Position numbers and translations under genes: made by a program
Shown: one piece after another, positions 1 through 64,000 of the stretch
How the letters are laid out: the number at the start of each line of letters is the position of its first letter
Position numbering within the stretch: the first letter of the stretch is position 1
Notes under the pieces: generated by a model
Told to the model about the DNA's origin: nothing
The model's database searches: none
The model's input: only the letters and a program-made list of their open reading frames with translations
Source of the DNA: Cyanophora paradoxa CCMP329
Lineage: Eukaryota > Plantae > Glaucophyta
Direction: 5' to 3'
NCBI GenBank assembly: GCA_004431415.1
Contig: QPMI01000195.1
Location: forward strand, 1 to 64,000
Length of the DNA stretch: 64,000 nt

Positions 1-3000
1 GGGGCGACGAGGGCGAGGCGGTCGCAGGCGGCCCAGCACATGACCGCCGAGAAGGTGTGCACCGGCTGCTCGGCCGCCCGGAACTCCCAGATACCTGCCC
101 GCCCCCCCGCCCCCCCGCCCGCCCCGGTCCCTCGTCGACGTCGTCCCGCGCTGGCGACACGGGCACCGATGTGGCCAGCGCCGGTGCGCACCGGCGTCCG
201 GCTGGTTGAAGCGGGCGGCGGCCTACAACAGCGGTCATAATAATCAGAGTTTAGCGGCACGTGCGAGACGGCGGGCGGGCCGGGCGTGGCGGGCGCGCGG
301 GCGTATTTCTTCTTAAAGACCGCCTAGGTTTTGGGCGGGGTCCGCGGAGGCGCGGGGGGCGGGCCTGCATTCCCAGCCGCTCGAGGGACTCAAAGAGGGC
401 GACGTCTCCCGGCCTGAGAGGGGGGGGGGGGGGGGAGCGCTCAGGAAGCAGGGGGTGCAGGAGGGGGTTTTAAGCCTTTAATTGGGGGGGGAAGGGGGGT
501 TGGGGGGGGGGGGGGGTGGGAGGAGGAGGGGAGCGCGCTTCGAGAGGCGGGCATCGAAGAACGCCTGGGTACACGCCAGCACCACCGCGCCATACACGTC
601 GTTCTGGACCTGAAGGGGGGGGGGGGGGGGGGGCCGACTCACATCGATCCTCTGTGGCTATCTAAAGCGAGGAGGCGGTGGGGTACATACGTACCTGGGT
701 GTAGGCCTCGTTGCCGATGCGAACGGGGCCCTGCCCACGGTACCCTGCGCGGGAACGTCCCCGAGAGCGGAGCGGGGTACGCAATTCGAGCCGCACCGAG
801 GAGGGAGGTGCAAATTTTCTCGTCGAGAGCCGAACCGGACTCGAGACCGAGCCCGTAGAGCGGCTGCAGGTACCCGTCCTCCGACGCTGCGCCGCGAGTT
901 CGGATTTCTACGTATACATTCTAAAGCGGTCCGCGACGGAATCGAACCCGCGACGAGGTTCGTGATGTAGCGGAGGTAGTATTCCATTGTCTTCGTGTCA
1001 CCCTGTACGGAGGGGGGTATGGGAGGTCGGGCTTGGGGCCGGTAGGGCTTCCGGGGCGGGGAGCGCACGAGGCGGGACAGGGCCGTAACGGTAAAGAACG
1101 AATCGCGGAGCCAGTTGAAGCGGTAGTCCCTGCCAGAGGATGAGGTACGGGGTACGCATTCAGGGGGTAGAGAACGAGTTTCGTGCGGGGTACAGGGCGA
1201 GGACGGACCAGGTGCGCCCCGCCAAATCGCCCGCCTCTGGGATGGAGGTCGTGTGCGCCGCTGCCGGTTGCAATCAGCTTTTTATCGAAGGTCACGGCTG
1301 CTCGTGCAGGGAACAGGGGTAAGCGGACCGACGACGGCGCCGGTCGACTCGTAGCAGCAGAGCTTCAGTGTGATCGCCGACCGGATCACCTGTGCGGGTA
1401 CCCCCCGGGTCGGAGGTCCAGGGGCGCAGCGAGTCGGGCGTTCGGAGATGATAAGAAGGGGTAAGGGGTGGGGAGAGGAAACGGGAGATGAGAAGAAGGG
1501 GTAAGGGGGGGGAAAGAGGGGGTACCGCGTCCTGCCACTCGAGGGGGATGGAGAGGAAACGGGAATACTGCGTTTGGGGGCCGGGTGCAGGTTGGGGGAA
1601 GGAAGCGCATGCGCAAACGGGGTCCGGCGCATGCTAAAGGCACCTGCTCGCGCCAGTAGAGGCTGGTCTCTTCCAGGAATTCGCGCCCTACCTCCCGCGG
1701 CGTCTTGCTCAGCGGCTGCCGCGGAATTCATGATCAGGAGGCAGAACGGGGGGGGGGGGGGGGGCAAGAGGGGAGGGGCGTACGCGCCTCGTCGGGACCG
1801 AGGACGAGCGTGGCGGGCTCGACGCAGAGGAAGGGTACCTCGTCCATCAGGAAGCGCGCCGCAACGCCCTGGGGGGAGGGGGAGAACGGGGGGGTGGGAA
1901 AAGGGGGGGAGGAAAGGAATTCCCCGGGTCGGCGAAGGGGGGGAGGGCCGGAGGAGGGAGGTCGGGGTACGGACCTCGAGGGTGGCGCGGAGGTTCTTGC
2001 TCGCGTCCGTGTGCATGAAGCGCACGTGGTTGCTCCCTCTGCGGGGGGTACACGGTCTGAGGCAGGGGAAGGGGAGGGGCGAGCGGGGTACGTTGCGCGC
2101 ACGAGACGCGGACGGGGGCCGTGGCGCCGTAATCAAAGGTCTGTGTGGGAGGGGGGAGGAGGGCGGGGGGCGCCCTCGTATGATCAGCAAGGATGAGACT
2201 GGTCGGGGGTACGCATTGCGGGCGCCACCAGGCTGCCGCAGGGGGCCAAGGGCGCGAGCGCACAGGCCGCAGGCGGACGACGATACGACACGGCTTGGAG
2301 GTCAGCGGCCGCAGGATGCGCACGAACTGAGGCCGGCCGGCCGTAAGAGGGGGGGAGGGGGGGGCGGGGAAAGAGGGGCTGGGCGGGAGTACAGGGCCAC
2401 CTGCTGGGACGGAACGTGCGCCATAGTGCGAAAATCGGGGAGCGAAGTCAAGGACTGGGGAAAAGGGGAGGGGGGGGAGGGTGGAAGGGAGGGAAGGGGG
2501 GGGGAAGGGGGGGGCGAGTTGATTAGAGTCACGGATGATCAAAAGTCAGGAGACGGGGCCGGCACCCTCGAGCTCAGCCCCGTGCGTGTCACGGAGGACA
2601 GTGCGAAGGATGGCCGTGTTGTGGACGTACCTGGGAAACAGGTAAGGGGGGGGATCGTGGACGCAGGGGTACCGCAGCGCGATTCGAATGCTCGACATAC
2701 CCCTGCTCGGTGGAGGCGAGGTCCTGGACGCAGACGTCGAAGAAGCCGGCGGCGGGGCCCGGGGCCGGCGGCGGGGGCGGCGAGGCGCGGGGCTCGGGTC
2801 GGGGCCGCTGGCCCTTCATCGGTTCGGATAGGCCGCCGTTGATGAGGCAGTTGAACACCGGGTCCCCTGCGCGTGTATGCGCGCCGGCGCGCGCCGCTCG
2901 AACGGCCGTTCACGCCGAGGCGCGCGCCGGGGCGCGCGCGTCGCAATCGCACCGTCGAAGGAGGGCAGGCACATCCAGACGTAGCGAGCGTGCCGGTCGA

Positions 3001-3390
3001 TGAGAGCTGCCACCTGGCAGTTACCTGCGCACGCACACGCGCGTCGGGCCGGCGCCGGGCCTAGGCCTAGAAAATCGAAGAGACAAGTTTTAAAGCACCG
3101 ATGACGAAGAGATCGAGGCTGTTCGTGATGACCACGTCGTGGGGAAAGCCGCCTTTCGTCGCGGCCTTCGAAGATGCTGCAGCAGCTGCAGCCTGGACGC
3201 GTACGCGCGCGCCGTCCGCCGTTAGTCTCGATCCATGCCCTATAGCTAGCTACAGGCCTTCATGTGGACATCAAAGCTTGAGCGTCCGCACCTGCATTGC
3301 GCTCCCGCGGCCGGGCACTGCGCTTGCAATTGCGGCAGCGGCTTCGCGATCGGCTGGCGGCTGGGCTGTAGCTATAGCTGGCGCGGACAT
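1..3390 (-). CDS. Glycoside hydrolase family 15 (bacterial-type trehalase/glucoamylase-like), multi-exon, 3' end runs off window start
   Basis: Spliced exons give GH15 hallmarks: LFVIGNCQVAALID..WMCLPSFDGDPVF (~3130-2840), VIRSAITLKLCCYESTGAVV, AAHTTSIPEAG..RTW|DYRFNWLRD (~1260-1100), GYRGQGPVRIGNEAYTQ|VQNDVYG (~750-590), GIWEFR..HTFSAVMCWAACDRLA (~93-1). The start ATG at 3390 is tentative. Confidence 0.85.
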
Positions 3391-3539
3391 CCTTGCTGCT
3401 CTAGATTCCTAGATCTTCGAATACTTCCGATCGCGCGAGCGACTTGTTCACGAGCTGCAGTGTGCCACGCGGACGGTGAGATCAATTGCAAGCTGCTGCT
3501 GCTGAAGTGCTGATCATGATCTGCGAATCTTGCGTGATC

Positions 3540-4920
3540 TATAGGCTATAGCTGCTGCTGTTCCGAGGTTGAATGATGCTTGATCGCGTTCTGAAAATTC
3601 TGAACGATGGATCCACAGGCTGGGGTACAAACACATGCATATGCACTGAGCTCAGCCGCGCCTCAGCGGCTAGCGCTGTTAAAACGTTGACGTTTGCGCA
3701 CTGCGCAATGCGTATGCGCAGCGGAGCCCAGCCGGTGCGCGTGCCGCAGCCGCGGACAGGCCGCGCGCGGCCGCGCGCGCGCGCACGTGCACATGTACAC
3801 ATCCGATGATCGCGATCGCATGCGCATGCGCACGCGCGCATCGACGGGGGGGCCGCCGCCGGCGCCGGCGGCCCGCGCGCACATCGGCGCTGCAGCCGCG
3901 TATACGTAAACGTATACGTAGGCGCCACTCCACTGGCCACTGGGCCAATGCTTGCAATTGTAGCTACGCGTACATAGACGGAGAAGTCCCGATCGCGAGC
4001 GAGCGCCGCCAGCTCCCGATCGCGAGTGACCTGCAGCTGCGAGCGCGCGCCGCCAGGGCGAGCTTAGGGGGGGGTACAACGGCGAATGACCAACCATGAC
4101 GCCCTCGGGGGCGGCCGCGCCGGCGTCGGACCGGTACCAGAGGACTACGTATATATACGCGGACCTGCGGGGGGTGGGGGGGGTGCACGTGGGGGGGGGG
4201 GGGGGGAAGGTTCAAAGAATTCGAAGAAGATAAAGGAGGAAGAGGCGGGTACGGGATGTTCGGGGGAGGTGGAGATCTAGATCTAGAGCAGGGCGAGCTG
4301 GACGGACGCCGCCACCGCCTGCGGGAGGGGCCCGGGGGTACGGAGATCACTCGCCCGCGAGGGGTACGGGAAGGCGGGCACTGAGACGGGTGCCTCGTGC
4401 GCGGACTCGTCGTCGTTCCGCCCCTGAGGATCGAATTTGTTAAAATTCGAAATGGGTTCGAATCCGGCCAGGAGCCGGGAGCGCGGCGCCGGCGCACCGC
4501 CTGGGATAGCTTGCCGCGGACGAACGCCAGCGCGGCCCTGCGGGCGGGGGGTACGCCTCGCGCCCTGGACGAGAGGCGGAGGCGGGGGTACGCGATTGCT
4601 CCGCACCGGTAGGCGGCGGTCGCGTCCCCCGCGCCGCAGCGGGCGGGGCCGCAGAGGACGGCGGCGGGGCGGGCGGGGGAAGAGAGGAGCCGCAGGGCGA
4701 GGCCCAGGGAGGGGGGGAGGAGCTGGTCCGCCTGCCCCACGTACACGTACGCCTCCGACTGCGCCGAAAATCTAAGAATAGAACGGAAAGACGGGGCCGG
4801 GGGAGGGGGGGTGGACGTGGAAAGGGGGGAGGGGAACTTCATGCGCACGGCCCTGAGGGAGTGGAGAAGGCCGATCGAGGAGGCGGGGGTCGGCGGGGGT
4901 CGGCGCCCCGCGGGCCGTTG
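3540..4920 (-). CDS. Possible multi-exon hypothetical protein
   Basis: Exon-like blocks with AG/GT(GC) borders and partly compatible phase (SEAYVYVGQADQLLPP.., AALAFVRGKLSQA, GRNDDESAHE, AVAA|SAYIYVVLWYRSD..M|VTRDRELAALARDRDF). No recognisable domain; start and stop unresolved. Confidence 0.3.
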
Positions 4921-5267
4921 GGGCCGGCGAGCCTCAGGAGGGGTAGCCCCCTCAGTGCTAGGGCGCGCTGGTGTCGACGTCTAGATCTTGAGACTCTGTG
5001 AGTGGTCGGAATTCGAACTGATCGCGGTCGCGATCGTCCCGGAAATTTCGCATGCGCGGCCGCGCGCGGTCGCGATCGTCAGCGGCCGCGGCCGCGGCAG
5101 GCATGCGCATGAATATGCATCTGAAATTATTAGAACCGTCTACGAATTCGAAATACCGCATCCCTGTTAATATTTGTAAATCAGGTCCACATGCATATGC
5201 ACGCGCTGGGTTCTTTATTTCAACAGCGTCGAATTCGAGTTCTTTCGAATTCGTGATCGGGTCGACG

Positions 5268-8200
5268 TCATTCCTCGCGCCGCAGGGGCAGTGCGCGCAG
5301 CTCGAGCGCGACCGGCGCCCGCCCCTGGATCACCGGAACGGGTGCCGGCCCCGTGCCGGCGCCGGCGGGGCGCGGGGCCCCCGCGGCCGGCGGCCCCGGG
5401 CCCGGCACGCGTGCTCCTCCGTCGAGCGCGGACGTGTTTTGCAGAGAGGGGACGCTGGCCGCGGCCGTCGCCGCCGCCGCGGCCGAAGGAGAGGGCGGGG
5501 CCCCCAGCAGGCGGCGCTTGCAGGCCTGCGCATGCGGACTTAGTTCGAGCCCAAGCTCCCAGTGCGCTGACCCGGGGGAGGGAGTGGGGGGCCCTGGGGG
5601 AAGTGGGGTGTGGGGCGCGCGGGGCCGGGAGGGGGGGGAGGGGGGGGGGGCAGCCGGGGCGCGCCTTGTACCCCTCGCTGAAGAGGAAGAGAAGAATGAC
5701 GGAGCCGGCGAGGAGAGCCCACTCCCACGAGATGGGCGCCAGCCCGAACACCTGTACATGTACCGGTACCCCCCAGTAATTATGAGAGTGCGCCTCTAAT
5801 CCTAGGATTTTGCCACTAAACGGCACGTGCACGTGCACGCCTCGTCGTTAAGAACGGGGATGTAGAAAAGGCCAGCCTGCGAATTTCGAAAATATCACGA
5901 TCAGAACATACAGATCAGATCGGATCAGATCAGTTCAGATCAGTTCAGATCTGGGGGGGCCGGGGAGGGTCGGGTCGGGCGGGCCGTGAGGGCGAGCGGC
6001 GCCAGCACCGCGAAGAAGAGCGGCCTGCGGGAATACGCGAATCGATATCAGTTCATGATCAGTTCAGTTCAGTTCAGTTCAGATCTGATCTGATCGGATC
6101 GGATCGGATCGGATCGGATCGGATCGGATCGGATCGGACTCGATCCGAGGAGCGCGGGGCCGCGCGCGGGCGCGCCGGGCGGGGCGCCAGGCCTGGCGGA
6201 AGACGGAGAGGCGGGGGTGGCGGATCAGGAAGGCGAGGCCCAGCAGCCTGCGGGGCCGGGCCGGGATCGGCGTCGACCGGACCGCGATCATGTGAGCCGC
6301 GCGAGGCTACAGGCCGAAGGGGGGCGCGATCTCGCGATCGCGACCGCGCACGTGAATGTGAGGGAGCCGAAGGCGGCGCTGCGGGCCCGCGGCACGTTCT
6401 CGCAGCCGGGACCCTGCGCACGCGCGCGCGCGCCCCCCGTCCGCCAAGGAAAGTGAGAGAGGGGCAGGCTAGGCTAGCAATAGGGAGAATTAATATTTTG
6501 AAGGAGGCCTATAGCTAGGGCATTATAATTGAATTCGCTCTCGGAAGACTTCGAAATTTCGAAGGCCACTCGAACTAGACCTAGACCTCGATCTAAAAAG
6601 AGGGGCACATGTAGCTCGAGGAGGGCGGCGCACGTCCGAGTACGAGTCGCACTCGACGCCGTAGTCGCCGTCGTAGTACCAGAATATGACCTGGCGCCCC
6701 GCCCCGCCCCGGCCCGCCCCGTCCCGGCCGGCGTTAACGTTGCATGCGATCGGGCATTCGAAGGCGCTGGCGAGCGATAGCGATGCGTCGCAATCGCAGG
6801 CTGGCGGGGCCAGCCTGCGCGCCGGGGCCCCGCCCCGCCCTGCGCGCCGCGCCGCGCGGCCGCGGGCCCGGCTGGCTATAGCTAGCGCGCACGACGCAGA
6901 AGGAGGCAAGGGAGAAGGCGCCCATGGCGAGGCCGTAGGCCGCCGTGTCTGCCACCAGCTGCCGATCGCGAGCGAGGCGCGGGCCGAGGCGTCGGATTAT
7001 TCGAGTTCAGCTTCGAAGCTTAAGAAGTTCAAGCCTAATTATAAGATCTAAATTAAGAGGCCAGGGCCAGGGCCAAGGCCAGGGCCCGGGGTGGAGAAGC
7101 TTAAGAAGCTTAAGAAGGGAATCGGCATCGGACCTCGGGGGTGAAGAGGCCCTCGACCGCCGACTTGGGCGGCCTGCTCAGGTGCGCTCAGACGCGCTCA
7201 GGTGCGCTCAGACGCGCTCAGACGCGCTCGAGTGCACGCGCTCGATTTTAGCTGGTTAAGCTGGCGCCGGGCCCGTCTCTCTGATAAGCCTCTAGTAAAC
7301 CATGTTGATAAGCTTATAATCATATGCATAGTATATGAAAGCCTCCGGTCCTAAAGACACTTTGATGCGCCGAGCCAGCCCGCGCCGGCGCCGAGCCGGA
7401 CGCACAGGAGCATGAGGTCGGGCGAGGCGGCCTCGGCCCCCAGCGCGATGTCCGCCGGCGTCCCCGTCACCTGCGGCCGGCCCGGCCGTCGCGTCGCTTC
7501 TGGGGTGGGTGGGGGGGGGGGGGGGTATCCCGGAGCAGTGGGAGGGGCAGAGAAGGGGATGGGTACCATGTTCAGGTAGAGAACTTGGATGGCGGTCATC
7601 GGGAAGACGTACCCCTCCCTGCCCGAGGGTCGGCCGCGGATCAGAGGCTAGGGCGCCCCCTCGATCGCGAGGGGCGAGGGCCCGGGCCCGGGGCCGGGGC
7701 CGGGGGCGGGGGCGGGGCGGGGCGGACGCGGCGGGGTCATCCTGCTTGGGGAAGGTCCCGAAGACCAGTCCGACAACCAGCACGATCACCTGGGCTCATG
7801 ATCAGAGCTAGAGCTAAGAATCCAAGCTTACAAAAATTAACGGGCCGCGGCAGGCCTAGGGCGGCGAGCTCGAATCACAGCGCTAGCGCGAGGAGGGGGG
7901 CCGGCCGCGGGGCCGGGGCCGGGGCTGGGGCTTGGGGCACGGGGGCACGGGACGGGCCTCGGCGACGTTGCCGGAGAGGAGGTGCACGAGGAACTTGACG
8001 ACGTTGGCGAAGATGCGCCGCCCGTCCTGTCCCCCCCCCCAGAGGGGCCCCGTCAGGCCCAGCTGCAGGCAAGGCCCCCAGCCGATCGCGATCACGGGCG
8101 GCCTGCAGCTGCCCGCCTGGCGTGCGGGCGCTGGTATACATATATATGGGGTTGGGGATCCCGCGGCCGGAGGGACGAGCTCGAGGGGGCCGGGGGCCGG

Positions 8201-11200
8201 GGGCCGGGGGACCGGGCGGGCCTCGACGGCGGCGACGATGGATGCGAAGTTGTCATCCGTCAGCACAATGTCCGCCGCCTGCGCCCCGCCGGCTCGCGAT
8301 CAAAAGCAGCGGCCGGCTCGCGATCAAAGGCAGCGCAGCGCTCAGGGCGGGGCGCGCGCGGGGCGGGCGGGCGGGTCGGGCAGGGGCGGGGGCGGAGGCG
8401 GGCCTCCTTGGTGACGTCGGAGCCGGCGAGGCCCATCGCGATCCCCACGTCCGCCTGCGCGCGCACGCACGGCCTCGATTGTCAGGTCGCAGGCTGCAGG
8501 CAGGCCGTCGACGTCGACGTCGCGATCGCGATCGATCGATCAGCGACTCGCGATCGTATACGTACTCGCCTTCACGATCGACGGAGCGTCGTTGACCTGC
8601 TCAGGATCGAGGCCTAGGTTAAGCTTAATTTATAATTATAAGCTTCTCAGGGTGGTCGCGGGCTCGTCTCGCGATCGGCTCATGATCATGATCAGATAAT
8701 TATCTAGAACGTCGGCGCGGCGGGTCGACGTCGCGATCACGATCAGGATCGCCATCCCCCTAGCTATAGGCCTAGACCTCTAGATCTAGATCTGCCCCCC
8801 GCGCACCCCGTCGCCCGTCATCGCCACTACGCATGCGGGGCGGGGCGGGGCGGGGCGGGGCGGGGCGGGGCGGGGCGGGGGCGACGTCGGCATCAGTGCG
8901 GGACGGCGGGGGGCCGGCGCGCGGGGCGGGGCGGGGCGGGGCGGAAAGCGCGCCGTAGGCCTTCCGCCGCTTGAGCGCATCGACAAGCTTCACCTGTTCG
9001 CTCGCGATCGCGATCGGGCGGCCGCGATCGCGATCGGGCGGCCGCGATCGGGGGGGGGGGGAAGGGGTAGGGGGGGTAGGGGGGCGACCTTCGAGTCGGG
9101 TGAGCAGCTGTGCGGGATTCCACTTTATGTAAGTGGAGCTCGGGCCCGGGCGGGAATTCGAAGTATAAGCTTTTTTAAGGCGAGCGCTAGCTAGGCACGT
9201 GCACGGGCGCACCGGGCAAGGACCAAGGGAAGCTGCGGCATGGCGTCCTCCTGCGGACCACTCGGACGTCAACGCGAACCCTCGGACGTTATAATTATCG
9301 AGAAGCGGGCCCCGTGATATCGATGCTGTCAGGTGGCGCTGGTTGGAGGCAAGTTATAAGGGGACAGGGGTAGCAGCGTTGTTTATTTATCCCAAACGCA
9401 TTGTATTAAATTATTCCGGGATCCGGATCTAGATCTTGCTCTTCTAGATCTATATTATTATTATTGTTACAAACTTAGAGGTCTCGGGCCGCGCCTGCTC
9501 CGACGTCAGAGCGTCGAATTCCTGCGGCGATCGGGGGTTCATGATCATCGAACCACTTGCGATTGCAATTGCGAGCTCGAGGGGCGAACTCGAAATTGAG
9601 TGCGTATATATATTTATAGCGGCAGCTGCGGGCACGCGCAGGCGCACGGTGGCGGTCATGACGAGGCCGGCGCGGCGGGCCTCGGCGGGGTCGAGGCCGG
9701 GCGGCACGATCCCCACCTGCCGCGCGATCGCCCCCGCCTGCCCATGGTCGCTTGTGAATAGGATCGAATTCAACAATTCGGCATCCGAATATAGTCAATC
9801 CGAGTTCGAATTCGAATTTGAAGCACCGTGGAGGCGTGGTCGCCGGTGAGCATGTGGACGGTGATGCCGGCGCGCTGGCAGGTGGCGACCGAGGGCGCCG
9901 TCTCGGGCCGCGGCGGGTCGTAGATCCCCACCTGCGCGCAGATCGATGGATCGTTAATTAATATTGCAAACGTTAACTGAAAAGGCAGCCCGCCGCAGGA
10001 TCCGGGGCCCGGGACCCCTGATCATGATCATGATCATGAGTGAAGACGGGGACCCGGCCGCGGGGAACCTTGATAGTAATTCATAAGGGAAGATACCGAT
10101 CGGAAGCTGTACGCTTCAAGGGGCGCACGACGGAATTTGAGCGCTCGCTGACCATGAGCTTAATTATAAGCTCAAGAGGGAATATTAAATTCCAAGATGT
10201 AGACAAAGTAGAAGCTTTTATAAGGGCGCACGAGGGCCAGGAACGTGAGCCCGCCCTCCACGTCGGAGCGCTCGGGCGGCTCCGGCCCGCCGGCCGCGAG
10301 CGCGGCGGCGAGCGGGTGCGAGGGCGGCAGCTCGCGGCGGGCGAGGGCGAGCACCCGCAGGCCCCGCTCCGCCATCTGCGCGTGCGCATGCCCGGCACCG
10401 CGTCAGGCTTGACACAGCAAGCTCAACCAGGCCGGCGCCCGCGAACTTAAACGGCCCCCGAAAACGTGAACGGTTTCGATGACGGGGCATGCACAGCCGA
10501 CGAAACTCTGAGCAGCGAGAAACCGGGCGGGGTACGGGATCCGGACGCACGGTCTCGGCGCGGGCGAGGGTGCGCTCCACGAATCCCGCGTCCCCTCGAG
10601 CTCCCACCGGGAGGACCTTCAGCCGCGGTCAGCTGCACGTTTGCACACAGTGCGATGCGGACGCCTGCGGGCCGGCGCTTTAGCTAGAGCGCTCTGGGCG
10701 GGCGGGCCTGGGCGTCGGGGCCGGCGATGCGGGCGGAGCAGAGGCGGAGGACGACCTCGGCGGCCCCCTTCGTGAGCACCGTCACTGGGGCGCCCTGCGC
10801 GTGGCGCGCGCGCGGCGCGGGCCCGGGATCAAATCAACGACCGAATTTCAATCAGGTTAGAACTGCATTCTTGATCATATATATTGAAGGTTATTGTAAA
10901 CTCTGAAAGATGAAAGCCTGCAAAGGAAAATCGCACGGCCTCGGGACCGACGATAGCCACAGACATCCGCTGCAAAGCGTAACGGGAATGTTCAATTCGA
11001 GCGCGAGTCAATTACAAATAGAAATGGTTCGAGTTGGAACGTATTAATTATAATTATATATCTATAACTCGCGATCGTCGACGTCGACGGCGCTCCGTCG
11101 ACGTCCGGGGCCGGTGTCGGGCTTGGACCCGGGCCCCGGGCGGGCGCGCCTTGAGCGTCGAGTCGAAGTCGTACTGGTGGGCGACCCGCGCCCCGCCGCC

Positions 11201-11803
11201 GGCGCCGGCGCCGGCGCCGGCGCCGCCGCTTCCGCCTGCGCCGCCGCCGGCGCCTCCGCCGAGGAGCCCCCGCGGGCCACGCCGGCCTTCGCCGCCAGCA
11301 CCACCAGCGCGACCTCCGTCCTGCTCGCAATTAATATCTCAACGACATGAAATATTATGATTGATTTATACAATCGGATCCGTGGGGGGGGGGGGGGAAG
11401 GGGGGAAGAGGGGAAGGAGGGGGGCCGGGGGGAGAGAGGGCTGGGAGGGGCCCGGGGGAGGGGGGGGGGGGGGGGGGTCCGCACGGGTCTCCGGTGACTA
11501 CCCACTGCGCCGGCGCCGGCGCCGGGCCCCCGAGCGCTTGCGCGGGCCCCGGCCCCGGCCCCGCGGCCAGCCCGGATGCCGCAACCGGATTAATATTCAG
11601 CGTGGCCTGCAGCGGCGATATCGATCGGAGTCGGAACAGATCTAGATCTAGAGGGCTAGGACGACATGTGCAGCCGCGCCGGCGCCGGCGGCGGCGCCCG
11701 GCGCCCGGCGCACGTTGTTGCACAGGGCGGCACACTCCAGGGCGGAGTGCAGGGCCGCGTCCGAGTCTGACTCCGCGGGCCCCGCCGCGGGCCCCCCGCG
11801 CGC

Positions 11804-11835
<32 letters not shown>

Positions 11836-12246
11836 TGTGCCGAGCGCGCCGTCCTCCTCCAGCACGAACGAACCGACGGGCGTCGTCCCCTCGCCCGTCA
11901 CTGCGCATGCAGAGGCCCCTGCTCATTCCCGGCTGCAGGGCGGGGGCCGGCGCGGGCCGGGGCGGGCGGGCGCGGGCGGGCGCGGGCCCCGGAAGCAGCG
12001 CTCGGCCGCCACGTCCACAGCGACGGCCACCATCTTCCCCTGCGTCTGCGCACGCGCTTGCGCATTAAATTAAGAATACTGGGGCAAGTACTCGAAATTC
12101 TCGAGTCCGGCCGACGTCGACGTCGCGAGTGCACTATTCGAATTCATATTCAAATTTAATCTCAAAACGGTTCACCAGCGTCCCGGTTTTGTCCTGCGCG
12201 CGCGTGCGTGCGCGAATGAATGTTTACATTCGATTCCTTCTTAAAA

Positions 12247-12277
<31 letters not shown>

Positions 12278-14805
12278 GGCGGACGGAGCAGATGTCGGTG
12301 ACGGAGCCGATCGCCTCCAGCGAGTTGAGCTTCCGCACCACCGCCCGCTGCGCGCGCGCGTGCTCGCATGTGATCCCAAAACAAATCAATTGCAATGTGC
12401 GCGCGCTGTAACGGCGTGCATGCATTTTTTCGATTCGGCGCCGCATTAATATTATAATTAATATTATTCTCGCACCTTCGTCGCCATGCGCCGAACGCCG
12501 ATCGCCTGCGATCGCGAATATTAATATGTACGTGTATTGTAATTACGCAGCGCAGCTGCAGCTGCGCATGCATGCGCATGCGGGGTGGGCCACGTGCACG
12601 CGCCATGGTGACCGTGAGGACCGCCACGAGGCCCTCCGGAATGATGGCGATGGCGACAGAAATCGCGTAGATGGCGATTTCATTCATATCTCCCGAAAAC
12701 TGGGGGGGGGGGGGGGGGGGGGGCGGGCCGCGGTCGTGGTTGCGACCGCGAGAGGGCGAAACATCAATCAATTATAAGGTGTATATATATACACGTATGG
12801 CCCATGGGCGCCTGCGCAGGCGCAGCTGTCGACGTCGCGCGCGCACGCACCCCGTACCGCGCGAAGACGACGAGGACACAGAGCCCGCCAAATCCAAAGA
12901 GCGCGAAGCCCAAATAATTCATTCGGCGCTGCCCGACCGTGAGACGAGTCGGCGGACGCACGCGGCCCATGTCGGTGGGGCTTGCAATATTAAATATTAT
13001 ATAATTAACTGCAATATTTGATGGTACTTTAGATCTCTCGCTCGTGATCGCGGTCGCACCTGGAGCGGGGTGGCGACGTGCTTGGGCTGGAGCTTCTCGG
13101 CGATGCGCCCCAGCTCGGTCGCCATCCCCGTCGCCGTCGCCACGCCCCTCGCCCGGCCCCGCGTCACGATCGTGTTCTTGAACGCCATCTGTCGGCGGCC
13201 GCCCCCTTCGTGAGGAAACGAATTCGAATCACGGAACCACGCGTGGACAAGCTTATATTTATTAATTGCGCGCGTTCGTGCGGTCGCCCACGGGCGGAGG
13301 CGCCTCGGCCGCGGGCAGCGGCTCCACAGTCTTCCTGCGCTCGTGCGCATGCATATGCATATGCGCCCCCCCGTCAGCAAAGCTTAATGAATCTTTTTCG
13401 ACCGCCTTCAGCTGCGCATATGCATGCATGTACATGTGCTCGTCAACTCTGACATTCAGATTCGCGCACCGGACGGGGTTCGCCTCGCCCGTCAGGAGCG
13501 CCTCGTCGGCCTCCATGCCGGCCACCGACGCGAGCCGCATGTCGCACGGCACCTGGTCATGATCAAGTACGTATTAATGCACATCCATGTCACAGCTAGA
13601 AGCAAGAATAATTAATTGGCAGAATCGAAGCAAGCGACGGCGCTGCGACGCACTTGGTTCCCGTCCTCGAGCAGTACAAGGTCGCCGGGAACGACCTGCA
13701 ATTGCGCCGATGAACAAATATTCAATACGATCATGACGTGTGGGCCGGGGGCGGGATTCGGAGTATCCTGACGTCGTCAGTGCTGATCTCTTGCTCCCTG
13801 CCGCCCCGCACAACCCGCGCCACGGCTGCAGACAGCAATCATATGCATGATCAAGGCAGTCACGCGTACGTATAGCGATCGTGCATGCGCTTGCGCATAG
13901 ATGTATGCGCACGGGCTGTTGACTTTTTGAGAGCCGCAAGTGTTTGCTCGGCGCGGAATTCCTGAAAGTAGCTGCGCATGTGCATGGACATGTCAGTAAA
14001 ATGAAGAATCGAGCGATAGCTAGCAACAACATGTATACATTATGTTCGAGGTACGCTCCGAATCCGGATCCGACAAAGCCGGGCGCGCATGCGAATCCGG
14101 GCTCCGGTGATTAAGGTGCGCATGCGAAGTATTTAATTAATATTAATATAAGCTTAATTATACGAGCGCGTACGCGCCCCCGCGCGCGCGGGGCCGCGGC
14201 CCCTGGCCCCCGGCCCCCGGCCCGCACCCGACGAGAACGTTAAAGACGATGACCGCCCCGATGACGGCCGCGTCGATGACTTCCTGGAAAACAATCGTGA
14301 CGACCAGCGCCGCGTAGAGGATGAGGATGATCGGCGCCGTCAGATGCTCCACTGCGCATGCGTTTCCAGGCCACATGTACAAAGTCTTGATCAGCGGCGC
14401 CGGCGTCGGCGCGCGTCGGCGTGGCGCTTGCAATTGCAAGCTGAAACTTGTATATATACGTAGTTAATATGAATTTAAAGCTTAATGATGAAGCGCGCCG
14501 AGCAGCTTGAGGGCGGAGAAGCTGTGGACGCCTTTGAGGCGATTGTGGCCGAACTCCTGCAATCTCCGCTCCGCTTCGGTCTCCTCGAGCCCATCGCTCA
14601 GCGAGACACCTTGGTGTGCGGCTGCGCACACGAGCGCGTACGGGCCGGGAGCATATATAAGCATGCATATGCAGGCAGCTGCCATTGTTGCCTCACCGAC
14701 TTGGATCACCGTCTGCGTGTACGGCGCCTCGCCCTCGCTCGGCGCCGGCCGCGGCGCGCCCGCTGTGGCGCGCGCGTGGTGCTTTTGCCGACCGCGCAGC
14801 CCCAT
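5268..14805 (-). CDS. P-type ATPase, P2D/ENA-type Na+(K+)-exporting ATPase, >30 exons
   Basis: DEALLTGEANP (~13480-13510), IAIIPEGLVAVLTVTM (~12610-12660), ICS|DKTGTL (12290/12200), EFDSTLK|RMSV, HMLTGDH (~9840), AR|CSPDSK|VKLVDALKRR, VNDAPS, DVGIAMGLAGSDV, KFLVHLLSGNVAE, VFPMTAIQVLYLNM. The ARCSP/MLTGD/VFP motif set matches ENA pumps. Confidence 0.9.
6058..6138. repeat. Intronic pentamer microsatellites (CAGTT)n followed by (GATCG)n
   Basis: Read directly from the sequence; a related (TCAGA/TCAGT) run lies at ~5910-5950. Confidence 0.9.
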
Positions 14806-15200
14806 GCAAAAGGGGGGAAAGAAGACCGAAGGTCTTCCCCCCTTGCTCCCCGTTCCCTCGCTTCAGCCAAAATTTTTCTAGGAGGCCGTTTGCGAGGGCC
14901 AGTATGCAACACCGAAAAAAATGACGGTTATTCGCGTTATGATTGGCTCGGTGGACCGGTCAGCCTTAAAAAAGCTTCTCGCGAAAACTGGTTTTCGAGG
15001 GGAAAACCAACTTCGCGCTCATGATCATGATCACTCCTCTAGATCTGGGCTCTCGTTCGCGCGGCGGTGCGCTGCGTCACGCGGCGGTTTTGCATGGCAT
15101 GCACTTCTCCCTAACTGTCTCCTCTAGATTTCGGCTTCCTCGCACTGCCCCGCGTACGTATACGTCTACGCCGCACGGTACGCGTCGGGCGAAGCCTCTT

Positions 15201-17953
15201 CCGTATGTCAATGGTGAACGACCGGTTCTATTTTTTTTCCAATCGAGTCCGATTGGTCCGAGCGTCCAGATTCGCAACCTCCGCAATGAAGGCGACCGGT
15301 CCTCGAGGTGACTTGGCTGTCCACGGACGTGACACTTATTTTTGGACTCGAAGCCCCCCTAAGACGATCGCTCTCCCGTCGGCGTCGTGCGAAAATCGAA
15401 TTTCCCTCCAGGATCAATTCCGGTATTTATACCCCGGGGCTCGATCGCGAAACCCCAAAAAGTGGGACCCGGTCCCGCCCGGTCCCGCGACGAAAGCCCG
15501 CCACAGACGCCCCAGAGCAATGCAGAATGACAGCCAAGAGCGCGCGCATCGCGGCAAGCTCGATTTCGGGCGCCCTCGATGCTCCAGTCCGAAGAGTCGG
15601 CCGAAAGTTTGATCCTGCCGGTTCCGCCCGGTCCCCCGACGCGCGCAATCGATGCGTACTGGCGCGCATAGATATAGCAGGGCCTGCGCACTCCAGATAT
15701 CCGCTTTTCGGAGCCGGATCAGCGCAGAAAGGTGCCCGTCGGCAAAAATTCGATCCTGCACAGCCCCGGGCATCTTTCCGCGCGCCGACGCCGCGGCGCA
15801 TGCGCGGATCAATAGCATAAGCATTTGAGATGAAGACGAGGCCTTTCGCACGGTCTCTAAATGCGCCGGGCCGCGAGGACCCAGCCGACCCCGAAAATTC
15901 GATCCTGGACGGACCTGTGCATCTTTCCGCGCGCCCTCGCGTCCTCACCCATGCCCATCGCTACAGTATTCATTTGAGATGTAAACGAAGCCTTCCGCAA
16001 GCTCTCTGGCCGCGAAAGAGCACGAGAACCCAGCCGATGCCAAATTTTCGATCCTGGACAGGCCTGTACATATTTCCGCGCGCCCTCGCCTCCGCGGCCC
16101 TGCACATCGATCCTGCATCCATTCGAGACTCTGTTTAAGCGATTAATAAGCTCTGCGCATGCGCCTGGCCGCGAGAACCTCGCCCGTCCCCTCGACAATC
16201 TCCTTTCAATTCCCTCAGGGCCTCGAGCTCAACTACAGCTAGCTGATTCGCAGCACCACTCCTCCCCTCATTATATTCTCTCTCAGCTGCAGCAATTCCC
16301 CTTATAACATAATTGTATTCTCTCAGGACAGCTCTTCTCAGGACAACTCCTCCCATAATTATATCCCCTAGCTAATTGCATGCATATGGCAGCACCACTC
16401 CTCCACTCATTATATTAATTCGAATTCGCTCTCAGCTGCACCAATTCCCGTAATTTAATACTTATATTCTCTCAGGACAGCTCCTCTCACGACAACTCCC
16501 CCCATAATTATATTCCCTCTCAGCAGCCCTCCCCTCCCCTCTCCCTGCCCCACCGACCCAAAGACAGCCGCGACGGGCCGCGATGAACAAGGGGGGCGCG
16601 AGGAGGGCGGCAGAGGCTTCGCCCGATGTTTGGGACCCGCAGGGGCCCAGGGCTTGTCCGTAGGTCGATGGTGAACGCCCGATTCTATTTTTTTTCCACT
16701 CGAGTCCGATTGGTCCGAGCGTCCAGATTCGCGACCTCCGCAATGAAGGCGAACGGTCTCCGACGTCACACAGTAGAACTTTCGGGCGGGCAACCTCCAC
16801 TGATTTATTTTCGGACTCGAAGCTCCCCTTAATCGTGTCGCGCGAAAATCGAATTTCCCTCATGGATCAATTCCGGTATTTATACCACGGCTCGATCGCG
16901 AAACCGCAAAAAGTGGGACCCGGTCCCGCGACGAAAGCGCGCCAGGGACGCCCCAGACCGGTCACAATGACAGCCAAGAGCGCGAGCATCGCGGCAAGCT
17001 CGATCTTGACCGCCGCCGACGCTCCAGTCTAAAGACTCGGGCGAAATTTCGATCCTGCCGGTCCCGCCCGGTCCCGTGACGCGCGCATTCGACGCGTACT
17101 GGCGCGCATAGACATAGCAGGGCCTGCGCGCTCCACATATCCGCTTTTCGGAGCCGGAACAGTGCAGGAAAGTACCCGATGGCAAAAATTCGATCCTGCA
17201 CAGTCCCGGACAACTTTCCGCGCGCCGACGCCGCGGCGCATGCGCGGATCAATAGTATATGCATTTCAGATGTAGAAGAAGACTTCCGCACGGTCTGTAA
17301 ATGCGCCGGGCCGCGAGGACCCAGCCGTCCCCGAAAATTCGATCCTGGACGGACCTGCACATCTTTCCACGCGCCCTCGCATCCTCACCCATGCCCATCG
17401 CTACAGCATTCATTTCAGATCTAAACGAAGCCTTCCGCAAGCTCTGTGGCCTTGACAGAGCACGAGAACCCAGCCGACGCCAAATTTTCGATCCTGGACA
17501 GGCCGGCACATATTTCCGCGCGCCCCCGCCTCCGCAGCCCTGGACATCGATCCTGTATGCATTCGAGATTCTGTTTAAGCGATTTATAAGCTCTGCGCAT
17601 GCGCCTGGCCACGAGAATCTCGCCCGTCCCCTCAACAATCTCCTCTCAGTTTCCTCAGGCCTCGAGCTCAACTACAGCTAGCTGATTGGCAGCACCACTC
17701 CTCCCCTCATTATATATTCTCTCTCAGCTGCAGCAATTCCCCTTATTACATAATTATATTCTCTCAGGATCGACAACTCCTTTCAGGATAACTCCCCCCA
17801 TAATTATATTCCCTCTCAGCAGCCCTCCCCTCCCCTCTCCCTGCCCCGCCGACGCATTGACAGCCGCAACGGGCCGCGATGAACAAGGGGGGCGCGAGGA
17901 GGGCCGCTGAGGCTTCGCCCGATGTTTGGGACCCGCAGGGGCCCAGGGCTTGT
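15201..17953. repeat. Two diverged tandem copies of a ~1.3-1.45 kb non-coding unit with internal ~149-bp subrepeats
   Basis: Copy 1 ~15201-16657 and copy 2 ~16658-17953 both end in GATGTTTGGGACCCGCAGGGGCCCAGGGCTTGT. The anchor GATCCTG occurs at 15611/15752/15901/16050 and 17051/17192/17341/17490. Copy 1 carries an extra internal duplication at ~16240-16520. Confidence 0.9.
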
Positions 17954-18195
17954 ACTGGTTTTCGAGGGGGAAACCGCAAAAACCGCTTGCGCCGGCCGCT
18001 GCCAGCGCCGCTGATCGCAGCCGGGCACGTCATGATCAGGCCGTCCAGACCGTACGCGTAGTCTCTTGCTGCGGTCAGCAAGCCGCCGATATTGAGCTCA
18101 TACCGCAGAATCGCGCGCGCCACTGCCCGCAGGCGAGCACGCCGGCCGGGCCGGGCGGTCTTGTTGCGCTCGGCACCCGGCCAGCAGACTAGTTC

Positions 18196-18659
18196 CACTA
18201 GTAAAAAGGGGGTAGCAACTGACCTAAAAGCGGGCTAAAACCGGGCTAAAGTCGGGCTAATATAAGCTCGGACGTAATGCCCGGGTTAGGTCGGACCTTA
18301 AACGGATTGGGTCGGACCTAACACGGATTTCATCGGACCTAAAACGGCTTAGATCGGACCTAACGCCCGGGCTAAAACGGATATATGATCTAGTATGATC
18401 GAAGCTGAGCCACGGTCCGGGCTAAAACGCATTAGCTCGGACCTAATGCCCGCCGGGCCGGAATATGATAGAAGCATATGTATGCTTATAGCCCGCTTTT
18501 AGCCCGCTTATTGGTCCGACTTATTTATTATAGCCCGGTTTTAGCTCCACTGCAATCGTTCTAAGGTCGGTTATAGCCCGGGTTTACGTCGCAGCCGACC
18601 TACTTTTAGTTCGGTTTTAGCCCGCTTTTAGGTCAGTTGCTACCCCCCTTTTACTAGTG
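18196..18659. mobile_element. Non-autonomous CACTA (EnSpm) DNA transposon, 464 bp
   Basis: Ends are CACTAGTAAAA...TTTTACTAGTG with ~48-bp near-perfect TIRs; 3-bp TSD TTC at 18193-18195 and 18660-18662; subterminal repeats (CGGGCTAAA, TCGGACCTAA) in opposing orientations; no transposase ORF. Confidence 0.93.
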
Positions 18660-18798
18660 TTCGCGTGCTGCGCACGACGTGCGGCTTGTGCGCTCAGTTG
18701 GCGGCTCGCGTGCGCCCCGCGCTGCGCCTCGTGCCTGCACCCCCGCCGCCTGCAGCTGCCACCCGGCCAGCAGCCCATGGCCAGCACGCTTGCTGCAG

Positions 18799-19373
<575 letters not shown>

Positions 19374-22211
19374 ACCCTTCCTCTTCAATACGCTCACGGA
19401 CGTGTTCCGATGTGAATAATTCGCGCATGTGCTATCTGTGTGCACGAAATCGCAGCTGCTGAACCTATCTTCGAGCTGCTGCAATTATCGCAAGCACGGG
19501 TCATTCAGGGCTGGGCTCGGGAAACGAGGTATGGGCCAGGGCGGCAGCGGCCGGGCCGCTGCGGCCCCGGTCGCCCCCTAGCTATAGGGCGCCGCGAGTC
19601 GGGCTCCCTGCGGCCGTCCAGTCGCACGAGGCGCGGCGCCGAAAGGGGGGGAGCGCGCAACATGCCGCGCGCACTGGGCCGGGGTCGATCTGCCGCGCGC
19701 ATGTGCGTCCCACTACGACACTTCCATTAGATCCCGGTTCCCCCCTTGCACCCCGGGCCCCCGGCGCGAGAATCGCGGCCGGGCCCCTAGTTATAATTAT
19801 AGGCCAACATGTACGCCGATCGCGATCGCGAGTCGGTATATATCGAGCGCTAGCTAGCTATAGCTCGAGAGAGAATTTCGAACAGCGGTATATATGCATG
19901 CGAAAGGAAGGGCGCCCGGCAAGCCCCCCCGCACCCCCCCATTTGCTTATTGTTTTGCTCTGATCATGATATCGATGCATATGCCGCAGTGCCGAGTAAT
20001 TAATATAAGTTGGTCTCGGTACCGGTGCCTTTATTGAACAATGAATCGCGCAATTGCAAATCTCGCGAATAACCTTGCAATTAATATTGCGAACTCTGGA
20101 TCCAGCAGAATCCAGCTGCAGTCTCTGTCTCAGCGTGATCATGAAACGCGCATGAAACGCGCATGCATATGATTGTAAGTGCGATCGCTGGTCAAGTTGC
20201 AATTGCATGCATGATTATCGTGCATGCGGAGCTAAATAGTGCAGTCTTCGTGCTGCTAGTTGCTAGTGCAGCCTACGTGCTGCTAGGGCCGACGTCGGCG
20301 TCAGTACGCCTCGGCCACCTCTTATTATAGCTACTACGGGTACGCCGGGCCTGTCCGGGTACACATCATTCATTAGGGATACAGTGTTACTGGCAATACT
20401 ACAGAAGCGACAGCGATCCCTCGTGATCCACTGAGCCCCGTCGAGCCACGCTCGACCGGGAGCCTCCCCGCGTGCTTCCCCACTAATCCCGCACGCGACA
20501 GTCATTCGAATTCGGACCCGCATCGAGTCTAGATCTGGATCCCGATTCCCGAATCTTGATCTGTACGTATACTAGAGACTGTAGCGAGTATATGACAATG
20601 ACTCGGGTCCCGCGGCCGCCGGCCGGGCAACGCGCGGCGGGCGCCGCGGCCGGACGCGGCGCCGGCCCATATGCATGGCCATCGTGCTCGCGATCGTGCA
20701 CTGGCGGCGCGGGCGCCGCCCGGCCATGAATCCCATGATTAATATTCGTGCGCCGTCGACGTCGACTCGCGCTCGGAGTAGACGCCAATTGCAAGCGCTG
20801 CGCAGCGGATCCGGACCCGGCCGCGGAGGCTCATGATCGTGTACCTCTCCCGGTAGCTAGTCTAGTTATATATGGTAGCTATTGCTAGCGGCAGCTCGGG
20901 CGCGCAGCCTGCGGCGCAGGGCGCCGGCGCCGACGGCCGGCCCGCGCGCGCGGCCGCCGGCCTCGGGCCAATTCATGAGTACCAGTACCAGTATCACTGA
21001 GTCATGAGCTAGACTGCAGCTGATCATGAGCCCGGTCCAATCTCGCCCGGACGGCTCGATGATATCGATTTTCGATCCAATCTCGCCCGGACTCGCCTAG
21101 AATCCCTAGATCCGCCGCGCGGCCGCGGGCCGCGCCGGGCCGGCGCCGGCCGCGCCGCCGCCGCGACGACGCGGCGACCGTCTCGCTTTTTTGGGATATG
21201 ATCATGAAACTTGAATTGTACCCGGTACATGAAACAGAAAGCGTATACTTAGTACTTACCTAGTAGTACTACTGCAGTACTACTGCAGTAGTATTGCGGC
21301 ACTACCTAATATTGCCGCGCTAGATCATGATGCTGCTCATCGGTATCATTGTCGGAAATTATTAAAGTGCCAATAATGTCATTCATAATGAGCGGTGATT
21401 TTCAGATCAAATAGTTGTCGAATCCAACCATCGAGCGGGCGGATATCGAGCTCGAGAGCTCGAGACATGCCATGATGATCGATATCCATCCATGTATACG
21501 GTGAATCCGTGATGATGGACGGTATATGAATGATTCATCCAGCGGGATTGCAGCCTCGATCAGCTGCATGCGCAGCAGCAGTGCAGCTGCGGCCAGCCTG
21601 CACGTAAAATTTAAATGCGGGAATGCGCGGGAATGCGGAGACGTTTAGATTATCTTTGCAATTGCGCGCCTAATTATATAATTAATGAATGCGGGCATTA
21701 AACTTTAATTAATTATTTCAAAGAATATTAATAAACTTTAATTACCCATGCAGCGCCTAATTAAGGATTACTATAGCTACTCAGCCTATATAGGCTATAG
21801 CTAGGCCTAGGCCTTAAGCTTTGAATTCAATGTACATGTTAACTTGCAAACACTAATACAAGTTGCTTTATGCAGTACCCCGCTTAATTAACGTCCCATA
21901 CAAGCCTCGAATTTTTATAACACGATATTTTTGCCACGCTCGATCTACTTCCGAAGTTCACAGACTAAAAAATCACAGTATATACCGCGTATACGGGGGC
22001 CCGTAGCGGCCTAGGCCTTGGCTCGAGGAACTTGGAAGAGTCGAAGATGCGCCTGGCCGGCTCAGAGAGTCTGCTCATCATGGCATGAACCCGCAGCGGC
22101 CCATGATCTGCTAGTACTAGTCCAGTGCAGATCTAGACGCGCGCGCGTTAGCCCAGAAACTTAGACTCTCATCAGCACGCGTGCGCGAGGCGCCGCGAGC
22201 TCGAAGCAGCC

Positions 22212-23625
22212 ATGGCGGTCTACGCTATGCCCGGCGACTACACGGTCGTGATGGCCATCGGCGTGATCCTCGCCTTCGCCGGATCCTTCGCCATCGTGCG
22301 CCCCCCGCCCGCGACCGCGCTCCGCGGCGCCGCCCGCGGCCGCCGGCGCCGCCGAGCCGCCTTAAGTCTGCCGCAACGCCCGCGAGCCGCGCACCGTAGC
22401 ACGGACTCCGGGACCAAGCCCGGCCGCTTATCTCTATTGATTTAGATCTAGATTTCGAATTCTCGTCATTGATTTAGATCTAGATTTCGAATTCTCGTCA
22501 GACGGTGCCAGTCCCAGGCATTGACCGCTAGAGCTCAATCCCACGCGCAGGGCGCTAATGACGTCGCCAACAGCTTCGGTGAGCTCAACTAAATTCTTCT
22601 CGGGAGATAGCGCGATCTCGACCCTACAGCTAACCGCACGCATCCGCAGCAAACGCCGTCGCATCGCGTTCGATCACTCTCAAGTGGGCGTGCGTGTTCG
22701 CGGGTGTCGCCGAATTTCTCGGCGCGCTCCTGCTCGGAAAATCAACTGGCGAAACGCTGCGCGGTGGTCTAGTGTGAGTGCCGCATATTTTTATGCGCAG
22801 TGATTGAGAATTAATTTCTCACCACGTCCGCGATCATGATCATGAGCCACGATTAATATTCGTCTGCCGCTCATTCGCAATGTTGCAGGAAAGTCAGCCG
22901 CTTCGCGGACCACCCTACGCTTCTGATGCTTGCAATGCAATGCGCCCTCATTGGAGCCGCGGGCTGGATCCTCATCGCGACCTACTACGGCATGCCCGGT
23001 GCGGGAATTGCGCTCCCGACACGTATACATTCTGCTCCTTCTTATCGTGATTCCATGCCCCGATCTTCCTCTCAATGGTGAATATGATCAGTTTCTACAA
23101 CGCACTCGGTGCCCGAATTTCTTTTTACTAGCTGGCGCCGCCGCCGAATTATAAATCTCTCGCATATTAAATTTAAGAACAGATCGTCGGAGCTGTCATC
23201 GGCGTCGCTGTGGCCGCGTTCGGTGGCGAGGCGGTCAACTGGGCCTGGGACGGCAGGGGCGTGGCTCAGATCGTGCGCACCATGGAATTCGAGCTGACCG
23301 AGAGCCTTCGAATTCAAATTGGAATCGAAGATCTAGCTTTATTGATCCAGAATGCTGCTGATTATAATGTATGATGTTGCGCAGGTGGCTTCCTGGTTTA
23401 TTTCGCCAGCGCTAGCGGTGAGCATGCCTCCTCGATACCTGCATGTGACGCTCGAATCAAATTTAGCGGGCTGAGCTTTAGTGTCGCTGCAGGCCAGTCT
23501 TGCAGCAATCCTCTTCGGGCTCCTCAAACTTCTGGTGCTCAAGCGGAAGAACTCGTTCAGGAAGGGCCTCGTCACCGTTCCCATCTTCTTCGCGTTCGGA
23601 CTGTTCATCAGTGCGTCGACGTCTT

Positions 23626-23659
<34 letters not shown>

Positions 23660-26001
23660 TGTATCATGATCAAGACTGATCCACCCTCAGACACATACCT
23701 CATCACGACCAAGGGCATGCCCAACATGGACCTTATCGGTTCCGGCCAGTTCACGGAAGGTCCGGAACGCGAATATGTGTCCGGGCCGGCGCGCGGTCCG
23801 GCGTTGATATCTTGACTTGATACATTTCTTTGCATCCATTAGCCCAGCTCGTCGGTGTTTCGATCGCGGTCGGCGTCGGCGCCTCGGCCATTCTGTCGAC
23901 AATCATGATTTTGTGGTTCGTATCCCTGCGCGCACTGCGGCACGCGCACCAGATCTAGAGCAGTGCGAACGTGTGGTCGGTCTTTGACGCTGCGATCAGG
24001 GCGAAGAAGACCCTCGACTACAAATACGTGATGGGCCCGGACGGGAAGAATGTCCTATCCCCGCAAGCCCTCGCGGAGGCTGAGCAAGAGAAGGCGAAGG
24101 TGCACGCGTTGCAGATGAAGACTTTGTACACCGACAGCGCCAAGGTGATTACAGTATTCGCGATCTTGCCCCTTCGACGCTCGCACTCGAACTGCGGCCG
24201 CGGATCGTATACGTAAGTGTACCTCGCGAGCAGGTCAGCCCCTCCGCGGATGGCACGGGCCCGGCCGTCGACGCTCTGGACGGCGCTTCCTCTTCGAATG
24301 GGGAGAAGAAGGGCGCCGGGTCCACGTTCAAGGACGTTCTCCGCAAGTCGTTAATGAAGGCGAAGAACGCCGCCCTCAAGGGCGTCAACGTCGGTCAGTC
24401 GCCGCGCACTTCGGCCCAGGCACGTGCACGCCCTAAAGAGCCAGCCCCCAGATGTCGTAAGCATCGAGGGCAAGACGGAGATCGGTACGTCCGTGAATCG
24501 CTTTCCGTTAAATTTGATGGAGGATGGCGATTTTGACCTCGGGGCCGGGCCGGGCCGCAGAGGAGATGCACAGCCTGACCGAGGACTACGACCCAAAGAC
24601 GGAGGATCTGTTCAAGCTCTTGCTCATCACGTCCAGCACCCTCGCCTGCTTCGCACACGGCTCCAACGACGTCGCAAACTCCATCGGCCCTTTCGGTGCG
24701 CTATACATAGCTTGCATTTGTTATATTCAAACTCGCCAACCGTATTATCGAACTAATTCGCATGCGCAGCCACTGTATTCGCTGTGTGGAAGGAGGGTTC
24801 GAACTACATGTGTGATGGTGCGCTCTGGCAACTGCCGGCGTCCGCGCATTCTTTACACCGGCGTCCGCGCATTCTTTACAAATCATAATAAGCTATAGCT
24901 TAAGCTTGGCGCGGTCCCAAGCATTGCTGTTGACGTTAATTGTTTGGGCAGGCGCGCTGGATGGCCGCTGCTGGGCCGTTGCCAGGCCGGTCTCTACGGT
25001 CGAAGCCTGGATTCTTGCGTTCGGTTCGCGCGCTTTGTCGTGCCCGCCGGCCCCATATATATATAGATGTATGCACGGGGCCAGTAGCGCCTTGGCTGAC
25101 CGCGAGTCTGCCGATCGCGACGTCTGCAGGAGGGGCAGGCATCGTCATCGGTCTGAGCACCTGGGGCTACAAGGTCATGTCGAACCTCGGGAACAACCTG
25201 GTCAAGGTGAGCATCGCCGCGCGCGCAACGGCGCCGCGCGCTACGCGTACGCGCTCGCTCGCGATCGCTCACTCCGCGAGCGCAGATGTCGCCGTCGCGC
25301 GGCTTCTGCATCGACATCGGCGCCTCCATCACGGTCATCTTCGCGAGCGCCATGGGCTGGCCCGTCAGCACCACCCAGTGCGCCGGTGCGACCTCGAGAT
25401 TCTGGGCATTTATGATATTCAAGCCCCAGCCTGATCGTGAGACTGCCGCCCGCGGCCGCAGTCGGCGCGACCACAGGTGTCGGAGTTATCAGCGCGTCGA
25501 ACCCGAAGGACGCCGCCCGCGTGCGTCGCAATGATCGCCATTCGCAGCCTCAATTCTCGCGCTGACGATGCCGAAATGCTTTCAAATCGATAGACCGTGA
25601 ACTGGAAGCTTTTCGCGAGGATGGGCTTGAACTGGATCATGACCCTGCCCGCAGCCGGGCTGACCTCCGCCCTCATGTGAGCTCGAGAGCTTTTTTCAAG
25701 CTCAAGGCTTCTGCGAGTCATCTAGCTACTACTAGGCTATATATAGACGTCGACCCGTTCATTTCTGACTCGCATTTCTGTACCCGCGCGCAGCTTCGCG
25801 TACGTCGCCTACACTCCGGCCGCGTGGGCGACCGAGCAGCAGTCCGTCACCTTCTTCCCCAACTCGGCTGTCGAGGTCAGTGCGGATACGGATGTACATG
25901 CCTAATTATTCCCTTAAATTTGCCCCGCCGTCCGATCATGGCGATGGCGAACATGAATTGATATTGATCGATATCGTGTTTATCAGTGGACGAAGACCTA
26001 A
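22212..26001 (+). CDS. PiT/SLC20 (Pho89-like) inorganic phosphate transporter, multi-exon
   Basis: Both family signatures are present: GANDVANSF (~22550) and HGSNDVANSIGP (~24655). Also GIVIGLSTWGYKVMSNLG, SPSRGFCIDIGAS, GWPVSTTQ and WIMTLPAAG. Confidence 0.9.
23629..23656. repeat. (TA)n microsatellite in a PiT intron
   Basis: Read directly from the sequence. Confidence 0.9.
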
Positions 26002-26420
26002 AACATGGAGGTGCGGAGGCGGCGCACGATCGGCGATTCTCGCGAGGAGAATCGGATCGGTCTGGATATCTGTCGGCGTACAGTAGTTTCCCTTAATCTT
26101 TGTATCTGCAGTTAATAGAAGTAGCTAGCGTAAACGCGTACTACGTATACGGTATACGACTCGGGTCGATCGCGAGTTGTCTTTCCTCAGATATCGATCG
26201 AATTTTCAGATTTCTTTCTAATTGCAAAATCTTTTAATTTATTATCTCGAGGACGCGAGTCTTAAGGCAGTTTCGCCTCAAGCTCTCAGTACTGGTAGTA
26301 TTCTCTTACAAAGTATGTAGCGATCAAGTAAACGACTTAGTTTTGACCAGATGTACCTGTCAAAATGTATTAGCATCCGTGTTAGAAAATCAAATGGAAC
26401 AGTACCAGTTGCAGTATATA

Positions 26421-27302
26421 TTTTTTTCAGGTGGGGTGAGGGCATCGCCCCCACGGTGTAAATTGCTCATTCGGCCCCCCCGCCCAGTGGGACGGACAGA
26501 GACCTGGCGGTGCGGAGGCGCTAGGCGCCGACATCAAGCTAACGGGAAGGGGTAAATCCAGGTCGAGACTACGTGGTCCTAGCCCTAGGGCCGGCCCGGT
26601 GCCGGGATGCGGCGGAAGCTGTCCACCACTATCTAGCTCAGAACGCGGGGGTAAGAGGGCGATGCTACTTGCTGACGAGCTAGGCGTGGGAAGGAAAAGA
26701 ATAGGTAACCAACATCGGGGAAGGCCGGGGGGCCGGACGGGGTATGGTTCTACTCGCCGAGGCCGAGGAGGGCGGCAAGGCCCCGCAGGACCTTATCCTT
26801 GGCACTTTGGGTGCCTGGCGCCGGCGGTGCCGACCCGGCGGCAGCGGCCGGCGCCGTTAGGGTCTGGATGAGGCCGAGGATGTCGGTGATGCTCTGCTCG
26901 GAGGGGGGGGAGGCCGGGGTTCCGCCGGCGGCCGCCCCGGCTCCGGCCGGGGCGGGCGCGGGGGCGGGAGGGGCTGGGGCGGGGCTCCCGTCGGGGCAGT
27001 CGGGCCGGCGGGGCGCCGGCGGGCAGCTCGGTGCCCGTGGCGGCGCGCTGGGCGGCGAGGGAGGCCCGGAGGCGGCGGCGGCCGCGGGGCTGATGGCCCC
27101 GGCCATGGAGCCGGCGTAGACGTCGGGGAGGGGGGCGAGGCCCGGGCCGTGAGGCCCGCGGCCTGGAGGCCGTACTCCTCCACGACCCCAGAACGTCCGC
27201 TGCGCTAGGGGCGCCCTGCCCCCCGCTCCGGTCGCGCCGGCGGCGGGGGCGGCGGGGCGGCGGGGGCGGCGGGGTGGCGAGGCAGCGGGGGCGGCGACGG
27301 CG
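26421..27302 (-). mobile_element. Retroposed insertion (5'-truncated non-LTR element or processed copy), ~880 bp
   Basis: Flanked by the direct repeat TGCAGTATATA (26410-26420 and 27303-27313); T7 at 26421-26427 is the poly(A) on the minus strand; contains an intronless Pro/Ala-rich ORF end followed by a ~320-nt 3' tail. Confidence 0.7.
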
Positions 27303-27481
27303 TGCAGTATATATTGAATATTAATGTTCACCAGATCATCTGCGCCCATGTACTTACATTTGCTGTCTGAATCCTATAGCTAGAGGCCCCCCCCCCCCCC
27401 CCCCTCCCCCCCCCCCCCGCTCTGCAGCTGGTGCCCCCAGTAACCGATTCCCGCGCCGCAACCGTTGAACCGCACGCTTCT

Positions 27482-27841
27482 ACAGAACGGGACACCGATT
27501 AATCGGGGTCCTGGGGCGCAGGTGAGGAGGAGGAGGGGTGGCGGAGCGGCGGCAAGGGAGGGCGGCGGACTGCGAGACATTTCACTTCCAGGGCTCATGA
27601 GGGATGGAGGAGTTGATCAAGGGGTGGGCGCGTGGGTCTGGTTACGGCTATCATCGAAAACCATGGCTCCCCCACTCAGGCGAACCTCCCATATTGAGCG
27701 ACCCATGGCCGGCACCTTGCTCAGCGGCTAGCATCTTCGGCTAGATAGATGACCGGTCGGAAGGGCGCGTCACGCAGAACATTGATACATGTGCCGTGGT
27801 GTATCAATGCGACGTCCACTTTTGCAAAAAAAAAAAACCGC
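27482..27841 (+). mobile_element. SINE-like or LINE 3'-end insertion, ~360 bp
   Basis: 14-bp direct repeat AACCGCACGCTTCT at 27468-27481 and 27842-27855; A12 at 27826-27837; 10-bp stem-loop CATTGATACA/TGTATCAATG (27780-27809) just before the tail. Confidence 0.65.
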
Positions 27842-27917
27842 AACCGCACGCTTCTCTCGCACGCCTTTTTCAAAAAGCCTGTCTGCCTGTGCGTACGTCT
27901 GTCTGGGCCTGCCCTAC

Positions 27918-31146
<3,229 letters not shown>

Positions 31147-31409
31147 GGCTGCACTGCACGATGGCGAACTCGCTGCTCGGGCGCTAAGTTTTGCTCGGCT
31201 CGAGCCTGTACCCCCTCAGTTCCCGGGTACGAGTTCCCGGCCGTCGTTGCGAAAGCGGGCGCTGCCCAACAGGTAGGCAGCCCGCGGGCGCGCGCTCACA
31301 CCCAGGACTCTGGCTGGGAACTGTTAGTCGCCGCGCGAACTCCGCGCAATCCCGCCACTTTCTTTTCTCACCGTCCGCCGCGCGGCTCGCAGAGCAGGCG
31401 GAACACAAG

Positions 31410-33528
<2,119 letters not shown>

Positions 33529-33922
33529 GCTCGCTCCCTGTCCTGTGCGCCCCTCGGCCGAGCTGGTTCTGCGCCATACGGCGGCGCTCTCCCGCTCGCC
33601 GCATCCTCCAGCTCCACCGGAGGCCTCGCGGCGGGCGCCGCCGCCGCCGGCGCTGCGCCTGCGCCCGGGCCGGGAGCGCTCCGCTTCCGCTCAGAATAAG
33701 TAGTTTGCTCTAGGTCTCCATCGTTTGGCGCGCGGCCTTCGCAAGCGCCCTTTTTGTTCTTTGATTCAAGGAAAAAAGGCAGGTAATTGTCTCCGCCTCC
33801 AACCGCCCGCGGCCACCGCACGCCTCGCACGCACGCACGCACGACCACATCGAATCGTATCTTAAGCACACACACAAACAACAAACGGATTCCTGACTGA
33901 TATCGATCTCGAGCACACGAAT

Positions 33923-36900
33923 TTACTGCCCGGCGCTGCCGAGGGCGGCGAGGACGGTGCCGACGAGGGCGACGGCGCCGGTGATGATGGCGCCCAGCGT
34001 CAGCTGCTGCTCGCGCTGCTTGCGCTCGCCCTCCGCCTTCTCCTCCGTGGCAGCCTTCGACTCGTCCGCCGCCTTTGCCGCGGCGGCCTCCGCGGGGCTC
34101 GGCGACGGCGGCCGCGGCGGGAGGACCGTCGAGGCGTCCGCGGACTTGTACGAGTCGAGCACCTGCATTCGAATTCGAATTCAAAATCTCAAAATTGTAA
34201 GGGAGGAATCGGGCGCGCCTTGTTCACGCTGAAGCTCGGGTCGACCACGACGGGCTTGCCCGTCTCCAGCGTCGGCGTCACGCCCGCAGCCTCGAGCTCC
34301 ACGGCCTGCGCTATTTTTAAAAGAGGGGAGATGCGTACGGGGGGTACGCGTGCGCACGTCGCGGACGGCGGGGTCGGACAGGACATTGCGGGCCGCGCCG
34401 CGGAAGTCGACGGCCTGGGCGCTCGCCTCGAGCTGCCGTACCCCTAAGAACAAGAAAAAAGAAAGAAAGGAAGAGAAGGGGGGTACGGCGCACTGCGTCG
34501 GTGGAGGGGAGGCGGCGGTACCCCGCGGGGGCGGTGGGGTCCGTCGACATGTCGCGGGCGGCGGAGAGCCACTGCGACTGCTCGTCGGTCCGCTTCGCGG
34601 CGAGGGCCCAGTCCGGCGTCGTCCTGCCGGCTTCCGATCAGTTTCGGGTGATCTTGTTGATGGCGCCGGCGGGATTCGAGCCGGCGCACTTGACGCGGTT
34701 CCACGAGTCCCACGCGGAGCGCTCAGACGCGCTCAGGATCCTGCACGGCGCGCGAATTAGGGGGTACTGCGAAAGAGGAGGAAGCGGGGTAGGGCGCGCA
34801 CGGCGGGGCGGGCAGCATGACGGCCGGGGCCGGCGGGGGCACGCCCGGGGGCAGCGGGTACGGCTGCCGGAGGCGTCCGCGTCACTTCTCATAAAGAGGG
34901 TACACGAAATGCGGAGGGGGAGCGGACCTTGGGGGCTTCGGCGGGGGGGCCGACGGCGGCGCGGGCGATCGCCCGCCACGCGTCCGTCTGGGGCGATGGG
35001 GAAAGTCACGGCCGGGAATGGAGGGAGGGGTACACGGGGTACGAGAATACGGGGCCACCTCGGGGGTCTTGCCCTTGGCGAGGGCGCCGGGGCGGCCGGC
35101 GGGGGCGATCGCACCGGGGCCGCCACCGTCGACCTCTGCGGCCGGCGGGCGTCAGCGTCAGCGCCCTTAGCGCCCAATCTAATCGTATCGTTCTTTCTTT
35201 CTCCTCTGCTCTAGATCATGAGAGGCTGATCTTAACCCAATCGAGCCCGTCCGATCCAATCGTCCTGTCTTCTATCGCCCTTCTCATCGATGCAAGGGGC
35301 GCACGGGATGCGACGTCCCGGGCGAAGGAGCGCCACATGTCCGCCCCGTCGCCCGAGGGGGAAGAGGAGGAGGAGGAGGCGGCGCCGCCCGAAGACGCCG
35401 CCGCCACCTCTGCCCCCCGGCATCGTGAGCGGGCCGAGGGAGCGAAGGGAGCGAAGGAAAGGGCCGCACGGTTGGAGACGTCCTTCGCGAATGAGCGCCA
35501 CATCGACGCGCCGTCGTCCGCGGGCGCGGAGGAGGCGGCGCCGGGGGCGGCGGCGGCGGCCTCGCGGGCGACCCCGCGCCACAGGTCCGTCCCGTCGCCC
35601 GCGCTCGGCGCGCTCGGCTGCGGGGCGCCGCCCTCAGATCGAAGGAAGGGCGGGGAGGAAGCAGAAAGAGGGAGCAGGAGGAGGACGAGAGGGACGAACC
35701 GCGGCGCTGGCGGCCTCCGAAGCCTCGCGCCAGCGGCCCCACGCGCTGCCGTCGTCCTCCGGCGCGGCGGACGGCTCGCCCGAGCCCGAGAGGCCCGTCG
35801 GGGCGGCGGCCTTGGGCGCCGGGGCGCCGGAGCCGGAGGCCTCCGAGGGGACGAAGCTGCGGGCAAAGTCGCGCCACTGGTCGACCTCGGCCTTGGGGTC
35901 GCGCTCCGCCTGCGCGGACTCCTTGAAGGCCTTGTCCGCCTCCTGCGCGGCGAAGCCGAGAGAAGCCAAGGGCGTGAGCGGTGGAGGAGGGGCGGGAGCG
36001 AGGGAGGGAGGGAGGGAGGGAGGGGAGGGCGCGCCTGCCAGCGGCCCCACGCGCTGTTGTCCAGCTCGGCGTCGTCGTCGTCGTCGTTGCCGGAAGAGGC
36101 GGCGGCCGCGGACGCGGCGGGCGCGGCCGGCTCGGAGGCCGCCGGGGCGGCGGGGGCGGCGCCCTCGGGGGTACGAAGCTGCGGGCGAGGTCGCGCCACT
36201 GGTCGACCTCGGCCTTCGGGTCGCGCTCCGCCACGGGCTGCGAACGAAGGCGGGGGAATCAGAGGCGGGGGGTACGCGAGACGAGGGGAAGGGCGGGCGG
36301 CTCGCCGTGTCCTTGGCCGCCTCGGCGGCCTCGCGCCAGCGACCCCAGGCGCTCCCCTCGTCCTCGTCTGCCGAGGCGGCGGGGCCTCCTGCGCCGGCGC
36401 CGGCGCGGCGGGCGCCGCGGCCGCCGGCGGCTGGGCCGGAGCGGCGGGGCCGCTCTGGGTCGCGGCCTGCTTGGCCTCCTGGCCGGGCCGGCGCCACATG
36501 TCGACCTCGGCCTGCGCGTCACGCTCCTCCAGCTCCTGCGGACGAAGGCGCCGGTGAGAAGAAAGGACAGTTTTCGGGACTGGATCAGAAGGGGGCACCA
36601 TCGACTCCCACGCCTCGTCGGCCTTGCGCCACGCGTCGAAGGCGCTGGCGGGGACCGAGGCTCCGTCCATCTCGTACCCCTCCGGGATGACCCACTTGGG
36701 CGGCTCGCGGGCCGGGCGCCCCGCCGGCGCGGCGGGGGCGTCGACGCCGGCGGCGCCGGCGGCCTCCCGGGCGACCGAGAGCCACGAGTCGACTGCGCGC
36801 GCGCGCGCGGCCCGTCAGGACAGTTGAGGGAAAAGAAAGGGAACCGCGCGGAATCGAACCCGAGGTGCGGTTCACGGTCGCGGCGTCGTCGACGATGATC

Positions 36901-39238
36901 GGGGCCGAGTACTCGGCCGGCGCGGCGGCCGCCGGCTGCTCCTCGGCTTCGGCCTTGAGCGCGGGGGCGGGCGCCTCGGCCTGGGGGGCCGGCGCCGCCT
37001 CCCCCGGCACCAGGTCGCGGGCCGCGCCCCGCCAGAAGTCGGTATCCTTCTTCGGGTCCCGGAACTAAGAGGAGAGACGGTCAAGAGAAGGAAAGGAGAG
37101 GAAAGGAAAGGGACGGGAAGGAAATGCACCTCCTGAGAGGAAGAGGAAGAAGCGGGCGAGTCGGGGGCGGACGAGACGACCTCGCGGGCGGCCCCGCGCC
37201 ACATGTCGACCTCCGCCTTCGGATCGCGAAAGGCGGCCTCCTCCTCGGGCTGAAAAGGGCGGGGCGGGGGGAACGAAGCAGGGGGATCAATTCCAGACGG
37301 AGGGCACGCCGCGCAGCGCCGGGGAGGGGGGGGGGGGGGGGGGGGTAGAGCGTACCTTAGCGTCCAGCGACTGCCGCCAGGAGTCCCAGGCGCCCTCGGG
37401 CACCGACGCCCCCTCGATCTCGTACCCCTCCGGGATCACCCACTGCGGGGGCGCCTCAGCGTGGGGCAGAAGCGAAGGGGAAGGGGGAAGGGGGGTACGG
37501 ACCTTGGGCGCCTCACGCTCGCCGGGGCCGCTCTGCTGGGCTGCGAGCACCTCGGGCGCCGGCTGCGAACGAACGAAGCTCGAAAGAATCCAAGGAGGAA
37601 GGGAGGGGTACGACAGACCGCCTCGTCGTCCTCGTCGTCGTCCTGGTAAGAGAAGGAGCCCTCGGCAGAGGCCTCCGGTGCGAGGTCGCGGGCCGTCTCG
37701 CGCCACATGTCCGCCTGCGTCTCCTGCGGGCGAGTGGAGCGAAGTGAGACGACGCAGCCGAGCGAGATTTGATCCGATCAAATCTCGGGCACCTCCTGCG
37801 GGGCGGCGGGGGCGTCGGGCACGAGGTCGCGGGCCGCGCCCTTCCAGAAGGCCGTCTCCTTCTTCGGGTCCCGATACTAAAAGGGAATAAACAGGGAACA
37901 AGGAAAGGAACAAGGAGAGTGGAGGGGGTACGGGAGCATACCTCGAAGGACGTGTTGCGGGGCTTGTACCAGGCCGCCTGGGTACACGGTTGGAAAGACG
38001 GCGCAGAGAAGCAAGGAAGGGGAGAGAGCGCACCCATGCCTCGCGCTGCTTGCGCTCCTCGTCGGTCTCGCCCTCGACGGGGGTACTGTACTTCAAGTAC
38101 TTCTCCTCGTTCGTCAGCGACGGCTCGGCCTTCGCAACGCGAGCGATCAAATTACGGGGGAGAGCTGCTTAAAATAGATCGGGCGGGGTACCGAGAAGAT
38201 GGCTTCCGCGTCGATGTCGACGGCGATTGTGCCGGCGCCTTCGGCCGCGTCGTCGGCCAGGTACATGTACTGCGGCGAAAGCGAAGATCAAATTCGAATT
38301 CGAAAATTCGAATTCGAACGTTCGAATCCGAGTGCGGGCGCACGTCCTCCTCGTCGTCGCCGACGACCGCCTCCTCCCCGGCCGCCTCCTCCTCGTCGGG
38401 GTACACGTTGTTGTCCTCATCGTCGAAACCCTCGGCCTTCGCGTAGTCCACGCCGGCCTCGGCGGCGTTGTACCCCGCGATCCCCTGCGATGGACGCGTC
38501 ACGCTAAGCCAGCCGCCGCCTCTAGAAACAGCGGAACAGAGCGCACGCGGGCGATGCGCTCGTAGCGCTCTGCCATGTCCATTTCCTGCCCCACCGCCTC
38601 GGGTCGCCACGTCTCCCGCGCCTCGCTCCACGACGCCTGCGCCCCCGAAAACATTCGATCCCGCGGGAAAATCGAGAGGAATCGGCTCCGATCGACGTAC
38701 CCAGGCGCTGGAGGGGTCCGCGGGGCCATCCTCGGTCTTGGGGAGGAAGCTCAGGTCAGGCTGCACCCACTGGGGCGCCGGACCTGCAAAGAACAAGAAG
38801 AGAGAACAGAGCTCAGCTCAGACGGCGGCTCAGATGTTCGGAAGGCCGGGCCGGGCCGGGCCGGATGGCGCACGGGAGGGCGGGGCGGCCGGCTTGGCGG
38901 GCGCCGCCGACTCCTCCGGCTTCCACTGCGACACGATGTCCTTCGCCACACCCTTGATCCAGTCGTCGTCCGCGTCCTGGGGAAAAGGGGGTACGCGCAT
39001 GAGGCCCCACCGAAATAATCACGGCGCTGTTGTGCAGCTGGGCTCCAACCACTCCCGCGGTTCGTATGGTTCTAACCGCGGGAGTGGACGCGGGCGGGGG
39101 CGGGAGTGGGAGAGAGGGGGGTACCGGGACCGGGGAGGCGGAGGTCTCCGGGGCGACGCTCTTGGCTGCGCCGCGCCAGAAGTCGACCTCCTTCTTCGCG
39201 TCCCGCGGCGTCGGCTTCTGCCCTTCGGCTTTAGCTTC

Positions 39239-39334
<96 letters not shown>

Positions 39335-40600
39335 TCGGGCGGCACCTGCTTGCTGTAGTTCTCCGCGGCGGCCTGCCACGCGCCCCACGCGGACCTCTCG
39401 TCCACGGCCGGGGTGGAGGAGGCTTCGTCGGCCTTGGCCTTGCCCTGGGCCTTTGGAGCGGGGGCGGGCGCCTCGGCCTTGGGGGCCGGCGCCGCCTCCT
39501 CGGGCACAAGGTCGCGGGCCGCGCCCCGCCAGAAGTCCGTCTCCTTCTTCGGGTCCCGGAACTAAGAGGAAATAAGAAAGGAAAAGGAAAAGGAAGGGAG
39601 GAGGGTACGCCGCACCTCGGGCTCCGGGGCCTTGGCCTTGGGGACCTTGGGGGGCTTGGGGGCCGCCGCCGGGGGAGCAGAAGACGCGGCCTCGGCCGGC
39701 TTGGGGGCGGCCTCGGGGGGTACCACGAAGTCCTTGGCGGCCTCACGCCAGAAGGCAACCTCCTTCTCCGGGTCCCGCGGCTCGAGCTCGGGCTGCGTGC
39801 GCGGCGCGCGTGAGCGGCGGCGCGCGGCGGCGGGCGGCGGGCGCCGGACCTCCGCCTGCATCGAGGAGCGCCAGGTGTCCCAGGCGCCCTCCGGCACGGT
39901 GGCCGCCTCGACCTCGTAGCCGTCGACGACCTTGAACTCGGGCGGCGGCCGCTCGATGTCCGGCGCGTCGCCGATGAGCTCCTTCATCGCGTCAGAGAGC
40001 TCCACCTCGACGATCTCCGGCTCGTAGCGCGACGTGTCCACGGGCAGCGGGAACGCGGCCTTCGCGCTCTCCAGGTCGACCTCCTCCGCCTCGTCCACCT
40101 CGGGCTTCGGGGTCGAAGACGCGTCGTTGGACTGCGAGCCCCCCTTCTTCTTCGCCCAGGAAGCCCATTTGTTCGATCCGCCGAAGCCGCCCTTCTTCCC
40201 CTTCTTCCCGCCGCCGTTTCCCGCCTGCAGCCGCCGCCCCGGTTGCAGAGTCAGCGCGGTCGTGCCGACAAGCGGTTTGAGCGCTGTCTAGACTCTAGTT
40301 GACGGCCGCGACTGCGCTTCACCGGCGCGAAATCGCCGGCGCCCGCCACGGCGCATATCCCGGGGGAGGCACCTTGCACGCGACGTCAAACTGCCGGGGC
40401 TCGGCGTGCTGCAGCAGAAAGGCGCTGTTGGTCTGCAGCCGTTCGCGACGGCCGAGCACCGAGCTGCCGGAGAAGCCCAGCCGCGACGGGTCGCGTGCGC
40501 TGTCGCTCGCCGCCGGCCGCTCTGCGACGGCGCGGGCCGGCACCGCCGGTTCAGCGCCGTATCGAGGGAGCAGCACAGTGCCACCCACGAAGGCGGCCAT
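33923..40600 (-). CDS. Large plastid-targeted, low-complexity protein with two families of Trp-centred repeats and a C-terminal transmembrane helix; function unknown
   Basis: Exon 1 (40600-40373) is a 76-aa MAAFVGG.. transit peptide. About 28 further exons encode ~18 copies of RDPKxEVDxW[RK]xxAR[DES] and ~11 of SAWxxW[RQ], separated by Ala/Pro/Glu spacers. It ends LTLGAIITGAVALVGTVLAALGSAGQ*. Two 1-nt slips in C runs (~36392, ~36168) must be corrected to keep frame. Confidence 0.82.
39240..39333. repeat. (CTCGGG)~15 hexamer repeat inside an intron of the Trp-repeat gene
   Basis: Read directly. The flanking exons (NYSKQ| and |KPTPRD) lie in different genomic frames and are joined by CAG|GT..CAG. 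Confidence 0.85.
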
Positions 40601-40692
40601 GCTGCAGCTCGCGTTGAAGAGAATCGCCTTTGCGCCGTACCCCCCACCGCAAGTTGAATCGTGCCCAGCCGCCGCCAGCTCTCGGACAGCCG
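40601..40692. promoter_or_regulatory. Probable bidirectional promoter region shared by the Trp-repeat gene and ftsI
   Basis: Divergent start codons are only 92 bp (ATG 40693) to 164 bp (ATG 40765) apart. Confidence 0.5.
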
Positions 40693-43600
40693 ATGGCGGG
40701 AAGGAGGCCTCGGCGCGCCCACGAGGATGCGTACGAGGAGGCTCCGCAGCCGCCGCAGCCGCCGATGATGGGCTTCTTGGCGCCAGCGCCCGCGGCGACG
40801 GAGCTGCCGCGCCGCCAGCCGCATGGCACGGAGGCGTCGCTCTCCTTCGGCCCGCGGCCGTCCTGGTCGTGCTCCCGGCCCGGCCTGCTTGCCGTGCACC
40901 GGCCGAACTGGAGCGCTGCCACCCCCGGGTGCTTCCCGAGTCGCTCTTTCGACGTGCGGTGGCCGTACGATGGCAGCAGCCGATCGGGCGGCGGCGGCGA
41001 TCTTTCCCGCGCGCTCGGCGTGGCGCGACTTGATTTCTTCGGGCGGCCCGTCGGCCGCACGCCCAGCGCCCTCGCGGAGGCGGCGTCCCGTGCCTTGCAT
41101 GACGACGCGGACGCCGAGCCCGTGCCGTGGGAGTCATGGGCGCCGCTCGCGCTCCCCGTCCTGCCCCTGCTCTTCCCGGACAAGGGCGGCCCCGCGCTTC
41201 GGGAGGTCCGCTGCTTCCTCCTCGACCTGCTGGGCGAGGAGCGCAAGGAGAAGTTCATGCGCTGGTGGGACAAGACGTACATCGAGATCCTCGAGTTCAT
41301 GGAAACGGTGCGCTTCGGAATGCCGGCCTCGAATGCGCGGGCGGGGGCGGGGGCGCGGCGCGGGTCCGAGGCGCGGCGGCCGGGCACAGATGTTCGGGCC
41401 CGAGGACCCGGAGAACGAGGACCGCGGGGCGATGTACCGAATCTGGCCGGGCCCCCGGGCCACGATCTTCGGCCGCTTCCTCGACTACAAGGCCGACTAC
41501 ATCAAGAAGCACGGGCGCCCGCGGCCCATCCGCCCCCCCGCGCGGCCCAAGCGGCGCGCCCCCTGGGAGAAGGTCGGTCCCCGCTCCTTTCCCGACGCGC
41601 CGGAGCGCGCGCGCCGCCCTCCGCTCACTCACGCGGGCCGCTCAGCCGCGGAACCCGCTGCCTATCCCGCTCCCGGACTGGCTTGTGGCCGAGCTCGAGC
41701 TCGACGACGGATCGTTCGACAACGGCATCTTCGCGGATCTCAAGAAGGAGATGGACGGGCCAGAGGTGCGCCGCGGCAGATTCGATCCGGCGCACGCGGA
41801 TCGAATCTCCGATCGGTCCAGGTCTGGGAGCACAGGAGCATGCCGAACCGCTTCCGCATCTTCTGCGTCATGATGATCACCTTCGTTGGCGCTGTCTTCG
41901 TCCTCATGCGCTGCGCCGCGCTCTGCATCTGGCAGAAGGAGTTCCTCTCCGTCCGTTCCCGTACCCCCCCCCCCCCCGACCCGCCTTTCGATCTCTCTGA
42001 CATGCCGTTCCCCGCACGGCGAGCAGGAGAAGGCGATTCTGCAGCAGACGACACTCGTCGACCGCTTCGAGCCCCGCCGCACCATCACCGACGCCGTCGG
42101 CCAGGCTCGCCTGTACCCCCCGAACTCTCCCCGCCGAGATCTGAGCCCGCCGCCCGCAGGTACTCGCGATGGACGAGCCGTGCTACGACGTGTACGCCCA
42201 CCCGAGGCGCGTACCCTTCCCCCGTCCTCCCCCTCCCCGGCCGCCCTTATCGCGCCTGTACCCCCCCCAGGTACTTCAAAAAGCCTGCTCGGGAGATCGC
42301 CGGAATGCTCGCGCCGATCGTCAAGCGCAAGTGCGCCGTACCCCCCTCGGCCCCGTCGCCTTCCGTCCGCCTGAAGACGCGGTAGCCCCCTGGAGCTGGA
42401 GATCGATCTCTGCCAGAGCCGCCAGTCGGGTATTCTGGTAGCCCGGAAGATCGACGAGCATCAGGTGAGCCGAGATGGGAGCGCACTCCGGGCCCTGCGG
42501 TCCTGCGCTGACGGGGGGTACAGGCCAGGGACATCGCCTTGCTGAGGCAGGAGGGTATCGACCTCTTCCAGCGGAACACGCGCGTGTACCCTCACGAGGA
42601 GATGGCCGCCGAGGCGAGCCCCGCGTACCCCCCACCCCCGCAACTCTTGTCTTGAGCGCTTACCGCAGGTGGTGGGGTACGTCAACAACGACCACAAGGG
42701 CCAGGCCGGCATCGAGATGTCGCAGTGCGTGCCCTACCCCCCCCCGTCTCCCCCCACGCAACCGAAGCGGTACCCCCCTCCAGGCAAGAAGTTCTCCTAC
42801 GGCGGCCCCGGTCGGACACGGGCGAGGTCTTCATACCCCCTCCCCCGAAGCCCAAGAAGGACGACGCGGATCGGTACCCCTCTCCCTTCTATCCTCCCCA
42901 CTGGGAGAGTCACGTACCCCCGCCAGATTCAAGGCGGTCAAGGCGGGTAGCGGCGCGCTGGCCCCCCAGACGCCCCTCACGGTCTTCGCCACGGACAAGT
43001 ACACGCTGCGGGTCCGTACTCCCTCCTGCATCGAACAGCGTACCCCTTCTCACAGCGGGAACGCCGTACCCCAGCTGCACATGGACCTGCGGCTCCAGCG
43101 GGCAGCCCGCAAGGCGCTCATCGAGTCCATGGAGAAGTACAGCGCGAAGGTTCGAATCCCGGCGGCTCAATTACGGCCTTGCTCTGAGCCGGCCGCCGTG
43201 TAGAGGGGTACCGTTGTCGTCATGGACTGCCACACGGGTGCGATCAAGGCCCTCGTCACTGTACCCTCCTACAACCCCCGCGAGTTCTTCAAGGTCACTA
43301 TCCCCTTCCCTTCCCGCTGGTCCGGTTCCTCACTGTACCCCCTCCCTGGGCAGGCCCCCCTGGAGCTCTTCAAGAACTGGGCCGTCGCGGACCTCTTCGA
43401 GCCCGTGCGGGGCCCTTTCCTTCTCCCGCTATCCCTCTACCCCCCCCCCGACCTCTTCCCCCCCCCCCTACCCCAGGGCTCGACCTTCAAGCCGATCAAC
43501 GTGGCGATCGCCCTCGAAACGGGGGCCATCAAGGTGCGGGGGGGTACTGCGCCCCGTCCTGCCGCCCCCCCCACCCAACTCTTGCTTCCCGCCTACTAGT

Positions 43601-45993
43601 ATCTGCTATCCAACTCTGCCGCACCCCTCTCCCATTATTCCTCCGCTCCCTCTCTCGCTGACGTGCCGGACGAACGTTCAGCCGAACGACGTGTTCTACG
43701 ACGAGGGGCGCATGATCATCGGCGGCTGGCCCGTCGAGAACGTCGACTACCGGTACCCCCCCCTCGCCTCGCCCTCCCCTCCTCGGCCCCCTCGGCTCAT
43801 TCGAGCCGCGAACGAACGCGCGCGAACGAAGGTACGACAAGAGCCACCGGCAGCTGACGGTGAGCAACATTCTGGAGCGTTCGTCCAACGTAGGTCCGTG
43901 TAAACTCGAACGCGCTCAGCGCTCTATCTTTCTCTCCGGGGCGCGGCTAGAGGGGACGGCGCCGCCTTCCCCGCCTTGATCCCCTTCCCCTCCCCCTCCC
44001 TCGCAGGCATGGTCCACATCATGCAGCGAATCGCCCCCAAGGTCCCCGTTCTTCCCCTCTTCTAATCTAAAGCTGAAGCTGAAGCTTTATTTCTCTACCC
44101 TTCTCCTCAGATGTACCACAAGTGGCTCGGCAAGCTCGGCATCGGCGCCGACATGAAGACCGACCTCCCGGGCTTCTCCGGCAGGCGCGCTGCATCCCCG
44201 TACCCCCCTCCCTTCCGTTCCCCCTTGACTTACGGGTTTTTGCCGCAGCTCCGTGAAGCCCATACCCATCTTCGCTCGCTACGCCATCGAGCCGGCGACC
44301 GCCGCCTTCGGACAGGCATACACCCCCTTTTCTTCATTTTCTCTCCCCCTCTGAGCGTCCGGCGGTGCCGCAGGGGTTCTCCCTTACCCCTCTCAAGCTG
44401 GTCCAGCTCCACGCGGCCCTCGCGAACGGGGGTACACTCGTTCAGCCCCGCGGTGCGTGCGGGCCCCGGCGCCGCCACTTCGCCTCTCCCCGCCCCCGCC
44501 CCCCTCATTTTTCGGCGCAGCGGTCGCGGGCCTCGTGGACGACCAGGGGAATACGGTGTGGGAGCCCCCGCGGATGGTATGCGCCCTCCTGCTCCCCCCC
44601 CCCCCAAGAAAAACAATGATTGTGATCCGCGCCCGCAGCCGGAGCAGCGCATCTTCTCTCAAGAGACCGCAAACACCGTGCGTCACGTACCCCTCCCGCC
44701 GCGTCGGCGGCAGTCCCCAACAGCGCGCTATTTTTAGGTCGTCGGGTTCATGGAGAAGGTCGTTGAGCGCGGCACCGGGCGGCCCTGCCAGGTACCCCCT
44801 CTCCTCCCCTCCGTCTTCCTATTCCCGTACCCGTCCGCGGGAGCCGATGCGGGATCGGCCAGATCCACGGGTACAGAATCGCCGGCAAGACGGGTACGGC
44901 GCAGAAGGCCAGCCCGGGGGGCCGCTACAGGTGCCCCCCTCCCCGCCCCCCATCCTCATATCGCCGCTTTTGCTGACCGTACCCCCCTCGCAGCGCCTAC
45001 GTCACGAGCTTCGTGTCGATCTACCCCGCGGACAAGCCGCGGTGCGCGCCTCCTCACTCACCCCCCCGCGCCCCCCCGCCTCTCTTCCCTCGCCGAGCCT
45101 CGCCTCGCCTCGCCTCGCGGCCCAGGTACGTGCTGATGTGCATGGTGGACGAGCCCGTCGGAAGGGACGCCTTCGGCTCGACCGTCGCCATCCCCGTCGT
45201 GAAGGCCACCCTCCAGACCCTCATCAACCTCGGTACCCCCCGCCCGCCCAGCGGCCGGGCGCCCCGCCCCCCTCCGATCCGACCGCCTCGCCCGCAGAGA
45301 GCGACGCGCCGGTGCAGAATCTGGGTCCCGACGCCAAGATGGTGAGGGAGGTCGAGGCCAAGGTGCTCGATGCGGCCCAGAAGGTGGCGTACCCCCCCTC
45401 GAATTGCCTATCGATCCGGGCGCGGCGTCACCTCCTCTCCGCAGATCCCGTCGCCGGACGGGTACGACCCGCTGAAGCCCGGCTCCAAGCCGCCCCCGCT
45501 GCCGGTACCCCCCTCGTCGGTCCGGTTCCCCCAGGAGCCTGCCATCGGGGGTACCGTGAACGGCGGGCCCAACCCCCCCGTGGGCGTGTACGGCACGCGC
45601 GCCCGCATCGCGCCGGACAGCGTACCCCCGCCGCTGCCGACCCCCCCGACGGGCCCCAACCCGGCCCAGAGCCGGGGTGCCCAGAGTGCCGGCCCCCGAC
45701 CCCCCGTCTCCGCCCCCGCTCCACGGGCCCCGGCCGCCCTGCCCCCCCGGCTTCCCGCTCCGGGCTCATCCGCGCCTAGGCCCCCGGCCGCTGTGGGCGC
45801 CCTGCCTCGCCCGGCTGCTGGACCCCCGCCGCAGCGCGGCCCGCCGCTGCCCCGCCGCGCCCCGCCGGCGCTCCGCCCCGCCCGGTCGCTGGCCCCTCGC
45901 CCGCCGGGGCGTCCCCGCCGCAGCGCCCAGCAGCCCAGGCTAAGCCTGCGGCGGGCGCGCAGCCCAAGCGCCCGTAGTCTCGCCCCAATATAA
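40693..45993 (+). CDS. ftsI: Nuclear-encoded class B penicillin-binding protein (FtsI/PBP3-type peptidoglycan transpeptidase), multi-exon
   Basis: TM helix FRIFCVMMITFVGAVFVLM, PRRTITD, RVYP, GQAGIE, DLRLQRAA, SxxK in EP|GSTFK (~43480), SxN in ERSSNV (~43880), KTG in IAGKTGTAQK (~44885). The true start may be MMGFLAPAP at 40765 (Phe-type transit peptide). Confidence 0.9.
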
Positions 45994-46690
45994 GCTTCAG
46001 CTCTGGTGCGCGAGCCGCTCGTCGAGTCGTCGACTATATGGCCAGTGGGTTTCCAGGTCCACGTCCGATACCGACTGCCCGCGCCGCGGCGCAGCGCTCG
46101 CGCTGTTTGCGTACGACACTCCAGTCTGTAGCTGGCCCGGCCCGGGGGCCTAGGCCTGGACTGGAAAACCCTGCAGCTGGCCGGGGGCCCTTGTAATCGG
46201 ATTGTCAGATCAAAAAGATTGGATTGCCATATGCATTTTGACCCGGCGGCCCTTATAATTAGACAACGCGAACGAGACTCGAGGCCCGCTGGCCATGGCC
46301 GGCCCATGCAGTCTGAGCACTGCGGCCCCCGGCAGCTGAGCCCGGCCCGGCCCGCCGGGCCGCGGCCGGGGTTAGGTCTACGCGAGGCCGAGGGAGGGGA
46401 GCTCGAGCGACTACCGTAGTCAGTGCCACGGTGCTAGTCACTGTCACTGATTCAGTGACTCCTGAGTCCTGATCGGATCACTGAGTACCCGAGCAAGCTT
46501 AAAGACTTCAAGCCTAATCAAAGGGGAAACTTGAAATAGAAGCCAATTGCAAGAGATAATTATATAAGTGCACGTGGACGATGCAGTCATCAATCAGTCA
46601 ACTTGGTAAGCTCCAATGTACCAATGTCGAATGTCGGGCGGCTGGAAGCCCGGCGGAACGCGCCACTGGAACCTCCCTCCTCCCGATATA

Positions 46691-47388
46691 ATGAATTCGC
46701 ACACGCCGAGACAAATGGCTAGAGATATAACTGAGGTGTCCATCTGTGTCAAGTCGAGAGATGAGCCTACGGGACTAAGCCTTTCGGACATCGGACCGGG
46801 TGGAGCTCGGATGTGGATCCGGAAAACTGGAACCTCCCTCCTCCCGACCGCGGCTGCCCGACCCGGTCCTCCCCCGCGCCGTCCTTTCCCGCCGCCCAAC
46901 GTCGCCCCATGCCGTGCCCTCCTCCCTGCCCCCGTCCCCCCTTCCCCCGACCAATCTTCCCCGATGCTCTGAACCCGGCGGCTCCACCAGGCTTGCTCTC
47001 GAGCTCGCACGAGCGAGCCCCCGACCCGACCCGCCGTGCCGACGACACGGCGGGCCGTACTCTAGCGTGTACAGAGTGGCTAGATTATAGTGCGCCTTCT
47101 CGGAGGCCCTAGCTTACTAGGCATAGCGCGAGCTACAGCTGCAGCTCACTTCGCTGCCCACCTCTGATTTCTACTCTCGTCCCTGGGTAGTCATCCCCTC
47201 TCCCGCGTAGGATCTTTCCTGTGCTGCAGATCTAGAATTAGCCCCCGGGGTAGCTTCTCCAGCCACATCCGAGCTCCACCCGGTCCGATGTCCGAAAGGC
47301 TTAGTCCCGTAGGCTCATCTCTCGACTTGACACAGATGGACACCTCAGTTATATCTCTAGCCATTTGTCTCGGTGTGTGCGAATTCAT
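46691..47388. repeat. 126-bp inverted repeat pair (46691-46816 and 47263-47388)
   Basis: The arms are reverse complements with one mismatch seen. The left arm is bracketed by a 22-bp direct repeat ACTGGAACCTCCCTCCTCCCGA (46665-46686, 46826-46847). Confidence 0.9.
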
Positions 47389-47780
47389 CAAAGCACTGGA
47401 TTACACTGATTATTTCTACACTAGTACTGAAAAGCATCTCCTGAATTGCGCTGAATAAGATTCATTTCAAATACAGCAACTTGCAATTGACGATCGCGAG
47501 GGTAAGGCTTTCATTCTTCAAGAACTCTGTACCCCAACCCCGCCTCTGCAGTTCCTCTAGTACTTGAGAGTCTGCAGCTGCAGCACATGCGACCGGCTCA
47601 CCCGGGCCTAGATCGACCGGCGATGGCCGCGAGTAGAGCAGCTGTATAGCTACAGCCACAAGTAGCGACTGAGCTAGCTCGAAGCTAGCTGCGCGATCGG
47701 CGCATCGGTTGAACTCGGCACGCGACGAGCACGCGCGCGCTTTCGGCGCGACTTCTCGGGTTGGGCGGCCAGGCGTGCAG

Positions 47781-48832
47781 ATGGGTTGCGTGCAATCTCC
47801 CGGACATGGTAGCGCCGGGGGCGCCTCTGGCGGCAGTAGCCAGCCTCCGCCAGCTGCAGTCCCGGCCGCGGAGGAGAAAGTTGATGCTCGGATGGCCTTG
47901 ACGCTGAAAGGTGTAGCCATGGCCCACTTAAGCGAAGGCAAAACAGAGCAAGCACGCGGCTATTACGAGGTGCGCGGGCCCAGGCAACTGCCTGATCCGC
48001 GCGCGCGCGTGCCGTTATCCGGAGCCCGTCCTGGCTTATCCAGCGGCCGCGACACCTGATAACTTCCTTTCGAGCATGTAACACGCTAACTGAGCTGTCT
48101 GCACGCCTCAGCGGGCGCTGGAGATCCAGGAAAAGGTCTTCGGGGCAGATCACCCGGAGACCGCCTCCACGTTGCTTCTGCTCGCGGATGTGAATAAGCA
48201 AGACGGAAAGTACGACGAGGCCGAAGTCTTTTACAAGGCGAGCCGTGCTGCCGCCCCGCGCTCGCCCGGCCCCGGATCCGCGCCCCCGGATTAAGCGTTC
48301 GCTGGCCGCTTCGCGGTGACGCTGCGCGTCGTGTATCGCGACCTGTCCGCTTCGCTGAAACCGCGCCGCGCAGCGTTGTATTGATATCAGGAGAGCGAAG
48401 CTCGGTATGGCGAACCTGGACACGGCGGGAGCCATCAACGACCTAGGAGGTATGGCTCGGAATTTGATCTGAGCGGGACTCGACCTAAGCGGCCTGCGCT
48501 GCGCCGCGCACGCTTCGCAGAGCTATACCTTGTGATGGGGAGGTACCCCGAGGCGGAACCCCTGTTCATCGTGCGCGCGCCCCGGCCCGGCCGCGGCTCT
48601 CGTCAACGTTTCCGCGCCTGATGCGATGATCGCGATCGCCCGCCCGCCCGCCCGCCCGCCCGCCCCGCAGGAGTCCCGGACAATCACAGCCGAGCACTCG
48701 AAGAACATCTCGCGGGCGATGTCGCGGGACGACTCGGCCGTCGCCGCCCGCGGCTCGCTCGTCGCCGAGTCCGGCTCCGGCGTGCTCGACCCGGGCCAGG
48801 CCGCGAGCAGGCGGAGCTCGGCCGCCCCGTAG
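47781..48832 (+). CDS. Small kinesin-light-chain-type TPR protein with N-terminal MGC acylation motif, 5 exons
   Basis: MGCVQS..; YYE|RALEIQEKVFGADHPETASTL..GKYDEAEVFYK|RCIDIRRAKLG..TAGAINDLG|ELYLVMGRYPEAEPLF. Confidence 0.8.
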
Positions 48833-50236
48833 CCCCCGGCCCCGGCCCCGCCTCCGAGCCCCCCGTGCCCATCCCCCCTCCCCCCCCCCCCTCGGGCGCC
48901 CCCCCCCCCTTCCCCCCTTCCCCCCCCCCCCCCGGCACGCCTCGGTCCAGCACCCCAGCGAGGGCCCCCTCACCCCCCCCCCTCCCTCCCGCCACGGTTC
49001 GGCCGAGCCGCTGCCAAGCTGGAAACAGCGGCGCGTGGCGAGGGGGCCAAACCCCTTCCTGCCTGGTCGGACCTATCCAAGGGAATCCCCCCGCATCCCC
49101 GACTTCCCCCCCCCCCCCCCCCGGCTTTTGCCCCACTTCTGTTTTCCCCCTCCAACCCCCCTCCCCCCCTCCCCCAGCTCTCCGCTTCGCCGCGGCGGCG
49201 CGGAGCGCGCCACGCCCCTGCCCTGCCCCTCTCCTCCCCCTCGATCTACCCACGCGCCCCGCCCTTCGCTTCGGATCTAGCCGCTATGCGCGTACGCATG
49301 CCCCGGAACGCCTTCCCCTAGTACTAGGCTGTTTCCGCGCCTCTTTCCCCGCCCCCGCAGTTTATTCTCGCATTTGTAGCTATGATCCCGATACGCAATT
49401 TCGCGTATTTCCGGCGGAGTTTCAATGCCCCAGGCCCTCCCTACTCGGTCCGCAGCCAAGATAGTCTCCGGTCCGACGGTCCGTTTTTATAATTAATTGA
49501 ATCTTGCAGTGTATGGTTTCGCGGTCAATTGCAGTTTAATAGGAAATTCTGATTTAGGTAATTAGAGCAGACACGGGCTACAGTGAGTGCCATCGTCTCG
49601 CCTCAGGGCTCAGCAAGCTACGTATACTCCAATTGTAGCTTGGCCCTCAGGTTGTTTTATAATTTATTTGTTGGATTCAAAACCAAAATTAAATCCAGAT
49701 CTAGATCTAGAGCGCCAGGCGCCGGTCGCGTCAACGTCGACGTCGCTGTGCGCGCACGGCAGAATGCAAATTCTGCAATTGCAATTGGCGGGGCTAGCGC
49801 TGTTCAAACTATATGTATTCATGATCATCAATATCCGGTTTCAAGCTGCCAGGCTGCAGGCTGCAGGATTTCGGAATCAATTTGCAACGGGGAAGCTGAA
49901 GTCCGGATCCGAGCATGAGCATGCACCGTGGCACGAATTCAATGATTCGAATTAATATTCGGGGTGCTCCCGAGTCCGGTAGCGCGTTGTTCATTTAGTT
50001 TACGGTACAGTTAGTTACAGTTGGGCTTTGATATATTATAACGTTGCAATTGCAATTGACTGATTTAACAGCATGCCGGCGCCATTCCGGACGTCACGGC
50101 GTGTTTTTAGGCGGGGAGCGCTAACACGGTCACAGCCTGGGTTTTCGCCAAGTGTAATAGCTATAGTGACCCACTCGTTTGAACAGGACAGCCCATGCCC
50201 AGCTGCAGCTGCAGTGAAGCATATAAATCTGTGACT

Positions 50237-50283
50237 CGGTGATAGCCGCGGTGATAGCCGCGGTGATAGCCGCGGTGATAGCC
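50237..50283. repeat. 12-bp minisatellite (CGGTGATAGCCG) x~4
   Basis: Read directly from the sequence. Confidence 0.85.
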
Positions 50284-50583
50284 AATGGGTGGCGCCAAGC
50301 CAAGTCCCAGATCTGATCATGATCAGGTCTCTGTCTGTCCCAGTTGGGCGGGGGGGCCGCATTGATCAATGAATTCGAATTGCAACACGACACGACTTAT
50401 TAGGTGTAGCGTTTGGCTACTTAGAGCTCTCTATGCATGCTCATTCATTCGCGATCGGCCCGGCGGCCGCGCGGGGGCTCGACGGTTGTGTGGTCCGGAT
50501 TCGAAATTCGATAATCTATAATAGCTAAACCTATAGCTAGCTGCAGAGCTGCCCGGCCACGGCGGCTACTACGCTGGCTAGTG

Positions 50584-53528
<2,945 letters not shown>

Positions 53529-54139
53529 GGCAAAGAGGGGGGGACGATCGGGCTCAGAGAAGCGTACCCTGCGAAGAACAAAGCCCCAAAGGGCCAGGGG
53601 CTGCCAATAGCCGACGCCAGCGCCAAGGGAGCGCGCCGAAGACCATGTGCGAGCGCAGCTGAACGGACTAGATCCAGAGCAAGCCGGCACGCGCGCCGGA
53701 TCCCGCAACGCATACTGGGCTCCGAGCTGTCGGCAGCGATGGATTCCGATGGCGGGGCGGGGAGCTCGACTGATCGCCCCGGCACGGGCGATCGCAAGAA
53801 GTTGCGGAGGTGCCGGAGACCCGTTCGGTCCGCTCCCGAAGCCCTTGCGTGGTTTTGACCGGCGCGTTGCTGTTTGCGCAGCCGCGAGTCATCCAAGCGC
53901 TTTCGTGAGAAGGTGGCGCCGCCTGATGCACGCCCGCCTGTAACCGCTGAGCAGCCCGTAGAAGAAAGCCCTCGAGAAGACGCTGACAGAAGAGAATATT
54001 GCGCTCCGCGACGTGCGCCGCCCCTTGAACAGGCCTTTTCGCGATCCACGCTTGACACTCGCGCTGGGTCCAGGCGCTTGAGGCGGCCCGGAAGTCGCTC
54101 AGCGGGACGCACCTCGACGCGAGCCAGCACTACGAGCGG

Positions 54140-55896
54140 ATGACGGCGAGCATGGTGCGAGCGGCCGCCCCCGAGCGCAGCAAGCGAGCGAAGAAGAACG
54201 CCGCGCGACCGCTCGCTCCTCGGCAGCGGGCGGCCGTGGAGCACCTGCAGGGCCGGCTCAACACGGCCATCGTCGCGAGCATCACGGACGTCGTGCAGGC
54301 GCGGCTCAGCGCCGAGGCCACCACGGCGCAGACGATACGCAACCTGCAGTCCATCATCCCGCCCATTGCTTTCAGCGTGCGCGCACCCGGCATCATCGCG
54401 CCCTGCGCTCGCTTGAACGCGAGTCGAATTCGGATGCGCAGGAGATCTCCATGTACGTTCAGCTCAAGTGCCTGGACCTGATGCGGAGCCCAGTCGGTCC
54501 GCGCAGCCCTCCGCGGCATCCTCGGCCGAGCGCGCCCGCTCACGTGCGCGCAGAGCCGACGGACCCGTTCCTGCACGCGCTGTACGACTGCATCTACGAC
54601 AACCGGCAGCGGGGCGGCCCGATGCGGCCCGAGCAGCTCAAGAAGAGCCTCGAGCTGAACGCCCCGCACGAGGGGCGGCTCCGCGAGCACCTCGCCAACA
54701 AGCGCCGCCTCCGCAGTGCGCCATACCCCCCTCGCCTTCCCCCTCACGAGGCCGACCGCGTACCCCCCCCATCCTTCCGACAGTGCTGCTGGAGGAGGTG
54801 GTGGTGCGGCCCGCGTACCCCCTTCTGAGCTTTCCGTTCGTCCAACCGGCGCCCGCCCGCGCAGGCCCTGAGCCCGAAGATTGACGAGGGAGACCGCTGG
54901 TACCGTGAAGAGGTACCTCTCCCCCCGGCACTCGCGTACCCGCCTCCAGCGTCGAACCGCGTACCCCCTCCCCGCCGCCGCAGATCGAGCCGATCACCAT
55001 CCGCACGATGGACCCCGACCAGCTCGCGTGCGCGCGTACCCCCTCCCCGTCGGGGACCCCGTGCCCCGGGGTGCCTTGACGACGGTGTACCCCCCTCAGG
55101 GCGCGGTTCCAGTGGTTCCAGGACCACATGGACCTCCTGCAGGATGAGGTGATCGGGCACCGCATCGCCTCCTGCGAATCCGGTATCCCCGGGGCCTCGA
55201 GTTCGGCCCCCTCCCCGAGCACCGGTACCGCCCCCTCGCCGGCTGCGCCCGGGCCGGGGCCGCTCCAGCCGAGCCCCGCGCCGCGCGCCGGGAGCCCTCC
55301 CGCGCGGGGCGCCTCCTCGGGGGCCTCCCCGCCCGGCCCCCGCCGGCCCCGGCCACACAATCCTCCTCCTCCTCCTCCTCCGCCCCTTCTGCTGGTGCCG
55401 CCGCCGCCTCCTCCTCCTCCGCCGCCACCGGCCCCGCCCCCGCCGTCGCCGGCGCCGCCCCTTCCGCCGCAAGAGGACCTCGGGCGAGGCGCCCCCCCGC
55501 CCGCCCGCCCCCAGGCCCGTCGGGCCGGGCCCCGCGCGCGCCCCGCCCCCCCGGATCCGCCATACCCCCGACACACTCCGCGACCTCATCCGTGACGCCG
55601 TTTCGAAGGAGGCGCGCCCGTACCCCCTCCCTCCCCTCCCCTCGCCGCCCGCTCGCGTGCCCGTGGCCCGATCGCGCTCGCTCACGTACCCCCCGCAGCT
55701 GGCCGCGCTGCTACGGGAGCCCACACTCTTCGAGGGCATCCCGCTACCCCCCCTCGCTGCTCCCCACTGGTCCCCCCCCGCGTCCAACCTCCCCCCGCCC
55801 GTTTTTCCCGAGCCCGTGCTGCCCGCGCCCGCACCCGACCTCCCCGAGGAGTACGACGGCGTCCCCGGGGGGGTACCGACCATCCCGTTCTCCTAG
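54140..55896 (+). CDS. Hypothetical protein (helical N-terminal domain plus Pro-rich tail), ~8 exons
   Basis: Phase-consistent exon chain: ..IPPIAFS|EISMYVQLKCLDLM..|PTDPFLHALYDCIYDN..|LLEEVV|ALSPKIDEGDRWYREE|IEPITIR..|RFQWFQDHMDLLQ. The Pro-rich exon probably contains a homopolymer frameshift. Confidence 0.6.
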
Positions 55897-56708
55897 CAGC
55901 GCGCCGTGAGCTTGCGCTTTCTGTAAGAGCGTCGTGGTCAACGGGCGAAACTTTGTAGATTGCGTAGCTCGAGATCTAGAGCAGGCCTGGCACGGACCGT
56001 AATGGACGGGCCGCCCTAGGTCTGGGCCCTAGGACGTCATGGCATTCGGCCCAGTGCAGGAGCACGAAAGGTCCCCCCAGTGCAGGAGCACGCAAGCTTA
56101 AGGTCCCCCCTTCGTCCTCCGCAAGGAGCACGGGAGCCATACCCGCGCGCCCTGCCTCCTAGCCTCTCCTAGCCTCCTCTTCTATAGCAAATGCAATTTT
56201 GCAAGAATTCCCTTCCCCGGACCCCGCAGCGGCGTGCACGAGCACCGGCCCCGACGAGCGCGCGCCGCAGCGGGCCCATTATATATATTTAAATTACACG
56301 CACAAGACGTTGAGACTGCGCATGCAGCTTTACTAAACCAAACATGCATATGTATACGTATATACGTACACTACAATTAGGCTCACCGGCACCCGCCGCG
56401 TCAGCAGCAGGCCGCAGCTCGTCCCGGGGCCTGGCCCAGTGGTGCGGCGGATCGTACGATGGTCATGTACCCCAGTCAGTCATCTCGCTGTACCCGTCGA
56501 GCCGCCGGGCCGTACCGTGGCTCCCCATACAGCCCGCCTCACCCCTCGGGGTAATCCTGCGTGCAGCACACGGGTCGGGAGCACAGCCAGGCACGTGCAC
56601 CAAATTCAATTCATCATAAAACAATATTTCGAAAACTTGCATAAACTACCTTAGCCGAGCTCGAGGGTGCTTCAGGTTGAAATGAAAGGCAAATCACGTG
56701 CAAAAAGC

Positions 56709-58236
56709 TCAGGAGGGGACGAGGCGGCGCGGGCCGCGGCCCGGGACCGGCGGCTTGGCGGGGGCGGCGACGGGGGCGGCGGCGAGCGGGTTGGCGGCCG
56801 GGCCCGTCTTGAGGATGGAGGGGTACAGCTCCTCCAGGAGGGCCGCCTCCGTCAGCTCCGAGGCCGCACGCACCTCCAGCTGCGGGGGTGCTGGCTCGGT
56901 CGGAGGGGGTACAGGAAACGCGGGAGCGAGGGGGGTACGCACGGTCTTGGAGACGGGGAGGCCGGCGGCCTCGACGGCCTCCAGGGCGGACGATTTGGCG
57001 GTCGAGTGGACCATCCGCAGCCGCGGCGGGGCGCCCTCCGGGCAGTAGAAGACGAACACTGCGTACCCCCCCAGCGCCTCAAACGAAGCGATGGAGAGGG
57101 GGGGGGGGAAGAGATGTGGGTACGCTCACGGGTGGCGGAGGCGGCGGCGCCGGCGCGGCGGTGCTCGAAGCGGTGGACGAGGAAGCGAGGCTCGTTCTCC
57201 GGCAGCCGCTCCCCCGCCAGACCGCCCTGCGCAGGGGTACGACGAGATTTAGGGGGGGGGAGGGAGGGAGAAGGGGGGCTGGCGGAGCGCACGGGGGGTA
57301 CGGTCCGCGCGGGACCCGCCGCCTCGAGCCGCTCGCCCGCGCGCACAGTCTGCGGGGGACGGGCTTTAGAGGGGTACGGGGGTTGAATCGAAGGGTACGC
57401 ACGAGCTCGAGGAGGTTGGCGCGGGCCTCCGCGAGGGCCGCCAGCTGCTCCCGCAGCTCCGGTGCCGCCTACCGACGGCTCAGGGGGTACGGGGTCGCGG
57501 CGGGGGGTACGGGGCCGACCTGAACGGCGACGCGGTGGAGGTAGGTCTGGCGGGCGCCCGGGGGCGGCGCGGCGGCCTCTGACGCGTCGGCGAGCTGCAG
57601 CCGCTCGAGCGCCGTCAGCGGCTTCTCCGCGCGATCCGCGCGCTGCCGCTCCTCGAACGCGGCCAAGCTGAGCTCGTCCTGCGGCGCGTGCGGGCGGCTC
57701 GGCGCGGTTCGTACGAACGCGGCGGTCCGTACGAACGCGGCGGTCCGAGGGGCGGCGGCGCGCACGCGGCTGCTGATAAAGACGTCCTCAAACTGGGCGC
57801 CGAGCTCCTTCTTCAGCGACTCGCGGCTGCTGCTGTGCAGCATCTTGTCCTTGACGCCGCAGCCCTCCGGCTGACCGGAGCACATGAACCGCAGGCGAGC
57901 AGGGCGCGCATCGAGGGCATACCACGTAGCTGATGAACATCCACGGAGAGCGCTCGCGCCCGCCATCGCCGCGCAGCAGAATGTAGCAGCAGCTTGGCGT
58001 GTCGGGCAGGAGCGATGTTACAGCGGGGAAGTCCGCTTGCAGGCTCCCCGACAAGGGCACGCTTGCCGTCTCTTCCGCGGCGTTCGATACGACCTGCACG
58101 CGAAGGGCGCGCTTCGATGGATCCTGCTGCTCGGCGCCCCAGACATCCGCCAGGGCGGGCGACGCTGCCGCGCGGTCAGCGCAAGTGTGCAAATGGCGCG
58201 CACGGGCAGCGGACCCCGCACGCCGCTGCGGAGCAT
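56709..58236 (-). CDS. Twinfilin-like actin-binding protein (two ADF-H domains)
   Basis: MLRSGVR|ASPAL.., PSCCYILLR..WMFISYV|PEGCGVKDKMLHSSSRESLKKELG, linker KPLTALE, second domain FVFYCPEGAPPRLRMVHSTAK, C-terminal tail KPPVPGRGPRRL. Confidence 0.85.
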
Positions 58237-58302
58237 CGATGTGCTCGCTTGCTGCCTCTACCCCCAAAAGTCCGCTCCGCCGGCGGCTCCGGCGACCTCG
58301 AA
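58237..58302. promoter_or_regulatory. 66-bp spacer between the divergent twinfilin and USP start codons; probable bidirectional promoter or overlapping 5' UTRs
   Basis: ATG(-) at 58236 and ATG(+) at 58303, as inferred from the gene models. Confidence 0.45.
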
Positions 58303-59382
58303 ATGCTGATCGCAGCCTTCGTCCCCACGGAGCCCAATGCGATCGAAGCGCTCGCGGAAGGCGTGCTGGACTCGCTCCGTACGGGGGACGAGGTGCGGTC
58401 CCGTTTCGCGCGCAAGCGTCCGCGCGGGTCGGCGCACGCTTGACGCGCTGCTCGAGCTCGTGCGATCCGCACTGCACTCGGCTCACGAGCTTGCCCGCCG
58501 CTCCGAGGCTGCTCGCGCTTCGTCCTGTGCGCTGTTCCTCATTCCACGTAGACCTGACGCCCGTGCCCCGCTCAGGTCGTTGCCGTCCACTGTGTTGATT
58601 ACTCGAACCTGGCGCTTCCATCCGGGCCGTTCGACGGCCCGATCGCCCCTGGAGTCCGCCTCGCCGTCTCTCGGCTGCTCCGAGGGCCCTCATGGTCAGG
58701 GCGCGCAGATGTTCTCGCAGATGCTAGAATACGAGCGGGAGGTGGGCCGCGACTCCGTCCGCCGCTTCCAGCACCTGCTCCACCTCCGCGAGGTCAGCCG
58801 CTGGCGCAATGGCCTCCGGCCCGCCTCACGCTCATGGCGCAGATCCACGCAAAAGGCATCATCATCGAGGGGACGCCGAGGAAGGATCTGCTAGAGTACG
58901 CGCTGAAGGCGGGCGTGGATTTGATCGCCGTCACCGCGCGCGACCTCGGCTTCCTCTCCAGGCGAGCCTGCCAGGCTGAGCTCTGCAGCGTTCCGCGGCT
59001 CACACGGGAGCTGCCCGGCTCGCAGGATGTTCCTAGGCTCTACAAGCCGTGCGCCTGCACGCCAAGCCCTCGGCCGCCCGCGTCGGATTTGAATTCGAAT
59101 TTGATCCGCAGAGTACATACTCCACCACTCGCAGTGCCCCGTCCTCGTCGTAAAGGCGAATTAGATCCGCCCGCGCGCGTACGCATCTGCCGACCGCCCG
59201 GCCCTCACACGCCTGCGCCGCAGGAGAAGAAGAAGCAGCAGCAGCGTGCGCCGGCTCCGGCGCACGCGGCCGCGGCGGGCGAGGCCAGGGGTACGGAGAT
59301 GGCGGGGCGGCCGCTTCCCGCAGGCGAGGGCCGCAGCGCCGGCCGCGGCGGCGGCGCCTACGAGAAGCCCAAGGAGGAGTAG
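58303..59382 (+). CDS. Universal stress protein (UspA-domain) family protein
   Basis: IIIEGTPRKDLLEYALKAGVDLIAVTARDLGFLSR|MFLGSTS|QYILHHSQCPVLVVK is the USP C-terminal signature. Confidence 0.85.
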
Positions 59383-60136
59383 CAGTGATCTCCGAGCCTC
59401 TAGCGCCGCAATTCGAGCGCGAGCTCAGCTTTGCTCGTTGTCTCATGTGCATGCCGCTGCAGTTTGCAATTGTACAGAATTCGAATGCAGAGAGCTTCCA
59501 AATTAAATCTGGCGCCCCGGCCCGGGCCCTTTTGATTGTGATCTTAGGCAATTCCAACTCGAATTCGAACTATACAATTGCAAGTCCTCGGGACCTCACG
59601 CTAGCTAAGCTCGAAACAGGGGCAGGCGAATCCGAAGTAAAACTGGCCGACGTCGGGTTATGTACAGAATGCTTAAGCTTCAAGCGAGGGGATGGAAGGG
59701 GGTGTAGATGTGGGGGGACAGGTTTATCCGAGCCGGCCGCGGGAGAACCGCTCCCCCGGGTCCCGCGCTGCCTCACAGGCGGAAGGGGCCGCCCATCGGC
59801 GGGGGCGCCCCGCCGGCGGCGGGGAAGGTCTGCGGGCCGGGGCGGGGGGCGCGGCGGTCAGTAAGCTTCAAAGGCGCCAGACTCCCTCTAAGAGGTCCTA
59901 TAATCCCAGCGGGCTCCAAGCCAATTCTGCGAGAGTCTAAGAATTTAAGCACTGCAAGAGCTAATGCCTGCGAGATCTAGAATCTACGGCTTTGAGGCCT
60001 TCGAGCCGCTGCGTTCCCGCGTGCGCCTAGCAGGCCTTATAGGCCTTACAACAATTGTATAAGCTTAAGGCTAGCAGGATCCGGAGCCAAGCTTAACAGA
60101 ATATATAACCGGCCAGCATGCGCAAGCTGGGAAAGG

Positions 60137-61423
60137 CTAGCTCGCCTGGGTGGGGAGGACGCGGATGTCGTAGTGGGCCGCGACGGGCGGCACGGAGGCG
60201 ACGCGGACGAGGGGCGCCGGCTCCAGCCCCGCCGCCTGCGGACGAAGTTCGAAGGGCGGCGGGCCGGGCGGACCGACGCGGGCGCAGGATTCGAACCTTG
60301 GCCGTCGTGATGACCTCCGTCGTTGCTACGCGAGGCTCCTGCGGGCAGAGGGGTGCGCGGCGGCGGGGGATCGGAGGCGCCCGAGGCGGGAGGGGGCGGG
60401 GGCCGGGCGGGGCGGGGCGGGGCCGGGCGCCTGGCGGCGGAAGCAGGTGCCTGCGGCGATGAGGTGCAGGACCCCGAGGAAGATGACCAGGAACCCGATC
60501 ACTGGGGGTACGGTGAGGCGAAGGGGGGGGGGAGGAGGGGGGGAAATGGATGGGCGAGCTGTTCGAGTCAGGGCGGGGAGCGCGCACGAGCCCCGTACCA
60601 CCTGCTCCCGTGTCAGCGAGGAATCGAATCTGGACAGGGCGGGCGCGCGGCGCGTGGCGGGGCCGGGGCGCACTCCCAGTTCCACGTGATGAGCCCGAGG
60701 AAGATAAAGAAGGCGCCCCGGGCGAGGTGCGAGCGCAGCACCGCCAGCCGCGTCTCCCGCACGAAGCTGCGCGCGAAGCCGGCTGAGAAGAAGTCCGGGA
60801 GGGCGGGCCGAGCTCGGGGCGGGAACGGAAGGGCGCCTGTAGATCTCCACAGCGAGGATGAGGAAGCCGATGATGCTGCGGCGGCGTCAAGCGCGATCCA
60901 AGGCGAACGGGAGCGGGCCGCGCGGCCGCAGCGGGGCGCGGGCGCGCATGATAATCGTCGAGTACGCTGCGGGACGTTAGCGCGCGGGCGAGCCAGCGAT
61001 CGGTGCGGGGTGGCCGAGGCCGGCGCGTTCGCACCTCCGAAGATCCTGCTCGCGAACCGGGGCGTCAGCGGCGGGCTCCCGCGCTCCCAGAGCTGGACTT
61101 AAACAGCGCGGCGCTCGGGCCGGGCAGCGCACCGGTTCATGGGGCTGCACTCGAACCAGCAGACGAAGCCCTCGATGATCTGAATCGAGGAGCTGTTTAG
61201 TGGCGCCGCACGCGTGCGCGCCGCGCCGCGCTGTTCGGCGCCTTGTTCCACGCACCAACCAACAGGCAGCGAAGACGTCTAAGAAGCGCAAGACCACTTG
61301 GCAGGCATTGAGTCTAGAGGCCGTGGATCGCTTCTGAGCTGCGCGGGGCGCGGCGGACGGGACGGCGCCGATAGTAACAGGCGGGCCCGCGGGCGCCGCT
61401 CCAAGCACGGGCGCTCGAATCAT
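60137..61423 (-). CDS. Small multi-pass membrane protein, possibly COPI-associated/TVP15-like
   Basis: Hydrophobic exons VVLRFLDVFAAC, IIGFLILAVEIY, LRSHLARGAFFIFLGLIT (resembles the GRGxFYxFxG motif) and IGFLVIFLGVLHLIAAG. One exon junction is unresolved. Confidence 0.5.
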
Positions 61424-61554
61424 CCTAAAGAACTGATTAGGAGATGTTCAGGACAGGCAATGTGATGATCAGGAGGCGTGCGAGGGCGCTGCGAGGTCGA
61501 GTGGCTGAGGACTAGGGTACGTAGATTCACCAACGAACGTCACAGCCCGACCAA

Positions 61555-63982
61555 ATGGCTCCCAAGGAGGACATGGTGCGTTGTCGGCTTCTCTTCTCCG
61601 ACAATACTGCTCGTTTGCTAGCGCCGGCTGACCCTGCGCCCGCTTTTTGCCCTTTTCCGACTCGGCGTTACCTTCGGCGTCCGGCGGCTGCGGTTGCAGG
61701 GTTCTCTGGGGCTTCTTACGTGCGTGGTCGCTAGGAATGACCTCCAGATGTGCTCTTATGCCCTCGCAGCGTGGTCGCCCTCAAGCAGCGGATCCGCGAC
61801 GAGATGGGCATCCCTCCCCCGTCGAGGGCGACCAAGAACGACCTGGTGGCAATGGTGAGGCTTTCAGCTAGCCTTTCCTGGCCCGTGATCGCGCGAATCC
61901 GGGCCCCGAATTTGAATCTCACCTCGCTCGCGCAGCTCTACGACCACTACAACGGCCCCCAGGCGGGCTCGTCCGACGGCCGCCGTGCGGGTCGCAGCCC
62001 GGCTCGTTCCCGGCAGACCGAGAGCGGCGTGTCTCCGGCCCGTAGCCGGAAGACGGAGGGAACCTCGCCTGCCCGCCGCGGCCGCCCCTCGCAGTCCCCG
62101 GCCCGCTCTGTCTCCCGGGGCCGCTCTGCTCCCAAGCCGTCCGAGCCCGTGAATACGCCGGCCCCGGGCCTGATCTTCGACCAGGTCAGTGGCATCGATA
62201 GCTAAGTGCCCGCCTCCAGCCGCCATTGACATCGCGGCAGGTCCGCTACAACCGCGATTCGGTCGCGCCGGAGGCGCCCGCGCCCGCCCGACGCAGCAGC
62301 ACCGGCCGCAAGTCCGCCGCCGCCGCCGCCGCCGAGGAGGAGTCCGAGGCGGCCGCCTCGGGCGGGTCGGCCTTCGACCCCATTTTCTTCGTGAAGGCGT
62401 TCGTCGCGTGCATCGTCCTCGCCGTGGCCGCTGTCCTGATCTACCACCTCGCGCCCGGCATGCCCAAGCCCTGGTGCAACGCCTCGCTCAAGAGTGCGAC
62501 CGCCCGGGCCGCCGCCCTCGCCCGCCGCTTGCGCTGTCGTGACCTCGCCGCAGGCAAGGACTGCCGCCCGTGCCCCGCGCACGCCAAGTGCACTAACGTC
62601 ACCTTCACCTGCGAGAGGCGCGCCGCGGCGACCCGCCCAGCTCTGCGCTGCTCTGCTCTGCTCCGCGCACCCTGACGCTGCCGGCAGCGGCTACGTCCGC
62701 AAGCGGGACTCGTGCATCGAGGACCAGGAGATCAGCGGCGCCGCTTACCACCTCGTCACCAGCATGCAGTCCATCCTCTCGTGAGCGCGCCGCGCCCACA
62801 GGACATGCGCGCCCGCCGCCCGCCCGCCCGCCGACACCGCCCTACGCCGCGCCGCGCCGCAGGGCGCACGCCGGCAAGTTCAAGTGCAAGCTGGCGAAGA
62901 ACGAGGGTATGACCGCCGCCGAGCTGAACGCCGCCCTTGCCGCCCGCGGCGACGACAAGCACCCCAAGTTCAAGGACGTGCGCGCCCGGCGTCCTCTTCC
63001 GTGCCTCTCGTTTCGCGGCTTCCTGCGTGCCTGATCGTGGGCCTCCTCCCGCTAGATCCTGGAGAAGGCGAAGAAGGTCATCAAGGAGTCTTCGGAGCAC
63101 GACATCGTCATCTCCGGCAAGGCTTCGGTGCGCGCGCCTGCACTGCAGCGACGCTCCGCTCCGACGCCGCCCGCGGTGCCCGGCCCGGCCTCACGCGGCC
63201 GGCCCCGGGGGGAGCAGGACGACACGCTCAAGTTCACGTCGACGCGCCCGCGCAAGCCGGTCGCCTGCGTCATCCGCGAGTTCCTCCACGCGAACCGGTG
63301 CCGCCCGCTCGCCTCTCTTCCGAACTCCTCCGCCCTGGCTCACGCCGGGCGCAGCAACGAGGTCGGGGGGACCATCGGCGCCGCCCTTCTCTTCGCCGCC
63401 GTCCTCGCCGTCGTGCTCTCGCGCTCCGCCCGCTCCGCCGAGGTGCGAGCGAGGGCAGCCTTGCCGGCGGGCGCGCCTCCGGGGTCGCGTCTCACGTTGG
63501 GGGGGCGGGTAGGTCGCCGCCGCGCACAAGAAGGCCCTCGCCGAGCTCTACAAGCTCAGCCAGCGCAAGGAGGTGCGCGCGCGCGCGTGCACTGCTCGCC
63601 GGCCGGCCGGCAACTCACGGCGTCTCACGCCCCCGCAGGCCGACGGCTCCAGCGGCGCCATCGAGGCGGCCCACCTTCGCGACCAGATCTTCGAGTCCGC
63701 TGCGGCCAAGTCCCGCTCGTGGGCCCGCGTGCGCCCCGCCCTCTCTTCTTCTTCTTCTTCGCGCCGCGCCCGTCCGACGCGCCGCCGGCAGGTCGCTGAC
63801 GCCCTCCGCTACGACTCTCGGGTCCGTCCGAGCGCTGCGACTCGTTTCTCGCGCGAGGCCCGTCCCCTGAGTCGAGCGTGCGTGCGCACGTACGTACCCC
63901 GCAGGTGCGCGAGGCGGTCGAGCGCCGCCGCGGCGCCGAGGTCACCATCTTCGAGTGGAACTCCTCCAGTGCGCCACGTTGA
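61555..63982 (+). CDS. MAN1/Src1(Heh1)-like inner nuclear membrane protein
   Basis: N-terminal HeH-like VVALKQRIRDEMGIPPPSRATKNDLVAM, S/R-rich linker, TM1, luminal CRPCPAHAKC..C..GY..CIED, TM2, winged-helix-type HLRDQIF..W..DSR|VRE..FEW. Confidence 0.8.
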
Positions 63983-64000
63983 AGGCTTTTCTTGTGAATG

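What the first reader, a model, noticed from the sequence alone, without database searches (positions are those of the whole stretch)
33923..40600. Candidate multivalent 'sticker-and-spacer' plastid scaffold: ~29 Trp motifs, transit peptide and C-terminal membrane anchor
Seen: after a MAAFV transit peptide, the roughly 1,300-aa acidic Ala/Pro/Glu-rich protein alternates two short amphipathic motifs. Type A is [SG]AWxxW[RQ] (~11 copies, e.g. GAWDTWRSSM, GAWDSWRQSLD, SAWGRWREAA; three are preceded by GYE[VIM][ED]xA[ST]VP). Type B is RDPKxE[VT]DxW[RK]xxA[RK][DES] plus a hydrophobic residue (~18 copies, e.g. RDPKKETDFWRGAARDLV, RDPKAEVDQWRDFARSFV, GADMWRSFARDVA). The motifs are joined by variable low-complexity spacers, often one motif per exon, and the protein ends in one hydrophobic helix. 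Known: Rubisco condensates are built by disordered repeat linkers (EPYC1, CsoS2, PYCO1), and the Chlamydomonas Rubisco-binding motif is W[+]xx(hydrophobic)[-], which WRQSLD fits. Glaucophyte plastids have a Rubisco-rich central body whose organiser is, to my knowledge, unidentified. Inference: a membrane-tethered linker for the central body. Alternatives are a phycobilisome/thylakoid spacer or a division scaffold, given its position beside ftsI.
Basis: partly seen in the sequence, partly recalled or inferred. Interest (0 to 1): 0.85.

Follow-up and report, generated by a model that had tools for sequence, protein, structure and literature searches.

The report
Conserved Trp-helix plastid scaffold protein
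This is a real, expressed Cyanophora gene for a long, acidic, mostly disordered plastid protein carrying about 27 tryptophan helices and a membrane anchor; it belongs to an unstudied family shared with red algae, and that distribution argues against a role limited to the Rubisco body.

Summary
The gene lies on the minus strand (ATG 40600, stop 33925-33923) and has 32 exons. RNA-like contigs from three studies show it spliced.

My read-constrained model gives 1,427 aa. It matches the public Cyanophora paradoxa model tig00000836_g4694.t1 except in one zone, where the window lacks two G bases.

The protein has:
- an F-type transit-peptide start;
- pI 4.4 and a net charge of about -104;
- 45 Trp;
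- 17 B motifs and about 10 A motifs;
- a C-terminal tail anchor.

A and B are not independent. They form a two-helix unit with fixed spacing.

The new result is that this is not an orphan. A profile of the B motif found 44 proteins among 1.84 billion. Every named one is a red alga, and all are annotated as hypothetical. They include Florideophyceae and Cyanidiophyceae, which by textbook knowledge lack pyrenoids. I found no Pfam family, solved structure, fold match, bacterial relative or paper.

The multivalent-scaffold architecture is supported. The Rubisco central-body linker idea is untested and is weakened by three points: the acidic charge, the family's distribution, and a motif kept identical across Form IB and Form ID Rubisco lineages. 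The binding partner is unknown.

The parts
33923..40600 (-). Whole coding region with stop codon: 32 exons, CDS 4,281 nt, 1,427 aa
   Evidence: a 4,390-nt contig in runs X1 and X4, plus shorter contigs in X8, lies on the locus. 14 GT/GC..AG introns were identified from it: 12 of the listed joints plus 2 deduced from the contig pieces. None appears in the DNA-like run X12; the other 16 introns inside the laid stretch were inferred so that their lengths sum exactly to the contig arithmetic; identical to public model P0001 outside 36.2-36.4 kb. Exon list is in notebook entry 2.
40373..40600 (-). Exon 1: 76 aa, transit-peptide-like, Phe at position 4
   Evidence: The junction to exon 2 (intron 40225-40372) was not covered by the laid reads. 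It is the best splice-score solution, fits the 520-538 nt of contig left upstream, and agrees with P0001. PMC2222254: cyanelle import needs an N-terminal Phe.
39850..40224 (-). Exon 2: conserved N-terminal module and first A helix
   Evidence: hhalign of P0001:77-620 against the red-algal alignment A2 gives 99.1% probability over this module and the B motif of exon 3.
34521..39789 (-). Repeat region with 17 B-motif copies (RDPKxExDxWRxxARxL type and shorter forms)
   Evidence: Copies at 39700-39789, 39481-39561, 39128-39217, 38911-38976, 37796-37876, 37655-37723, 37151-37240, 36984-37064, 36734-36790, 36446-36535, 36169-36237, 35826-35915, 35531-35617, 35471-35539, 35306-35374, 34928-34987, 34521-34610. 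A degenerate 18th copy without Trp lies in exon 30 (34358-34432).
37151..37442 (-). Best-modelled composite A-B unit (exons 16 and 17, across intron 37250-37355)
   Evidence: AlphaFold2 of P0001:652-714 with 117 aligned units gives mean pLDDT 82.7 and helices at 22-32 (A) and 43-59 (B). The first Trp codons of the eight clear A-B units start at 39882, 39387, 38036, 37388, 36347, 36049, 35741 and 34712.
38034..38636 (-). Central non-repeat modules (exons 8-11)
   Evidence: 53% identity over 53 aa to P0008, the other long tail-anchored form. By eye, exon 8 resembles the red-algal W..AR.VTGEM helix of consensus A2; this was not tested formally.
33941..34003 (-). C-terminal transmembrane helix (residues 1402-1422), five residues before the stop
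   Evidence: A run of charged residues (mixed Lys/Arg and Glu) precedes the helix, giving a tail-anchor layout.
36166..36167 (.). Probable one-base assembly deletion (extra G in reads)
   Evidence: table 4: seen in RNA-like contigs X1 and X4 and in one DNA-like X12 contig.
36380..36381 (.). Probable second one-base assembly deletion
   Evidence: table 4: seen in X1 and X4. Together the two shifts make the public model lose 33 aa, including one A-B unit.
39227..39345 (.). Hexanucleotide microsatellite inside intron 4
   Evidence: family D2. It is intronic in the model (intron 39218-39345).
36941..37102 (-). Exon-plus-intron-end duplicate of 39438-39599 (83% identity)
   Evidence: families D4 and D5. 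The repeats extend into the 3' ends of the preceding introns, so units multiplied by genomic duplication.

Best explanation
Shown: this is an expressed, 32-exon nuclear gene of Cyanophora paradoxa. It encodes a 1,427-aa protein that is strongly acidic and mostly disordered. The protein has a Phe-type plastid transit-peptide start, at least eight two-helix Trp units (A helix, about ten-residue loop, B helix), about nine further lone B helices, and a C-terminal tail anchor. It is the enlarged, membrane-anchored glaucophyte member of an uncharacterised family found throughout red algae; those members are shorter (about 570-870 aa) and have no membrane helix. Inferred: after import, the tail anchor holds the protein on a plastid membrane with its bulk in the stroma. 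The many Trp helices then act as repeated docking sites that bind several copies of one folded, oligomeric partner, while the acidic spacers keep the chain extended. Because the motif is almost identical in glaucophytes and red algae and absent elsewhere, the partner should be something highly conserved and particular to these plastids. A component of the thylakoid stromal surface or the phycobilisome fits that pattern better than the Rubisco body. The partner itself is not identified.
For: Expression and structure. Family: one search gave 44 hits, and every named one is a red alga. Collinear N-terminal module at 99.1% probability. Plastid targeting: nearly all full-length members start with a Phe-containing M..LLF.P or MAF-type N-terminus, with no signal-peptide-like hydrophobic start; PMC2222254. 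Disorder with local helices: AlphaFold2 of the Chondrus member gave pTM 0.23, with helices of pLDDT 70-90 exactly at A and B and spacers below 50; the Atlas model has pLDDT 0.42; the unit model has pLDDT 82.7. The nearly invariant columns are mainly Trp, Arg, Asp and Ala. A-B spacing is fixed. Tail anchor only in P0001 and P0008. Expansion by exon-plus-intron duplication.
Against: There is no localisation, interaction or phenotype data for any family member. The phyletic argument for a thylakoid or phycobilisome partner is circumstantial: cyanobacteria have phycobilisomes yet no relative was detected, phycobiliproteins are themselves acidic, and the red-algal members lack the anchor. The A-B unit could be a small self-folding domain rather than a docking site; pTM 0.40 does not decide this.
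Confidence: 0.45

Rival explanations
1. Rubisco central-body linker or peripheral tether: the Trp helices bind Rubisco and hold the condensate to a membrane, as RBMP1/2 do in Chlamydomonas.
For: The protein is multivalent and disordered, with short helices. There are 16 matches to the relaxed W[RK]xx[LIVA] pattern. No linker is known for glaucophyte or red-algal pyrenoids.
Against: pI 4.4 and net charge about -104, whereas characterised linkers are basic (my own knowledge). No strict Rubisco-binding-motif match. Orthologues occur in red algae that lack pyrenoids by textbook knowledge. The motif is nearly identical in lineages with Form IB (Cyanophora) and Form ID (red algae) Rubisco (own knowledge for the forms). 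The central body has no internal membranes (PMC6704402), so a tail-anchored protein could act only at its edge.
Confidence: 0.12
2. Specific version of the best explanation: an organiser of phycobilisomes or of the spacing of unstacked thylakoids, with the Trp helices docking on phycobiliprotein or photosystem stromal surfaces.
For: The family is restricted to the two eukaryotic lineages that carry phycobilisomes on unstacked thylakoids. There are no named hits from green, diatom, haptophyte or cryptophyte entries, although red-algal hits came from the EukProt and MMETSP collections, which by my own knowledge also cover those groups.
Against: No cyanobacterial relative. The Porphyridium member matches no chain in the PDB, so it is absent from any Porphyridium phycobilisome or photosystem structures deposited there. 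The red-algal forms are soluble.
Confidence: 0.2
3. Not a partner-binding scaffold: A-B hairpins are self-folding or self-associating beads, and the protein acts as an acidic polymer brush, a cation buffer or a self-condensing matrix.
For: Fixed A-B spacing and confident two-helix units. The charge is extreme.
Against: The precise Arg, Asp, Pro, Lys and Glu positions are deeply conserved, which suggests specific recognition rather than bulk properties. No known fold matched.
Confidence: 0.13
4. Plastid-division or peptidoglycan-wall scaffold functionally linked to the neighbouring PBP/ftsI-like gene.
For: A PBP transpeptidase fragment lies at 43222-43599 on the + strand.
Against: Gene neighbourhood is weak evidence in a eukaryotic nucleus. 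From my own knowledge, red algae have no plastid peptidoglycan, yet they keep the family.
Confidence: 0.03

Closest known systems
Uncharacterised red-algal proteins, e.g. Chondrus crispus XP_005711249.1, Porphyridium purpureum KAA8499547.1, Porphyra umbilicalis OSX72343.1, Gracilaria domingensis FGB62_31g14
   Same: Same A and B motifs, the same N-terminal module in the same order, a Phe-type N-terminus, acidic and Trp-rich.
   Different: They are 570-870 aa with a fixed set of about 4 A and 6 B motifs and no membrane helix. Cyanophora has 17-18 B motifs, Ala/Pro/Glu spacers and a tail anchor.
P0008 (JGI 3300017104, Ga0186639_100553; organism not identified)
   Same: Long form (1,248 aa) with many A-B units, the same central module (53% identity over 53 aa) and a C-terminal membrane helix.
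   Different: Ser/Thr/Pro-rich spacers, and no clear Phe at the start of the called ORF.
Rubisco linkers EPYC1, CsLinker, PYCO1, CsoS2
   Same: Short repeated helices or peptides on disordered spacers; multivalent.
   Different: No sequence relationship. Those are basic and lineage-specific (own knowledge); this protein is strongly acidic and conserved across two phyla. Rubisco binding is untested.
Chlamydomonas RBMP1/RBMP2 (membrane proteins carrying Rubisco-binding motifs)
   Same: A membrane anchor plus several copies of a short docking motif.
   Different: The strict motif is absent here. Topology and partner are unknown.
GW182-type Trp 'hooks' and Tic62/TROL FNR-binding repeats
   Same: These work alike in principle: repeated short motifs in a disordered chain, with aromatic residues as the conserved anchors, recruiting many copies of a folded partner (own knowledge).
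   Different: No homology; the comparison is by analogy only.

Membership tests
Unnamed rhodophyte-glaucophyte Trp-helix family | Composite A-B unit (AWxxW, about 20-residue gap, RDPKxExDxWRxxARxL) in several copies | tested here: met
Unnamed rhodophyte-glaucophyte Trp-helix family | Collinear N-terminal module before the first unit | tested here: met
   hhalign probability 99.1%.
Unnamed rhodophyte-glaucophyte Trp-helix family | Phe-type plastid transit N-terminus; acidic; Trp 3-5% | tested here: met
   PMC2222254.
Rubisco linker proteins (EPYC1 / CsLinker / PYCO1 / CsoS2 kind) | Disordered chain with repeated sticker motifs | tested here: met
Rubisco linker proteins (EPYC1 / CsLinker / PYCO1 / CsoS2 kind) | Net positive charge and high pI | tested here: not met
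   pI 4.4, charge about -104. The expectation itself comes from my own knowledge of these proteins.
Rubisco linker proteins (EPYC1 / CsLinker / PYCO1 / CsoS2 kind) | Binds Rubisco and demixes with it; located in the Rubisco body | not testable with these tools
   Needs biochemistry, imaging or complex prediction.
Rubisco linker proteins (EPYC1 / CsLinker / PYCO1 / CsoS2 kind) | Occurrence tracks pyrenoid-bearing organisms | tested here: not met
   Searches list Florideophyceae and a cyanidiophyte. Their lack of pyrenoids is textbook knowledge, not tested here.
Chlamydomonas Rubisco-binding-motif proteins | [D/N]W[R/K]xx[L/I/V/A] | tested here: not met
   0 strict matches; 16 matches to the relaxed form lacking the first position.
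CP12 | Pfam CP12 domain (AWD_VEEL core with Cys pairs) | tested here: not met
   no Pfam hit. The protein has 0.1% Cys.
Tail-anchored membrane proteins | Single hydrophobic helix within about 30 residues of the C-terminus and none elsewhere | tested here: met
   Actual insertion was not tested.

The most novel reading that the evidence does not exclude
The Trp-helix family is an ancient scaffold that predates the red-glaucophyte split and organises a major photosynthetic assembly. In Cyanophora its enlarged, membrane-anchored form would tether the Rubisco central body, or phycobilisome rows, to the innermost thylakoids. That would make it the first organiser identified for a glaucophyte or red-algal plastid sub-compartment.
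Probability: 0.15. Interest if true: 0.85.

Novelty: new variant of a known kind. Interest (0 to 1): 0.6.

Why it matters
No organiser of the glaucophyte central body or of red-algal pyrenoids is known, and reviews from 2026 call the molecular details sparse. This locus shows that a deeply conserved, multivalent Trp-motif protein exists in exactly these two lineages and has never been studied. Whatever its partner, it gives a concrete candidate that can be tested by peptides. It has orthologues in Porphyridium and in cyanidiophytes, groups that by my own knowledge include transformable species. It also shows a family growing by exon duplication and gaining a membrane anchor. Finally, the work corrects the public gene model, which loses one repeat unit to two single-base assembly errors.

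Tried and rejected
- **Pfam on ten exons and ten family members:** nothing except a sub-threshold or borderline DUF1353 match on the PxWVIPEGYExDGASVP stretch. Red-algal members lack that stretch, so I treat it as chance.
- **PDB sequence search** with the Porphyridium member and with the B profile: no match.
- **Fold searches:** Foldseek on the full model and VIA-align on the unit model found nothing above Z 3.1. The ESM Atlas gave no usable look-alike.
- **Bacterial and archaeal genomes** scanned with the motif: 67 pattern matches, none confirmed. An earlier try with A3 had no stretch conserved enough to search with.
- **Profile search with 43 family members:** no new lineages.
- **Paper searches** by accession, locus tag and topic: nothing on this family.
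- **Earlier findings of this scan:** none.
- **Gene modelling:** a GT-only intron enumeration had no solution, because three of the 31 introns use GC donors. One enumeration timed out. An unconstrained Viterbi run over-spliced. One search was an empty script.
- **Long joints in the RNA contigs** (1,150-1,200 nt, non-canonical ends, 21-22 nt sides): I read these as assembly collapses between repeat exons, not as splicing.
Full report
**Gene and expression**

The region is very GC-rich (63-81%) and all the motifs read on the minus strand. I laid contigs of three RNA-like runs from different studies and one DNA-like run on window 33950-39949. A 4,390-nt contig appeared in two runs and shorter ones in a third. 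They carried many joints with CT..AC ends on the plus strand, which are GT..AG introns on the minus strand. None of these joints was in the DNA-like run.

Fourteen introns were identified from the laid contigs: twelve of the listed joints plus two deduced from the contig pieces. I inferred the other sixteen inside the laid stretch with a dynamic programme. It forced the intron lengths between contig anchors to sum exactly to the contig arithmetic, kept the frame open and scored the splice sites. Three of the gene's 31 introns use GC donors.

The 5' junction (intron 40225-40372) lay outside the 6,000 letters allowed. It is the top-scoring solution and leaves 16-34 nt of 5' UTR within the contig length.

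The model has 32 exons and 1,427 aa. The joined model was kept only in scratch files and was never sent to a search tool. Searches used single exons by reference, or proteins that the tools returned.

**Check against the public model**

The motif search returned P0001, the EukProt entry Cyanophora paradoxa tig00000836_g4694.t1 (1,394 aa). It matches my model at 910 of 918 and 471 of 476 aligned positions. The only real difference lies at 36.2-36.4 kb.

There the RNA contigs carry an extra G after 36166 and after 36380; a DNA contig also carries the first one. The window therefore probably has two single-base deletions, and the public model loses 33 aa, including one full A-B unit.

**The protein**

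- Composition is Ala 21%, Pro 10.7%, Glu 9.9%, Ser 8.3%, Asp 7.8% and Trp 3.2%, which is 45 residues.
- The mature part has pI 4.4, a net charge of about -104 and a mass of 142 kDa.
- Seventeen B copies align with an invariant Trp, and an eighteenth has lost the Trp.
- About ten A copies are present, three of them with the GYE...VP prefix.
- Shuffling shows the counts are far above chance.
- The last exon ends in a 21-residue hydrophobic helix, followed by five residues and preceded by a run of charged residues. This is a tail-anchor layout.
- The N-terminus has Phe at position 4. Cyanelle import requires such a Phe (PMC2222254).
- Most introns are phase 0, and B motifs often start an exon.
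- DNA repeats extend into the preceding intron ends, so the units multiplied by genomic duplication.

**A and B form one unit**

Across the family, A is followed by B at a fixed distance. The mode is 25 residues between the second A Trp and the B Trp, in 81 of 159 units. In 117 aligned units the three Trp and one Ala are invariant, and Arg, Asp, Glu and Arg positions are about 90% conserved.

AlphaFold2 models the Cyanophora unit as two helices joined by a loop, with mean pLDDT 82.7. It models the whole Chondrus protein as such helices separated by low-confidence spacers, with pTM 0.23. No known fold matches.

**The family**

A profile of the 17 B copies, searched against 1.84 billion representative proteins, gave 44 hits. 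Apart from Cyanophora itself, all named hits are red algae:
- Bangiopsis, Timspurckia and two Porphyridium species;
- Porphyra and Pyropia;
- Chondrus, Eucheuma, Gracilaria and Agarophyton;
- Cyanidiococcus.

All are annotated as hypothetical.

Nearly all full-length members begin with a Phe-containing transit-like N-terminus. None has a signal-peptide-like start. All are acidic (pI 4.3-4.5) and Trp-rich. Only Cyanophora and one unidentified transcript, P0008, have a C-terminal membrane helix. The N-terminal module aligns to the red-algal profile with 99.1% probability, so these are orthologues and not just carriers of a shared motif.

I found no Pfam family, solved structure, bacterial relative or publication.

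**Function**

Nothing here tests binding. The architecture fits a multivalent adaptor, and in Cyanophora it looks membrane-tethered.

The Rubisco-linker idea meets one criterion, repeated stickers on disordered spacers, and fails three:
- **Charge:** the protein is strongly acidic.
- **Distribution:** the family occurs in red algae that lack pyrenoids.
- **Motif:** the strict Chlamydomonas Rubisco-binding motif is absent.

In addition, the motif is almost identical in lineages that use different Rubisco forms. The central body also has no internal membranes, so a tail-anchored protein could act only at its edge.

The phyletic pattern points instead to a partner shared by red-algal and glaucophyte plastids. 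The phycobilisome or the unstacked thylakoid surface is the obvious candidate. This is circumstantial, and it is weakened by the lack of any cyanobacterial relative. I therefore commit to a membrane-anchored multivalent adaptor for a conserved stromal-face partner at 0.45. Within or beside that, I put the phycobilisome/thylakoid reading at about 0.2 and the Rubisco reading at about 0.12.

**Verdict**

The feature is a real member of a conserved but unstudied family. It is a new variant of the multivalent-scaffold kind, with interest 0.6.

Noticed in passing
window 36166 and 36380 (also 36251 and 36266 in one DNA contig): Reads carry an extra G at these places. These are probably single-base deletions in the assembly within an approximately 80% GC stretch, and they shift the frame of exons 20-21 in the public gene model.
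   Followed up: partly
window 32613-33510, + strand: Exons of a SecY/Sec61-alpha gene (Pfam SecY, E 1e-15 and 4e-17) lie just downstream of the gene's 3' end.
   Followed up: partly
window 43222-43599, + strand: An ORF piece matches the penicillin-binding-protein transpeptidase domain (E 9.5e-6).
   Followed up: partly
window 39227-39345: A perfect hexanucleotide (GCTCGG) microsatellite fills most of intron 4. It reads as open frames on both strands, which could mislead ORF-based reading.
   Followed up: yes
window 36599-36704, 37356-37452, 39869-39946: The three PxWVIPEGYE..GASVP stretches give a weak Pfam DUF1353 match (25.5 bits summed on P0001). Red-algal members lack this part, so it is probably chance.
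   Followed up: partly
window 35547-36732, 35560-36711, 36420-37621: RNA-like contigs show joints of 1,150-1,200 nt with non-canonical ends and only 21-22 nt on one side. These look like assembler collapses between near-identical repeat exons, not splicing.
   Followed up: no
introns 34163-34218, 35943-36034, 36238-36305: Three of the 31 introns use GC-AG rather than GT-AG boundaries.
   Followed up: yes
L001 (JGI 3300017104, Ga0186639_100553), 208-3954: A 1,248-aa tail-anchored long form of the family with Ser/Thr/Pro-rich spacers, from an unidentified sample. It may be another glaucophyte.
   Followed up: partly
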